Of a DNA stretch of 64,000 nt, positions 1 through 64,000 are shown piece after piece. Each line of letters begins with the position of its first letter. The first letter of the stretch is position 1. The translations under genes were made by a program, and so were the position numbers. Location of the stretch: assembly GCA_050951765.1 (NCBI GenBank), contig JBMNJR010000003.1, positions 195,148 to 259,147 of the forward strand, in the 5' to 3' direction. The stretch comes from a bacterium. GTDB taxonomy: Bacteria; Bacillota; DTU030; JBMNJR01. Below the pieces are notes generated by a model that worked only from the letters and a program-made list of their open reading frames with translations, did no database searches and was not told the DNA's origin.

Positions 1-87
1 CCGGGCAATAAATTGATTGGAACCAAGGCTATGGGCGATAAGGTTTGTGAATATTTGAATTCAGATCTGGCGAAAGAAGGGGGTTAA
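1..87 (+). CDS. 3' end of an unidentified CDS entering from upstream of the window
   Basis: The frame is open from base 1 to TAA at 85-87 (hand translation ...KVCEYLNSDLAKEGG*). The next ORF starts 2 nt later. No family recognised. Confidence 0.25.
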   Translation, partial: PGNKLIGTKAMGDKVCEYLNSDLAKEGG

Positions 88-89
88 TT

Positions 90-221
90 ATGAACAGTAA
101 AGATAATATAAATAAAAAACCCCACCCGGTTATTCAATGGGAGGAACAAGCAAACCCAGAAGTTCAAGACCTATTTAGCCTCTGCAAGGGTTGGTCCAAT
201 GCTTGGGTGATGATTAAATAA
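90..221 (+). CDS. small hypothetical protein (43 aa)
   Basis: ATG at 90 is preceded by a GAAGGGGG Shine-Dalgarno sequence. Hand translation is MNSKDNINKKPHPVIQWEEQANPEVQDLFSLCKGWSNAWVMIK, with TAA at 219-221. A terminator follows at 322-355. No homology recognised. Confidence 0.3.
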   Translation: MNSKDNINKKPHPVIQWEEQANPEVQDLFSLCKGWSNAWVMIK

Positions 222-321
222 TAAACACAGTTTCATGCCCTTCACTATGACCGCATGAGCATAAATCCTTAAACCGTTTCGGTCACGGGCAGGCGGGCAA
301 CCAGTGGTATAGAATTAAAGT

Positions 322-355
322 GGCAGGTGATTAAATAACCTGCCTCCGTTTTTTT
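322..355 (+). terminator. Rho-independent terminator
   Basis: GGCAGGT (322-328) pairs with ACCTGCC (338-344) and is followed by TCCGTTTTTTT. Confidence 0.6.
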
Positions 356-495
356 AATAAAACAAACCAACACTTTAGTTTATTCTTTTGCAAAGCTTTC
401 CTTTTCTCATATGCGATTATATCTCCTGCTTTTACCACACACATCATCAACCTGTTTCATAATATAGATTACAACAGTATAAGGAGGTTGTTAGA

Positions 496-1011
496 ATGTA
501 CCTTTATCTTCCCTCGCTTGCCTACCCGGGAAATCCATACCTTCCAGACGGTATGCCTAATAATAATCTTTATGTACAAATCCCTAACCTTCCCCTTTTA
601 GGACCCCACTCCTTTAGGCAAATGCTCCATCATATATACAGATCAATAATAGATGAAGCCACAGCAGCAGAATTCTATTCCCGCCTGTTAAGGGAGGCGC
701 CCGACGAGCTGCACCGTGAATTTATCGAACATGCTTATGAAGATGAACAAGAACACTTACAAGCCTTTATGAGACTATTTTATCACTTCACCGGTCAAAG
801 ACCCCAATATACCATTGCACCTGTTGAATATCCCAACTACAAAGCAGGAATATTGATGGCGTTAAAAGACGAATTGGAGGCAGCAGAATTTTATCGTGAT
901 GTTCAGCTATCCACTACCGACCAATTAGTTAAAGATACCTTTTATTTCGCGATGATCGATGAGCTGGAACACGCAACCCAATTTAGTACTCTCTATAATA
1001 CCTTAAAATGA
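496..1011 (+). CDS. ferritin-like / rubrerythrin-fold domain protein with Y/P-rich N-terminus (possibly spore-coat associated)
   Basis: 171-aa ORF with AGGAGG upstream. It carries two E-x-x-H-type helices (DEATAAEFY...EDEQEHL and DELEAAEFY...DELEHA) typical of ferritin-like di-iron folds. Confidence 0.55.
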   Translation: MYLYLPSLAYPGNPYLPDGMPNNNLYVQIPNLPLLGPHSFRQMLHHIYRSIIDEATAAEFYSRLLREAPDELHREFIEHAYEDEQEHLQAFMRLFYHFTGQRPQYTIAPVEYPNYKAGILMALKDELEAAEFYRDVQLSTTDQLVKDTFYFAMIDELEHATQFSTLYNTLK

Positions 1012-1090
1012 GCACATGCGTAATAGTTATAATGCAGGGGTAAAGACATGATTTGTCATAAACCCTGCATTTTTCTTAAACAGTATCGGA

Positions 1091-2338
1091 TTATCGTTTC
1101 GCAAGCAGCGGTTCGGTTACTCCATGCATCCCCGCAAGGGCCAAGAGCAAGAGGAAAGATTTTTGCGGCGAACGGTAAGCTCCTTCTGGATCAAACCATT
1201 CATCAAGGCTGTGCACTCCCCCTTCAGCGCCACCACGGCCCAGCGTAACAGCCGGTATACCTTTTCCAATGGGCATGTTGGTATTGGTACACCCGCCAGG
1301 TACGAGCCGGGGATTGGCACCGACACATTCAGTGGCCTTCCAGGCGGCTTGCACAATTACACTATCAGCCGGCTGGGTGCCTGCCGGAACATCAAGGATC
1401 ATTTTGTAATCAACCTCTATTAAATCTTTACCCCAGCGTTCATTTTCTTCCCGGGCACCAGCAACAAAGCATTTGATCGCTTGCTCCTCAAGTCTATCCA
1501 ATTCCTCCGGATCATCGGAGCGCAAGTTAATCTTAAATACTGCCTTTTGGGCAATACCGTGGATAGCATGCCCGCCTTCAATCAAACTGACAGTAAAGGT
1601 GGTTTTAGGCAGTTCCGGGGGACGCATATCGGCTAATTTGGCCACCGCCCTGCCCGCTGCATGCAAGGGGCTGGGGGTGCCAAAGGCCACATAAGCATGA
1701 CCTCCGGGACCTGTATATGTAACTTCAAAGTTGCGAATACCTGTACCTTCATAAATAATAGTATCTGCTCCAGCACCATCGATGGATATTGTCCCGGCGA
1801 TTTCGGGATGATCTTCCAACAATGTTTTCATACCGTACATACCGCCCATACCTTCTTCGGCAATGGTTCCGGCAAAAATTATGTCACCTTCCGGTTCAAT
1901 CCCTGTTTCCTTAAAAGCACGAATTACAGAAAGATTGGCTGTGAGTCCCCTGGTATCGTCACAGATCCCCGGTGCATAAATTTTTCCGTCTTTCTCCACC
2001 GGCGTAACGTCTGTACCAAAAGAGAAGACCGTATCCAGATGGGCTTCCAATAAAATAGTAGGGCCATTCCCTTTTCCCGGCAGTTTGCCTAAAACATTGC
2101 CATGTTTGTCTATATGAACATTTTCAAGCCCTAAAGCCCGCAGGCGTTCTGCATAATCCTGCGCCCGCTTTTCTTCGGCAAAGGTCGGCGCTTCAATTTG
2201 TACTAGTTCCTTTTGTTCCGTAATCGAACGGGGTTGATCCGCTTCAATAAAAGCTAATCCCTTTTTTACACTCTCTTCGGCCATTAACTTAGTGAATACC
2301 TGTTTAATTTTTTCACTTACTTTATAATCAGCGGTCAT
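1091..2338 (-). CDS. M20 family metallopeptidase (tripeptidase/PepT-like)
   Basis: 415-aa ORF with an HLDTVF metal-binding motif and overall M20/M25/M40 layout. Confidence 0.8.
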   Translation of the reverse strand: MTADYKVSEKIKQVFTKLMAEESVKKGLAFIEADQPRSITEQKELVQIEAPTFAEEKRAQDYAERLRALGLENVHIDKHGNVLGKLPGKGNGPTILLEAHLDTVFSFGTDVTPVEKDGKIYAPGICDDTRGLTANLSVIRAFKETGIEPEGDIIFAGTIAEEGMGGMYGMKTLLEDHPEIAGTISIDGAGADTIIYEGTGIRNFEVTYTGPGGHAYVAFGTPSPLHAAGRAVAKLADMRPPELPKTTFTVSLIEGGHAIHGIAQKAVFKINLRSDDPEELDRLEEQAIKCFVAGAREENERWGKDLIEVDYKMILDVPAGTQPADSVIVQAAWKATECVGANPRLVPGGCTNTNMPIGKGIPAVTLGRGGAEGGVHSLDEWFDPEGAYRSPQKSFLLLLALAGMHGVTEPLLAKR

Positions 2339-2378
2339 GTAAAAACACTCCTTTTTTTCTCTCTAGCTCACAATTGTC

Positions 2379-3275
2379 CTAAAGACAACCCCCTGCTCGC
2401 AATATATGGCTCTCTCCCTTACTGATCACCTCCTCCACATACTTGCCTAGGTCGATCAGCTTATTCAAATCAACACCGGTGGCAATGCCCATGGATTCCA
2501 ACATGTTAATCAAATCTTCCGAACTTACATTACCTGTGGCACCCGGCGCATAAGGACAACCGCCCAATCCGGCTATGGCCGCATCAAATGAATTGACGCC
2601 AACCTCCATGGCAGCCATTATGTTTGCCAAGGCTAAACCCCTCGTATTATGCATGTGCAAAGAAAAAATCACATCAGGGTATTTGTCCCGCATGTAGCTA
2701 AGCATGTAATAAACCTGCTTCGGATTTGCCATCCCCGTAGTGTCGGCCAGAGTGATTATAACCACACCTGCATTGATAAACCGGGCAACTATTTTACTTA
2801 CATTTTCTATTGGCACAGCACCCTCATAAGGGCAGCCAAAGGCTACGGATATCCCACAGGTTATGGCCAAATCCCGTTTCAAGGCAGCTTCGATACACTC
2901 ATCGGCTCTAATTAATGCCTGTTCAATGTCTGCATTTAAGTTAGCCTTACTGTGGGACTCACTGGCCGAAACGGTAAATTCAACCTCATCCATATTAACG
3001 GCATGGGCGCGTTCAATTCCCTTTAGATTAACCACCAGGGCGCTATACGTGACTCCCGGCTTCCGATCGATCAGTGACATGACCTTTTCCGCGTCTACAA
3101 GCTGCGGAATAGCCCGTGGATGAACAAAAGAGGTGGCCTGAATTTGGGTTAAGCCTGCCTCGGCCAACTTATTAATTACCTCAGCTTTAAGCTCGCTGGG
3201 AATGAATTTATTAATACTTTGGAAACCATCCCGGGGTCCAACTTCCTTTATTATGACTTGTTTAGGTAACTGCAT
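2379..3275 (-). CDS. hydroxymethylglutaryl-CoA lyase-like (HMGL family) protein
   Basis: 298-aa ORF. It has the N-terminal EVGPRDGFQS motif and the later HxH (HMHNTRG) motif of the HMGL/DRE-TIM family. Confidence 0.8.
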   Translation of the reverse strand: MQLPKQVIIKEVGPRDGFQSINKFIPSELKAEVINKLAEAGLTQIQATSFVHPRAIPQLVDAEKVMSLIDRKPGVTYSALVVNLKGIERAHAVNMDEVEFTVSASESHSKANLNADIEQALIRADECIEAALKRDLAITCGISVAFGCPYEGAVPIENVSKIVARFINAGVVIITLADTTGMANPKQVYYMLSYMRDKYPDVIFSLHMHNTRGLALANIMAAMEVGVNSFDAAIAGLGGCPYAPGATGNVSSEDLINMLESMGIATGVDLNKLIDLGKYVEEVISKGESHILRAGGCL

Positions 3276-3301
3276 ATTCCCTGTTTCCTCCTTAATGAAG
3301 T

Positions 3302-4516
3302 TTAGATAACTCCTTCTTGCCTAAGTGTTTCAAATTCTTCCGGTTTCATCCCTAACATCCCGCAATAAATCTCCCTATTGTGCTCACCCAGACTGGGGCC
3401 GGGAAATCTTATTTTACCAGGTGTTTTAGAAAATTTAGGTAATATTGCCGGCATCTTGAAACTTCCCAGTTGGGGATGTTCAACTTCTACAATATTTTCC
3501 CTGGCAATAAAATGTGGTTCTTCTACAATATCTGCAATACTATTTACCGGTGATGCAGGTACGCCAGCTTTATCTAAGCGAGTTATAATTTCACTGCGCG
3601 CCAATCCATCACACCAGTCCTGTACAGCCTGCAGTGTTTCCTCATTATGCTTTACCCTTTCGGAATTAGTATCAAAACGGGGATCTGTCAGCATATCCTG
3701 CCGCCCTATACACTCTGCCAACCGGTCAAATGTTCGATCTGTACTGGCCACAATCGTCACCCATTTTTTATCCTTAGTCAAAAAAACACCTACGGGGCTC
3801 ACTGAACTGCTGACAGATTCACCCCGTTCCTGCACAACACCATTAAAAGTATAATTATGCAATGTGCCTTCCATAATCCTAAACAAAGGTTCATATAGTG
3901 CCAAATCAATTTCTTGCCCTTCTTCTTCTGGATTGTTTTTCATGTACATTAATGCAGCCAGGGAGGCAACAGCACCCATATAACCGGCAAGATAATCTGC
4001 CAAGGAAATAGGGGGGCTGGTAGGAGGCCGATCACTATAGCCCAAGGTATATGTATAGCCGCTAAAAGCTGTCGCCGCCATACCAAACCCTGCTTTTTCC
4101 CGATACGGACCACTTTGTCCATAACCGGAAATCCTCAATACTACGATTCTTTTATTGACCTCCCGCATAACATCATAGGTAAGGCCCCATTTATCTAAGA
4201 TTCCCGGGCGAAAGTTCTCAATTACCAGGTCTGTTCGTTGGACTAATTGTTTTGCAATATCCAGCCCTTTTGGGTTTCTCAAGTCAAGAGTTATACATTT
4301 TTTATTGCGGGACATTGTAGCCCAACGCAATGGTTCTCCGGCGTGAAAGGGACCAAACCGCCGAAAAGAATCTCCTACCCCAGGCAGCTCCACTTTGATC
4401 ACGTTGGCACCATAGTCCGCTAATAATGAAGCCGCAAAGGGACCTGCAATTACATTTGATAATTCCAAAACATTTAGACCCTCCAGTGGCCCGGTAACAG
4501 AATTCTGATTGCCCAT
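3302..4516 (-). CDS. family III CoA-transferase (CaiB/BaiF family)
   Basis: 404-aa ORF. The N-terminal LEGLNVLELSNVIAGPFAASLLADYGANVIKVE is the typical family III CoA-transferase signature region. Confidence 0.85.
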   Translation of the reverse strand: MGNQNSVTGPLEGLNVLELSNVIAGPFAASLLADYGANVIKVELPGVGDSFRRFGPFHAGEPLRWATMSRNKKCITLDLRNPKGLDIAKQLVQRTDLVIENFRPGILDKWGLTYDVMREVNKRIVVLRISGYGQSGPYREKAGFGMAATAFSGYTYTLGYSDRPPTSPPISLADYLAGYMGAVASLAALMYMKNNPEEEGQEIDLALYEPLFRIMEGTLHNYTFNGVVQERGESVSSSVSPVGVFLTKDKKWVTIVASTDRTFDRLAECIGRQDMLTDPRFDTNSERVKHNEETLQAVQDWCDGLARSEIITRLDKAGVPASPVNSIADIVEEPHFIARENIVEVEHPQLGSFKMPAILPKFSKTPGKIRFPGPSLGEHNREIYCGMLGMKPEEFETLRQEGVI

Positions 4517-4600
4517 AATTTTCCCTCCTTAGTTATGCAACTGTTTTAATGACCGCTGGAACTACCCATTACTATTCATTAGCATCCACCGCAACCTGCT

Positions 4601-4650
4601 CTGAAAAAACTTTGTCCGGGGGCTAGCCTAATTTTGCCGCAGACACCGGC
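4601..4650 (+). repeat. partial copy (C) of a dispersed intergenic repeat family
   Basis: CTGAAAAAACTTTGTCCGGGGGCTAGCCTAATTTTGCCGC matches the reverse complement of 52078-52113 almost base for base. The copy ends at the mutS2 stop codon. Confidence 0.7.
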
Positions 4651-4657
4651 ATCTGCT

Positions 4658-7024
4658 TTAATCTCCCAATTCAACAACAGTAACTCCTGTTCCTCCTTCT
4701 CGATAATGCCCCAACCGGTAAGAACGGATATTATTATGCTTGGCTAAAAATTCCTGTATTGCCTCTCTTAGCACACCGGTTCCTTTACCGTGAATCAGAA
4801 TAACTTTATCTAAACCGGCTAAATAAGCATCATCTAAGTATTTTTCCACTTGATAGATGGCTTCATCTGCTGTTTGTCCTCTTAAGTCCAATTCCGGAGA
4901 AATTTGTATGGCCTTAGCACTTGCCAATCGACCTACCCCGGTTTTTTGCACTTCTCTATTAACATCCCGTTTAATGCGCCGAATTTGTTTTGGCTCCACT
5001 GTCACCTTCATGATCCCAACCTGAACTAATACCTGATCAGCGGTGAGAATTTCTAAAACATGGCCACTTTGATTTAAATGGGTAAGAAAAACACTCTCCC
5101 CGGGTTTTAAGTCCTGCGGCACTTCCCCTTGCTCTTCCGGAGCAAGTTTTGCCAGCTGTGTCTCCAATTCACCCCGCAATCTATTTAAACCTTGCCTCGT
5201 TTCCTGGGATACCAGGGTGCGTTCCCGTTCTAAGATGCCTTTTGCTTCTTTCTTTAATTCTTCCAGGATTCGCTCTGCCTCCCGGCGGGCGCGATTAACA
5301 ATTGCCAGGGCGTCCTGGCGGGCTTTAATCATTATCTCCCGTCGTTCTTCCCTGAGACGTTCAATATCCTCTTCATACCGCTCTTGTAATTTTTCCGACT
5401 GTTCCCGGGCACGCTCTGCCTTTGTTCGGTCATGATAAGCTTTAACCCGATCTGCTTCTAAGGATCTTATCAAATCTTCCACCCGCAAATTCTCTTTGCT
5501 CATAAACTCCTTTGCTCTAACCACAATCTCTTCCGGCAACCCCAATCCCATTGCAATATCAAAGGCATTGCTGCGGCCAGGAATCCCAATCAACAGGTTA
5601 TATGTGGGCTGAAGCGTTTCCGCATTGAACTCCACCGAAGCGTTTTCAACCCCATTAAAGCTATAGGCAAAGGTTTTCAATTCGCTGTAATGGGTGGTGG
5701 CGACAACCCTTGTGCCGCGGTTATATAAATAATGCAAAATGGCCATCCCTAAAGCAGCGCCCTCGGTAGGATCTGTACCTGCGCCCAATTCATCTAGTAA
5801 AACCAAAGACCGATCAGTACACTTGCGTAAAATTTTAATAATATTTTTCATATGCCCGGAAAAAGTGCTTAAGCTTTGTTCAATACTCTGCTCATCGCCG
5901 ATATCTACCAGCACTTGATCAAAAATTGTTGTCTCCGAACCTGCGCCTGCCGGTATGTGGAGTCCTGCCTGGGCCATTACGGCCAATAAACCAATGGTTT
6001 TTAAGGTGACTGTTTTGCCACCGGTATTAGGTCCGGTAATAACCAAGATGTGAAATTCTCGCCCCAAATGGACATCAATGGGGACAACATTTTCACCTAG
6101 CAATGGGTGCCGTCCCCGGCGAATATCAATATATCCTTCCCGGTTAAACCGAGGTTCAATACCATCCAACTGCAGGCTAAAACGCCCTTTGGCAAAGGAA
6201 AAATCAAGACGACCCAAGGCATTGAGGTTGGCCTCAATATCTTCATGGACTTCAGCCACAGCCTGGGAAAGCTCAGCCAAGATCCGCTCTACTTCCCGCT
6301 GCTCCTCAATTTTACATTCCCGCAAGCGATTGTTTAATTGCACAACCTGCATGGGCTCTATAAATAGAGTTGCTCCGCTGGCCGATTGATCATGCACTAT
6401 ACCCGGCACTTGGTTACGGTATTCCTGTTTAACCGGAACCACATAGCGATCTCCCCGCACGGTAACAATCGGTTCCTGCAAGTATTTTTGTAAGGTACTC
6501 GAACGGATCATTGCATCCAGTCGCTCCCTGACCTGGTTGCCCGTACTTTTTATCTGCCGCCGCAGCCGGTATAGTTTTTCGCTGGCCCCATCTGCCACTT
6601 CCCCTTCATCAGTGATCGCGTTTTTGATGCGACGTTCCAACTGCCCCAAGGATCGTATTTCCCGCGCATAGCTTTGTAACAAAGGAGCCGTTTCGCCCAC
6701 TGTCAGCATAAACTCCCGCAGTCGTTTCCCTGCTGCAAGAGTATCCGCTACGGCCAACAATTCCCCCGGATCCAAACTTGCTCCAATTTTTGCCCTTTTG
6801 AGCAATGGACGCACATCACTGAGCCCTCCCAAGGGGATTTGCGGAAAAAGCCGCCATAACTGCCGTGCCTCAGAAGTTTCTTGCTGCAAACGTCTTATTA
6901 ACATCTCATCTTGCACCGGTTCCAAGTCATTAACCAATTCCCTGCCTAATCCGCAAGCTGTCAAACCACTGAGCAATTCTTTAATCCGGTCGAACCCTAT
7001 TTTCTCTAAAACCCTCTTTTCCAT
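4658..7024 (-). CDS. mutS2: endonuclease MutS2 (MutS domain V ATPase plus C-terminal Smr domain)
   Basis: 788-aa ORF with Walker A (GPNTGGKT), a long K/E/R coiled region and a C-terminal Smr domain (LDLRG...IHGKGTG). Synteny with polX, cvpA and zapA matches B. subtilis. Confidence 0.95.
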   Translation of the reverse strand: MEKRVLEKIGFDRIKELLSGLTACGLGRELVNDLEPVQDEMLIRRLQQETSEARQLWRLFPQIPLGGLSDVRPLLKRAKIGASLDPGELLAVADTLAAGKRLREFMLTVGETAPLLQSYAREIRSLGQLERRIKNAITDEGEVADGASEKLYRLRRQIKSTGNQVRERLDAMIRSSTLQKYLQEPIVTVRGDRYVVPVKQEYRNQVPGIVHDQSASGATLFIEPMQVVQLNNRLRECKIEEQREVERILAELSQAVAEVHEDIEANLNALGRLDFSFAKGRFSLQLDGIEPRFNREGYIDIRRGRHPLLGENVVPIDVHLGREFHILVITGPNTGGKTVTLKTIGLLAVMAQAGLHIPAGAGSETTIFDQVLVDIGDEQSIEQSLSTFSGHMKNIIKILRKCTDRSLVLLDELGAGTDPTEGAALGMAILHYLYNRGTRVVATTHYSELKTFAYSFNGVENASVEFNAETLQPTYNLLIGIPGRSNAFDIAMGLGLPEEIVVRAKEFMSKENLRVEDLIRSLEADRVKAYHDRTKAERAREQSEKLQERYEEDIERLREERREIMIKARQDALAIVNRARREAERILEELKKEAKGILERERTLVSQETRQGLNRLRGELETQLAKLAPEEQGEVPQDLKPGESVFLTHLNQSGHVLEILTADQVLVQVGIMKVTVEPKQIRRIKRDVNREVQKTGVGRLASAKAIQISPELDLRGQTADEAIYQVEKYLDDAYLAGLDKVILIHGKGTGVLREAIQEFLAKHNNIRSYRLGHYREGGTGVTVVELGD

Positions 7025-7094
7025 TTCTGCTACACCTTTCTGCGATCACTAATAATCCTTAAAAATTCTCTTTTATTATAACAATCCCCTATGC

Positions 7095-7994
7095 TTAATA
7101 CAGGCTTAAAATAGCCGGGGCGATATCAGTTAAGTCACGGACCTGCCTAGCAACCTCCCCGTGGCCATAGCCGCACAGTAAGGTAGGAACAGGATTGAAT
7201 GTATGACCCTTAACAGTTAAATCTTCAATATTACCATGATCACTGGCCAATACTACCAGTGTTTGCTTTAAATCTACCTGCGTTAAGACACTTCCGTAAA
7301 AACGATCCAACAATTCCAACACAGCCACCGCCTGCTGCCAATTTTGCCTGTGGCCAACAAAATCAGTACGAAAGTACTCAAAAAGGGTAAAGTTATAATT
7401 CCGGCTTATATCAGCTAAGATCCTTCCTGCCTCTTCCGGGCTAAACAATGGGACTTTATAACCCTTTTCCCGTAAGCTTGCATTGGTAATATCCTGATAC
7501 ACCGCTTGACCAGCTAATAAGTCTGCTTTTGTCCGCAAATTCAAACCTGCGGCAAGGGTCGCTTCCGTAGTAACACTATTTCTTTTTTTCCCTTCCGCCC
7601 GCAGCGTAAAGTATTCATCTCTAAACATATTGGCAAAGGTTGCTTGTAAACCCATATCCTGAACCTGTTTCAAAATACTTGCCCGGGCAATCAATTCCCG
7701 CAAGGCTTGCGGCGGAAAAGCATTATGATGCCGCCCCAATACTTGGGCAGCATTTTCACCGGTAAGCAGTGTTGTCTGTCCGGTAGCGCTTTGGGGTAAA
7801 CCGGGAACTCCCAAAGTAGCGTCCGTAGGAACAAAACTAACCTCCGTTCCCATAAAAGCCTCTACTTCCCCGGTAAGTGGCTGCCCGCCTAAAAGCCTGC
7901 GCCAAGTGGGTGTTGCTGCAGCAACCAAAGGATTTCGTTCCGCATCATTTGCCCCCAACCCCAAACCATCGATAAAAATTAGGAGCACATGCAT
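7095..7994 (-). CDS. alkaline-phosphatase-superfamily metalloenzyme (phosphomutase/phosphatase-like)
   Basis: 299-aa ORF. The N-terminal LIFIDGLGLG and C-terminal SDHGN motifs are typical of the metalloenzyme superfamily. The precise activity cannot be called. Confidence 0.55.
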   Translation of the reverse strand: MHVLLIFIDGLGLGANDAERNPLVAAATPTWRRLLGGQPLTGEVEAFMGTEVSFVPTDATLGVPGLPQSATGQTTLLTGENAAQVLGRHHNAFPPQALRELIARASILKQVQDMGLQATFANMFRDEYFTLRAEGKKRNSVTTEATLAAGLNLRTKADLLAGQAVYQDITNASLREKGYKVPLFSPEEAGRILADISRNYNFTLFEYFRTDFVGHRQNWQQAVAVLELLDRFYGSVLTQVDLKQTLVVLASDHGNIEDLTVKGHTFNPVPTLLCGYGHGEVARQVRDLTDIAPAILSLY

Positions 7995-8016
7995 TAAACC
8001 ACCTACCCGTTCTCAA

Positions 8017-9737
8017 TTAGCCTGGGGTAAAATAAGCACGCACCCGCTCCCACGGCCATGTATTGATTACATCATCTTTTTCCAGCCAGCCACGACGGGC
8101 AACAGTAATCCCAAAACTGATCTCTTCCAAGCGACCCTCTTCGTGGGCATCGGTATTAATGGCAATTTTTACCCCACATTCTTTAGCCCGGCGCACCCAA
8201 ACATCATTCAAATCAAGCCGATCCGGTGAGGCATTGATCTCCAAGACTGTCCTTGTAGCCGCTGCTTTGGCAATAACCTGTTCCAAATCAACCGGATAGC
8301 CTTCCCGCCTCCCTAAAATTCTACCTGTAGGGTGAGCTAAAATATCCACATGGGGATTGCTAATGGCCTTTAATATCCGCCCAGTCATAGTAGCTCGATC
8401 CTGCCGGAAATGGGAATGAATGGAGGCAATAACCACATCTAATTCCGCTAAAACTTCATCGGGATAGTCCAAAGAACCATCAGCCAGTATATCCACTTCA
8501 GCACCGTGCAAAATCTTAAAATCAGGATATTTCCGGTTTAATGCCTTGATCTCTGCACCTTGTTTGCGCAACTGTTCGATAGTCAATCCCTGGGCAACTT
8601 TCAAGGTTTGTGAATGATCCGTTATCCCTAAATACGCATAACCCCTTCCGCGAGCAGCCAAAACCAACTTTTCCAAATTGTCAATCCCATCACTCCACGC
8701 AGTATGACAATGAAAATCGCCTTTTATATCCTCAATGACAAGCAACTTGGGCAATTGTCCCGCTGCACCTGCTTCAATCTCACCCCGATCCTCCCGCAAC
8801 TCCGGGACAATAAAATCTAAACCCAGGCGCTGATAGAGATCCTCTTCACTATAAACGCTAATCTGTGTTCCTGTTTGCCTTTCCACAAGCTCACAAGCTT
8901 CCAAAGCAAAATTATAACCAATAGACCGTTCCCGTAAACGACCGATAATGGGCTTCTGAGCCGGTGGCCCAAAGCAGAGCCGGAAAATATTGTTCCGGTC
9001 GCACCAGCCACAGATCAACAACAATACCTAGACTAGTTTTGGCCACTACCCTGTTCCCGGACTGTGCATCCACCTGACGCACCATGGGAAAACGACAAAA
9101 CAGTTCAATTATCCGCTTTGGTTCTTCGGTGGCCAGCAAAATATCAATATCTACCAACCATATCACACCTGCGACGCAGGCTGCCGGTCAGACTGCACAT
9201 TTTCGTTTCCGGCAGCAGAGCCAAGTTTTGCCGGATTTCCTCACCTAAACCCCATGCAATTCCCAAAGGCATTCGCCCCAGTTGGGAACGGAGGAGATTA
9301 ATGCCTTTCATAATTTTTAACTCTGTTTTACTTCCCAAACCCGGTAATTTTCGCAACTCCCTTTGCCTGGCCTTTGCTTCCAATTCCGCCAGCGAGCTTA
9401 TCCCCAAATGGGTATAGCAGGTATGAATGGTTTTCGGTCCAACTTCCGGCAAGGCCAAAAGGGTCAATAGTCCCGGTGGCACCTGCGCTCGCAAATCTTC
9501 GAGGTAACTACTGCTTCCGGTAGCTAATAGTTCCTCAATCTTGGCGGCCAAATCTTTGCCGATTCCCGGCAGGGATTGAAGCTTCCCTGTTTGCCACAAT
9601 GTATGGATTTCTGCTCCTGCCTGTTTCAACGTACGGGCTGCCCGCCGATAAGCCCGGATCCGATGGGGGTTATCTCCTTTTAGTTCCAGGAGGGTGGCTA
9701 TTTCTTCAAAGGCCCAGGCAACTTCAATCGCTTCCAA
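8017..9737 (-). pseudogene. polX: DNA polymerase/3'-5' exonuclease PolX, interrupted by two frame breaks
   Basis: Three consecutive ORFs in three different frames together give a PolX-length span (about 573 codons). 9144-9737 holds the HhH/pol-beta N-terminus ending ...GSLRRRCDMVG. 8912-9166 holds DIDILLATEEP...TGSEAH. 8017-9024 holds the PHP domain (HCHT...DAHE). The breaks are near 9152 and near 8950. Confidence 0.8.
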
Positions 9738-9789
9738 TCCTATTCCTCCCTGATATTATAATATGGGAGGTTAAGCCCTCCCATACAAA

Positions 9790-10329
9790 TCATAGCTTCA
9801 TCCTATCCAGCGGCACCGGCTCGCCGCGCTCAAAAAAATCTGCCGGCTGCCAAGGAATATTTTCTTCCACCATAGCCAATACAAAAGGCACCATCTCTTC
9901 CAGGTAAGGGGCAAATATTGAACCGGCTAAAGCCGTTTCCACCGGCGGGATCTTAAATATTGTCAATATGCCCAGTAGGAAACTGATGGTCACTACGGCG
10001 ATCAATATACCAACTACAGCACCACTTAGGGCATTGACCCAACCTAAACCGGGAAAGCTCAAGAGGCTGGTACAAATATAACCCAAGAGCCGGGCAACCA
10101 GCATCACAGCAAACAAAACTGACAGGAAAGAGAATATGGCTAAGACAGGTGCAGGCAGGGAGACATACACGCGTAATTGCAGTTGAAGGTAATAATAATA
10201 CCTGACAGCCAAAAACAGCCCCGCCACCAAACCGACCAACTCAAAAACCTGCCTAACCAAACCACGGCGGTAACCGGAAAAGGCGCGCCATCCCACCACC
10301 ACTAATACTATAACATCCAGCCAGTTCAC
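9790..10329 (-). CDS. CvpA family membrane protein
   Basis: The multi-TM protein beginning VNWLDVIVLVVVGW...GYRRGLVRQV is typical of CvpA. I place the start at GTG 10329-10327, which overlaps the zapA stop (GTGA). The K/R/G-rich 22 codons upstream in the ORF track overlap zapA and look spurious. Confidence 0.7.
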   Translation of the reverse strand: MNWLDVIVLVVVGWRAFSGYRRGLVRQVFELVGLVAGLFLAVRYYYYLQLQLRVYVSLPAPVLAIFSFLSVLFAVMLVARLLGYICTSLLSFPGLGWVNALSGAVVGILIAVVTISFLLGILTIFKIPPVETALAGSIFAPYLEEMVPFVLAMVEENIPWQPADFFERGEPVPLDRMKL

Positions 10330-10604
10330 TCTCCCTTTTCCCTCCTTACTTCCCCTTCCGCCTTGTCGCCCTTTTCCCTTTCTTTTTCTTCCCATCCCGC
10401 GGCAAAATATCGATCAGCAATATTCAGTGCAGCTAAGACTGCCACTTGTGCAGTCATCAGCTTCGGATTATTGCTCTTAACCTCATTCATTGTCCTATCT
10501 ACGTACCGGGCAAGTTTCCGCAGGTACTCTTCATTCCCCAGCCCTTTTAGGATATATTCTTCATTAAAAATTCGCACCCTTACTCTGTTTTTTTCTAACG
10601 CCAT
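10326..10604 (-). CDS. zapA: cell division protein ZapA
   Basis: 92-aa ORF. The N-terminal V-R-I-x-x-E-Y pattern and LAALNIADRY helix are typical of ZapA. Its position between pheT and cvpA/polX/mutS2 matches Bacillus. Confidence 0.8.
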   Translation of the reverse strand: MALEKNRVRVRIFNEEYILKGLGNEEYLRKLARYVDRTMNEVKSNNPKLMTAQVAVLAALNIADRYFAAGWEEKEREKGDKAEGEVRREKGE

Positions 10605-10667
10605 TCACTATCACCCTTCTTCTTCCTTTAAGCATGTAATTCCCCAAGGGTGATAAAAATCCTGCCT

Positions 10668-13082
10668 TTATCTAAGCTTTATCCCTAATTCCTCCTCCAA
10701 GGCTGCCACAATTTTTTGCTGTACTGCTGTTACTTCTTCATCTGTCAAAGTGCGATCCCGGGCTTGGTACACCAAGGAATAAGCAATACTTTTTTTGCCG
10801 GCGGGAATCTGTTCCCCTTGATAGATGTCAAAAAGATTTGCTTCTACCAGGAGTTCACCGCCAACCTTGCTGATAATCTGCCCAATGGCCTCCGCAGCTA
10901 CCCCTGCATCGATTAAAAGAGCCATATCTCTAGCCACTGCCGGATAGCGAGGCAGGCACCGATAGCGAATTACCCGCTGAGCTTGGGCACACAACAGTGA
11001 AAAATTCAATTCGCCTAAATAAACCTTTTCTGTTATCTCCCAAGCTTCGGCAACATCAGGATGGATTTCGCCGATAATCCCCAACCGTTCACAGCCCAGA
11101 TACAATGTAGCCTGCCGCCCGGGATGAAATACCGGATACTCCTCCGGGATATATTTAACCCCTGTTATCCCCAAAGCTTTCATAAGGGCCTCCAATGTTC
11201 CCTTTAAGGCAAAGAAATCCGCTTTAAATTCCGGCTGTTGCCAGTTCAGTGTGCCCATTCTACCGGTAAGGCCGAGAGCCAGATGCACAATCTCTTCCGG
11301 CAGCCCTTGCAAAGGCTGTTGCCCCCAATAAGTCCTTCCCAATTCAAATAAAGCCAGTTCTGTATTTTTTCGTTTCAAATTCAAGGCCATGGTATCCAGC
11401 ATATTGGGCAGAAGCGTTGTCCGCATCACCGACTGATCTTCTGTTAAAGGGTTATAAAGAGCTATGGTTTTGCGTACCGGATCGTCCGGCTCCATGCGGA
11501 GACGATCAAAGGAACGGGGATTATAAAAGCTATAAGTTACAATTTCACTATAACCCCAACCTGCAAGCAATTCTTTTGTCTTGTCCTGCATTGCCTGCTC
11601 CCGGGAAGTATGAGCAGGTGTTAACTGACCTGCAATCATAGTCCCTTCAATCCGGTTATAACCGTATATCCGCGCAACTTCTTCCACCAGGTCATACTCT
11701 GCCTCCACATCCGGCCGATAAGTAGGTACTTCCACTGTAAAGGGGCTTGATCCAGTAACCTTAAATTCTAAACCGGTAAGAATGGACTTTATTTTTTCAG
11801 CCGGGAGTTTTGTACCCAAAAGCTGATTAATCCGCTCCGTCCTGGCAATAATCTGCCGTGGTTTAATTTCCTGCGGGTAAATATCAATCACTTGCGGGGA
11901 AACACGACCTGCCCCCAACTCCTCCATCAAATAAGCGGCACGATTGGCAGCAAGTAGGGTTCCATTGGGATCAACTCCCTTTTCAAAGCGATTAGAAGCT
12001 TCCGATCGCAAACCTAATGCCTTTGTGGTCTTCCTGTTGTTTAAGTGATGAAAACAAGCTGATTCTAAGAGAATAGTCCTCGTGCCGGCACTTACTTCAC
12101 TATTGGCACCGCCCATTACACCGGCAATGCCTACAGCACCCTCCGGATCTGCGATCAGCAGCATATCCGGATGCAATTCCCGTTCCTTGCCGTCTAAAGT
12201 AACAAGCTTCTCTCCCGGCTTTGCCCGCCGGACAATGATACTACCATCCTTGATCCGGTCATAATCAAAGGCATGCAGTGGTTGACCTAACTCCAGCATC
12301 ACATAGTTGGTGACATCAACCATATTATTGATTGGCCGCATCCCGGCGGCGCGAATCCGCTGCTGAAGCCATAGAGGAGAAGGCCCGATTTTTAGATCAG
12401 TAATAATCCGCATACTATATCGCAAGCAAAGATCTGGGTCTTGCACCTTAACTGTAACTGCAGCTTCTTCTCCCGTTTCCCGTCCGGCGCCGGTAGGAAC
12501 AGCGGGTAATTTTACCTTTACCCCCAGCAAAGCTGCTACTTCCCTAGCTACTCCCACCATACTAAGGCAGTCTCCCCTGTTAGGAGTAAGATCCAGCTCT
12601 AAAACATAATCATCTAAACCTAAAACATCCCTTATCCCTTTACCGATTTCCGTATCCGGCGGCAGCAGCATAATGCCGCCCTCATCAGCCGGTGAAGGTT
12701 CTAAACCCAGTTCTTCGGCGGAACACATCATACCCTGGGAAACGAGCCCCCGGAATTCTTGCGCGCCGATTTCCTTGCCATCAACAAGTCGCGCACCCGG
12801 TAAAGCAACAGGTACCCGATGGCCTACCTTGATGTTATTCGCCCCGGTAATCACCTGTACCGGCTTCCTCTTCCCGATGTTCATTTGCGCAACTAATAAA
12901 TTATCTGCCTGGGGATGCCTGCACAATGTACAGATTTCACCTACTACAATATGGGGCAGTTCACCGGCAAGCGGGTAAACTTGATCTACCGTCACTCCCG
13001 TCATGGTTAGATTGTCAGCCAGCTCCTGGGGCGACCATGCAAATGGTACCAAATCCTGCAGCCATTTATATGATACTTTCAT
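10668..13082 (-). CDS. pheT: phenylalanine--tRNA ligase beta subunit
   Basis: 804-aa ORF starting MKVSYKWLQD, with tRNA-binding, B3/4, B5 and FDX-ACB regions recognisable. It lies directly downstream of pheS. Confidence 0.97.
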   Translation of the reverse strand: MKVSYKWLQDLVPFAWSPQELADNLTMTGVTVDQVYPLAGELPHIVVGEICTLCRHPQADNLLVAQMNIGKRKPVQVITGANNIKVGHRVPVALPGARLVDGKEIGAQEFRGLVSQGMMCSAEELGLEPSPADEGGIMLLPPDTEIGKGIRDVLGLDDYVLELDLTPNRGDCLSMVGVAREVAALLGVKVKLPAVPTGAGRETGEEAAVTVKVQDPDLCLRYSMRIITDLKIGPSPLWLQQRIRAAGMRPINNMVDVTNYVMLELGQPLHAFDYDRIKDGSIIVRRAKPGEKLVTLDGKERELHPDMLLIADPEGAVGIAGVMGGANSEVSAGTRTILLESACFHHLNNRKTTKALGLRSEASNRFEKGVDPNGTLLAANRAAYLMEELGAGRVSPQVIDIYPQEIKPRQIIARTERINQLLGTKLPAEKIKSILTGLEFKVTGSSPFTVEVPTYRPDVEAEYDLVEEVARIYGYNRIEGTMIAGQLTPAHTSREQAMQDKTKELLAGWGYSEIVTYSFYNPRSFDRLRMEPDDPVRKTIALYNPLTEDQSVMRTTLLPNMLDTMALNLKRKNTELALFELGRTYWGQQPLQGLPEEIVHLALGLTGRMGTLNWQQPEFKADFFALKGTLEALMKALGITGVKYIPEEYPVFHPGRQATLYLGCERLGIIGEIHPDVAEAWEITEKVYLGELNFSLLCAQAQRVIRYRCLPRYPAVARDMALLIDAGVAAEAIGQIISKVGGELLVEANLFDIYQGEQIPAGKKSIAYSLVYQARDRTLTDEEVTAVQQKIVAALEEELGIKLR

Positions 13083-13111
13083 TGTTAATAGTTCCCCCCC
13101 CTTAAAATTTT

Positions 13112-14143
13112 TTAACCGATCCCAAACTGGTCTAAAAACCGCTGATCATTCTCAAAAAACAACCTGATATCATCGATCCCATATTTAAGCATGGCAATCC
13201 GTTCTACACCCATGCCAAAGGCAAAACCGGAAACCTCCTCCGGATCATAACCGGACATTGCCAATACCTTGGGATGAACCATCCCTGCCCCTAAAATCTC
13301 CAACCAACCGGTCTGGGAACAAACACCACATCCCTTACCGCCACAAATAACACAAGAGATATCAACTTCCGCACTGGGTTCTGTAAAGGGGAAATAACTG
13401 GGACGGAATCTCACCTTGCGATCAGCGCCAAATAACTCCTGGGCAAAAAGGGTCAGAACCCCACGTAAGTTCCCTAAAGTGATACCGTGATCAATAGCTA
13501 AACCCTCCACTTGATGAAACATTGGTGAATGGGTACTGTCTGCATCACGGCGATAAACTTTGCCCGGGCAGATAATACGCACCGGTACATTGGGCGCTTG
13601 TTTTTCCATTGTCCGTACCTGTACCGGGGATGTATGGGTCCGCAAAAGAATCTCCTCCGTGATATAAAAGGAATCCTGCATATCCCGCGCCGGATGAATT
13701 TTCGGCAGATTTAGCGCTTCAAAATTATAATAATCTGTTTCTATTTCTGGCCCTTCCACCACACTGAAACCCAAGCCGGTAAATACCCGTTTTATTTCCC
13801 CTAAGACTAAAGTGAGTGGATGCTTATTCCCTGTCCTCGGTCTAATACCCGGCATAGTAACATCAATTTTTTCCTGCCGCAGGCGTTCTAACTGTTCCTG
13901 TTGTTTTAAGTACGCCAGCCTTTTCTGAATCAATGCTTCCAACCGTTCCCGCAGGTCATTTGCCATATTCCCTACCAACGGGCGCTCACAAGGTGGCAAA
14001 TCCTTCATCCCCCGCAGGATTAAAGTCAGTTCCCCTTTGCGCCCCAGATAATGCACTCGCTTTTGATTAACCTCCTCTAAACTGGCAGCGGCAGCAATAG
14101 CTTGCTGTGCTTCTATTTCCAATAACTTTAACTTTTCTTGCAT
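13112..14143 (-). CDS. pheS: phenylalanine--tRNA ligase alpha subunit
   Basis: Class II aaRS motifs are present ([21 protein letters not shown]). The start is set at ATG 14143 (MQEKLKLLE...), preceded by AAGAGGAGGG. The 39 upstream codons in the ORF track overlap the T-box leader. Confidence 0.95.
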
Positions 14144-14159
14144 TATTTGCCCTCCTCTT

Positions 14160-14446
14160 TTGATACATAATAAAAAAAGCCTTCCTCCCCTAAAGGGACG
14201 AAAGCTATGTTCCGCGGTACCACCCTCGTTGATGACTGTCATCACCCACTTACCAGGCAAACCCCCTAATAACGGTAGGGTTCCGGGCCCGCCTACCCAG
14301 CTGTAAAAAAGCCTTCAGCAGCCAGCTCCGGAGCGAACTTCAGCCCACCTACCCTGAGGAATGCTTACAGTCGCTGACATTCCCTCCCTGCCAGGGCAGT
14401 TTGAACTTACTCCTCTCCTTCTTCACCTGTTTCGTACTAAAAACCT
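14160..14446 (-). promoter_or_regulatory. T-box leader (Phe specifier UUC) with terminator/antiterminator
   Basis: The minus strand carries the T-box core AACGAGGGTGGTACCGCGGA (14211-14230), then the terminator GCTTTCGTCCC..GGGGAGGAAGGC plus a T-run. A GAA-G-UUC-G specifier-like element has UUC at 14337-14335. Confidence 0.85.
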
Positions 14447-14452
14447 CACAGT

Positions 14453-14482
14453 AGTATGAAAAATCAAAACTAGAAAAGTCAA
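14453..14482 (-). promoter_or_regulatory. sigma-A-type promoter for the pheST leader
   Basis: Minus strand has TTGACT (14482-14477), an 18-nt spacer and CATACT (14458-14453). Confidence 0.5.
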
Positions 14483-14680
14483 TACTTAATTATCAATGCA
14501 CTAACAAACGGCGATACCATATATAAGCCAAGACCGATCCGGTGCTTTCAAAGACGCTCCAGAAAAAGTCAGCGGTGAACATTTTACACCACACCCTTTC
14601 ACTTATTTGGAGGCCTTACTTGGCATTAATTATAACATAGGGTCCGGTGTTTTACAAGCAAATGCAATAAGGAAAGCCAA

Positions 14681-15490
14681 TTATCCCGGTAACTGGCCGC
14701 CTGCCTGCCGCAACCAATCATAGAGAATAATTCCGCTGGCTACCGCAACATTAAGCGAGTCTACGCCTTCCCGTAAAGGGATTTTTACGCGATCATCAAC
14801 AACCGCCAATACTTCCGGGCAAATACCTCTCCCTTCATTGCCAACAACTAATGCTCCGGGTAAGGTTAATCCTACCTGCCAATAAAGATTATCAGTTGCA
14901 AGATCAGCAGCCACTATTTGATACCCTTTTGCTTTTAATTCCTTCAGCAGTTCAAGTAATTCAACATCTAAGCGCAACGGCAAACGAAAGGCCGCCCCCA
15001 TGCTCGCCCGCAACACCTTGCTGTTATATGGATCAACTGTGCCAACAGAGAGCAATACTCCCTCACAGCCAACTGCTTCCGCCGTACGCAGGATCGTTCC
15101 TAAGTTACCCGGATCCTGAACCTGATCTACCACTAAAAGCAAACCGGTGCCGGAAATTATTTCCGCAATATTTAGCCGGGGAATGCAGGCAATACCGATT
15201 ATACCTTGCGGAGTATCAGTGTCTGCTAGAGAATCCAAAAGCGAATCCGGTACCTGATAACAACTGCTGCCCAGCTGTTGACACCGTTTTAGTAAAACCT
15301 CGCCTCTGGCGCGCGTTCTTAACTTCTCGGTAAAAAAAACTGCTTCCAACACTATTCCTGCTTGCAGGGCATCCTCCAGCAATCGTATTCCTTCAACCAA
15401 ATACTTTCCTTCTTTTTCCCGATATTTACGCTGCTTCAGATTACGAGCATATTTTATGTATGAATTATCATAGGAAGATATCGTTTTCAT
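14681..15490 (-). CDS. TrmH/SpoU family RNA 2'-O-methyltransferase
   Basis: 269-aa ORF with C-terminal SpoU methylase motifs (GNEGRGI, SLNVAVASGI). Its position between the K+ uptake genes and pheS matches ysgA-like genes. Confidence 0.85.
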   Translation of the reverse strand: MKTISSYDNSYIKYARNLKQRKYREKEGKYLVEGIRLLEDALQAGIVLEAVFFTEKLRTRARGEVLLKRCQQLGSSCYQVPDSLLDSLADTDTPQGIIGIACIPRLNIAEIISGTGLLLVVDQVQDPGNLGTILRTAEAVGCEGVLLSVGTVDPYNSKVLRASMGAAFRLPLRLDVELLELLKELKAKGYQIVAADLATDNLYWQVGLTLPGALVVGNEGRGICPEVLAVVDDRVKIPLREGVDSLNVAVASGIILYDWLRQAGGQLPG

Positions 15491-15510
15491 AAAAACACCT
15501 CAAATCATAA

Positions 15511-16167
15511 TTACAATTCATCCTTACTTAACTGCCGAATTCGTTCATCTTCACCCACCACAACCAATACATCTCCTGCTTTAATCACATACTCAGCCCC
15601 GGGAGAAATATTAATCTGCTTGCCTCTTTTGGCCGCCAATACATTTAAGCCCAGTTTTGCCCGTAAATCAAGCTGCCGCAAGTTTTTCCCCTCAAACTCT
15701 TGGGGAGCAGTAATTTCCGCAATACTGTAATCCGGCGTTAATTCAATAAAATCAACAATATTTGCTGCTACCAAGTGGCGAGCCACCCGAATACCCATAT
15801 CCCGCTCCGGAAAAACAACTTTATCCGCCCCGGTCTTATATAAAACCTTACCATGGAGGGAATTTTGTGCCTTGGCCACCACATATTTGACGCCCATTTC
15901 CTTCAGGTTTAATGTGACCAGAATACTGGACTGAATATCTTCACCAATAGCTACGATCACCACGTCAAAATTGCGGATCCCCAATGCTTTGAGAGCATCC
16001 TCATCGGTAGCATCTGCTGTTACGATATGAGTTAAGCAGTTGGTCATTTTTTGCACTCGTTCTTCACTACGATCAATTCCCAGCACATCATAACCCATTT
16101 TATACAATGTTTCAGCCACACTCTGACCAAACCTGCCTAACCCGATCACAGCAAACTGTTTTTTCAT
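15511..16167 (-). CDS. TrkA/KtrA-type K+ uptake regulatory subunit (RCK N and C domains)
   Basis: GxGxxG Rossmann motif (VIGLGRFG). The start is set at ATG 16167, preceded by GGGAGGG 9 nt upstream. Confidence 0.85.
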   Translation of the reverse strand: MKKQFAVIGLGRFGQSVAETLYKMGYDVLGIDRSEERVQKMTNCLTHIVTADATDEDALKALGIRNFDVVIVAIGEDIQSSILVTLNLKEMGVKYVVAKAQNSLHGKVLYKTGADKVVFPERDMGIRVARHLVAANIVDFIELTPDYSIAEITAPQEFEGKNLRQLDLRAKLGLNVLAAKRGKQINISPGAEYVIKAGDVLVVVGEDERIRQLSKDEL

Positions 16168-16221
16168 GGTGTAGTTCCCTCCCAGCTTTACCATAGCACC
16201 TATTCCAGGTATGGGCTAATT

Positions 16222-17574
16222 TTATCCCACAATTATCTTCTCTTCCGGATATTTAACTATAGACTGGTGTTCCCGCTGACCAAATGCTAAAACCAAAGTC
16301 AAAGGCCCAACCCGGCCAAAAAACATATTAATAATGATTATGATTTTCCCCCAAAATGACAAATGTGGTGTAATTCCTGTAGTTAACCCTACTGTTCCAA
16401 AAGCAGACGCAGCTTCAAAAAATAGAGGCAGCAATTTTTTCTCTTCCGCCAAAGATAAAATAATTGTTGTGGTAAATAATACCGTTAAACCAATTAAAGT
16501 AATAGCCAAAGACTTGACAACAATCAGATAGGACAAGCGCCGCTGAAAAATATCAATTTCCTTACGACCGGTGGATATTGCCCATACAGCCGCCAATAAA
16601 GCGCCAAAGGTTGCAGTCTTAATTCCGCCGCCGGTTGAACCGGGGGAAGCACCGATAAACATAAAAAAAACTAAAAAAAACAAGGTCTCCTGCCTTAATT
16701 TGGCAACAGGAATTGTGCTAAAGCCGGCAGTCCGCGGTGTAACTGCTTGAAAAAGGCAACTGAAAAATCGCCCGCCGGGCGTAAGATGTCCTAACGTAGC
16801 AGGATTTCTCCCTTCCAAGAGCGCAAACCCCAAAAAAGCCACTAGCAGCAGACCACCGGTAACCACTAAGACAACATTGGAATGAAGTGAAAGACGGCGA
16901 GAATGATGATACCGATAAATATCCATTAAAACTGTAAAACCAATCCCGCCAATTACGATCAAACTGATCAAAACTATGTTTAGATAAGAATCTGCCGCAT
17001 AAGCGGTGAAACTGCGATACCCTCCCAAAAGGTCAAATCCTGCATTGCAAAAGGCTGAAATAGAATGAAAGAGTCCGAAAAAAGCCCCCTGCACTAATCC
17101 CACCCGTGGGACAAACCAGATACTAAGTAAGATAGCACCCAGAGTTTCTACAATAAATGTAGTTGCCAGAATAGCGCGGACCAATCTTATGACACCAGCT
17201 AAAGTGTTAAGATTGAGCGCTTCCCGGACCAAAAGCCTTTCCCGTAATTGAATCCGCCTCCCCAATAACAGCCAATAAAGGGTAGTAATGGTCATCAACC
17301 CTAGCCCGCCTATTTGGATCAACAATAATATTATTACCTGTCCAAAGCGGCTGAAAAAAGTTCCCGTATCAACCACCGTCAGACCGGTAACGCAAACTGC
17401 GGAAGTGGCAGTAAAAATGGCATCGATCATAGACAAGCTATGGCCATCCTGAGTCACCTGGGGTAAACGCAACACAATTGTACCCAATAGGATAGGGATG
17501 AGAAAACTAAATACAACTATCTGGGGAGGAGACAAACGCTCTCCGATTACCGTAAAAATCTTCATCGCAGTCAC
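16222..17574 (-). CDS. TrkH/KtrB family K+ transporter membrane subunit
   Basis: 450-aa polytopic protein with repeated GF/GL selectivity-filter-like motifs (CVTGLT, NAGFD, RTAGFS, GTVGLTTG). Confidence 0.85.
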   Translation of the reverse strand: MTAMKIFTVIGERLSPPQIVVFSFLIPILLGTIVLRLPQVTQDGHSLSMIDAIFTATSAVCVTGLTVVDTGTFFSRFGQVIILLLIQIGGLGLMTITTLYWLLLGRRIQLRERLLVREALNLNTLAGVIRLVRAILATTFIVETLGAILLSIWFVPRVGLVQGAFFGLFHSISAFCNAGFDLLGGYRSFTAYAADSYLNIVLISLIVIGGIGFTVLMDIYRYHHSRRLSLHSNVVLVVTGGLLLVAFLGFALLEGRNPATLGHLTPGGRFFSCLFQAVTPRTAGFSTIPVAKLRQETLFFLVFFMFIGASPGSTGGGIKTATFGALLAAVWAISTGRKEIDIFQRRLSYLIVVKSLAITLIGLTVLFTTTIILSLAEEKKLLPLFFEAASAFGTVGLTTGITPHLSFWGKIIIIINMFFGRVGPLTLVLAFGQREHQSIVKYPEEKIIVG

Positions 17575-17621
17575 CTAGACCAAAATCAACTTTCATTGGT
17601 AAAACTAGTATTCCCGGCACC

Positions 17622-17650
17622 CATAAAGAAAAATCCTGGGTTTCCCCAGG
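17622..17650 (-). terminator. Rho-independent terminator after rplT
   Basis: Minus strand has CCTGGG-GAAA-CCCAGG followed by ATTTTTCTTTAT. Confidence 0.7.
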
Positions 17651-17656
17651 TTCTTG

Positions 17657-18016
17657 CTAAGCGTTTAGTTTTTCCTTGGCTACTGCAACCAATTGACTAA
17701 AAGCTTCGCTGTCTTCCACCGCCAATTGTGCCAATAATTTGCGATTGATATCTACCCCTGCCTGCTTTAAGCCATTAATAAACCTGCTATAAGAAAGGCC
17801 ATCCTTGCGGGCGGCAGCATTGATCCGGGCAATCCAAAGTTTACGAAAATCCCGTTTTTTAGCACGACGATCCCGCCGCGCATAATAAAGCGCTTTTAAC
17901 ACAGTTTCATTAGCTACCCGAAACACCCTACTCCGTGCGCCCCTATATCCTTTCGCCAACTTTAGAATCTTTTTATGTCTCTTTCGGGCTGTTACGCCTC
18001 TTTTGACCCGTGCCAT
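17657..18016 (-). CDS. rplT: 50S ribosomal protein L20
   Basis: 119-aa ORF starting [24 protein letters not shown]. Confidence 0.98.
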
Positions 18017-18041
18017 AACCTAAACCTCCTTTGTCCTGCAA

Positions 18042-18239
18042 CTACGCATAAGGCAACATTCTCTTGGTCCGCTTTAAATCTCCACTGCTCACCAGCCCGG
18101 AGCGACGTAATTTACGCTTCCGCTTAGTAGTTTTTTTTGTAAGAATATGACTCTTAAAGGCTTTATTCCGCTTGAACTTACCACTACCTGTAACGGTAAA
18201 ACGCTTGGCTGCAGACCTTTTAGTTTTCATTTTAGGCAT
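18042..18239 (-). CDS. rpmI: 50S ribosomal protein L35
   Basis: 65-aa ORF starting [14 protein letters not shown]. Confidence 0.97.
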
Positions 18240-18786
18240 CTACTGTTCTCCCCCCTTCATTTTTCTTTTCCTGATTTTCTGGCCTGGGGGCTAAAATCAT
18301 AATCATTTGCTTGCCTTCAACCTTGGCATTTTTCTCTACAGTACCGAAATCACTGACATCTTGCGCGATCTTATTGAGCAGTTCTTTGGCATCATCGGTA
18401 TAAGCAATCTGCCTACCGCGAAACCGAACGGTGACTTTAACCTTATCGCCATTCTTTAGGAAACGAATGGCATTTCTCATTTTAACCTGTAGATCATGTT
18501 GATCAATATTCGGCCGCAGTCGGACTTCCTTAACAGTAATAATCCGTTGCTTTTTCCGTGCTTCTTTTTCCCGTTTGCTCTGTTCATACCTATATTTACC
18601 GTAGTCCATAATCCGACAAACAGGCGGTTTGGCATTGGGAGCAACGGCCACTAAATCCAATTGCCGCTCTTGTGCAATCCGCAAAGCCTCCCGGGTAGGC
18701 ACAATTCCCAACTGTTCACCATTATTGTCAACCAACCTTACCTCGCGATAACGAATTTCTTCGTTGACTTGTAAATCCTTGCTAAT
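18232..18786 (-). CDS. infC: translation initiation factor IF-3, ATT start codon
   Basis: The IF-3 sequence continues upstream of the track's TTG start as [20 protein letters not shown]. The frame begins with ATT (18786-18784), 7 nt after GGAGGTG. A non-canonical ATT/AUU start is the known hallmark of infC. Confidence 0.9.
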
Positions 18787-18789
18787 AGT

Positions 18790-18965
18790 ATATCACCTCC
18801 AATAACTTTGTAGAAAACTGGCCCAAAATAAAAACGGGTGTATCCACCCGCAATAGACAGTACAAAATCTGTCATTAAACCCGACCTTGGTAGCAGCCAA
18901 TAAAACGGCGCGCAAGGTGAGAAGCAGATGGCTTCTACTTTGGACCAATAATCTATTGAATTACC
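18790..18965 (-). promoter_or_regulatory. probable L20-type ribosomal-protein leader with attenuator
   Basis: This is an untranslated leader of about 180 nt between the promoter and infC. It has a GAAGC-CATCT-GCTTC hairpin and a terminator (GCGGGTGGATACACCCGTTTTTATTTT). Firmicute infC-rpmI-rplT operons are known to use an L20-responsive attenuator. The class assignment was not verified by a covariance model. Confidence 0.45.
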
Positions 18966-18971
18966 TTATCC

Positions 18972-19000
18972 AGTATAACACAACGGTTATAGAGGGTCAA
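18972..19000 (-). promoter_or_regulatory. sigma-A-type promoter of the infC operon
   Basis: Minus strand has TTGACC (19000-18995), a 17-nt spacer and TATACT (18977-18972). Confidence 0.6.
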
Positions 19001-19007
19001 TATCCGA

Positions 19008-20204
19008 TTAATTCTTCCGGCCCCATTGCAGAGCGGTCTTAACTAAAACTTTTGTTCCAATAATCAAGGCCTCTTCATCAAAGTTAAAATGGGGACTATG
19101 GAGTGGATAAACTTCCTTCCCATCCTGACCGTAGCCAAGCCACAGAAATACACCCGGTATTGTTTGGGCAAAGTAGGCAAAATCCTCTCCTCCCGCTGCC
19201 GGCCTTTCTACCGCAATATATTTATTGGCTCCCAAAATGGCTTCTGTTGCCTGTTTAGCAACTTCTACCAGCTCAGCATTATTGATTGTTGCCGGATAAC
19301 CAAAATTATATACCAGATTTCCCCTGCCCCCCATCGCCTCCGCAGTCTTTTCAACAATAATTTTCATCCGGTTGTAGACAAAATCCCTCACATCCTGTTT
19401 AAAAGTTCTCACAGTACCTTCGATCCGGACTTTTTCCGGGATAATATTATACCGCGTGCCGCCGGCAAAAATTCCTATGGAAACTACCGCCTGTTCAAAG
19501 GGGTCGACGTTCCTGCTGACAATGGTCTGTAAATTGTTTACTATCTGTGCGGCAATCACAATAGGATCAATGCCAAGATTAGGCGATGAAGCATGGACCC
19601 CTTTCCCAATAACATCGACGGTAAATGGATCGGAAGCTGCCATAATTGCGCCTGCTCTGGTTCCCACCGCACCCAGCGGTAAGCTTGGCCACAGGTGCAT
19701 GCCGATAATGGCTGCCACAGGGGGATCTTTCAGTACCCCTTCTTTGATCATATGTTGCGCACCACCGCCACGAGGGGCATCCTCCTCTGCCGGTTGAAAG
19801 ATCAACTTAATATTACCCACAATCTCCTCCCTTAATTCCATTAATGCCCGTGCAGCACCCAAGCCCATGGCCATATGACCGTCGTGGCCACACCCGTGCA
19901 TTAGACCTGGCCGTTCAGAAGCAAAGGAAAGGCCTGTTTGTTCCTCCATAGGCAGAGCATCCATGTCAAACCTAAGGGCAATGGTTTTTCCCGGCTCTGC
20001 CCCTTTAATCAGACCTGTTACACCGGTCCGATAACAACCGGTTTTAACTTCGCTGACACCCAGTTCTTTCAGCACACCGGCAATTTTGGCCGCAGTCTCA
20101 AATTCTTCGGTGCTCGGTTCCGGATACCTGTGAAAATCACGCCGCTTTTCTATGATCCAGTCACCAATTTCCTCCACCAGCCGCTTTATTTTCCCATTGT
20201 CCAT
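19008..20204 (-). CDS. M20D family amidohydrolase (N-acyl-amino-acid amidohydrolase/hippurate-hydrolase-like)
   Basis: 398-aa ORF. The motifs HRYPE, MHGCGHDGH and FQPAEE are typical of the M20D/ILR1-like family. Confidence 0.85.
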   Translation of the reverse strand: MDNGKIKRLVEEIGDWIIEKRRDFHRYPEPSTEEFETAAKIAGVLKELGVSEVKTGCYRTGVTGLIKGAEPGKTIALRFDMDALPMEEQTGLSFASERPGLMHGCGHDGHMAMGLGAARALMELREEIVGNIKLIFQPAEEDAPRGGGAQHMIKEGVLKDPPVAAIIGMHLWPSLPLGAVGTRAGAIMAASDPFTVDVIGKGVHASSPNLGIDPIVIAAQIVNNLQTIVSRNVDPFEQAVVSIGIFAGGTRYNIIPEKVRIEGTVRTFKQDVRDFVYNRMKIIVEKTAEAMGGRGNLVYNFGYPATINNAELVEVAKQATEAILGANKYIAVERPAAGGEDFAYFAQTIPGVFLWLGYGQDGKEVYPLHSPHFNFDEEALIIGTKVLVKTALQWGRKN

Positions 20205-20285
20205 GAATATCGTCTCCCCCTATAAGGGCTCATTTTACTTGGCTAACCTTAAAATAAACGCTATGGCTCAGATATATGACAATTA

Positions 20286-20394
20286 GGCCAACCTATTTAC
20301 CTGAGCAGGTGACTGAGCAAGGCAGCCCGACAGCTTAATGTTTATTTAAGCAAAAGATGGCTACGGGCGCAGATTCCGGCGGTTAAAGTTGACC
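20286..20394. repeat. diverged copy (D) of the dispersed intergenic repeat, with inverted termini
   Basis: The left end GGCCAACCTATTTACC and the reverse complement of the right end, GGTCAACTTTAACCGCCGGAATC, resemble the GGTTAAGCTATTTACCGCCGGACTC end of copy A. An internal GGCAGCCC is shared. Confidence 0.5.
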
Positions 20395-20636
20395 TGTAAA
20401 AAAAGCGACGTCTTAAAAGTTAGCTATACACATTTACATTGCTCTGCCGGTTGTCGAAATACAGGCGTGTGGGTCTGCTCTTAAATGTAAAATTCATCCC
20501 GCCCCGGAATATTCCTGCCTTGGCAAAGCAACAATTGCCATTATTAGAACAATTTATCCTTATCAGCTGCCAAACAAAAATAGCCGCCCCCACAATAAAC
20601 ACAGCAAGGGCAGCTATTATCACCTGCCGCAATAAT

Positions 20637-22550
20637 CTAAGCCTTATGCTCGATCTCCTCTAACAACATTTCCCGGAAGCGGTCAAACTCCATGCCCCCC
20701 AAATCCCCTGCAGAACGACTGCGAACAGAAACAGAGCCTTCTTCAACTTCCCGGTCACCGACAATCAACATATACGGTATTTTCTCCAATTGAGCCTCGC
20801 GAATCTTATATCCGATCTTTTCATTGCGGTAATCTGCCTCAACCCGGACACCGCTTGCTTTCAGTCTTTCCGCAACACTTTTGGCGTAATCTTGATGCCT
20901 GTCCGTCAGTGGCAAAACCTTCACTTGTACCGGAGATAACCAGGTAGGGAAGGCGCCGGCATAATGTTCGATTAAAATCCCAATAAACCGTTCGATACTG
21001 CCTAAACAGGTACGGTGAATCATTACCGGCCGGTGCTTTTCACCGTCTTCCCCTGTATACTCCAAATCAAACAGCTCCGGCATTAACATATCCAGCTGAA
21101 TTGTACCGCACTGCCAGGTACGACCGATACAATCTTTCAGATGAAAGTCAATCTTAGGGCCGTAAAAAGCGCCGTCCCCTTCATTAACCTTATATTCTAT
21201 CCCTTTTTCTTCCAATACTTCTCGCAGGGCTTGGGTGGCCATTTCCCAGATTGCATCGTCTCCCATAGCATTCTCAGGTTTTGTACTCAGCTCCACATTG
21301 TATTCAAAACCAAAAACCTTGTAAAGATAATCGGTTAATTCTATTACCCCAATTATTTCCGACTTAATTTGTTCAGGAAGCATAAAGATATGGGCATCAT
21401 CTTGGGTAAAGCTCCGCACCCGCATTAAGCCATGGAGCACTCCGGAAAGCTCATGTCTATGCACCAGGCCCAGCTCCGCCGCCCTTATGGGCAACTCTCG
21501 GTAACTGTGGGGTTTTGTCTTATATATCAACATGCCCCCGGGGCAGTTCATCGGTTTAACGGCATACTGTTCCGCGTCAATCTCAGTAAAGTACATGTTT
21601 TCTTTGTAATGATCCCAGTGCCCGGACCGCTTCCACAAATCACCATGAAGAATAATCGGAGTCTTAATCTCCTGATATCCCCACCTGTCATGCACTTCCC
21701 GCCAGAAACTTTCCAATTGATTGCGCAAAATCATTCCTTTAGCATGGAAGAAAGGAAAACCCGGTCCCTCCTCATGGATACTAAACAGATCCAGCTCCTT
21801 GCCCAATTTACGGTGATCCCGTTTTGCTGCTTCTTCCAACATGGTGAGGTATGCTTGTAGTTGCTTCTTCTCCGGAAAAGAGGTTCCATAAATCCGCTGG
21901 AGCATTGCCCTATTTTCGTCGCCCCGCCAATAGGCACCGGCCACACTGGTCAATTTAACCGCTTTAATCTTACCTGTGGAAGGTACATGGGGTCCGGCAC
22001 AAAGGTCAATAAAGTCTCCCTGTTTGTAAAGGCTAACCGGCACATCAGGAGCTAAATCCTCAATCAATTCTACCTTATATTCCTCGCCCATGCGGGCGAA
22101 ATAGTCCAATGCCGCTTCCCGTTCCACCTCCTCTTTGACAAAGGGCAGGTCGGCTGCAATTATCTTTTCCATTTCAGCTTCAATTTTTGCCAAATCTTCC
22201 GGGGAAAAGGGTTCCAGCGTATCAAAATCGTAATAGAAACCGTTTTCTATAGCAGGACCAATAGCCAGTTTTACCCCAGGGTAGAGCTTCTGCACTGCCT
22301 GGGCCATAATGTGAGAGGTACTATGACGAAATACCCGCCGTCCTTCCTCAGAAGAAAAGGTAAGTATTTCCACATCACAGTTTTCAGTTAGGGGCGTATT
22401 CAAATCCACCACCTGACCATTAACTTTGGCAGCCAATGCCTCCCGATAAAGGGTTGCGCTGATATTCTTCGCTACTTCGGCTGCTGTGATTCCCGACGGA
22501 TATGCAACCTGCGATCCGTCCGGAAGAGTGAGCAAAATTTTGTTATCCAT
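20637..22550 (-). CDS. thrS: threonine--tRNA ligase
   Basis: 637-aa ORF with an N-terminal TGS domain, a second additional domain, class II core motifs and an anticodon-binding C-terminus. A Thr T-box lies upstream. Confidence 0.97.
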   Translation of the reverse strand: MDNKILLTLPDGSQVAYPSGITAAEVAKNISATLYREALAAKVNGQVVDLNTPLTENCDVEILTFSSEEGRRVFRHSTSHIMAQAVQKLYPGVKLAIGPAIENGFYYDFDTLEPFSPEDLAKIEAEMEKIIAADLPFVKEEVEREAALDYFARMGEEYKVELIEDLAPDVPVSLYKQGDFIDLCAGPHVPSTGKIKAVKLTSVAGAYWRGDENRAMLQRIYGTSFPEKKQLQAYLTMLEEAAKRDHRKLGKELDLFSIHEEGPGFPFFHAKGMILRNQLESFWREVHDRWGYQEIKTPIILHGDLWKRSGHWDHYKENMYFTEIDAEQYAVKPMNCPGGMLIYKTKPHSYRELPIRAAELGLVHRHELSGVLHGLMRVRSFTQDDAHIFMLPEQIKSEIIGVIELTDYLYKVFGFEYNVELSTKPENAMGDDAIWEMATQALREVLEEKGIEYKVNEGDGAFYGPKIDFHLKDCIGRTWQCGTIQLDMLMPELFDLEYTGEDGEKHRPVMIHRTCLGSIERFIGILIEHYAGAFPTWLSPVQVKVLPLTDRHQDYAKSVAERLKASGVRVEADYRNEKIGYKIREAQLEKIPYMLIVGDREVEEGSVSVRSRSAGDLGGMEFDRFREMLLEEIEHKA

Positions 22551-22589
22551 CAGTCATACTTCCTCCTTTTTGATCATCATATAACCAAA

Positions 22590-22845
22590 TAACACAAAAC
22601 CCCGCTCCCAATAATAGGGACGGGGTTAACCGCGGTTCCACCCTAGTTGGCCAGCATCATGCTTGCCCACTTGGTTTATCAGTAACGGGGACTACCGTAC
22701 CGGTCTACTAATTTCAACCGGTCATTCTTGGGTGGTTTTCAACCGTCCAACACCTGAAGATGCTTGCAGCCGTCGACATCTCCTCTCTCAAGGCAGACTA
22801 CGGTTTACTTTTCCCAATCATCATTTTTTCCACGTATCTTAATCA
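22590..22845 (-). promoter_or_regulatory. T-box leader (Thr specifier ACC) with terminator
   Basis: The minus strand carries the T-box core CCAACTAGGGTGGAACCGCGG (22650-22631) and the terminator CCCCGTCCC..GGGAGCGGGG plus TTTTGTGTTATTT. GAAA-ACC-A has ACC at 22736-22734. Confidence 0.85.
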
Positions 22846-22851
22846 GCATTT

Positions 22852-22881
22852 ATTATACCCCTTTTTGTCAGCAATTGTCAA
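22852..22881 (-). promoter_or_regulatory. consensus sigma-A promoter of thrS
   Basis: Minus strand has TTGACA (22881-22876), an 18-nt spacer and TATAAT (22857-22852). Confidence 0.7.
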
Positions 22882-22888
22882 GGGATTG

Positions 22889-22899
22889 GGGCAACTGAG
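22889..22899 (+). repeat. left copy of an 11-bp direct repeat GGGCAACTGAG
   Basis: Identical to 24662-24672. The flanking bases differ on both sides. Confidence 0.9.
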
Positions 22900-24661
22900 G
22901 GTCGCGTCAAGATACTATGGGTTGTAAGGAAAAAAGTATTCCCTCATCGATCCCTATCTTCGTTGCTGTCACTAGCGTCCCTGATATTGACCGTTTGAAG
23001 ACTACGTAAACAGCGAAACATCCGAACCACTTTTACCCCTCTTTAAAATGGGTATGTTGCCGAACTGGTTTCGTGTAGATGCGGTAAGCGTACGCTCGGC
23101 TCATAATTTCCCGGTCCAACTCTGACCTTCCATGCTATCACTTTGAACTGCCGCCTTTATCTCCTGAATAAATGCTATCGTACTATCGTTCCCGCCACTT
23201 GCTACATAAACGCTCGTAGTTCCTGGCCATCTGGTCGCACGCCCGTTCTTGGCTCCAGCCCATGGGGCGGCTTGAGCTTAACCTAGCTCGACAGAGATAT
23301 GGCTCACATGACCTTCTGTACAGCTGCAGCCAGCATAATCTGCATCGATACTGACGCATTACTACTGCATCCCAGTTCCCAAGTATGGTTACATATCTAT
23401 GGCATTCCTGCACAGTATCTTCTCTCTGTCTCAGAGGCACTGCCAGCCTTTTGGTATAGGCCTTTGATGATTGCTCTAAAGAGCTCTCTTTAATCTAGCC
23501 GTGTCTCCGACAGTGCTGTAGTCCCACATAGCAGTTGCTGTAGTCTATCCCGGTGATGCGCTCGTAGCAGTGCGTGACGTGCTTTGATTCAGGTGGTAAC
23601 GGTCCAGTACATAGATGCTTCCTGTTGGGAAGCCAGCCTAGGCCCTTCTTTTATCCAGGCCGCCCCATCACCATGAAAGATAGATCTTGTTCTATCGTCA
23701 TCGGCATATCATAGGCCTCATCTATATCCAGTCTGCCGCCTCTACCCATAGGTCATCACTGTCTTGCATACCACTCCACTGACATACCTGTACTGGGTAT
23801 TGATAGCTAACTGCCGCGTCTTTCCTAACTGTCCTTTCTAGCCCTTCGTGGATGCATATACAAGCGGTACTATGGCTCTATAAAACCGCCATCCTGCAGT
23901 GGCTGCATGGTCTTCATCTGCATTCTATGTATAAGTACCGATGCCTGCCGTTTTATCGGTGGGCTAGATCTCTACTGCATCATTGTCTACACTACCAAGC
24001 GTCACGCTATACTGTTCATTCACTGTCTGTGCCTGCTTAGGCTTACTGCCCTTCGTAGACGCTATTTACTCCGCTTTTGCCGTAGCGCAGTATATCACGA
24101 GCTACATTCTATCAGCCTTTGCCTGTAGTGACAGCGGTGGCTAGCTCGTATCGTATGGGCTGCTATCCCTACTGCCTCATCCGATAGGTAGACTATGCTC
24201 ACCTGTTCCTTTGATTCATGAAAATAGGTCCTGCTGAATACCTGATCTGCTCCAAACTGTCGTCGCGAGGGTCTTCTCAGCCGCTTTATCTTTCCTACTG
24301 CTCCAGTACAATTCCGTCTTACGATCTTCTGCTGTGCTTTATCATGCATGATCTATGGATTTGTCCAAGGCTCCTGCCACGTACGCTTACTCCAATCTCT
24401 ACTCTGCAATTATCGGCCTTCTTCGTAGCAAGAATAACTTCGCAGTATCTCGCTATCGTTTCCCGTCCATCACCTTCAATAGAACATTCTGCATACCCCC
24501 CATATGAAATTTTGCACAGATTTCCTAGTAGAATTAGTATCCAACGAGAGTATCTCCTCCTCTGTGGTAATGTGTGGTGATGGCAACTTACATGATACCA
24601 CAGAGGAGAGACTCTGATCTCTTAGTTTCTGGTTTTTCCCCACAAGTAATTTTACACTAAC
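22900..24661. other. 1,762-bp ORF-free, insertion-like segment (non-autonomous mobile element, long non-coding RNA locus or artefact; nature unresolved)
   Basis: Bounded by the 11-bp direct repeat. The inner ends match as inverted repeats at 13 of 22 positions. No ORF exceeds 120 aa in six frames, and the ORF products are not protein-like. Every other part of the window is densely coding. Confidence 0.5.
24557..24608. other. strong hairpin near the right end of the ORF-free segment
   Basis: CTCCTCTGTGGTA (24557-24569) pairs perfectly with TACCACAGAGGAG (24596-24608). An inner ATGT/ACAT extension leaves a 16-nt loop GTGGTGATGGCAACTT. On the minus strand the 3' arm contains GGAGGAG, 9 nt before a TTG that opens a 22-codon ORF. 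Confidence 0.8.
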
Positions 24662-24672
24662 GGGCAACTGAG
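24662..24672 (+). repeat. right copy of the 11-bp direct repeat GGGCAACTGAG
   Basis: Identical to 22889-22899. It lies 7 nt from the TAG stop (24682-24680) of the DUF445 gene. Confidence 0.9.
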
Positions 24673-24679
24673 ACTACCC

Positions 24680-25279
24680 CTAAGACAATATTAAAATGAT
24701 TACCGCTTGCAACAAGCCGATCATGAATCCCAATATACCACCTAACACTTCAATATGCTTCAGCTCTGATCCTGCAACATTGATCACCATATTTTCAAGT
24801 TCATTCAAATCAATGGCTAATAGCTTTGCCTCCACCAATTGGCTAATAGACAGCTGTGCTTCCAATTGTTCCTCTACCCCGGCCAAAACTTGATTAAAGG
24901 CTGCTTCAGCTTCCCTTTGAACAAATCCCTGCAATGAACCGAACAAAATTCCCCGTATATTCCCCGGGAGAAAAAATGGAACCCTGTTTTCGACCCGTTC
25001 AGCTACCACAGCCGCAATATTTTTCAACATCCCCCCGCGCAACTCCGGTTTATTCAAGTGCGCCAGCAAGTCACTAGTGGAGAAGAGTTCCTTTTCTACC
25101 GTTTCGCCAATGGTACGGGCTAATTCCGCTTGGCGTTTAGGGAGAAGCCCTTGAATTTCCCACCCTATTAAAGGTACCCGCCAAGGAGAATGGGGGTAAA
25201 AAAGCAGCCGAATGGCAATACGGTTTGTCACCCAGCCGATTAGAGCGCCAATTGTCGGCATGATTAATAATTCTAACAT
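24680..25279 (-). CDS. DUF445 family membrane protein
   Basis: 199-aa ORF. The N-terminal GALIGWVTNRIAIRLLFYP motif and C-terminal TM helix are typical of DUF445. Confidence 0.7.
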   Translation of the reverse strand: MLELLIMPTIGALIGWVTNRIAIRLLFYPHSPWRVPLIGWEIQGLLPKRQAELARTIGETVEKELFSTSDLLAHLNKPELRGGMLKNIAAVVAERVENRVPFFLPGNIRGILFGSLQGFVQREAEAAFNQVLAGVEEQLEAQLSISQLVEAKLLAIDLNELENMVINVAGSELKHIEVLGGILGFMIGLLQAVIILILS

Positions 25280-25503
25280 TGTTTTTTTCCTTCTTTATGT
25301 GTTTCTTTTTCTCTTATCATAGCAAAGCAATGCAAAAAGGACAAGAAAAAAGCCGGATTACCGGCTGCAATAGCACACTCTTTCTGCCGACTGATGATGA
25401 TCGCCATACTTAAAGTTCAAGATAGTGGCGCCACTGTTTGCGAAGGTGGCAGATAAATATCCTACGACCAAAATAATACCGCATTAACTATTCTATAACT
25501 GGA

Positions 25504-26469
25504 TTACCGGGTATTAACCCCGTCAGGGTTGGGTTGTTGCGCATCAACTCCCTGTTCTGTACAGAGTTTACAGCCAGGACAGAACACCAGCCGTTCTTCA
25601 AAAACTTTTTTAATGGTTTCAATAACCTCCTGTTGCATATTCATGTTGCACCGATGTAGATAAACACGTTCCGGAGCGAGGCTGATCAAAGCACTAATCA
25701 GAAGATCCTCATAGTTAATATCTGTACCGGATATATCCAACACTAAATCAGCCAGTTCCTCCGTTGTCATTGCTTCGCCATTAGTATCCATTAATTTGAA
25801 AGTACCTTCTGCAGCCAGTAAGACATGAATATCCTTTTGCTTGGGCTCTTGAATGTCTACAAAGTAGCGCAGCAGCCGAATAAACTCCTTATATTCCCGT
25901 TCTAACATAAAATCATCTACTGCCCGATCCACAACATCTTGCAACTCTTCCAAGTAATCCTTGAGACGAAACCGAATAAACCCGTCCAATACGATTTCGG
26001 TATTAGTTTCCAGATAATCAATCAGCTTAAATAGTACTTTACTCTTGCGGTGCACACGGTGTAAAAGGTGAATACCGCCTTTACCTTCACTGTTGAGATT
26101 TCGCTGGGCTGCCTCCAGAATTTTTTCTTGTTCCTCCTGGGTAAAATAACTATAATGTTGCTTAATTATATCGGCCAGAAGAACTTTTTCCCACTGAGAA
26201 ATTATGATTTCAGCCAGAGCATTGGCGACAAAATTGGCAAAAAGCCTTTTCCCTTCACTTAAGGAAAAGATTGCCTTTTTCCCCTGCTTTAATTTACAGT
26301 TGAGAAAAACTAGATTGCCCCGCGGCTCTTCCATGATTTCAACCATAATTCCTTCCTGCTGGAGATAACCGAATTCTTGGTGCAATTGAGCCCGTATAGC
26401 AGGGAGATGACTGGTAGCACCAATATTGATCGCTGTTTCCGCCACTGCTATCACTCCTTTCCCCTGCAA
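25504..26469 (-). CDS. ytxC: YtxC-like sporulation protein
   Basis: Length and position immediately upstream of thrS match Bacillus and Clostridia. The internal pattern (LVLDGFIRFRLKDY...EYKEFIRLLRYF) is typical of the YtxC family. The exact start is uncertain. Confidence 0.65.
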   Translation of the reverse strand: MQGKGVIAVAETAINIGATSHLPAIRAQLHQEFGYLQQEGIMVEIMEEPRGNLVFLNCKLKQGKKAIFSLSEGKRLFANFVANALAEIIISQWEKVLLADIIKQHYSYFTQEEQEKILEAAQRNLNSEGKGGIHLLHRVHRKSKVLFKLIDYLETNTEIVLDGFIRFRLKDYLEELQDVVDRAVDDFMLEREYKEFIRLLRYFVDIQEPKQKDIHVLLAAEGTFKLMDTNGEAMTTEELADLVLDISGTDINYEDLLISALISLAPERVYLHRCNMNMQQEVIETIKKVFEERLVFCPGCKLCTEQGVDAQQPNPDGVNTR

Positions 26470-26528
26470 TAACTATTATATGTGGAGTGATCAATGGGTA
26501 TACAGTGGGGAACAGGCAATATTTACCC

Positions 26529-26567
26529 GGAAAATACACCCCGGCACTTATAATAAGTGCCGGGGTG
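26529..26567 (-). terminator. Rho-independent terminator after the transaldolase gene
   Basis: A 13-bp stem CACCCCGGCACTT/AAGTGCCGGGGTG is followed on the minus strand by TATTTTCC. Confidence 0.65.
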
Positions 26568-26605
26568 GAAGACTTAGATATATACCTTGCAATATATGGA
26601 TGCCA

Positions 26606-27817
26606 TTACTTTATGCCTATAGCTTTATGCTGCCGACTGTGAACAAATTCCTCAAAGTCGTTCATTGCTTTGTTAAACTGATTTTTAGTAAAAATCGTTG
26701 CTGGCAGATTAATAAAATCTTCCGGTTGCACGCCATTTTCCTGATATCCTGCCCGGAAATAAGGGAGCATCAACAGTTTTTCCAATACTTCATTGGGAAT
26801 CGGTTTTTCGATGTGGGGCGCAAAATCTCTATCTTTATACAACAAAAGAATGCTTTCAATAAAGTTTTGACTCATAGTATAAACAACATTGCCGCCGGCT
26901 GCTTCTTCCACATGCAAGATCTGTTGTTTGCCATCAATCACCGGGCCTACCCGGGTGGAAGCCAGCAACAGCTTACTAAGATACTCCCGCTCCCGAAGTA
27001 GCTGATAAGCCTTTTTCATAATGGCAATTCCGCACCAGCGCTTTAATTCTTCCGTAAGTTCAAATCCCGCTTCCTGTGCCTGTTTGGCCAGTTCCTCCCG
27101 TTCCTCATAGCGGGCTAACATGATCGTGATCACTGAACGCCAGCGGCTGTAATCAACACCATATTTTAGGCCGATTTCCCTACCTGCCTTTACCGCTTCT
27201 GCCACAGCCAATACCTGAGGTACAGTGAAGACCACAGTTGCGTTAGTGGGAACACCCATGGCTGTAAGCAAAAATATGGCTAATATCCCCGGCTCAGTGC
27301 CCGGCACCTTAACCATTATATTCGGTGAGAGCGCTTTCAATTCTAAGCCCTGCCGTACCATCATCCGGGTATCTTCCAACACTCTCGGATCAACCTGCGC
27401 CGATACAAAACCTTCTCTTGCTCCGGATTGTTCAAAAAGAGGAAGATACATACCGGCACCGATCCTGGAAATTTCTTTATAGATTTGCCATCCAACTTCC
27501 CCGGCAGTCAACTTCGGATAGGCGGCAATCTCTTCATCGACCCGCGGCGCCCAACTTGCGGCCAAAATATCAATCGCCTTTTTAGTGATTATTGGATTGG
27601 TAGTACAGCCCCGGAATAAGGATTTAGCCGGATCATTTTCTACATATAAACGCTTGACTTGCGGCTCCAACCATTTCCGCACTTGGGGTTCCTGACGGGC
27701 TAGAAAATCTTTCTGCCAATGGTCAAACACCAAAGGAGAAGCATCCCACCAAATCTCCATCCCCGGACTAACTGCTACCAATTTTTCCAGTCCACTCATT
27801 TTTTGCTCAGCCATCAT
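26606..27817 (-). CDS. transaldolase family protein (long form)
   Basis: Has the GCTTNP motif and the active-site region NIMVKVPGT. The start is set at ATG 27817 (MMAEQKMSG) after GGGAGGA. Confidence 0.75.
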   Translation of the reverse strand: MMAEQKMSGLEKLVAVSPGMEIWWDASPLVFDHWQKDFLARQEPQVRKWLEPQVKRLYVENDPAKSLFRGCTTNPIITKKAIDILAASWAPRVDEEIAAYPKLTAGEVGWQIYKEISRIGAGMYLPLFEQSGAREGFVSAQVDPRVLEDTRMMVRQGLELKALSPNIMVKVPGTEPGILAIFLLTAMGVPTNATVVFTVPQVLAVAEAVKAGREIGLKYGVDYSRWRSVITIMLARYEEREELAKQAQEAGFELTEELKRWCGIAIMKKAYQLLREREYLSKLLLASTRVGPVIDGKQQILHVEEAAGGNVVYTMSQNFIESILLLYKDRDFAPHIEKPIPNEVLEKLLMLPYFRAGYQENGVQPEDFINLPATIFTKNQFNKAMNDFEEFVHSRQHKAIGIK

Positions 27818-27846
27818 GATATCCTCCCATTTTACGATTTCAATAA

Positions 27847-28494
27847 TTATGCATAGTAGCAAAATAAATCTGTCAACTGCTCAATTATAATATCAGCACC
27901 ACTTGCAGCCAACTCATGCCGTGGGCGTAGGCCATAAGCAGCACCGCAGGTCATGATTCCGGCATTTTTCCCCGCTTCAATGTCAATGGGACTGTCACCA
28001 ATCATAACTGCTGTATTCTTCTTGGCGCCTACCGCCTGCAACACTTTTTCTATAGGTTCCGGATGTGGTTTGGAGTTTTTTACTAAATCAGGGCCTAAAA
28101 CAGCGGCAAAGTATGAGCTTATGCCAAAATGGCGTAAAATCTTCATTGTGATCGGTGTGATTTTATTTGTAACTATACACAGCTTTTTGGCCTGATAATA
28201 TGCCAGCACTTCTCTGACATTAGGATACAGTGTAGTATACTCAGTGCAATGTCCAGCATATATTTCGAGAAAAACCGGTAGAAAACGCTCATTAAGTTCC
28301 CTGCTATTGACTCCCAATGCCTCCTGCACAAGGGCAGCTGCCCCACCGCCCACATAGCCGGCAACAACTTCGGCAGGTAATGGGGGATAGTCTAACTTAC
28401 GAAGGGTATAATTAAGTGCATTGATAATATCCTGTCGCGAATCAACTAGCGTTCCGTCAAAATCAAAAATCAATGTCTCCACTATTTTAACCAT
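27847..28494 (-). CDS. HAD-superfamily hydrolase (phosphoglycolate-phosphatase-like)
   Basis: HAD motif I FDFDGTLVDS, motif II VTNK and motif IV GDSPIDI. The start is set at ATG 28494 (MVKIVETL). The upstream 46 codons of the track ORF lack support. Confidence 0.8.
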   Translation of the reverse strand: MVKIVETLIFDFDGTLVDSRQDIINALNYTLRKLDYPPLPAEVVAGYVGGGAAALVQEALGVNSRELNERFLPVFLEIYAGHCTEYTTLYPNVREVLAYYQAKKLCIVTNKITPITMKILRHFGISSYFAAVLGPDLVKNSKPHPEPIEKVLQAVGAKKNTAVMIGDSPIDIEAGKNAGIMTCGAAYGLRPRHELAASGADIIIEQLTDLFCYYA

Positions 28495-28712
28495 ATCTCC
28501 ACTCACCTCTGAAAATCCAATCCCTTTTAAGATTGTACCATTATTCCCCTCCGAGATATCCCATACAAGGGAATCGCCACGGAAAATACCACATGAATAA
28601 ATCCCCGTGGCAGGGGAAGTGAGCATTGGCATTAAAGAGGATATTTCGCGACATAACGGTATAACTCCTGCTGCGAAAGAGAATTAGCAAAAAAAGCACC
28701 CAGTAGTATTAT

Positions 28713-29090
28713 CTAGTGCTCGTCTAACAAATTTTCATTTTTTTGCGGTGGCAAAACATATTTCAATACCAAACCGCTTTTCTGCCGATCAATTGTAGCC
28801 AGTTTGCTCTCCGCAAGATACAATCGATTGTCTTCTGTTAGGCAAACAATATTGTTATTAAATAAAAGCTGCACTGCCTGGGGTTTGTAATCGGGTTTTT
28901 TGAACAATCGATCCAGAGCGGTCTGGGGAATAATCCCCAACTCTTGCACTGTCTTGGCAGTATCAATTGTCAATGCATCTTTTGCGCGGAAAATTTTGAT
29001 CACTTGTCTAACTGCTTTTCGCATCAGAAAAAAGGGGATTGCAAAGGCGACCGCTACTAATAAAACCGCCAGAATAATTGAAATAAGCAT
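28713..29090 (-). CDS. hypothetical membrane-anchored protein
   Basis: 125-aa ORF with a single N-terminal TM helix (ISIILAVLLVAVAFAIPFFL). No family recognised. Confidence 0.5.
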   Translation of the reverse strand: MLISIILAVLLVAVAFAIPFFLMRKAVRQVIKIFRAKDALTIDTAKTVQELGIIPQTALDRLFKKPDYKPQAVQLLFNNNIVCLTEDNRLYLAESKLATIDRQKSGLVLKYVLPPQKNENLLDEH

Positions 29091-29130
29091 AATATCAACC
29101 TCACATTAATAATTTTTCAATCATTCCCTA

Positions 29131-29169
29131 TGAAAAAGGGTTCCGAGACATCAAATTGTCTCGGAACCC
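29131..29169 (-). terminator. Rho-independent terminator after tRNA-Val
   Basis: A 13-bp stem GGGTTCCGAGACA/TGTCTCGGAACCC is followed on the minus strand by TTTTTCA. Confidence 0.75.
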
Positions 29170-29178
29170 TTAAGCTTC

Positions 29179-29253
29179 TGGTGGGTCCGAGAGGATTTGA
29201 ACCTCTGGCCCCCTGCGCGTCAAGCAGGTGCTCTCCCCCTGAGCTACGAACCC
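29179..29253 (-). tRNA. tRNA-Val (anticodon GAC), CCA encoded
   Basis: Minus strand reads GGGTTCGTAGCTCAGGGGGAGAGCACCTGCTTGACGCGCAGGGGGCCAGAGGTTCAAATCCTCTCGGACCCACCA. I folded it by hand into a cloverleaf with a 7-bp acceptor (one G-U), a TTCAAAT T-loop and anticodon loop TTGACGC. Confidence 0.9.
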
Positions 29254-29349
29254 ATAATCTCGGTGCCCCCTAAGGACAATCTTATTATACCAAAAGGGGA
29301 GAACTTGTCAAGAGCTTGAAAACTTGTGAAATATTCGGTCTGATAATAG

Positions 29350-30475
29350 TTACCATATCTCAATAGCTTTTCGTTTATCCACTTCACTGCGTACTTGTAG
29401 CATTTCCACAAAGGCCTCCAAACGGGTGTGTAGACCTGATTCGCCGGTATGTTCATCCAAAAGAACCGAAAATACCGGGATATCCAAATCATGACTAACT
29501 TGCGGTAAAATAGTCTTGGCCACAATCTCCGGCATACAGGTCAAGGGGCCAATATGAACTACACCGGCTAACCCATCCAGGGCATATTTAATTGTATGGC
29601 TTATATTTTCCAAACCATGTCCACCGACAAAATTGCCCAGGTAGGGTTTTGCTATCCTTTGCATTTTTTCTTGATCCTTGCGTAAGCGTAATGCATCCAA
29701 AAAAAGATGGGATATTACCCACTCACTGAGATAAATACTCCTTACCACCTCTACTCCCTGTTCACCTAAAAAACGTTCCAGTTCAAGATTTGCCGCCGGT
29801 TCCAAAACAGTATAGATCTCCCCCACCAGACCGACTTGCAAGGGCGAAACATCCGGATCTACATTTACCGCGGCAAAAGCAGCTTGCACCTTTTGCTCCA
29901 ATGCTAATACTTCTTTTAGATCTTGGGCTGTATCAACCCATGCCAGTGTTTGCCGCTGTACTGCTCCGGCGGCACCGCGTTCGATTTCCCGGCAGCGTAT
30001 TTTAGCTGTCAACCTTTCGATGGCATCAACCAATTTCAATTTGGCCCATGCCAACCTTCCAGCCTGCCAAATTTTGACGGGACTGCTTCTGCCGGTCAAT
30101 TCCCATAACTGGTGCAGTGTTTCCCGCAAATGACCGCGTGGGGGTTCTAAAACTACCATTTTATAGTCTATGCCCAGATCGTCTAAAATTTCCCGTTGCA
30201 CTTGGGCATAATAGCCAAAACGGCAGGGTCCCACTCCCCCGGCCATCACAATGGTATCCGCCCCTAAATCAATAGCTCTCCAGGTAATTGCCCACATTGA
30301 TTTTAAGCGGCAGACAGGCAAACTCCGGCGCATACCGGGTACCTAAACTAATAGTTTTTTGGGTAATTGGCGGCGGTTCGATTACTTCCACTCCCAGGGC
30401 AGTGAAAAAAGCCTTGAGGGGAATATTTATGGTGCCCATATGGGGAAATGTTACCTTCATCCTTTCTTCCTCCAT
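29350..30475 (-). pseudogene. acyl-CoA dehydratase activase-related protein (DUF2229), one frame break
   Basis: The 68-aa ORF 30269-30475 (MKVTFPHMG...EFACLPLKINVGNYLE) continues in the next frame as AIDLGADTIVMAGGVGPCRFGYYA... (ORF 29350-30333). The reading is ...CTG GAG A GCT ATT GAT, with one extra base near 30277. Confidence 0.75.
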
Positions 30476-31431
30476 TCCAGTGTATCCACAAAAGCCTCTA
30501 TCCTTGTGGCTAAGCCTGCTTCTCCGGTGTGTTCGTCTAAAGTCAAAAGCATAAATGGAAAACCGCCGCCCCTGTGGGCATGGCGTTCTACCAGTTCCCC
30601 TACCAGTGAATCGGGGCCGCAGCCAAAGGATATTAGGTGGATTATGCCATCAAACTCGCCGCTGTGCAAAAAATGGCCGGCAGCTCCCAGTATGTTTTTC
30701 CCCAATGTCCAAAAGCTTTCCTTAGGTAAGCGTTTAGCCCAAGTTTTAATGATGACGGGAGAAAGCATTTCCGGAGTTCGAACTTCTACCCCCAGTTCCG
30801 CCAGCCGCTGCAAAGTTCCTAAATTAATATAATCGTCATAGATATTATAAGGATGCCCTAAAACCCCTACACAAAGCTTATTTTCATTCCCGTCTCTTTT
30901 TACGCCAACCTCATTATCTAATGCTGCGAGGGCATCTAAGGGGACTAATCCCTGTTGTTGCAGATGCTGCCAGGTGCGCCAATGCTGCCAAGCTTTTAGA
31001 AAACTGAGCCATGCTTGCACCGGATGAACTTTCAAGGCAATGGCCATCTGATCAACTACACGGTATAAACCGCGCCTACTTTTGCTTAAGTTTACGGTCG
31101 GTTCCAAGAGCGGCGGCAGATCAACCACAGAATATCGAATCATATCGGGTAAACCTAAGAGCTTGGGACAAATAAAGGCACGTTTTTCCACACTGACTAA
31201 TCGGGGAATAAACAGGTAATCAACCTTATCCTTTAACTCTTCCACATGCCCAAAAAAGACTTTCACCGGCAGGCATATTTCATCCACTGCCACTGCCAGC
31301 CCCTGCTTGACAATGGCCCTGGTTGTGGGCCCGGATTCCATAACTTCAATCCCTAAACCTGTAAAAAAATCCCGCCATAGGGGTAAATAATGATAATATA
31401 ATAAACCGCGAGGTATACCTACAACCGGCAC
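30457..31431 (-). CDS. acyl-CoA dehydratase activase-related protein (DUF2229)
   Basis: 324-aa ORF. The motifs IPRGLLYYHYLPLW...DEICLPVKVFFGHV are typical of this family. It is a paralogue of the downstream broken gene. Confidence 0.7.
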   Translation of the reverse strand: MPVVGIPRGLLYYHYLPLWRDFFTGLGIEVMESGPTTRAIVKQGLAVAVDEICLPVKVFFGHVEELKDKVDYLFIPRLVSVEKRAFICPKLLGLPDMIRYSVVDLPPLLEPTVNLSKSRRGLYRVVDQMAIALKVHPVQAWLSFLKAWQHWRTWQHLQQQGLVPLDALAALDNEVGVKRDGNENKLCVGVLGHPYNIYDDYINLGTLQRLAELGVEVRTPEMLSPVIIKTWAKRLPKESFWTLGKNILGAAGHFLHSGEFDGIIHLISFGCGPDSLVGELVERHAHRGGGFPFMLLTLDEHTGEAGLATRIEAFVDTLEWRKKG

Positions 31432-31585
31432 AAATAATCACCTCCAAACTCTACACCGGTGTGGGCGCAATATTTGGGTTATTATACTGTAACTTCAATA
31501 ATGAATATTTCCGAAAGACAGGTAACCTATACAAAAAACCCGGTAGCAGTCTACCGGGATTCAATATCTATTTCGATCTTCAACT

Positions 31586-31729
31586 CTGAAAACATACGCT
31601 AACAATCAGCTACGGTCAGCTTGTTGGTTAAGCTATTTACCGCCGGACTCCACGATTGGGGCAGCCCTCCCACTGAATAACTACAATAAAAGCTGGGACG
31701 GCTATGCTCTTTGCAAAACAGGCTTGCAC
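31586..31729 (+). repeat. copy (A) of the dispersed intergenic repeat with central hairpin
   Basis: Reads CTGAAAACA...GGTTAAGCTATTTACCGCCGGACTCC...ACTGAATAACTACAATAAAAG...GCAAAACAGGCTTGCAC. It shares a 21-nt identical core with the reverse complement of copy B. Confidence 0.75.
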
Positions 31730-31804
31730 ATCCCATTAGCGCACCACGGGCATACAATGCACTAAAGACATCACTTCCGGCAGAGCACATTGCGTATAGA
31801 AACT

Positions 31805-32959
31805 CTATTTCACCAATTGGGATACAAATACCAGTTTCACTCCCAGCTTGGCGAACTCTGGCGCAAACTCTGTTAAGGCTTGCGCCATGGCCGGATGTAC
31901 GTGGCCGATGGCCACAGCTTCACCCTCCTTCTTCGCCAAAGCTCCAGCCCTTTCCAATTGTGTTTTAATCATATCTACATCGCGCTGGTTATCAAGAAAC
32001 AGTCTATTAACTGCCAGAGGCAAGCCCAGTTGGTGCGCAACTTCCGGAAGCACAGATTTGCCGGTGGTAGCACTATCCACAAAAAACAAGTTATGTTTTT
32101 GGACTTCCATCAGGAGCGGAGCTACTATTTCCTTCATTGCTGTAGCCCTCGATCCCATATGATTATTGACACCAACTGCACCAGGAATTTGGGCAAGTGC
32201 TTGTTGCAAAGCCAGTCTAATTTCCTCCGGGCTCATCTCCACTGTAATCGCCCCCGGGCCGGGGGATAATTGCTCATTGAGCGGCTGCATCGGCAAATGG
32301 AGCAGAACCTCAAACCCATTCTCAACCGCTGCTTGCGCTTCAGCCTGAGAAAAAGGTCGAAAGGGAATAACGGCAAAGGTCAAAGGCAAGTCAAGGGCGA
32401 GCATATCTTCGGTTCCGGCAACCCCGGCGCCAAAATCATCGATAATTAAAGCTAATTTAGGGGCAGGCTCTTGTGGCTTGCCGACAAGAAGTGTTACCAC
32501 ATGGGTAGTTACCGGCGGCGCCTGCTTTCCTTCCACCTCCGGGGTTATGCCTATGGTTGCCGTGATAACTTGGGCAGCAGCACTATCCTTATGCTCAACC
32601 TTTTGTAATTCACCGCCCGCACCAATCAATTCCTGTTCCAATTGCAATAATACAGTCTCCCACTTAGTGTCCGGCGCCAGGCTGATCCGTAAATACCGTA
32701 CATCCCAAAGCAAGTGTAGATCAGGCACAACTAATTTCTTTTCCTCGCTGGTATCCTCAATAATAATATACTTACCTCCCGAAGCCAATGCTTCTTCTAC
32801 AGCCCGATCAACCTCTGTTATATCAATCCGATGCTCGCTTAATTGTGCATCTTTGCGCTCCTCAGTAAAGTTTCCTATCAGACCGCAGCCTCCCAGAGCA
32901 AGCATAATAAACGCGGCAATTATTATCATCAGAGCTGGGTTGGGAACAAAATTTTTCAT
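31805..32959 (-). CDS. divergent polysaccharide deacetylase family protein (YibQ-like) with N-terminal membrane anchor
   Basis: 384-aa ORF. The C-terminal half carries LALIIDDFG, LTFAVIPF and LLHLPMQP motifs typical of the YibQ/DUF610 family. Confidence 0.7.
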   Translation of the reverse strand: MKNFVPNPALMIIIAAFIMLALGGCGLIGNFTEERKDAQLSEHRIDITEVDRAVEEALASGGKYIIIEDTSEEKKLVVPDLHLLWDVRYLRISLAPDTKWETVLLQLEQELIGAGGELQKVEHKDSAAAQVITATIGITPEVEGKQAPPVTTHVVTLLVGKPQEPAPKLALIIDDFGAGVAGTEDMLALDLPLTFAVIPFRPFSQAEAQAAVENGFEVLLHLPMQPLNEQLSPGPGAITVEMSPEEIRLALQQALAQIPGAVGVNNHMGSRATAMKEIVAPLLMEVQKHNLFFVDSATTGKSVLPEVAHQLGLPLAVNRLFLDNQRDVDMIKTQLERAGALAKKEGEAVAIGHVHPAMAQALTEFAPEFAKLGVKLVFVSQLVK

Positions 32960-32961
32960 AA

Positions 32962-34221
32962 TTATCCTCTGTCACCTTTCCACCGCCACAATAGTTTCTG
33001 CAACCACCTTTGCAAGGCTCCCTGCGTCTTTATTTCCATATAAGGAGTGTCCCCAGCAGGAACAGGAATAATCCCCAATTTATCCTTAGGTTCCGGAAGG
33101 GAATAGAAATGCCGTTGCCAACTATCCCCTGTTCTACGTAAGCTAACCATTTCCTTCGTACTTGCACCCTGCTCCCACTGTCCGGCCAAATCCAGCGGAT
33201 CACGGACAACCTTTCCTCCCACCTCCAGGATGACATCACCGGTTGTAATGCCCAATTTTTGCGCAATGCTGCCGGGAACAGTTGTTAAGACCATCACACC
33301 TTGCTCGGGGGCAACAAAAATTGGAGTTCCCCTTAGCTCTTTTCTACCTCCAAAATGTACAACCAATTCATGCCCAAAAGGGGCTAGTAATGCTGTCCCC
33401 ACAAGCAAAGGCGGAAAAAAAGAAGCGCCAATGGCAGCAAACAGTAGCACAATACTGTATAAACCTAAAAGGATGGCAGATTTGCGTGCCTTTTCTTGAG
33501 GATAACAAGTCAAGGCCACATCACTATAGCCCAAAGCAGCCACTACCAAAAACATAGAATAAATCAGTTCATGCCCGTCAGCAGGTATTTCCTGTGGTTT
33601 AATTACCGGCCACCACTGGGGCATCTGTAACAGACCGGTAATAGTTTCCGGCTCTTCCACCAATAGTGTCAGCATAACTACTACCGGTATCGGCCAAAAT
33701 TTATGCAAATTAAATCCGCCCACCAATTCCCCGGAGGGCTTCTTAATAATCACCGGAGTAGGATCTTTATGCCCGGTCAACCAAATAAGTATACTTTCAA
33801 TCATGTGTAAAACAGCAACCAAGGCCATCAGCTGAGGTATTTCAATTTCAGGAAAACCGAAAACCAAACTAAACAAGGAAACCAAGCCGCCGGCATAGGC
33901 AAAACACATTAAACGAGGGCTGATTAGCATGAGGGCAATGGCCACCGGCCAAACATAGTTTATCCCCGCTCCGGATAAGGAAACACCTACCAAGGTCAAA
34001 ATATAACTGCCGGCGATACCACCCACTAAACCATAAAGAACAGAACGCCAAACCTGTTTCCTGAGAGAGCTGAAATTAACGCCGAACATTTCTTTTTCCA
34101 TCCGGTGAAGACGTTTATATTGACTATGAATGATCATGATTACAAGCCAGAAGAGGGGGTTAATTATAACCTGAGGCATCAATTTAAGAATCATTATAGT
34201 TATCTCTACCCAAGGAAACAT
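32962..34221 (-). CDS. polytopic membrane protein with C-terminal PDZ domain
   Basis: 419-aa ORF with multiple TM helices followed by a PDZ-like segment (GSIAQKLGITTGDVILEVGGKVV). Confidence 0.6.
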   Translation of the reverse strand: MFPWVEITIMILKLMPQVIINPLFWLVIMIIHSQYKRLHRMEKEMFGVNFSSLRKQVWRSVLYGLVGGIAGSYILTLVGVSLSGAGINYVWPVAIALMLISPRLMCFAYAGGLVSLFSLVFGFPEIEIPQLMALVAVLHMIESILIWLTGHKDPTPVIIKKPSGELVGGFNLHKFWPIPVVVMLTLLVEEPETITGLLQMPQWWPVIKPQEIPADGHELIYSMFLVVAALGYSDVALTCYPQEKARKSAILLGLYSIVLLFAAIGASFFPPLLVGTALLAPFGHELVVHFGGRKELRGTPIFVAPEQGVMVLTTVPGSIAQKLGITTGDVILEVGGKVVRDPLDLAGQWEQGASTKEMVSLRRTGDSWQRHFYSLPEPKDKLGIIPVPAGDTPYMEIKTQGALQRWLQKLLWRWKGDRG

Positions 34222-34400
34222 TCACCCACCTCCTGCAACAATCTAATAAGAATGTCAACATGCCTAAATGGAGAGCCATACCCGAGGATCTTATATATAA
34301 TTCCCACCGGGATGACGCCGCTCATGACCAAAGTCCGGTGGCCAATTAGGTTGACCGATAATCAGAGAACCTAGCTTGAAGTGCCAATCATGCTTCAGAT

Positions 34401-35576
34401 TTACAAAGACTCCTCTAAAACCTCAATTGCGCGCTGCAATTGATCATCAACCTCTGTTTCTTGATTATATTCTATATATACATCAGGCTCAATGCCTTGG
34501 TGGTTAATTGAATGGCCGCCGGAAGTTATGTACAAGGCGGTAGTTAACTTCAAAGCCCCATTGTCACTTAAATTATAAATACTTTGGACAGAACCTTTGC
34601 CAAAGGTTGTGGTACCCACTAACACACCTCTGCCTGTATCTTTCAATGCCCCGGCAACAATTTCCGCTGCGCTGGCGCTACCGCCGTCAACTAACACCGC
34701 CAATGGCACCTGCGGCCAATTTGTGCCTTCCGAACGATAGGTCTGTTCCAACCCATCTCTTGTCTGGATATGTAAGATCGGTTCATCTGCAGCCAAAAAA
34801 GAACTGGCAACTTCAATAGCAGCCCTCAATGTTCCTCCGGGGTTGCCCCGCAAATCCAATATTAAACCTTTCAGATCCTGTGCAAATAATTCCGTCAAGG
34901 TTGTTTCAACATCTACCCCTGTATGATCGTTGAACATGCTGATCCTGAGATACCCGATCCCGGTTTCCGCTTTCAACATTTGCGACCGGACTGTAACCAA
35001 AGCAATCTCTTCTCTGGTCATTATCACTTCTCGTTCCTCTTGGCCCCGCTTCACACCTAACCTGATCTCAGTACCAATCTCCCCACGAATTAAATCCGCA
35101 GCCCGTTCAAAAGTTATCTCAGTAACATGAGTACCATCAATACTCGTGATTTGATCGCCCTTTTTAATTCCCGCTTTCTCCGCCGGAGAACCGGGCATTG
35201 GATCTTCTACGACAAACAGATCATCTCCAAGCATGGTGAGAATAACTCCAATTCCCCCATAAGTACCCTGGACATGAATCTGTAACTTCTGCCACTGGGG
35301 AGGAGTAAGATATTCGCAATAAGGATCATCAATACCGGCAACCAGTCCCTTAAGCGCCCCTTGTAATAAAACCTCACGTTCAACTTCATCCACATACCGT
35401 TCTTGCACGAGGCGCAAAGCTTCTACTATAGGGCTTAGTTCCTCCAACGCCGCTTGGGTTGCCTGCAAGTTTGAATATAAAATGGTTATACTGCCTACAG
35501 TAACCACCAGAAACAAAAAAATCAGCCCACCAACAAATATTTTGGGCCATCTGAACATACCATCACCCTTTCCCAT
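34401..35576 (-). CDS. S41 family carboxy-terminal processing peptidase (CtpA/CtpB-like)
   Basis: 391-aa ORF with a PDZ domain (GSPAEKAGIKKGDQI) and an S41 catalytic region (GGSASAAEIVAGAL...GTTTFGKGSVQ). Confidence 0.9.
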   Translation of the reverse strand: MGKGDGMFRWPKIFVGGLIFLFLVVTVGSITILYSNLQATQAALEELSPIVEALRLVQERYVDEVEREVLLQGALKGLVAGIDDPYCEYLTPPQWQKLQIHVQGTYGGIGVILTMLGDDLFVVEDPMPGSPAEKAGIKKGDQITSIDGTHVTEITFERAADLIRGEIGTEIRLGVKRGQEEREVIMTREEIALVTVRSQMLKAETGIGYLRISMFNDHTGVDVETTLTELFAQDLKGLILDLRGNPGGTLRAAIEVASSFLAADEPILHIQTRDGLEQTYRSEGTNWPQVPLAVLVDGGSASAAEIVAGALKDTGRGVLVGTTTFGKGSVQSIYNLSDNGALKLTTALYITSGGHSINHQGIEPDVYIEYNQETEVDDQLQRAIEVLEESL

Positions 35577-35674
35577 ATGACCACAATTATTTAAGCCTGG
35601 TTAATAATAACCCCTTTCTTTCTACAGTATATGCCGGCTTAACCCTTGGTATCCCTAGAAATGCCTGCCTGCTC

Positions 35675-35748
35675 TATAAAAGAAATTAATGAGAAATGAG
35701 AGGTTTGAGGTAAGTTGAGACAACTCACCATACCTCAAGCCTCTCATT
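35675..35748 (-). terminator. Rho-independent terminator after the M23 peptidase gene
   Basis: An 18-bp stem (17 of 18 paired) AATGAGAGGTTTGAGGTA/TACCTCAAGCCTCTCATT is followed on the minus strand by a T-rich tail. Confidence 0.65.
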
Positions 35749-35753
35749 ATTTG

Positions 35754-36905
35754 CTATTTTTTAAGCAACCAATCCCGCGGGTTATTGGGTGACCCGTTAA
35801 TACGCACTTCAAAATGAACGTGAGGACCAGTGCTAAGACCGGTACTGCCAACCCTGGCGATTATCTGCCCTCGAGCTACTACTTGTCCGGCCTTTACCAA
35901 CAAAGAAGAATTATGGCCATAGAGAGTGGAGATGCCACCACCATGATTAATAATTACCGTATTACCATAACCGCCCTGCACTCCGGAAAAGAGTACCTTG
36001 CCCGAAGCGGCAGCATAGACCGCCTGGCCATGGGGTGCTGCAATATCTATACCGCTGTGAAAACGGTTATAGCCTAAAATTGGATGCCGCCTATTGCCAA
36101 ATTCGGAGCTGACCCGCCGTGTGGGGCCTGTAGGCCAAATCATTGACCCTTTGCTGGGAGCTACTAAACCGTCTCCTCCCTGTTCTAACTGCAATTGACG
36201 AATAATTTCTTCCAATTGCCGGGAGGTTTGTTCCAATTCATCCAATGCCGCCTCCAGAGCGCGTCGTTCCTGGTGAATTGCATCCAACAGTACTTCCCGC
36301 CGTTGGGTGTCAGAAGCCAACTGTGCTTGTTTAGCCTGCGCCCGTTCCTGGAGAACCAAAAGCTCTGCTTTCTGATTTTCTAACTCTATTTTTTTCTGGG
36401 CAATCTCTGCCCGTTTCTGCTGGATCATCTCTAAAAGACTAACATCCTGGGCAATTATCTCCTGCATAAGATCAACCCGGTTAATAAAATCGGAAAATGT
36501 AGTGGCACCTAAAATAACTTCCAAATATGATACTGATCCGTTTTCATAAAGAGCTCGCAGCCGATTGCCTAAAATTTCTGTCTGCCACTCCAACTCCGCC
36601 TCTGCTTCATTTAAAGCTTGAGTTGTTGCACTGATATTCCGCTCCGTTTGTGCCAGATTCCGCTCCAACTGTGCCAATTCCTGCTCAGCCCGTTCCAAGC
36701 GCCGTTCCAGGTTGGTAAGCTCTTGCAGTAAACTTTGCTCCTGGCGCCGTACAGTGCTTAAGCGACCCTCTGTCTTGCGAATATTGTCCTGCACCTTTTG
36801 CAAATCATTAAATTTTTGTTCCAGTTCGTTTGCATATACCACCCCGGTCATAAGAATTATACCGGCCAGTAGGGCGGCTAAGAAACGAACCCACTTTTTC
36901 TGCAC
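35754..36905 (-). CDS. coiled-coil M23 family peptidoglycan DD-metalloendopeptidase (EnvC-like)
   Basis: 383-aa ORF with a signal/TM segment, a long Q/E/L coiled coil and a C-terminal M23 domain (HSGIDI...HVHFEV). It lies downstream of ftsEX. Confidence 0.85.
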   Translation of the reverse strand: MQKKWVRFLAALLAGIILMTGVVYANELEQKFNDLQKVQDNIRKTEGRLSTVRRQEQSLLQELTNLERRLERAEQELAQLERNLAQTERNISATTQALNEAEAELEWQTEILGNRLRALYENGSVSYLEVILGATTFSDFINRVDLMQEIIAQDVSLLEMIQQKRAEIAQKKIELENQKAELLVLQERAQAKQAQLASDTQRREVLLDAIHQERRALEAALDELEQTSRQLEEIIRQLQLEQGGDGLVAPSKGSMIWPTGPTRRVSSEFGNRRHPILGYNRFHSGIDIAAPHGQAVYAAASGKVLFSGVQGGYGNTVIINHGGGISTLYGHNSSLLVKAGQVVARGQIIARVGSTGLSTGPHVHFEVRINGSPNNPRDWLLKK

Positions 36906-36955
36906 AGCTTGTCCCCTCCTTTTGCAGCGTTCTTTTTCTGCTGCCTACCCTTTAC

Positions 36956-37843
36956 CTACACCCGCAAAAAGCGCCGCAATGAAACAATACTGCCGAAAGC
37001 TCCCACAAAAAAACCCAGCCCCAGCAATAACGGGTTCAATGAATTTAATATTGCCTCCGGCGGGATCAGTGGTATAAAAGGCAAAGTGCGATACACGTTA
37101 CCTACTAACCAAGGATAAAACCGGTTCAAAAGGACTATACAGATCAAAGTTCCCAGTAGCCCTAAGAGAGCACCTTCCATAATAAACGGCCAGCGAATAA
37201 ACCAATCAGTGGCGCCAACCAGCTTCATAATCCCAATCTCCCGCCGCCGGGCAAAAACTGTCAACCGGATAGTATTGGAAATTAGGAAAACAGTTGCGAA
37301 AAGCAATAATACAACGATTACCAACCCTGCAATGCGAATTGAACGGGTCAAGGCAAAGAGCCTCTCAACCATCTCCCGCTGATACTTAACTTCAGCTATC
37401 CCTGACAGTTGTGCCACTTCTTCTGCAATCAGCTCCACCTGCTCCGGGGTTTCCGACTTAATCTCAAAGGAATGGCGGAGCGGGTTCATTTCCGCAACCG
37501 AATCCAATAGATCTTGCCGCCCGCCAAATTGTTCCCGCAACCTGTTCAAGGCTTCATCTTTACTTACAAAAATGTTTTCTTTAACCCCGGGTATCAAGTT
37601 GATCTGGGTTTTTAGTTCTTCAATGTCCTCCGGCTCCAATTCCGGAGCCAAATAGGCAGCTATTTCCACCTGCGACTCCAAAGTTTCCGTAAAAAAATTC
37701 ATATTTGCCACTAAAAGGACAAATAAGCCCAAAATTAAAAAAGACAATGCCACCGTGCTAATGGATGCCAAACTCATAAGACTATTGCGACGTAAACTAA
37801 GAAGGGCTTCACGAACATAATGTTCCCAAGTACTAAGACGCAT
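36956..37843 (-). CDS. ftsX: cell division ABC transporter permease FtsX
   Basis: 295-aa ORF with the N-terminal YVREALLSLRRN motif, 4 TM helices and a large extracellular loop. Confidence 0.9.
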   Translation of the reverse strand: MRLSTWEHYVREALLSLRRNSLMSLASISTVALSFLILGLFVLLVANMNFFTETLESQVEIAAYLAPELEPEDIEELKTQINLIPGVKENIFVSKDEALNRLREQFGGRQDLLDSVAEMNPLRHSFEIKSETPEQVELIAEEVAQLSGIAEVKYQREMVERLFALTRSIRIAGLVIVVLLLFATVFLISNTIRLTVFARRREIGIMKLVGATDWFIRWPFIMEGALLGLLGTLICIVLLNRFYPWLVGNVYRTLPFIPLIPPEAILNSLNPLLLGLGFFVGAFGSIVSLRRFLRV

Positions 37844-38004
37844 GTCGATAAACCCCTCTCTGTTTACTACTATTTTTCATCTGCCATCAGCTCCCACAAC
37901 TGGACTGGATCTATTGGATCTGTTAGGCCGCATTTTAATTTATGTTCGACACAATAAGCGAGAATCCTTTCCCTAAAAGCATATTTCTTCCTTTTCCCAC
38001 TGGT

Positions 38005-38721
38005 CTATCTAAAATTAGGCATTTTTATCGGCCTTGTATCTTCACCTGCATAAACCCCGCGTTTTTCATCCCGAATAACTCGCCCCTCTTCAAGGGCAAT
38101 CACCCTTTTTTTCAGGGTGTCTACAATTTCCCGGGCATGGGTAACCATCACAACTGTAGTACCCCGACGGTTAATCTCCACTAAAAGCCGCATGATTTCC
38201 CATGATGTCTCCGGGTCTAAGTTTCCGGTTGGTTCATCCGCCAGCAATACCGACGGATTATTGACAATCGCCCGCGCCAAAGCCACCCGCTGCTGCTCAC
38301 CTCCGGACAACTGGGATGGCTTAGAGCGGGATTTATGACCCAAGCCAACTAAATGCAACGCAGTCGGTACTTGCCGCAGAATTTCCCGCCGTGGCATCTC
38401 GGTAACTTGCATGGCAAAGGCCACATTTTCATAAACAGTTTTTTCCGAAAGCAGACGGAAATCTTGAAATACAACGCCAAGATTTCGCCGGAAAAAAGGC
38501 ACTTGCCGCCTTCTTAATTTGTTTACTTCAATACCATTAATCCAAATTTCTCCGGCAGTAGGCAGTTCTTCCCGCAAGAACAATCTAACTAAAGTTGATT
38601 TACCTGCGCCGCTGGGACCTACAAAAAACACAAATTCTCCTTTTTCGATTTCAATATTTACATCCCGCAGGGCTTGGTTTCCATTGGGATAAGTCTTGGA
38701 CACTTTCAACAACCGGATCAT
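38005..38721 (-). CDS. ftsE: cell division ATP-binding protein FtsE
   Basis: Walker A GPSGAGKST, signature LSGGEQQR and Walker B LLADEPTGNLD. The start is set at ATG 38721 (MIRLLKVSKTY) after GGGAG. Confidence 0.9.
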   Translation of the reverse strand: MIRLLKVSKTYPNGNQALRDVNIEIEKGEFVFFVGPSGAGKSTLVRLFLREELPTAGEIWINGIEVNKLRRRQVPFFRRNLGVVFQDFRLLSEKTVYENVAFAMQVTEMPRREILRQVPTALHLVGLGHKSRSKPSQLSGGEQQRVALARAIVNNPSVLLADEPTGNLDPETSWEIMRLLVEINRRGTTVVMVTHAREIVDTLKKRVIALEEGRVIRDEKRGVYAGEDTRPIKMPNFR

Positions 38722-38926
38722 AAAGATCACTCCCTGTTTTTCGCAAATTGCCCTCGAAAGATTTTGCCGCCATTTGTTAAGAGTTTCGACACCTACCGGG
38801 GATTTCCTTTCCCTGGCTGGTTTTTCCAACAAAATAACCCCGGCTTTTTACCGGGGGTAAATAGTTGCAGTTGCAAGGAAACATCGTCTAGATTAGACAC
38901 CATGCCGGCCCCGACATGGTTTTGCC

Positions 38927-40312
38927 TTACTCTGTTTCCTCCGGCAACACCTGAAAACTTGCGAGTTCCGCCTTTACACCTGATTCCATTGGCATCTTGG
39001 CCGCATAAAAACTATAACGTAAAATCAACTCTGCAATTTTTTCTACTTCCCCTAACTGAATTAACGGCAACAGCAGCGGTTCAGTAGTAATATCAGCCAC
39101 ATAAACTCTATCCTCCTTATCCAACACTAAATCTAAACCTAATTCTCCATAAATATGGTTGGGCTTTGCGTCTAAATGCCGGGCAACATCTAAAGCTGCA
39201 TTTTTTAGCTTCGCCAATAACAATTCGTGCCTATCGGGAAATAGTTGTACTAACAATTTATCAGCTCTATCCATGCCCCATCCGTACATCTGTGCACCGG
39301 CTTGAGCCTCGGGAAAGACTGTCATACTTAATGCGGCAGCAACCTGCCATTGACCCTTTTCATCTTTGTGTAAATATACCGAAAAGGTTACCGGCATCCC
39401 GTTCTTAGTAATCCCTGCAACCCCTGCTTGGGCCAGATAAGGAGTGTCTCCTGTAACTTCCGCCAAAAATCCTGCTAAAGCGGACTGGTTTATAAGTCTC
39501 TCTTTTAGTGCAAATAATCGCTCCAAATCATATTGGCAATGATACTTACCATCATCTCTTACAGATAAGAGGCAATTTCCCCTGCTGCCGTTCACAGGCT
39601 TTAATACTACTGAGGAATAATCTTGTAACAGTTCCGCCACATTGTCTGCAGAAACCGGAAACCTAATTGCAGGCAATACAGCCTCCAGATCATGGCAGCC
39701 GGCCAAATGCTGATATAATTCTACCCTGTTCCCTTGACCCTGATAATCACAAATGGTTATTCTCCCCTTACTGTTTGTGGCCAATCTAAGCAAACGAGCA
39801 TAGGCTTCCTGTTGTTCATCCTCGGCTAATAAAGCAAATCTGCTTTTGATCACATCGGGCAATGGCAGTAAAATAGGTTCCCATTTTTCTTCTTTGCTTC
39901 CAGTGGAACGATAACCATAGGTGAGCCCTTGCTGCCAATCAATACCATCTGGAGCAAAAATAAAAGCTAAAATTCCCAACTCCCTTGCTTTATTCATAAT
40001 CGCCCGGTAATACGTCAATTCATCTTGCAGCTGTTCTTTTAACCGGCCGAGAAAAAAGCCCACTAATGGCCCAATCCGCAATTGCCCATTGGGAGACAAA
40101 TATACATTTGCCTTGCCCCAGGCAATTTTTGTTGCTTTAGGGTCATTCCCCTGGCCAATGGCAATTGTGCAACCCTTTCCCGCCAATTGAGCTACTTGTG
40201 CCGTAAAATTCCCCGACCCCAAGCCGATCACAATCTTTTCCCCTGGCCTTAATCCCAAGCAGCTCAAAAGTTCCTCACTCACATAAACCTTATTTCCCCT
40301 AGGTGCGTTCAC
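38927..40312 (-). CDS. YheC/YheD family ATP-grasp protein (YheD-like long form)
   Basis: 461-aa ORF with an N-terminal extension plus the YheC/D-type ATP-grasp core. The C-terminal part has the conserved ELGLDLVLDKEDRVYVADITTEP block. Confidence 0.7.
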   Translation of the reverse strand: MNAPRGNKVYVSEELLSCLGLRPGEKIVIGLGSGNFTAQVAQLAGKGCTIAIGQGNDPKATKIAWGKANVYLSPNGQLRIGPLVGFFLGRLKEQLQDELTYYRAIMNKARELGILAFIFAPDGIDWQQGLTYGYRSTGSKEEKWEPILLPLPDVIKSRFALLAEDEQQEAYARLLRLATNSKGRITICDYQGQGNRVELYQHLAGCHDLEAVLPAIRFPVSADNVAELLQDYSSVVLKPVNGSRGNCLLSVRDDGKYHCQYDLERLFALKERLINQSALAGFLAEVTGDTPYLAQAGVAGITKNGMPVTFSVYLHKDEKGQWQVAAALSMTVFPEAQAGAQMYGWGMDRADKLLVQLFPDRHELLLAKLKNAALDVARHLDAKPNHIYGELGLDLVLDKEDRVYVADITTEPLLLPLIQLGEVEKIAELILRYSFYAAKMPMESGVKAELASFQVLPEETE

Positions 40313-40459
40313 CGCTTCCCCTACCCCCTTTCCAATCTATCACCTGCAACAATTCTATGTCCAAAGCAGGAAAAAGGTGACTTTACCACGGTTTAACAGT
40401 TACCCTGCTTATGCATACATATAAAGTATAAATCAACTCCATATTGGCCAAGGAGGCAT

Positions 40460-41557
40460 ATGCAAATGGATATTGGCATTCTCTTACCGTTCCCGGTGGA
40501 TCAAATGGACCCGAAAAATTCCCTTTATCTGAAAAGATTAGCGGAAATCGCACACCTCCGCGGAATTCGTTGCCTGCTATTTACCTTAGAGGATACGGAC
40601 CTGGAACAAAACCAAGTTCATGCCCACACCTTAGCACCAACTGGAGAGTCGACTTTTCACTATAATGGTCCTTATTCTTTACCCCCGGTTATCTACAACC
40701 GGCTTGATACCAACTATTTAGCCACCCCCGAAGCCAGGGCTGTGTTTGAACACTTTGTCCGCCATCTTTACCTGCAACGGCCTCAAATTAAAATCTTCAA
40801 TCTCCATCACATTAACAAATATGAGTTTTACCGGCTATTCTCTCATATTAAGGAACTAAATCGATATTTACCTGACACCCAAATCTATGATCCCCAAGCA
40901 CTGTCCCTCTTTTTGGAAAAACACAAATCCATATTACTGAAGCCTTTTAACCTTTCCCTTGGAAAAGGTATTTGTCAAATCAATAAGGAAAACGGCAGTT
41001 TACTGATTAAATTCCGGGTTAACAAGCAACTCTATCACGGTCATAGTCCGGATCTCGCTACCCTGCTTAAGTTTCTGCCGCAGGTAATGTTGCAAGACCA
41101 GTACCTGATGCAGGAGCGAGTTGATTTAGCCACACTGGACGATAATCCGATCTTTTTCCGGGTCCATCTGTTTAAAAAACAAAAAGCTGCCTGGCGAATA
41201 TCTGCAATAAGCGGTAGAGTAGGCAATAAACATGATTACCTGGTTACATATACCGCAGGAGCAGTATTTATGGAGTATCGCACTCTCTTACAACAAGTTT
41301 TTGGTGCAAATGCCAAAAAAGTCGAAGCTGAAATAATAATTGCCAACTTATTGGCCGCTCAAATCCTTGATGCAGAAAGTCCCTACCTCCTGGGTGAATT
41401 GGGTGCAGATATAGCAGTTGCCAAAAACGGAGAGGTCAAAATTATTGAGATAAACTATAAGCCCGGTTGGAGCCAGTATGACGACACCATTGCCATCCAA
41501 ACCCAAATATGCCACCACTTCTTAGATTTTTGTACCTCATTGCCGGACTCAGAATAA
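40460..41557 (+). CDS. YheC/YheD family ATP-grasp protein
   Basis: 365-aa ORF with AAGGAGG upstream. It is clearly paralogous to 41573-42667 (shared QIKIFNLH..KYEFY, KP.NLSLG.GICQ, GELGADIAV...KIIEINYKPGWS). Confidence 0.75.
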   Translation: MQMDIGILLPFPVDQMDPKNSLYLKRLAEIAHLRGIRCLLFTLEDTDLEQNQVHAHTLAPTGESTFHYNGPYSLPPVIYNRLDTNYLATPEARAVFEHFVRHLYLQRPQIKIFNLHHINKYEFYRLFSHIKELNRYLPDTQIYDPQALSLFLEKHKSILLKPFNLSLGKGICQINKENGSLLIKFRVNKQLYHGHSPDLATLLKFLPQVMLQDQYLMQERVDLATLDDNPIFFRVHLFKKQKAAWRISAISGRVGNKHDYLVTYTAGAVFMEYRTLLQQVFGANAKKVEAEIIIANLLAAQILDAESPYLLGELGADIAVAKNGEVKIIEINYKPGWSQYDDTIAIQTQICHHFLDFCTSLPDSE

Positions 41558-41572
41558 GGGAAGGTGTAAAAA

Positions 41573-42667
41573 ATGAACATCGGCGTTTTGCTGCGCCAAC
41601 CTATTGAAAAAATGGGCACCCTTGAAGGCACCCCCTGGAAACGATTGGCCACAGTAGCTCTAGAATCAGGCCACTGCTGCCACTTTTTCACGCTCAACGA
41701 TATAGATATAGAAAACAAATTGGTTTTCGCCAGTAAAATTCGCCCTGCCAATGAACTTTGCTGGCAGACTAGATTAAACCCTATTCCCACAATTATATAC
41801 AATCAATTGGACTGCAACAGCCTACCGACACCGGCCGCACAAGCATGCTTTGCAAAATTTGTCCACTTCCTTTTCCGGGAACAACCGCAGATAAAGATTT
41901 TTAATTTGCACCAGCTCGACAAATATCAAGCTTACCAAACAATTGCCAAATATAAAAGCTTGTGCGGTTATCTCCCCGCAACCCAGCTCTATGACCAAGA
42001 GACCTTGCTTAAATTCATCAAAAAATATAAAAACATCTATATCAAACCGCTAAATCTTTCTCTCGGCCAAGGTATCTGTCAAGTTATGACCACTACAGAA
42101 GGATATGCGGTCAAGTTTCGTCTCAAAGGCAAACTCTGCTTGGGCCAGGCAAAAACATTAGCAACACTCTTATCCTTTCTGCCCAAAATAATGACAGGGG
42201 AGCAATATCTGGTTCAAGAAACCATTGACCTTGCTACGGTAAATGGTGATCTTCCTTTTCTTTTTCGGGTGCACCTTTTTAAAAACCAACAAGGTAATTG
42301 GTCAGTTGCTGCCATAATTGGTAGGGTCGGAACCGGCAAACATGATTATCTCATTAGTCCTCGCTTCGGCGGTTATTTACAAGAACATCGCGAACTCTTG
42401 GCGCAAGCCTTTAATACCAAGGCTGCAAAGATTATGGAAAAAATCGTTAGCGTTAATTTAGCTATTGCTCCGGTTTTAGAACAAGAAAGCCCTTATCTGT
42501 TAGGCGAACTGGGTACGGATACATTAGTGGATAAATATCAACAGGTAAAAATCCTGGAAATAAACTACAAACCCAATTGGAGCTTGTTTAATGATTTCCC
42601 CCACATCCAAACAAAACTCTCCCAGAGTTTTCTCTCCTTTTGTAGCTATCTGCATGTTATGCAATGA
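41573..42667 (+). CDS. YheC/YheD family ATP-grasp protein
   Basis: 364-aa ORF, a tandem paralogue of the preceding gene with the same conserved blocks. Confidence 0.75.
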   Translation: MNIGVLLRQPIEKMGTLEGTPWKRLATVALESGHCCHFFTLNDIDIENKLVFASKIRPANELCWQTRLNPIPTIIYNQLDCNSLPTPAAQACFAKFVHFLFREQPQIKIFNLHQLDKYQAYQTIAKYKSLCGYLPATQLYDQETLLKFIKKYKNIYIKPLNLSLGQGICQVMTTTEGYAVKFRLKGKLCLGQAKTLATLLSFLPKIMTGEQYLVQETIDLATVNGDLPFLFRVHLFKNQQGNWSVAAIIGRVGTGKHDYLISPRFGGYLQEHRELLAQAFNTKAAKIMEKIVSVNLAIAPVLEQESPYLLGELGTDTLVDKYQQVKILEINYKPNWSLFNDFPHIQTKLSQSFLSFCSYLHVMQ

Positions 42668-42722
42668 GCCATAGAAAAAGGGGCCCCAACTTTGGGGACC
42701 CTTTTTTTGACTTTTCCCGTTG

Positions 42723-43337
42723 TTATTGCAGAAGCGGTAACTGCGGTGGGAAAAGGTTTTCCGGTGGGCAAACAAACTCCTGCGGGAAGGCTTCACAAGG
42801 AGATACCGGGCAGAAGCCAAATGTCGGTACAAGCAACTTCACAGTGGCTTCCACTTGGATGATCTTACAGAGTTTTTTCAAGATCCGGATTACTGCCGGT
42901 GTTTCGGTAGAACCAGGATCAATAATCAATACTGGCTCACAGAAAGTATCTACTATTTCACAGACCGGTGTTGTTCCTTCAGGTGCAAATAAGGTTACGG
43001 AAGCAAAATTAGCCGGTTGTTCAAAGGTAGTGCTGCCAACTACTTGGCCCGCTGCATTTACTACTGTTACCGTACCGCTAACAAATTGCGCCACATCGAT
43101 TGTGCGGAAGCCTTCCGGATCAGGATCCCGCAAGGGGAACAATACCTCACAAACAGCACTGGTTACTTCACAACCAATAGCATCAGTGGGAAGTAATGCC
43201 CGCCCAAGATCCACTTCCACAGTATCAGGGAGTTCCTCCAGCCGGAAACACTGATCATAGACTTTCTCTACCCGGATACAGTCAATTTGTAACGGGGTAC
43301 CTGGCTGGATTTGTTGAATTTCAGCCATGGTTTTCAC
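42723..43337 (-). CDS. Cys-rich hypothetical protein (possible spore coat/exosporium component)
   Basis: 204-aa ORF with a GTG start after AAGGAG. It has 11 Cys, including VEKVYDQC and LCKIIQVEATVKLLVPTFGFCPVSPC. No family confidently recognised. The role is guessed from neighbours only. Confidence 0.5.
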   Translation of the reverse strand: MKTMAEIQQIQPGTPLQIDCIRVEKVYDQCFRLEELPDTVEVDLGRALLPTDAIGCEVTSAVCEVLFPLRDPDPEGFRTIDVAQFVSGTVTVVNAAGQVVGSTTFEQPANFASVTLFAPEGTTPVCEIVDTFCEPVLIIDPGSTETPAVIRILKKLCKIIQVEATVKLLVPTFGFCPVSPCEAFPQEFVCPPENLFPPQLPLLQ

Positions 43338-43790
43338 TCCTTTCTCTTTATCGAGGCGGAATATGCCTCGTTCTTTTCAATGGGTGCCGTGTGTTAACGT
43401 TCTTGTTTTTAATAATCATTTGTCAGCCCCATATCTACTTTCAGTATATGACGGTCAATGACAGTGGTGCATGTTGAAAAAATATTTCTGCAGCCTTCCC
43501 AACATTCATAAAGCCAATACTTCCCAGGCTCCTTTATTTTTAGCAGCGGGGCAGTTCCCTGTACCTTATCAGAGCCAAAGCTTGTCCTGTTAATTTTCTT
43601 GCCTATTCTCCTACCTTGTCTAGCCTGTCCAAAATTGTCTATAATTCTAAATAGGCGTAGGTATTGAATAATGGCAACTGCAACGCCAACGTTCTTTCAC
43701 AACAGAATCGAGTCACAAATTTGACTACCCAGTGACTAAGCAAGACCGGGCTTTGTCCTTTGCTAGTGACTGGAAAAAAGGAGGCACATC

Positions 43791-44510
43791 ATGTCCAAGT
43801 TTAAGCAAGTAATGTTCTTGACTCTGGTTACCTTAATCGTGCTGACGGTGATGGCCCCTGCTAGCGCCCTAGCTGCAGGCAAGTGGGTTTCGGCAAGCGA
43901 TCTTTGGGATTGGAGCGGCAGTGCACCCACAGATCCCAAACCGCCGGTTGATCCCAAGCCACCGGTTGACCCGGATCCGGTTCCAAATCCGCAACCAAAT
44001 CCTCCATCTGGTGGAAACTTTAAGAAAGTCGGTGACTTGATGAACCCGCCGGCACCAAAACCATCAGATCCTAAACCGTCAGATCCTGGTCAATTACCTC
44101 CCCTACCCAGAGGTTTAACCAGTGAAGAACAGCAAATGATCAACGCCGTAAATCAGGAAAGAATTGCTGCCGGATTACAACCTCTTACCGTTGATATGGA
44201 GTTGGTGCGGTTAGCCCGGATGAAAGCTGAAGACGTTGCCGAATATAATTATAGTGGCCACAATTCACCGACCTATGGTTCACCATCTTATATGGCAAGA
44301 CAAGCAGGATACAAATTTACCCGCCTTGGGGAAACAATTGTCAAGGCAGGTTCAACTACCCACGGACATCGGCTGTTAATGAACAGTACAGCTCACCGGA
44401 ACATTTTACTGAGCCCAAACTATAGCAAAATCGGTACCGGTGTGGCTCACTATAATGGACGAAATAACATCCAGACAGGTATAGCTGCAGTACATTTATT
44501 GGCCAGCTAA
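43791..44510 (+). CDS. secreted CAP/SCP domain protein (YkwD-like) with Pro-rich linker
   Basis: 239-aa ORF with a signal peptide, DPKPPV and PKPSDP repeats, and a C-terminal CAP domain (NQERIAAGL...GHNSPTYGS...HRNILLSPNYSKIG). Confidence 0.8.
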   Translation: MSKFKQVMFLTLVTLIVLTVMAPASALAAGKWVSASDLWDWSGSAPTDPKPPVDPKPPVDPDPVPNPQPNPPSGGNFKKVGDLMNPPAPKPSDPKPSDPGQLPPLPRGLTSEEQQMINAVNQERIAAGLQPLTVDMELVRLARMKAEDVAEYNYSGHNSPTYGSPSYMARQAGYKFTRLGETIVKAGSTTHGHRLLMNSTAHRNILLSPNYSKIGTGVAHYNGRNNIQTGIAAVHLLAS

Positions 44511-44552
44511 TAGATCTTGATCGACTGACTGGACCTTAATCTTTTTTTGCCC

Positions 44553-44590
44553 AGCCTTAGCTTGCTTATGGCAAAGCTAAGGCTTTTTTA
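44553..44590 (+). terminator. Rho-independent terminator after the CAP-domain gene
   Basis: An 11-bp stem AGCCTTAGCTT/AAGCTAAGGCT is followed by TTTTTTAT. Confidence 0.8.
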
Positions 44591-44755
44591 TATTTTATAG
44601 AATATTTAATTGCTCCCTACTATACTTCCACCGCTATCTTCCGCTTGGCATAGTTCAAGTTTCCTATATTTGTCCCCTTATGGCCATGACCTGCATAATA
44701 TATTGCAGGCTGAATAGGTAATAAGCTATTGACCAGAAAAAGGAGGGAAGCAAGT

Positions 44756-44848
44756 ATGAAAGCAAAACCCAAAAAAATGGAGCAACTCGGTAAAAAGGTT
44801 AATCAAAAAAAAGTCAGTGAATTAACCCCTAAAAAACGCAGCAAGTGA
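44756..44848 (+). CDS. candidate 30-aa lysine-rich mini-protein
   Basis: AAAAAGGAGGGAAG precedes ATG 44756. Hand translation is MKAKPKKMEQLGKKVNQKKVSELTPKKRSK*. A separate terminator follows at 44970-45000. No homology recognised. Confidence 0.3.
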   Translation: MKAKPKKMEQLGKKVNQKKVSELTPKKRSK

Positions 44849-44969
44849 AGACCCAATAAGCCTGACAGTATGTTGGGTAAAGATATTCCAGGTTTTCCGG
44901 GCAAACGCAAATAGAACTTCTTTGGCCTGAAAAACTACCCTTACCCAAGGGAATTCATATATTACCAAT

Positions 44970-45000
44970 GGGGAAAACCATGTTTTCCCCACCCTTTATT
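44970..45000 (+). terminator. Rho-independent terminator
   Basis: GGGGAAAAC-CAT-GTTTTCCCC (44970-44990) is followed by ACCCTTTATT. Confidence 0.6.
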
Positions 45001-45127
45001 ACAGAAAAAATCATGCACAATCTTATTTCTCAATTGCATAATATGTAAGGGCTGCATCAGTCAACCTTAACAAAGCTCAGAGCAAATAATTCTATTAAGA
45101 ACATAATTAGGAAAGGAGTGAAATTAT

Positions 45128-46150
45128 ATGCACCAAAAAACAATCGCCAGCGGCGAAAAATATTTTACTGGATATTACCAAATTCCTGCGCCGTATGGAA
45201 GTCAAATTATTGACTGGCAAATTGATAATTTTCATATGTACGCGTCACTTCTCAACCAACAGGAAGTTATTGTTTATGGGTCTTTTTCATTAATACTCTG
45301 CTATTCCCGTTCTGCTGTTGACCTTACGGAAAAAATATATGAAGTTTCGACAACCAGCCACAGCATCGTAGAAACAATCCGCTTTAACTGGCAACTGCAA
45401 AAAAGTATTAGTGCCTTTGATTATAAAATAAAAACAGACCCCCATAGCTTCACCCTTTGGCGCTGCGACATCGAACCGATCCCGGAAAAAAATTATAATC
45501 CTTATAGTATTCAAGGGTTAGCCAATTTAATAAATCCCCAACCCTCCACATTTAATGTAACTGTGAAAGGTCCACTGAAAATAGTACTATACATAGAAGA
45601 TACCCTGCCGATTGCCGAATCAAAGCAACCATCATCTGAAGCGGAAACATTTAATAGCCATAAATTAAAACAGCTATTCCAAGAAGCATGGGCAGCGCAA
45701 GAAGATAATTTGATCGAAAGACTGAAAGCTTATTGGGAGGAGGTATTAAATATGCAGGAAGAAAAGCTGACGCAAAAGTTCTCCCCGCTAATTTCTGAAA
45801 ACACTACTGCCCATACCGCAACCAATAAAAAACAAGCAAAAGAAAAACCAAAACAACAATCCGCAACAAGTACCCAACCGAAAAATAAACCGCCTGCCCA
45901 GCATTATTCTTTTCTTCCCAAGCACAGCAGTCACGCCTCACATGATTTACCTGGCAAACAACATCCAATCGCTTCGGAACAAAGGGCAATAAATTCCAAA
46001 CAAGACCAATCTGCAAAAATAAAACCTAAAAACCAATCTGCCGCAACAATCCCAAAGGAGCAACCGATCAAAAGCATTGGGCTAACAGGGAAAAAGTGGC
46101 CCGACTTATCAAGACTGCAACCGCCGCCAAAGCCCTCCGGCTCCGGGTGA
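45128..46150 (+). CDS. hypothetical protein with low-complexity K/Q/P/S-rich C-terminal half
   Basis: 340-aa ORF after GGAAAGGAG. The N-terminal roughly 160 aa show a distant resemblance to the N-terminus of ORF 46330-47076. No family recognised. Confidence 0.55.
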   Translation: MHQKTIASGEKYFTGYYQIPAPYGSQIIDWQIDNFHMYASLLNQQEVIVYGSFSLILCYSRSAVDLTEKIYEVSTTSHSIVETIRFNWQLQKSISAFDYKIKTDPHSFTLWRCDIEPIPEKNYNPYSIQGLANLINPQPSTFNVTVKGPLKIVLYIEDTLPIAESKQPSSEAETFNSHKLKQLFQEAWAAQEDNLIERLKAYWEEVLNMQEEKLTQKFSPLISENTTAHTATNKKQAKEKPKQQSATSTQPKNKPPAQHYSFLPKHSSHASHDLPGKQHPIASEQRAINSKQDQSAKIKPKNQSAATIPKEQPIKSIGLTGKKWPDLSRLQPPPKPSGSG

Positions 46151-46329
46151 GGTGCAAACATAGCGCCTGACAGTTTGTCAGGCCTGCTCAATCTTTTGAG
46201 CATGACAAATATGCAAAAATCCAAGCTGCCCATGTCTAAACAAGATTCAACTCATCCAACTTATTTCCCGTCTAAACCGCAAAAATAAATAAACTCACAA
46301 TGTAAAACCTATAGGGAGGTGGCAAAGTA

Positions 46330-47076
46330 ATGACCAAAATTCACCTCCTCCAGGCCACAAACCCTTTTACTCATAATCTTATTGTAGCTACCGAGCCATA
46401 TCCGCAAAAAGTGACCGCCTCCATTATTGACAGCAGTCTTCACCCACAGATCCTGGATGAAGGTAGTGTTTTAATACAGGGCAAATATGATTTGCTGATA
46501 GAATACAGTACCCCGAATAAGGATAAACAGGTGATCCGTAAGGTTCAATCAATTACAGAGAAAGTCCCAATTGAAGTAATTCCTGACCTGCCGCACCTGA
46601 TGGGAAAATTAAACCCCGGCGAACGATGGAATTTGACCGCTGCCATTACAAATCCGAATATTGTGTTGGAACCGATTTGCCCTAAAGGAGCAATAATCAC
46701 CGACGAAGGTATCCGTAGTCTCTGTCTTATTCCCCAAGCAATCTCCCTGGAAATCACAGGGGAAATTACCATTGACGGTTGGCTGGAAAAACAAGCTGCT
46801 CTGCCAACTGTTGAACATGCAGGCCGGACAGCGCAGGAAACAGATAAAGCTGACAACCTGCTTTCTGCGCGTGCCAATTATGATTTAGAAGAACCAAAAG
46901 CAGGGCAACAAAAACTACAGCAAACAACCGCATCAAAATCGCAGTACTATTGGGGGCACAGCCTTTACCCCGCCAGCAAAATTTCTATCTGCACCCGCAG
47001 AAAGCAAAACCTAGTAAGGGATCTGGAGCAGTATAAAAAAAGAAAAACCAAAATAAAGCCAACAGTACCAAGATAA
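46330..47076 (+). CDS. hypothetical protein, distant paralogue of 45128-46150
   Basis: 248-aa ORF after TAGGGAGGTG. It shares the pattern P-Y-x-Q...I-D...V-x-x-G-x-x-x-L-x-I-x-Y-S with the preceding gene. Confidence 0.55.
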   Translation: MTKIHLLQATNPFTHNLIVATEPYPQKVTASIIDSSLHPQILDEGSVLIQGKYDLLIEYSTPNKDKQVIRKVQSITEKVPIEVIPDLPHLMGKLNPGERWNLTAAITNPNIVLEPICPKGAIITDEGIRSLCLIPQAISLEITGEITIDGWLEKQAALPTVEHAGRTAQETDKADNLLSARANYDLEEPKAGQQKLQQTTASKSQYYWGHSLYPASKISICTRRKQNLVRDLEQYKKRKTKIKPTVPR

Positions 47077-47221
47077 CAATGATTTTTCTCTGTCAACATA
47101 TATTCTAGCACACTGTTTTATCCCAAACTGCATATTATGAAAGCAAACACTAGCTACCAAAAGTTTCTCCCCAAGTTGCTGGAATAAATTTACAGATAGA
47201 AAATAAAGGGGGTACGCAAAT

Positions 47222-47314
47222 ATGGGCAAGAAAACGGAAAAAAAGGTTAAAGACATTCTTTGGTTGAGTGGTAGTATACCAGAAAAGAAAGCTGCAAAGA
47301 AAAGCAAAAAATAA
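47222..47314 (+). CDS. candidate 30-aa lysine-rich mini-protein
   Basis: AAAGGGGG precedes ATG 47222. Hand translation is MGKKTEKKVKDILWLSGSIPEKKAAKKSKK*. It has the same length and composition class as 44756-44848. Confidence 0.3.
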   Translation: MGKKTEKKVKDILWLSGSIPEKKAAKKSKK

Positions 47315-47375
47315 ATATTAAAGCTCGATTTAGATAAATTTGTACACCATTTGGGGGAAGGAGGTAAGCAAAATA

Positions 47376-47792
47376 ATGATCGAAGAAGTAGGTCCGGCTA
47401 AACTAATTTACGCAGCAGATGAAGAACCAATACAACATCATCGTTTGCCAAGAGAAGTAGGTCCGGCTAAACTGCGCTATGCCCCGGATGATGATGAAAT
47501 AAAACAAGGAGATATAAGTCCAACCAATGAGCAAACTCCTGACAAGCTAACTAAGGCTATGACAACAGATAAACCGGAAACAAAGGCAACCGACACCGGT
47601 AGAAAAAAACCTACCCCTTACTATACCATCAGAAGCAAAGCTAAAGTAAAGAAAGGAAGGGATATTATGGCAAAAAAAGTAATGTTAAAGGTTGAAGACC
47701 TCTTACGGGCAGGGCGGAGTCACTTTGAAATACCTAAGTCGCAACAAGAAGCGATGAAAGCACAAAAAAAGGCCGGTAAAAAACGCTGGTGA
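47376..47792 (+). CDS. hypothetical protein with duplicated EVGPAKL-x-YA-x-D motif and basic C-terminus
   Basis: The start is set at ATG 47376, after GGAAGGAGG. A 20-nt perfect repeat GAAGTAGGTCCGGCTAAACT occurs at 47385 and 47454 (69-nt spacing). No family recognised. Confidence 0.55.
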   Translation: MIEEVGPAKLIYAADEEPIQHHRLPREVGPAKLRYAPDDDEIKQGDISPTNEQTPDKLTKAMTTDKPETKATDTGRKKPTPYYTIRSKAKVKKGRDIMAKKVMLKVEDLLRAGRSHFEIPKSQQEAMKAQKKAGKKRW

Positions 47793-47843
47793 GGGTAGGC
47801 AGTCTATTCCCGAACCAGGATTCGGTTCGCAGCTTTGAAAAAC

Positions 47844-47880
47844 GGGGAACTGAGACAATAAGTTCCCCCTTATTCTTGTC
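47844..47880 (+). terminator. Rho-independent terminator
   Basis: GGGGAACT (47844-47851) pairs with AGTTCCCC (47861-47868) and is followed by CTTATTCTT. Confidence 0.6.
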
Positions 47881-47980
47881 CTTTAACCTCGGCCAACAAT
47901 CCGGTAACCGGTGCCAAAAAGTTTGGGCAGTACGATTAGTTGTAGACGGCGGCGCCCTGGAATACCTTAACTAAGATACG

Positions 47981-48015
47981 AAGAATGGTTCTCTTATAAA
48001 TTGAGAACCATTCTT
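47981..48015. terminator. hairpin between convergent transcription units (likely bidirectional terminator)
   Basis: A 13-bp perfect stem AAGAATGGTTCTC/GAGAACCATTCTT lies between the plus-strand ORFan block and the minus-strand transketolase genes. Confidence 0.55.
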
Positions 48016-48021
48016 TACATT

Positions 48022-48969
48022 TTACTTATTAGATTTTTTTGCCATTGCATTTTTCGCCTGGGCAACAATTTCCTCTACCGTTAAGCCGTATTTTTGTAAT
48101 AGTTCACCCGGCGCACCCGATTCGCCAAAGGTATCTTTAATCCCCACCCTGTGCACCGGCACTGGATATTCCTCCGCAATCACCTCTGCCACTGCACTGC
48201 CTAAACCCCCGATTATACTATGCTCTTCCGCTGTAACAATAGCCCCGGTTTCTTGGGCGGCAGTTACCAATGCGTACCGATCAATAGGTTTTATAGTGGA
48301 CATATTTAATACCCTGGCTTCGATACCTTCTTGCTCCAACAATTGGGCAGCTTCCAAGGCGACACCTACCATATAACCGCAAGCCACAACCGTAACATCG
48401 TTACCATCCCGCAGCAGTGCAGCCTTACCGATGGAAAATTGGTAATCCCTAGACAAAATAACCGGCACCTTAGGGCGGCCTAGGCGTAGGTAAACCGGCC
48501 CTTTATGTGCCGCTGCAGCTTTTACCGCCAACCTGGTTTCTACTGCATCAGCGGGAACAATAACCGTCATCCCCGGTAAGGAACGCATGAGCGAAATATC
48601 TTCTACCGACTGGTGAGAAGCGCCGTCTTCCCCTACCGTTAGCCCCGCATGGGAAGCGGCAATTTTCACATTAAGTTGTGCGATGCAAACAGAATTTCGC
48701 ACCTGGTCAAAGGCGCGGCCAGTAGCAAAAACAGCAAAGGTGCTGGCAAAGGGGAGCTTTCCCGCTGCAGCCAGACCGGCAGCCGTTGCAATCATATTGG
48801 CTTCAGCAATACCCATATTAAAAAACCGTTCCGGAAATACTTTGGCAAACTCTGCAGTTCGCGTCGAACCTGAGAGATCAGCGTCTAAAACTACCAAATC
48901 TAAATTTGTTTTCCCCAATTCTGCCAGCGTCTGCCCATAAGCATCTCTGGTGGCTATTTTTTCGGTCAT
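48022..48969 (-). CDS. transketolase, C-terminal (pyrimidine-binding) subunit
   Basis: 315-aa ORF whose sequence is typical of split transketolase subunit B (IATRDAYG...GIAEANM...GASHQSVEDI). Confidence 0.9.
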   Translation of the reverse strand: MTEKIATRDAYGQTLAELGKTNLDLVVLDADLSGSTRTAEFAKVFPERFFNMGIAEANMIATAAGLAAAGKLPFASTFAVFATGRAFDQVRNSVCIAQLNVKIAASHAGLTVGEDGASHQSVEDISLMRSLPGMTVIVPADAVETRLAVKAAAAHKGPVYLRLGRPKVPVILSRDYQFSIGKAALLRDGNDVTVVACGYMVGVALEAAQLLEQEGIEARVLNMSTIKPIDRYALVTAAQETGAIVTAEEHSIIGGLGSAVAEVIAEEYPVPVHRVGIKDTFGESGAPGELLQKYGLTVEEIVAQAKNAMAKKSNK

Positions 48970-48995
48970 TATGTAAAAATCCTCCCTCCTGAATA

Positions 48996-49820
48996 CTAGG
49001 CCAACTCCTGCAAGGCTTGACGGACTTGGTCTTTATTGGGAGCCTTCCCGTGCCAAGCCGCCACATTCTCCATAAAAGAAACCCCTTTGCCTTTCACGGT
49101 ATTGGCAATAATCATTGTTGGTCTTCCCTTGATCCCTTGGGCGATATCTAAAGCAGTAAGGATTTCGGTAAAATCATGGCCATTGATATTCACTACATGC
49201 CAGCCAAAGGCAGCCCATTTTTCAGCCAGTGGCTCGGTATTCATCACATCCCGTACTTGCCCATCAATCTGCAGGCCGTTAAAATCAAGAAAAGCAGTCA
49301 CATTAGCAAGGCCATAATGGGCTGTAGCCATGGCAGCTTCCCATACTGATCCCTCATTCACTTCTCCATCGCCTAACACCACATATACCCGATAATCCTT
49401 TTGATCAAGTTTCCCCGCCAAAGCCATACCGTTGGCTACCGCTAAACCCTGGCCCAAAGAACCGGTAGACATCTCCACACCCGGCGTATTATTCATATCC
49501 GGATGTCCTTGCAGGCGGCTGCCAAGTTTTCGCAATGTCTTTAACTCTGCTACGGGAAAATAACCCTTTTCAGCCAAAACTCCATACAGAGCCGGGCAGG
49601 CATGTCCCTTCGAAAGAATAAACCGATCCCGCTCCGGCCAAGCAGGATTTCTTGGATCTACCCGCATCACCGCGAAATATAAAGCAGTAACGATTTCTAC
49701 AATGGACAATGCTCCCCCAGGATGGCCAGAGCCGGCCTCAGCCACCATGGTAATAATATGCCGGCGTACTCTTTTTGCCATTTCTTCCAGCATTGCCAGC
49801 TTTTCTGTTGTCAGCTGCAT
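48996..49820 (-). CDS. transketolase, N-terminal (TPP-binding) subunit
   Basis: Has SGHPGGALS and GDGEVNEGSVWEA motifs. The start is set at ATG 49820 (MQLTTEKL) after AAAGGAGGAAGGG. Confidence 0.9.
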   Translation of the reverse strand: MQLTTEKLAMLEEMAKRVRRHIITMVAEAGSGHPGGALSIVEIVTALYFAVMRVDPRNPAWPERDRFILSKGHACPALYGVLAEKGYFPVAELKTLRKLGSRLQGHPDMNNTPGVEMSTGSLGQGLAVANGMALAGKLDQKDYRVYVVLGDGEVNEGSVWEAAMATAHYGLANVTAFLDFNGLQIDGQVRDVMNTEPLAEKWAAFGWHVVNINGHDFTEILTALDIAQGIKGRPTMIIANTVKGKGVSFMENVAAWHGKAPNKDQVRQALQELA

Positions 49821-49860
49821 ATATCCCTTCCTCCTTTGCATGCAAACATATCTATGACAT

Positions 49861-50598
49861 TTAATGCTTACTCCGCCATACCTGCCAGGCAAAACGGGGT
49901 AAAGCCAACATCCTCACCGCCCGTTGCGGTTGGGTAACCAATCGGTAAAACCATTCTAAGCCTAACTTGCACATCCAAGAAGGAGCTCGTTTAACTCTTC
50001 CGGCAAAGACATCCAAACTGCCTCCTACTCCAATGGCCACCGGAACCCCCAGTTTCTTTCCCCGCCGGTGAATCCAGATTTCCTGTTTTGGCATCCCTAA
50101 GCCGACCAACAACAAATGCGGAGCTGCCGCTTTGATGTCCTGCTCTATTTTTACCCCGGCTTGCTCATCAAAATACCCATGATGAAAACCAACAATATTG
50201 AGACCGGGGAATTGCGCTGCTAACTTAGCTGCCGCCTCCTCTGCAACTCCCGGTGCTCCCCCCAAAATATAAACACCGTAACCTTTCTCAGCAGCCAATT
50301 GTAACAACCTCTGGGTCAACTCTATACCCGGAACTCGCTCCGGCAATGGCTGCCCCAGCTTTTGGGCAGCCCAGACCACCCCAATACCATCTGCCACCAC
50401 TAAATCTGCCGCCTTTACCGCTTGCGCCAAATCCTTATCCTGCTGTGCCAGCATCACCCCTTCCGGGTTAGCGGTCACCACCTGGTGCGCAGCAGTTGAA
50501 TCCAGAAAGGTGGCAATACGTTCCACTGCCACCTTCAGGGTTACCTGATCAAAGGGAACACCTAGAATATGTACCCGAGCTTGTTGCAGAAAAATCAC
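49861..50598 (-). CDS. WecB/TagA/CpsF family glycosyltransferase
   Basis: 245-aa ORF with a pattern typical of the TagA family (ILGVPFD...VVTANPE...ADGIGVVWA...GAPGVAE). Its start overlaps the csaB stop (ATGA). Confidence 0.85.
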   Translation of the reverse strand: MIFLQQARVHILGVPFDQVTLKVAVERIATFLDSTAAHQVVTANPEGVMLAQQDKDLAQAVKAADLVVADGIGVVWAAQKLGQPLPERVPGIELTQRLLQLAAEKGYGVYILGGAPGVAEEAAAKLAAQFPGLNIVGFHHGYFDEQAGVKIEQDIKAAAPHLLLVGLGMPKQEIWIHRRGKKLGVPVAIGVGGSLDVFAGRVKRAPSWMCKLGLEWFYRLVTQPQRAVRMLALPRFAWQVWRSKH

Positions 50599-51725
50599 CT
50601 CCTCAACAGCTCTGCCACCAATTTGCTGTTCTCATGGGCTAGCTCCACCAACTCCCGGCCTTTTTCCCTTAAGGAATCTCGAATCCGATTCCGGTTAATC
50701 CATACTTGATCCAAACAAGCAATAATTTCCGCTCCGGTTACTGACTGTACCATTCCTGCCACAGGCTGCCCGATCAATTGCAGGAAATCCTCCACCTTGG
50801 GGTCATAGACTAAACCGGCTAAAGGCACCCCCTGGGCAGCGGCAAAGATCAGGGCATGCAACCGCATACCTAAAACCATATCCATGCTCCCGGTAATTCC
50901 CATCAATTCTTGTGCTGTATAACTGCCCGCCAAAATTTTTGCAGGAGATTTCATCATACCTGCCACTTCCTGGGCTACCGGCACATCTGCCGGAGACTGT
51001 AGCGGCAGAAATATAATCCGTGCACCACATCTTTCCACTAACCAATCAGCAGCCTCGGCAACCGCCTGCTTATAAGCCTGATATTTTTTCCAACTGCGCA
51101 AGGAAATGCCTATTAAAGGTCGATCGAAGGCAACACCTTCCCGGGCTAATATTTTTCTGACCTGTTCTTGTGCAGCTGGTTCCAGGCAAAAAACCTGGTC
51201 TGCTGTCACCTTGATTTCCGGTCTATTAACCCCCAGCTTTTGCAAAGTCTGCCGCGAAGCCGCCTCCCGCACAGTAATCAAATCAACCCGGTTAGCCACC
51301 TGGGCAGTGAGAAAACGATTAACAGGACGGCGAATCGGCCCTACTCCCTGCCCAAAGAACATAACAGGCGTGCCGCAAAACTTGGCTAAAACCACTACGC
51401 CCAAATAATATACCAGCGAACGGGAACTGGTAACATCCTGTAAAATACTACCGCCACCGCTGAGCAATAAATCAGCCTGCTTAAGTGCCAGAATAATTCC
51501 AAACAAGTTTGTCCGGGAAATAGCTTTAACCTTGTGTTGCGCAGCAGTTTGCACCGGATTGCCGGAAATAACAGTCATTTCCACCTGCCCCAAATAACGG
51601 CGCAAAGAACTAACCATTGCGGTCAAGATGGCTTCATCGCCGGCATTATTATATCCAAAATACCCGGAAATCACCAGTCGGTGCGGATGGTGTCTTGCCT
51701 TATTTGCTTTTCCATAACCATCCAT
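50595..51725 (-). CDS. csaB: polysaccharide pyruvyl transferase CsaB
   Basis: 376-aa ORF. ISGYFGYNNAGDEAIL and the overall length are typical of CsaB/pyruvyl transferases. Confidence 0.8.
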   Translation of the reverse strand: MDGYGKANKARHHPHRLVISGYFGYNNAGDEAILTAMVSSLRRYLGQVEMTVISGNPVQTAAQHKVKAISRTNLFGIILALKQADLLLSGGGSILQDVTSSRSLVYYLGVVVLAKFCGTPVMFFGQGVGPIRRPVNRFLTAQVANRVDLITVREAASRQTLQKLGVNRPEIKVTADQVFCLEPAAQEQVRKILAREGVAFDRPLIGISLRSWKKYQAYKQAVAEAADWLVERCGARIIFLPLQSPADVPVAQEVAGMMKSPAKILAGSYTAQELMGITGSMDMVLGMRLHALIFAAAQGVPLAGLVYDPKVEDFLQLIGQPVAGMVQSVTGAEIIACLDQVWINRNRIRDSLREKGRELVELAHENSKLVAELLRR

Positions 51726-51855
51726 GACCGAAAACCTCCGTTCTTATTCAGTGTAACAGGAAGGAAAAAATCGGGAAACACCCATACGGACATTTCCAGC
51801 AAGATGGATGCTAATTTAGTTCCAGTACCGATGGAGTCGTTTATTGCTTATCTCA

Positions 51856-52113
51856 GGTTAAGCTATTTACACTGAACTAACCCGCCCTAATTTCCCCGCC
51901 TTTTTTAGCGTCGGGTGCCAAAGGGCGGCTAAGTCTTGTATGGACTTGACTAACATTTAGAGGAGGTTAAACCCCTCTAAATGAAGTCACGTTCGACAAA
52001 GACGGCGATTGAGCATGCCCGCCCGACCTTTTATTGTAGTTATTCAGTCGGAGGGCGGCCACGGTCACCGGAGCCAGCGGCAAAATTAGGCTAGCCGGAC
52101 AAAGTGTTTTCAG
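51856..52113 (-). repeat. long copy (B) of the dispersed intergenic repeat, with inverted termini and an internal extra segment
   Basis: The plus-strand left end GGTTAAGCTATTTAC is identical to copy A over 15 nt. The reverse complement of 52020-52113 aligns with copies A and C. An extra segment of about 130 nt includes the hairpin CATTTAGAGG/CCTCTAAATG (51954-51983). Confidence 0.75.
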
Positions 52114-52121
52114 CGTAGTGA

Positions 52122-53492
52122 TCAAGCACTACTATCTTCAGAATTGGCTAAGCTAAGGACAGTATTGAATAGGCCCAAAACCAACCAAAACATGATGATA
52201 ATTTTAGGTAAATATAGAACGCTTTCAAACATCCCAAAAGCCAGCATCCCCACCAGCGAAGACACCCCGGCTACCAACAGACACCGTTCAAAATGGCCAA
52301 TCTGGGTGAAAATCCGCTTAACCGCCCCTTTGAGGGTACTGCCAAGGTAAAGGAGCAGGGCCATGAGGCCAAATAATCCGGCTTCCACTGCCATTTGTAA
52401 ATACGTATTATGGGAATGGTAAGGAAACTTAGTACGGTCAAAGGCAAAATACGGATAAACCACTCGGAATGCCCGGTGCCCCAAACCTACCCCAGTTGCC
52501 CAATACTCCTTAATCATATTCAATGTTTCCTGCCAAACAACAATCCGATGCGCATTGGAAGAATCGCTGAGGCTAAAGATCGAAATGAGGCGCACCCAAA
52601 GGACATCAATCTGCAGTACAAATGGGAGCAGCAAAAAGCAACCGCCAATTCCAACCCACACTAATCGCTTGTCTACCAACAAAGCAAAGGCAGCCAAGCT
52701 AAAGGCAATGGCAACCCATCCCGAGCGGGAAAGGGTCAAAACAAGACAGAGAAGCTGGATTAAGGCTATACCGCTAAAAAACAACCGCTGCCTCCACCCT
52801 CTGTGATACCAAATCAAGGCAAGAGTAAAGGGGATAATAAACACCAAATACTCCGCCAACACATTAGGGTTACCAAAGGTAGAATAAGCCCGGGTAGTTA
52901 TTCCCGGATGCAAGGTTGCATCCACCCAACTGGTCTCCCCCGGCACTCCGATCACATAACCATAAATGCCGTATAGAGATACGAAAAAAGAGGCCACGAT
53001 TAATGACAACAAAAACAATTTGACCTGGCTGCGCCTGACCAAAATATTTTGCATAAGCAGCATGATTGCTAAACCAAGTAAATGCAACAATACTTCCCGC
53101 AAGCTATAGCCTAATGTTACCGAGGTCAAGCCACTGAAAAATAATAGAAGTAAGAAAAGATATAGAAAAGGATTATCAACAAACTGTAATTGCTGCGATC
53201 TATTGTTTACGCAAAGCTGAAAAACAAAAGAACCTAAAACCAACCCCAAAAGTAAGGTGAATGCCAAATTGGGGAAAAAAGGCAAAGTAAACGGAACTAA
53301 TAATAGGCCAAGGAAAACGTTATTTAAAACCACCAATACTCCCATAGCCATTAATAATACTTTTGCCACTTCCAGAGCGGGGAATAACAATAACAAAAAA
53401 CCAACCCCCACACCGGCCATCAAGCTTAAGAGCCGGACTTGTCTCACATACGACCAGGCTAATTTCATTGACATCCGCTCCTCAATCTTCAA
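52122..53492 (-). CDS. O-antigen ligase (Wzy_C) family membrane protein
   Basis: 456-aa polytopic protein. The loop region with LSRSGW...HSHNTYLQMAVEAGLFGL is typical of the O-antigen ligase/polymerase family. Confidence 0.75.
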   Translation of the reverse strand: MKIEERMSMKLAWSYVRQVRLLSLMAGVGVGFLLLLFPALEVAKVLLMAMGVLVVLNNVFLGLLLVPFTLPFFPNLAFTLLLGLVLGSFVFQLCVNNRSQQLQFVDNPFLYLFLLLLFFSGLTSVTLGYSLREVLLHLLGLAIMLLMQNILVRRSQVKLFLLSLIVASFFVSLYGIYGYVIGVPGETSWVDATLHPGITTRAYSTFGNPNVLAEYLVFIIPFTLALIWYHRGWRQRLFFSGIALIQLLCLVLTLSRSGWVAIAFSLAAFALLVDKRLVWVGIGGCFLLLPFVLQIDVLWVRLISIFSLSDSSNAHRIVVWQETLNMIKEYWATGVGLGHRAFRVVYPYFAFDRTKFPYHSHNTYLQMAVEAGLFGLMALLLYLGSTLKGAVKRIFTQIGHFERCLLVAGVSSLVGMLAFGMFESVLYLPKIIIMFWLVLGLFNTVLSLANSEDSSA

Positions 53493-53973
53493 TGGCTGTC
53501 ATAAATGCCCAAAATTTTCCCAGTAAACTGTCTGACCAAAACACCCACCGCCGTGGCCAACAAAAAGCAACTAGCTTTGTTAATAGCAATACCAGACCAC
53601 CCACATAAAACCTATAGGTACGGAAAACAATTCCGCCAAGTAATAGGACAGCCCCTAAACCCGAGCAAAAAGCAAAATATATTGCTTCCCGCCCCCTATT
53701 CCCTTCAGTTGTCAAAGCAAAAACAGCACTGCCTTCAGCAGCAGGCTGAAAGTATTGCCCCACTGTAGCGATCATACTGGCAAAAAGCTGCAAACACCTT
53801 CTTAAACCACTATAGAAAAAACTACAGGCAAACCATTGGGGACGTTCTGCCAAGACTAAAAATATAAACCAACTGTGGCCGGCTGCCGTAACTATACCAG
53901 CGCAAAGGCAGTTTATGAAGCGGAGCATAAAGCTATTGCGCCATATTTTAACTAAAATACTGTATTCCCACAT
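53482..53973 (-). CDS. hypothetical membrane protein
   Basis: 163-aa ORF with several hydrophobic helices. No family recognised and the start is uncertain. Confidence 0.4.
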   Translation of the reverse strand: MWEYSILVKIWRNSFMLRFINCLCAGIVTAAGHSWFIFLVLAERPQWFACSFFYSGLRRCLQLFASMIATVGQYFQPAAEGSAVFALTTEGNRGREAIYFAFCSGLGAVLLLGGIVFRTYRFYVGGLVLLLTKLVAFCWPRRWVFWSDSLLGKFWAFMTAIED

Positions 53974-53988
53974 CAGTACTTTCTCCTT

Positions 53989-54474
53989 TTATTCCAATAA
54001 TTCCATACCATAAACCACAGTCTCCACCTGATAAGTTTGGGTTCGAATAACGGGAGTAATACCGATCCTGATCTGCTGGCCGGTTATCCGCACATATTCT
54101 GCCGTGACTTCTGCCTGGGCAGCCACTGTCAATAAAACATCATACCGCCCAGGAACTTCAGCTTCTACCAACTCCCCCGCAGCAGTAGCCACTATCTCTG
54201 TTGCCGGCATTACTTTTTTCTCAATAATTGTGCCAAAAAAACCATTACTATTTTTTTCCCGCACCCGGTCATCCACTTTGATTGCATCAACCGTTGGCTG
54301 CCTTACCCCTTCTACCAATAAATCCACTTTCACGTTTTTTAGCTCCGGCTGGTACTCCGGATTGACGCGGAGAAATTTATAAGCTCCTGCTGCCAAGACC
54401 ACTCCTAAAATCAATAATACTGCTAAATCAATAATATTAATAAAACCAAATAAGCGACCTCTCTCATCCAACAT
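53989..54474 (-). CDS. DUF4330 domain protein
   Basis: 161-aa ORF. The N-terminal RGRLFGFINIIDLAVLLIL is typical of DUF4330. Confidence 0.6.
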   Translation of the reverse strand: MLDERGRLFGFINIIDLAVLLILGVVLAAGAYKFLRVNPEYQPELKNVKVDLLVEGVRQPTVDAIKVDDRVREKNSNGFFGTIIEKKVMPATEIVATAAGELVEAEVPGRYDVLLTVAAQAEVTAEYVRITGQQIRIGITPVIRTQTYQVETVVYGMELLE

Positions 54475-54478
54475 ATCC

Positions 54479-55615
54479 TTACCTCCTTGTCCCCTGCAAA
54501 ATTGCCCGGTAGATTTCTATATGCCTTTTTGCCAAATTCTCAGTGGTAAAATTGTCCTTAACGTGCTTATGAAAAGCCTCGCCTATGCTTTGCCGCAGAC
54601 TTGGATCTGCCAATAACTTATTTAACAATGCTGCCAGTTGCTTGCTATCGCCGGGAGGAAATAAAAAACCATTTTCTCCGTCTTTAATTAACTCCGGGAT
54701 CCCCCCTACAGCAGTAGCCACAGTAGGCAACTTAAACCAGGCGCCCTCCAAGAGAACATAGGGGAAACTCTCGCTATTGGATGGTAAAACATTGATATCG
54801 ATGGCATTAAAGTAATTCCCCGGTTCATGCAGATATCCGCTGAAACAAAGCGCCTCTTTTACCCCCAATTGCTCTGCCAACCTAATTAAACTATTTTTCT
54901 CTTCCCCGTCGCCGGCAATGAGGAACCGGGTATTGGGAAACTCGGCTAAAACCTGGGGAATGGCTTTTACCAAAACGGTTTGCCCCTTTACCGGATGTAA
55001 ACGCCCCATGGTACCAATTAGACTAGCCCCCTGGGGCAAATCAATACCCAATTGAGCGCAAAAAACCTCCCGTCTTTGACCGGATATAGGCGGCTTATGC
55101 AAGTCAAGGCCGTTGTACACAGTGAACACCCGTTCCGGAGCAAAACCGCGGCCGATTAACATCTTGCGAAAATGTTCGGAAACTGCAACATAATAGTCAA
55201 AATACCTGAGTGCCAATTTATTAAGATTGGTATAAACAATTTGCTTATAAATGTTTCCGAGGAAATCCAACTGGTAGTCACTATGGATAGTGGTTACAAA
55301 GGGAATATCCACATTCCGATGCAAAATTGCCGCCAGGAAATTCGATCTGGAACCATGGCTGTGAATAATGTCAAAACCCTCAGTTTTAATTAGCTGGCGT
55401 AATTTCTTAATTACACTCAGATCATACCGCTGTTTTTGCTGGATCAAAATTGTGGGAATACCCCGCTCCAAAGCCTCTCGATAAACAGGACCATCAAGAA
55501 AGCAGACGAGCTGCACGTCAAGCTCATGCCTCAATGCATGCAACAAGCCGATAATATGTGATTTCCCTCCACCTATATCACCACCACCGGTTAAGTGCAG
55601 AACCTTCATTTCCAA
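54479..55615 (-). CDS. GT4 family (GT-B fold) glycosyltransferase
   Basis: 378-aa ORF with an N-terminal GGGDIGGG-type motif and a C-terminal E-x7-E region (SESFPYVLLEGAWFKLPTVAT). Confidence 0.85.
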   Translation of the reverse strand: MEMKVLHLTGGGDIGGGKSHIIGLLHALRHELDVQLVCFLDGPVYREALERGIPTILIQQKQRYDLSVIKKLRQLIKTEGFDIIHSHGSRSNFLAAILHRNVDIPFVTTIHSDYQLDFLGNIYKQIVYTNLNKLALRYFDYYVAVSEHFRKMLIGRGFAPERVFTVYNGLDLHKPPISGQRREVFCAQLGIDLPQGASLIGTMGRLHPVKGQTVLVKAIPQVLAEFPNTRFLIAGDGEEKNSLIRLAEQLGVKEALCFSGYLHEPGNYFNAIDINVLPSNSESFPYVLLEGAWFKLPTVATAVGGIPELIKDGENGFLFPPGDSKQLAALLNKLLADPSLRQSIGEAFHKHVKDNFTTENLAKRHIEIYRAILQGTRR

Positions 55616-55781
55616 TCACTCCCGCCGAGGTTGACCTTAATAAGTTCGTTATCCGGCCTCGCATTTCCTGCTCACCGTTCATTATCCCCAAATTTACCAA
55701 CAAAACAAACCCCCTGCCCTAAGCACTACAGCAAGGGGTAGTTTGCAAATAACTTGAGCTAGATTATTATCCTGAGTTATA

Positions 55782-56183
55782 CTACCGAATCTCATACCCT
55801 CCGCGAACTAACAAGATTATATCAGTTACGGCAAACACCCCGCGGCCATCATCCCGCGGCACCAATAACAAATGATTGGCAGGTATACGTGCTCCTTGAG
55901 CCAAATCCTTGCCACCGGTCAAATCGGCCAATCCGCCTAAAGGGCTGGTAATGGCCTCTGCTTGCCCACCCCGTAAAATCAGCTCCGTGCCGCCATCCGC
56001 CAGTAAACTTTGACCGGCGATTAATTCCACCACCTGTAATTGCACATATTTATCCACATAACTCTTGGCCACAACCGGATCAGCCTCCGTACCGGGACCG
56101 CTTCCTTGTGCCCACACTACACCTGCCAGTAATACAGCTGCCAATAGCATTGTCAATGGGATTAATACCCTTTTGCTTTTCAT
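55782..56183 (-). CDS. hypothetical secreted protein
   Basis: 133-aa ORF with a signal peptide (MKSKRVLIPLTMLLAAVLLAGVVWA). No family recognised. Confidence 0.5.
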   Translation of the reverse strand: MKSKRVLIPLTMLLAAVLLAGVVWAQGSGPGTEADPVVAKSYVDKYVQLQVVELIAGQSLLADGGTELILRGGQAEAITSPLGGLADLTGGKDLAQGARIPANHLLLVPRDDGRGVFAVTDIILLVRGGYEIR

Positions 56184-56240
56184 GCTTTACCCCTCCCAAG
56201 CATCTTAATTAATAGGACCGGAAACAGTTCCCCGCCACAG

Positions 56241-57348
56241 CTACTTTTTTATTTTTTGCCGCAAATAGGCATAAATAAAGGGATCTAAATTACCATCCAT
56301 TACACTATCTATGTTGCCCATTTCCACCCCGGTCCGGTGGTCTTTAATCAGCTTATACGGCTGAAAAACATAAGAACGGATTTGACTGCCCCAGGCAATC
56401 TCCTGTTGTTCCCCACGCATTTGGGCAAGCTCCGATTCCCGTGCCCGCTGTTCCAATTCAAACAGACGCGCCTGCAAAATTTTCATGGCCGTAAGACGAT
56501 TGGAATGTTGCGAGCGCTCGCTTTGACACGAAACCACCAACCCTGTTGGCAGGTGGGTAATCCGTACCGCAGAATCCGTCTTGTTCACATGCTGGCCCCC
56601 GGCGCCACTGGCACGAAAGGTATCGATCCGTAAATCACTGGGGTTTATCTCTACCGCCGTATCATCTTCCACATCAGGCAATACCTCCACTGCGGCAAAA
56701 GATGTATGTCGCCGCCCGGAGGCATCAAAGGGAGAAATTCGCACTAACCGGTGGACTCCCGTCTCTCCTTTCAGATAACCATATGCATTCTCACCACTAA
56801 TCAATAAGGTAGCGCTTTTCACTCCAGCTTCATCCCCGGCTAGTAGATCAAGGACTTCCACCTTATATCCATTTTTCTCCGCCCACCGGGTATACATCCT
56901 TACCAGCATTTCTACCCAGTCTTGGGCTTCAGTGCCTCCCGCACCGGCATGCAGGGTTAAAATGGCATTATTCTGATCATATTCCCCGTGTAACAGTGCA
57001 ACTAATTCCATTTTCTCCACTCGATCGGCCAGCGTAACCAATTCTTTTTCCGCTTCCAGCAAAACTTCCTGCTCCCCTTCTTCCTGCCCCAGTTCTGCCA
57101 GAATCCGCAGATCTGCAACCGCCCGCACCAAATCTTGATATGCCTGCACCGAATTCCGCAAGCTTGTCAACTCTTGCATGACCTCTTGGGCAGCATTAGG
57201 TTCATCCCAAAAATTAGGCTTGGTGCTTTTTGCTTCTAAAATTTCGATCTGCTCTTCTTTTGCCGCCAAGTCAAAGAGAGACCCTCACTTCCGCTAATTT
57301 TGCCGCTAGATTATCTACTTCCCGCAGCAATTCATCATAAAGCATCAT
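56241..57348 (-). CDS. prfB: peptide chain release factor 2, programmed +1 frameshift
   Basis: ORF0 reads ATG(57348) MMLYDELLREVDNLAAKLAEVRVSL and ends at CTT TGA C (CTT 57276-57274, TGA 57273-57271). The +1 frame continues DLAAKEEQ... into the 342-aa RF2 body (SPF and GGQ motifs). A GGAAGTGAGGG SD-like element lies upstream of the shift site. Confidence 0.95.
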
Positions 57349-57412
57349 ATTATCCCTCAACCCCTTTATTATTTGCCACTATAAGGAAAGATTTATTTGC
57401 CAACCTAGATGG

Positions 57413-60040
57413 CTAATTCTTCCCACAACAACGCTTATATTTCTTTCCACTGCCACATGGGCAAGGGTCATTGCGCCCTATTTTCTTCCCTTCCCGGCGA
57501 ACCGGAGCGGCAGGGCCGGCTTTGTCCCCCTGCTCACCTGTTACAACCGCCTGCTGTCTTCGCTGGGGCTGTTTGTGCACATTAACCTTAAAAGCATAGC
57601 GAACAATGTCTTCCCTGATCCGGGCAATCAAACCCTGAAACATTTGATAAGCTTCATGTTTATACTCGGTCAAGGGGTCTCGCTGGCCGTAAGCCCTAAG
57701 TCCAATTCCCTCCCGGAGCGAGTCCATTACATCCAGATGTTCCATCCACTTACTATCCACCACCCTGAGAATAACAACCCGTTCCATTTCCCGCATGGCT
57801 TCTTCCCCAAAAGCCTCTTCCCGCTGTTGATAATACGCTTTAGCTTTTTCCATAATTAAGTTGTGCAGATCTTCCCGTTCAATACCCTTTATCTCCTCAA
57901 TATCTACAAAGCCCTGCTCCCACATACTCTGTTCCAGGGCAGTAAGCAAACCGGGCAAATCCCAATAATCGGGAGTCATATCCCGGTTACAATAACTGTC
58001 CAGCAAATTATCAACCACATCGCCGGTCATGGCCAAAATATTGTCTTTTAGATCACGTCCTTCCAAAACATCCCGCCGCTGTTGGTAGATAACTTCCCGC
58101 TGCTTATTAATCACATCATCATATTCCAAAAGGCGTTTGCGGATACTGAAATTCCTTGCTTCCACTTTCCGCTGGGCATTTTCAATCGCCCGCGTAATCA
58201 GCCGGTGTTCGATGGGCTGATCCTCCTCCAGCCCCAACCGTTCCATAATGCCGCTGATATTGTCAGAACCGAAAAGCCGCATCAAGTCATCTTCTAAGGA
58301 GAGATAAAATCTTGATGAACCAGGATCGCCTTGCCGCCCTGCCCGCCCCCGCAGCTGGTTGTCAATCCGCCGCGCTTCATGCCGCTCAGTGCCAATAATA
58401 TGCAATCCCCCAAGTTCCACAACTCGCTTATGTTCTTCATCGGTTTCCAATTTTTTTTGCGCAATAACCCGTTGCACTTCTTCTGGAGTAACCTCTATTC
58501 CCTCCCGTTGTGCCAATTCCTTCCGCGCTAAAAATTCCGGATTGCCGCCCAATAATATATCTGTGCCTCGTCCGGCCATATTAGTGGCAATGGTCACCAT
58601 ACCCAGCCGTCCTGCTTGCGCTACAATTTCCGCTTCCTTTTCATGATACTTGGCATTCAAAACATTATGGGGTATACCCCGCTGCTGCAGCAAGCGGCTT
58701 AAGTATTCCGATTTTTCAATGGAAACCGTACCGACCAAAGTCGGTTGACCCCTGCCATAGCATTCTACAATCTCCTCTACCACTGCCCGGAACTTGGCTT
58801 TTTCATTTTTGTAGACAACATCTGGATAATCTACCCTAATCATTGGCTCATTGGTTGGAATCACTACCACATCAAGACCATAAATTTTCCGGAATTCATC
58901 CTCTTCGGTAACCGCAGTTCCGGTCATACCAGCCAATTTATCATACATGCGAAAATAATTCTGGAAGGTGATACTGGCCAAGGTTTGGCTTCTGCTCTCA
59001 ATCTTGACCCCTTCTTTGGCTTCAATTGCCTGGTGCAGGCCGTCACTATATCTGCGCCCATGCATAAGCCGGCCGGTGAATTCATCCACAATAATTATTT
59101 GCCCATCCTTAACCACATAATCACGATCCTTTTTCATCAACACATGGGCTTTCAATGATTGGTTCACCTGGTTTAAGATCTCCTGGCTTTCCTCGCTATC
59201 ATCATAGAGATTATCAATTCCCAGTTGTTTTTCTACCTGGGCAACTCCCGCTTCCTCCAAGTGCACTGATTTCGTCTTTTCCTCTACATTATAATGGACA
59301 CCTTCCCGTAAACGGGAAACCACCTGATTAACTTGATAGAATAACTCCGTCGGCTGTGGTACCTGGCCGGATATAATCAATGGAGTCCGGGCTTCATCAA
59401 TCAAAATACTGTCTACCTCATCGATAATAGCATAAGACAATCGTCGTTGCACCATCTGCTCCCGTCTTACCACCATATTGTCCCTAAGATAATCAAAACC
59501 AAATTCATTATTGGTACCATAAGTAATGTCAGCAGCATAAGCCGCCTGCCGCTCCCGATGATCTAGACCATGTACAATTAACCCGACCGAAAGACCTAAA
59601 AACTTATAAATCTGTCCCATCCATTCGCTGTCCCGGCGCGCCAGATAATCGTTAACCGTAACAATATGCACTCCCCGGCCGGTCAAGGCGTTCAGATATG
59701 CCGGCAATGTAGCCACTAAGGTTTTACCCTCCCCGGTCTTCATCTCTGCAATCCGGCCTTGGTGTAAAACAATGCCCCCCATTAACTGCACATCAAAATG
59801 CCGCATACTTAAAACCCGCCGGGAAGCCTCCCTGACAACGGCAAAAGCCTCCGGCAGAATATCCTCTAAAGTATCCCCTTTTGCTAACCTTTCTTTAAAC
59901 GCAAAGGTTTTAGCCTTGAGTTCGTCATCCCGTGCCAGTTTCATCCGTGCTTCCAAGGCATTGATCTGCTCTACCGTTTTTTGCAGTCGCTTAATTTCCT
60001 TTTCGTTATCATCAAAAAACCTTTTCAATAAGCCCAACAA
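57413..60040 (-). CDS. secA: preprotein translocase ATPase SecA
   Basis: 875-aa ORF (MLGLLKRFF...) with DEAD-like motor motifs and the C-terminal Zn finger [17 protein letters not shown] start. Confidence 0.98.
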
Positions 60041-60265
60041 GGTTCAAACACCTCTCTTCCTCTTTGGGCACAACCCCCAAATATCCTCTTAATTTTATCA
60101 TTTACGCTGCCATAAAACAATGGGCACCTATGGGATATAGGTGCCCCATTGCACAAAACATCATTCTGTGGGGATAAACCCCGTCAAATATGAGTTTTGT
60201 CCCTGCCGGGATTATCCCCCTCACCTGCGGCCTTGAAGCCGACGTTTAAGGCGAGTTAGTATGGT

Positions 60266-60293
60266 ATCAAAAACCGGCCTCATAAGGCCGGTC
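60266..60293 (-). terminator. Rho-independent terminator after hpf
   Basis: Minus strand has GACCGGCCT-TATG-AGGCCGGT followed by TTTTGATA. Confidence 0.75.
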
Positions 60294-60302
60294 ATAAACT
60301 TG

Positions 60303-60833
60303 CTATGCAAAAACTGGCTCAATTAAACCATAATTTCCGTCCCGGCGGCGATAAACCACATTTACCTCATCGGTTTCAGCATTGCTGAAAACAAAGAAAT
60401 CGTGGCCCAAAAGATTCATCTGCAAAACCGCTTCATCCACCGGCATTGGTTTCATGGCAAAACGCTTTGTGCGCACAATCTTCGGCTCTTCCTCATATTC
60501 CCGTTCCGGAGCCGGAGCCAGATCCTTAAGGCTGCCGTCTTTCATTTTCCGGGCGATGCGGGTTTTATACTTTTCAATCTGCCGTTCGAGTTTTTCTACT
60601 GCCAAATCAACAGATGCATACATATCATGAGTTTCTTCTTCCGCCCGCAGAATCATGCCTCCATTGAGGGGAACAGTCACCTCCATAATATGACGTTCTT
60701 TCTCCACTGTAAGGGTAGCTGTAGCTTCAATTATGTTGCCAAAGTACCGCGACAATTTCCCCAGCTTTTTCTCCACGTACTCGTGTAAGGCAGGTGTTAC
60801 AGCGATATTTTTTCCCTTTACTACGATCCGCAT
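60303..60833 (-). CDS. hpf: ribosome hibernation promoting factor (long HPF)
   Basis: 176-aa ORF starting MRIVVKGKNI.VTPALHEYVEKKL, with the C-terminal dimerisation domain (FVFSNAETDEVNVVYRRRDGNYGLIEP). Confidence 0.93.
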   Translation of the reverse strand: MRIVVKGKNIAVTPALHEYVEKKLGKLSRYFGNIIEATATLTVEKERHIMEVTVPLNGGMILRAEEETHDMYASVDLAVEKLERQIEKYKTRIARKMKDGSLKDLAPAPEREYEEEPKIVRTKRFAMKPMPVDEAVLQMNLLGHDFFVFSNAETDEVNVVYRRRDGNYGLIEPVFA

Positions 60834-60973
60834 AACACCACTCCTTTGACCTTTTACTATATACTATTCCCTACAGCCGTACAAAATCCTCTCAAAAACA
60901 AGGAAAATATCAAAAACCCCGGTTCAAAAAACCGGGGTAAATGGTCGTTATTTATAACCTGCATAAAAATCAA

Positions 60974-61171
60974 TTACATTTTAACGACATTAGCAGCTTG
61001 TGGGCCTCTTGTGCCTTCAACAATATCAAACTCCACTTGCTGACCCTCAACCAGGGATTTAAATCCTTCCTCCTGGATGGCAGAATAGTGGACGAAAACA
61101 TCGCCACCATCTTCCCGCTCAATAAACCCATAACCTTTTTCTGCATTGAACCATTTAACACGGCCTAACAT
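60974..61171 (-). CDS. cold-shock protein (CspA family)
   Basis: Reads [18 protein letters not shown]...VFVHYSAI, with RNP1 and RNP2 motifs. The start is set at ATG 61171, 9 nt after GGGAGGA. Confidence 0.93.
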
Positions 61172-61276
61172 CTTACACATTCCTCCCTGAAATTACTATG
61201 AGCCATATAAAGCCCACATTTGCATTTGTGTTAATCGTATCACAGCAATCTGACAAAGTCAACTAATTTTACCACA

Positions 61277-61957
61277 TCAACCCTCAAATGATTCCCTCTG
61301 CATCTGAAAGCCGGGGATACTATATTTATTCTCAAGAATATCCACCAATTTAGCGATTATAGAAAGGACTATAACATAAATTACACCCACCAAAAATAGA
61401 ACTTCCAAAGCGCGAAAGGTACTGCTAACCAGCATGTTACCCTGAGCCATTAGTTCCGGTACTGCAATCACGAAGGCAACAGAGGTATATTTAACCATAT
61501 AGATTAATTCATTGGACCAGGGAGGAATAACCAGCCGCAAGGCCTGTGGCAAAATTATATGCCTGATAGCTTGCATTTTTGTCATTCCCAGAGCTTCGGC
61601 AGCCAGCATCTGACCCAAATCGATGGAATTTATGGCTCCCCGAAAGTATTCTGCCTGGTAGGCGCTGCTGTTGATCCCTAAAGCCAAAATAGCGGCAGGC
61701 ACCCGCCCCATGACCAAGCCTACCTCCGCTAAGCCAAAATAGATCAGGAAAAGCTGCACAGTCATGGGCGTACCCCGTACTGCTTCAATATAAGCAACCG
61801 CCACTGCCCGCAATAATCCCCTGCCATAAGTGCGCGCCAAAGACAGGGGTAAACCGATTATCAAGCCCAACAACAAAGACCCTGCTGCCAGCTGTAATGA
61901 TACCTGCAAGCCGCGCATCAGATTAGGCAATATTTTAATAAAAAACTGCCAGTCCAT
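61277..61957 (-). CDS. amino acid ABC transporter permease (HisM/GlnP-type)
   Basis: 226-aa ORF with 5 TM helices and the EAA-like loop (AEALGMTKMQAIRHIILPQAL). Confidence 0.85.
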   Translation of the reverse strand: MDWQFFIKILPNLMRGLQVSLQLAAGSLLLGLIIGLPLSLARTYGRGLLRAVAVAYIEAVRGTPMTVQLFLIYFGLAEVGLVMGRVPAAILALGINSSAYQAEYFRGAINSIDLGQMLAAEALGMTKMQAIRHIILPQALRLVIPPWSNELIYMVKYTSVAFVIAVPELMAQGNMLVSSTFRALEVLFLVGVIYVIVLSIIAKLVDILENKYSIPGFQMQRESFEG

Positions 61958-61969
61958 ATAATAACACCC

Positions 61970-62725
61970 CTAAGCGACGGTAGTGTGCAGATGCGTGATT
62001 TTGCTGATAAACTCTTTTGTCCGTTGCTTTTCCGGGTTCTTAAATATTTTTTCCGGCGTACCCATCTCTGCAATAACACCATTTTCTAAAAACACAATCC
62101 GATCCGCAGCTTCACGGGCAAAACCAAGCTCATGGCTGACCACCAGCATGGTCATCCCCGCTTTAGCCAAGTCTTTCATAACGGCCAATACTTCCCCAAT
62201 TAGTTCCGGGTCTAAGGCAGAAGTTGGTTCGTCAAATAACATCACCTGCGGGTCCATGGCTAAGGCCCTGGCAATGGCAACCCTCTGTTTTTGCCCACCG
62301 GAGAGTTCTGCCGGATAGCTGTTTGCCTTATCGCCCAAGCCAACCCGCATTAGCTCTTGTTCCGCTTTTGCCATCGCTTCTTTTCTATTCATCTTCTTCA
62401 CCTGCACCAAACCAATAGCCACATTGTGCAAGGCAGTTAAGTGATTGAACAGGTTGAAGTCTTGAAAAACCATCCCGATTTTCTGCCTAATCTTGCTTAA
62501 GTTGGTCTTCCCCGTTTCGATCTTCTCTTCCCCTAAATAAATGTCGCCGCTGTCCTGAACTGTTAACTGATTTATACACCGCAGTAAGGTACTTTTACCG
62601 GTGCCGCTAGGGCCGATGAGTACAACTACTTCCCCTTCCTCCACCGACAAAGACACTCCTTTTAATACTTCTAAATCGCCAAAGCTTTTGTAAAGGTTTT
62701 CAATCCTTACAATTGGTTGTCCCAT
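61970..62725 (-). CDS. amino acid ABC transporter ATP-binding protein
   Basis: Walker [10 protein letters not shown], signature LSGGQKQR and Walker [12 protein letters not shown]. Confidence 0.92.
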
Positions 62726-62743
62726 TTATCTCACCTTCCTGTT

Positions 62744-63403
62744 TTATTCAGGAATCCGCAGCTTCTTTTCCATATATAACAAACCTCTGGTTAAAACCAA
62801 TGTTAAAATAAAATAAATAATACCGATTATTATATAGGTCAGCAGTTGGCTGCGGGTACGGGCGCTGACATATTGCCCCCTGCGCATCAAATCGGCAATC
62901 CCCAAGACAAACGCCAAAGAAGAATCTTTCAATACTATGGCAGCTTCGTTAGCCCAATAGGGAATAGCCCGCCGAAGGGCCTGGGGTAAAATAACAGTAA
63001 AAATACACTGCATTTTACTCATGCCCAATGCCAAAGCAGCCTCCATTTGTCCCTTACTGATCGATTGAATTGCTCCCCGGAAGATTTCCAGTTGATAAGC
63101 GCTGGTATGCACTGCAAGGGCCATGACCACAGCAAAAAAAGCAGGCATATTGACCAGCCCATAGGTACCATAATACAAGATGAATAAAATTACTAAAAGC
63201 GGAAGGCTGCGAATTATGCGACTGTAAAAGACGGCAAACGACCGAATAACACCGCGGCTGTAGACCCTAGCCAGCGCCAATAGCAAGCCTGCGGCGGAAC
63301 CCAAAAATAGTGCCAAAAACGTTATTTGGAGAGTTACCCCTACTCCCTGGAGGAAGTAGGGGATTGAATTAATTACCTGTGTTACCTGTGCGCTTATAAC
63401 CAT
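62744..63403 (-). CDS. amino acid ABC transporter permease
   Basis: 219-aa ORF with the EAA-like loop (EAALALGMSKMQCIFTVILPQAL). Confidence 0.85.
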   Translation of the reverse strand: MVISAQVTQVINSIPYFLQGVGVTLQITFLALFLGSAAGLLLALARVYSRGVIRSFAVFYSRIIRSLPLLVILFILYYGTYGLVNMPAFFAVVMALAVHTSAYQLEIFRGAIQSISKGQMEAALALGMSKMQCIFTVILPQALRRAIPYWANEAAIVLKDSSLAFVLGIADLMRRGQYVSARTRSQLLTYIIIGIIYFILTLVLTRGLLYMEKKLRIPE

Positions 63404-64000
63404 TTCGCCTCATCCCATAGCGCAAGTTTTTGACCGATCCCTTTTTCCTGAGCGCTATGATAAATATAATTGGCAACCATGATGTCAAGGCATCCCATGC
63501 CCCGGGAACCAAACATGATTAGCTCATCATCAGTCACCCGTCCCGGTTTGTTGCCAACCACAATGTCTTTCAGCTCAACTACATCCGCTTCGGTTATTAC
63601 TCCTTCTTGCGCCAACTGTAAGAAAACAGACGCCTCATTCTCTTTCATTTGCGCCCAATTATCGACAACCTTTTTATCAGCTTTGGCCAAAACTGCCGCT
63701 TCTACCTCATAGGAGCTCATTTGAATAACCAATGCCCCAAGTTTAACCCATTTTTCCTTCACAAAGGGTTTTCGACTGGTAGTCATAGTTGCGATTACAT
63801 CAGCACCGGTCACTGCCTCTTCAACACTATTAGTAGGAATGATTTCCACCTCGCCGGCAAATTCGGCGGCAATTGTCTCTGCCTTCTCTATACGCAAATC
63901 ACATAAGCGGATTTGTTGTAAGTTGGGCAATACTTCCTTTAATGCCATAATCATTGTCCGGCCGATGACGCCGGCACCTACACAGCCCACAACCTCTGTT
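63394..64000 (-). CDS. ornithine cyclodeaminase/mu-crystallin family protein (5' end outside the window)
   Basis: The frame stays open to base 64000. It has a Rossmann GxGxxG (VGAGVIG) and C-terminal similarity to the OCD/mu-crystallin family. The gene is truncated by the window edge. Confidence 0.65.
   Translation of the reverse strand, partial: TEVVGCVGAGVIGRTMIMALKEVLPNLQQIRLCDLRIEKAETIAAEFAGEVEIIPTNSVEEAVTGADVIATMTTSRKPFVKEKWVKLGALVIQMSSYEVEAAVLAKADKKVVDNWAQMKENEASVFLQLAQEGVITEADVVELKDIVVGNKPGRVTDDELIMFGSRGMGCLDIMVANYIYHSAQEKGIGQKLALWDEAKWL

Follow-up and report, generated by a model that had tools for sequence, protein, structure and literature searches.

The ORF-free segment upstream of thrS is most probably a product of assembly. 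We put at roughly 85% the probability that it is a nucleotide-scale merge, made during assembly, of two alleles of the ISLre2 family (called type A and type B below) over an ordinary insertion sequence at thrS. As written in the window (the whole 64-kb stretch of DNA that was analysed), the sequence corresponds to neither type A nor type B but comes close to their shortest common supersequence. The underlying locus shows a textbook case of ISLre2-family insertion beside a sigma-A promoter, and the ORF-free element is probably not a real feature. An earlier sequence-only reading of this DNA had named an assembly or chimeric artefact as the third of its three candidate explanations, and the evidence for a merge of A and B, which is presented here, supports that candidate.

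The segment and its flanks in the window

The 11-bp sequence GGGCAACTGAG occurs exactly twice in the 64-kb window, with starts at 22889 and 24662; the intervening 1,762 bp contain seven ORFs, each of 62-120 aa, and 22-39 stop codons in every one of the six frames. The ends of this interval form a weak inverted repeat, in which 13 of the first 22 terminal positions match; its plus strand is rich in C+T (58.6%), and CTAG and CTATC occur eight and nine times, respectively. The direct repeat, the ORF-free interior, the weak inverted ends and each of these counts had been described in the sequence-only reading, and all of them were confirmed in the window. The segment is purine-rich on the minus strand, which is the strand of the neighbouring genes; its AT skew is unlike that of its neighbours, and a perfect hairpin of 13 nt is present in it. 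A recoded gene was ruled out on the grounds that all three stop codons are present in each of the six frames. The features of the region, in window coordinates, are as follows.

22613..22830, minus strand: thrS T-box leader (Rfam match, 137 bits, E = 2e-30)
22881..22852, minus strand: thrS sigma-A promoter, perfect TTGACA-18-TATAAT, at a distance from the element end of 18 nt (window) or 17 nt (natural contigs)
22891..22899, no strand: target-site duplication copy on the promoter side, 9 bp, CTCAGTTGC on the minus strand; it lies within the 11-mer at 22889-22899 of the sequence-only reading
22900..24661, minus strand: ISLre2-family insertion sequence as assembled, a probable merge of type A and type B, 1,762 bp vs 1,568 bp in natural type A
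22900..22935, minus strand: right inverted repeat (IRr), facing the thrS promoter, a probable merge of GATAGCGTCAAGATACTATGGGT (A) and GGTCGTGTCAAGTTGTTGTAGGA (B)
22972..24490 (approximate), minus strand: remnant of a scrambled transposase gene (PF06782/UPF0236), from tblastn and the restored frame
24626..24661, minus strand: left inverted repeat (IRl), a probable merge of GTTAGTGTAAAATTACTTTGGGG (A) and CCTAGTGTAAAATAATTGTAGGA (B)
24664..24672, no strand: target-site duplication copy on the DUF445 side, within the 11-mer at 24662-24672
24680..25279, minus strand: upstream DUF445 gene, with its stop codon 7 nt from the duplication

For comparison, we used the natural metagenome contigs that encode exactly the DUF445 protein of the window or exactly its ThrS. 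L001, L002, L004 and L006 are among those found through the DUF445 protein, and L008 and L009 among those found through ThrS. All flank comparisons with these contigs gave 99.7-100% identity, essentially without indels; for example, the flank is 100% identical to L003 over 2,339 bp and 99.97% identical to L008 over 7,263 bp, a single mismatch and a single gap being the only differences. Next to the junction, the natural contigs have CCC vs CCCC in the window (GGGG at 22888-22891 on the plus strand), and the extra base may be an error. The GGGG..CCCC hairpin that had been placed at the insertion point is therefore seen in the window, but it rests in part on this possibly erroneous base.

Alleles at the thrS promoter in natural contigs

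The natural contigs carry several different arrangements at this site.

L006: empty site, with the DUF445 stop codon, CTCAGTTGCCC once, and then the thrS promoter
L001, L002: type A, a 1,568-bp element whose 462-aa PF06782 gene is intact, following ...CAGTTGCC
L004: the left end of type B, TAGTGTAAAATAATTGTAGGA..., which differs from that of type A and follows ...CAGTTGCCC
L008, L009: the right end of type B, ...CAACTTGACACGACC, again unlike that of type A, followed by CTCAGTTGCCC and the thrS promoter
L003, L005, L007: short-read contigs that end exactly at the junction

The empty site had been predicted from the window by deleting the segment together with one repeat copy, and it exists in nature: in L006, no element lies between the DUF445 gene and the thrS leader, and the repeat is present only once. 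The view that the segment reflects a transposon-style insertion was also borne out, in that ISLre2-family elements occupy the same site in natural contigs. The breaks of the three short-read contigs at the junction are expected where several alleles coexist. Type A was found at this site only in L001 and L002, both of which continue into alaS, not thrS, and lack the duplication; these two contigs may be chimeric or rearranged. The thrS promoter is polymorphic in this population: besides an empty allele, there are insertions of type A and, shifted by 1 bp, of type B. The promoter targeting published for the ISLre2 family is thereby illustrated in a natural community.

Type A, type B and their insertion points

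The type A transposase matches PF06782 (UPF0236) with 300 bits (cut-off 24.3) over profile positions 7-399 of 400, and its homologues form a family of 2,639 proteins, mostly of 462 aa, with the NCBI name 'ISLre2 family transposase'. Further intact copies of type A were found in L010, recovered in the scan of metagenome contigs (92.7% identical, 4 gaps), and in L012, where the duplication is of 8-9 bp (CGACGCTT or CCGACGCTT). The natural copies in L002, L010 and L012 measure 1,568-1,570 bp and contain a 462-aa ORF, whereas the version in the window measures 1,762 bp and is ORF-less. We attribute the length of the window element and its missing ORF to the assembly merge and not to the organism.

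The type B sequence in hand comprises 51 nt of the left end and about 185 nt of the right end. Type B is real and multicopy; its right end is also present at an unrelated locus in L011. At the known ends, A and B share 107 matching positions, or about 58% identity, with indels in both directions, and a hand count on the ends gave terminal inverted repeats matching at about 11/16 positions in type A and about 15/21 in type B. A search for full-length type B with its 42-aa C-terminus returned only a 45-aa fragment, an exhaustive HMMER search with that fragment returned two weak partial matches, and a scan of species genomes was without a match; nor is type B one of the 128 family proteins that we retrieved. 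This divergent lineage has no full-length representative in the databases searched.

The ISLre2 family, defined by Guerillot et al. 2014 (PMC3942029), encodes p-MULT 3 Mutator-like DDE transposases and makes direct repeats of 8-9 bp; its members insert 15-17 bases upstream of the -35 box of sigma-A promoters, most often at 16 bp from IR-right, and in a fixed orientation in which IRr adjoins the promoter (PMC3942029). Repeats of 9 bp are also given for the family in PMC8024623. Every natural copy that we fetched has 15-17 nt between the element and the -35 box: 17 nt to TTGACA at thrS (L008 and L009), 16 nt to TTGACA for type A at the alaS promoter (L002), 15 nt to TTGACA in L012, 16 nt to TTGACA in L011 and 16 nt to TTGCGC in L010. 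The corresponding distance at thrS in the window is 18 nt, with one extra C. The true target duplication is probably the 9-bp sequence CTCAGTTGC, and the 11-bp repeat would then arise because this duplication is joined by the initial CC of type B, which happens to match the target. Promoter targeting by the family accounts for the finding of two different members 1 bp apart.

Relation of the segment to type A

In an end-to-end collinear alignment with unit costs, the segment has 198 extra, 0 missing and 162 mismatched bases relative to type A; the same comparison of a natural pair, type A of L002 and the copy in L010, gave 14 extra, 4 missing and 104 mismatched bases. The extra bases, about 11% of the segment, are distributed over its whole length, and the changes are base-specific, G being kept at 98.9% of positions and A at 81.7%. 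The sequence-only reading had held that no transposase is present. However, frameshift-tolerant tblastn with the type A transposase finds an ISLre2-family remnant on the minus strand, in two frames (23032-23862, E = 3e-21; 23643-24380, E = 3e-11); such a recovery had been listed in that reading itself as a result that would refute it. When the bases absent from type A are deleted, a frame of 462 codons with 4 stops emerges that is 77% identical to type A. Among 5.8 billion proteins, none is closer to this de-inserted ORF than type A (77%), and the differences therefore do not point to a known third lineage. The largest ORF of the element as written is not on record in an exact look-up.

We rejected a natural diverged homologue with random insertions, given that type A is still the nearest protein and that the non-A bases agree with type B. 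DGR-like adenine mutagenesis, which was considered because A-to-N changes dominate, fails on the T-to-C/G changes and on the 198 insertions. A merge of A and B accounts for the A-to-N changes, the T-to-C/G changes and the 198 insertions alike.

Three-way comparison with type A and type B

Over the 270 nt where both A and B are known, all 270 window bases match A or B. At the right end (the last 205 nt), 115 bases match both, 45 only A, 45 only B and 0 neither; at the left end (the first 65 nt), the corresponding numbers are 40, 17, 8 and 0. Where type B is known, non-A bases match B in 53 of 53 cases. The source alternates between A and B every 1-5 nt in the window, 87-94% of each parent is retained at the ends, and a comparison of the window with type B over its known ends gave 22 extra bases and 1 missing base. 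Even the junction is merged, as GTTGCCCGTTAGTG contains both GTTGCC followed by GTTAGTG (A) and GTTGCCC followed by TAGTG (B). When 'A plus random noise' was simulated, a mean of 22.7 bases (range 14-33) matched neither parent, and B was matched at a mean of 117 positions and a maximum of 126, vs 160 observed. All bases of the ends are attributable to two real parents and are interleaved, between flanks that are 99.97-100% identical.

For the interior, where type B sequence is lacking, support comes from the zero-deletion relation to type A and from an indirect test, a skip-tolerant protein-to-DNA alignment with 20 noise controls per protein. With type A-like transposases, the score of the element is what A plus noise would give (z = 0.8); with family members that are only 50-65% identical to A, it exceeds the noise controls by z = 4-5. 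From this excess, a signal of a second homologue is apparent in the non-A bases throughout the gene.

Only 3 of the 1,732 31-mers of the element occur in any natural contig fetched. The 31-mer CAGTTGCCCGTTAGTGTAAAATTACTTGTGG, which spans the junction, is specific to the element. A blastn-type check for further copies of the segment, which the sequence-only reading had proposed, found none in the window, in plasmids, in phages (distant blastn) or in 185,579 species genomes, and the metagenome contigs gave only intact type A (L010).

Alternative explanations

Could the segment be real DNA? It might be a dead, non-autonomous ISLre2 derivative, belonging to a third lineage between A and B and mobilised in trans after the decay of its transposase. 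Its termini and duplication are intact and a transposase remnant is detectable; moreover, a third lineage would have some A states and other B states, and promoter targeting makes repeated insertions at one site expected. We nevertheless regard this as unlikely. First, decay gives deletions too, whereas the segment has 198 extra and 0 missing bases relative to A, and 22 extra and 1 missing relative to B. Second, no lineage-specific base occurs in the 270 nt, and 87-94% of two parents is retained even though these parents are only about 58% identical. Third, a switch of source every 1-5 nt is beyond recombination. Fourth, the flanks are essentially identical to those of strains with intact-looking A or B ends at the site, and the ORFs of the element are not on record elsewhere. 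The large non-autonomous element that the sequence-only reading had put forward also fares poorly here, because further copies are absent from the window and from every collection searched, namely plasmids, phages, the 185,579 species genomes and metagenome contigs.

It is quite unlikely that a gap in a short-read assembly was filled by one uncorrected long read of a single insertion sequence, with the extra bases representing random insertion errors. Such a patch would explain why the damage is limited to a repeat that short reads cannot span while the flanks are clean, why extra bases (about 11%) run along the whole length, and why a homopolymer difference (CCCC vs CCC) adjoins the junction. 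However, the match of non-A bases to B (53/53, with 0 matching neither parent) is far from what random noise yields (mean 22.7 and minimum 14 matching neither), the substitutions are strongly base-specific (G retained at 98.9% vs A at 81.7%), and the non-A bases add a family-like coding signal (z = 4-5). In addition, zero deletions in 1.76 kb is, to our knowledge, not a familiar error profile of raw long reads.

Highly improbable, in our judgement, is a real ISLre2 copy in which about 200 scattered single-nucleotide insertions, together with AT-to-GC substitutions, wrecked the transposase gene and yet left the ends, the duplication and the flanks perfect. If true, it would imply an unknown insertion-biased hypermutation or silencing process directed against mobile elements in a Firmicute, in effect a bacterial counterpart of fungal repeat-induced point mutation, or, alternatively, templated patch-wise conversion between two diverged elements.

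Finally, the earlier candidates had included cargo in the form of a long RNA, non-coding or structured. Transcription of such a cargo from the minus strand would suit an ORF-free insert that is purine-rich on the strand of the neighbouring genes and has a 13-nt perfect hairpin, but it is scarcely credible: Rfam searches at the gathering score and at E <= 10 returned no match other than the thrS T-box and, on the hairpin, miRNA noise; the whole length is collinear with a protein-coding insertion sequence; and the collections searched yielded no ORF-less homologues for a covariation analysis.

Proposed origin of the probable merge

How could two alleles have been fused in this manner? We consider that an ISLre2-family insertion sequence would have inserted between the DUF445 gene and thrS, with IRr facing the sigma-A promoter 17 nt upstream of the -35 box and with a 9-bp target duplication flanking the insert. 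In the source community, the thrS promoter would have been struck independently by type A and by type B, 1 bp apart, while the empty allele persisted. The merge itself most likely occurred when long reads from a mixture of strains were polished or turned into a consensus; we infer this step from the sequence pattern. The identical flanks would anchor the reads of both alleles, which would thereby be forced into one alignment, and where A and B differ, the merge would keep the bases of both or pick one. A heaviest-path consensus through an alignment graph favours longer paths and would therefore keep the insertions of both alleles. The merge would add about 200 bases in this way and would thus destroy every reading frame. 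One NCBI contig of 384,395 bp, which runs through a multicopy repeat, encodes the proteins of the window; this contiguity and the CCCC vs CCC difference beside the junction fit an origin in long reads.

Decay would also delete bases and leave lineage-specific changes, and recombination would give blocks; neither, therefore, yields a supersequence of the kind seen here, and no natural process, whether mutation, decay or recombination, gives such a common supersequence. The merge of A and B also removes a paradox that the sequence-only reading had raised, namely that a perfect duplication is hard to reconcile with a transposase gene decayed beyond recognition. Because the gene was scrambled in the assembly and did not decay in the organism, a perfect duplication beside an unrecognisable transposase is no longer paradoxical.

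The merging of two alleles in a long-read metagenome assembly can thus mimic an ORF-free 'novel element' with a perfect target duplication, and such regions otherwise risk being catalogued as new non-coding elements or as dead transposons. A usable test is to ask whether an odd sequence is a supersequence of two natural relatives.

Comparison with known systems

The segment resembles the collapsed-haplotype or collapsed-repeat consensus errors of long-read metagenome assemblies, in that only a polymorphic multicopy segment is damaged, with perfect flanks on either side, and in that the bases of two alleles are found in a product longer than either. It differs from them in that the merged alleles are unusually divergent (about 58% identity at the ends). 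With MITEs and other non-autonomous derivatives of insertion sequences, the segment shares terminal inverted repeats, a target duplication and, as written, the lack of an intact transposase gene. However, MITEs are normally short derivatives with internal deletions and are present in many copies, whereas the window element is longer than its parent, single-copy and collinear with a full transposase gene. There is also a likeness to the ISLre2 family, for which we found a transposase of the PF06782 family, imperfect and asymmetric terminal inverted repeats, a duplication of 8-9 bp, and an oriented insertion that places IRr 15-17 nt upstream of the -35 box; natural copies of this family measure about 1.57 kb and have a single ORF, and in these two respects the window element, with its 1,762 bp and no ORF, differs. 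The type of transposase found in the ISLre2 family is also common to the TnGBS conjugative elements.

Alleles at the thrS promoter

The thrS promoter (window 22852-22899) is polymorphic in the source population. Among the natural metagenome contigs compared with the window, the site was found in the following states:
L006: empty site
L004, L008 and L009: type B at the site
L001 and L002: type A at the site, 1 bp from the position of type B

Types A and B are two diverged insertion sequences. The site is a natural example of a single sigma-A promoter that was struck by two members of the ISLre2 family. In L001 (6078-7652) and L002 (2480-5450), DUF445 is followed by the type A element and then by the T-box leader of alaS and alaS itself, and the flanks of the element lack the target duplication. 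This arrangement is the product of rearrangement between two copies of type A, or else a chimera of short reads formed via identical copies.

The junction is directly adjoined by a difference in homopolymer length. Window positions 22888-22891 read GGGG (CCCC on the minus strand), whereas three natural contigs (L006, L008 and L009) have three bases there; because of the extra base, the element lies 18 nt from the -35 box in the window, as against 17 nt.

The type B lineage

Type B forms a multicopy, divergent lineage of ISLre2-like elements, represented by these stretches:
L009, 1-187
L011, 1-195
L004, 2290-2341

Full-length type B was not found among 5.8 billion proteins, where the sole match was a 45-aa fragment, or among 1.84 billion cluster representatives, which gave two partial matches, both weak.

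RNA features and a hairpin

The window contains the following further features:
14191-14432, minus strand: second T-box leader (101 bits), whose coordinates overlap the longest ORF call (13112-14260) at the 5′ end of that call
29179-29253, minus strand: tRNA-Val (GAC)
24557-24569 and 24596-24608: arms CTCCTCTGTGGTA and TACCACAGAGGAG of a perfect 13-nt hairpin

The hairpin (24557-24608) shortly precedes the start of the transposase, with the GGAGGAG ribosome-binding site overlapped by one of the arms; the type A counterpart of the hairpin is imperfect. The hairpin appears to resemble the translational occlusion known from many insertion sequences.
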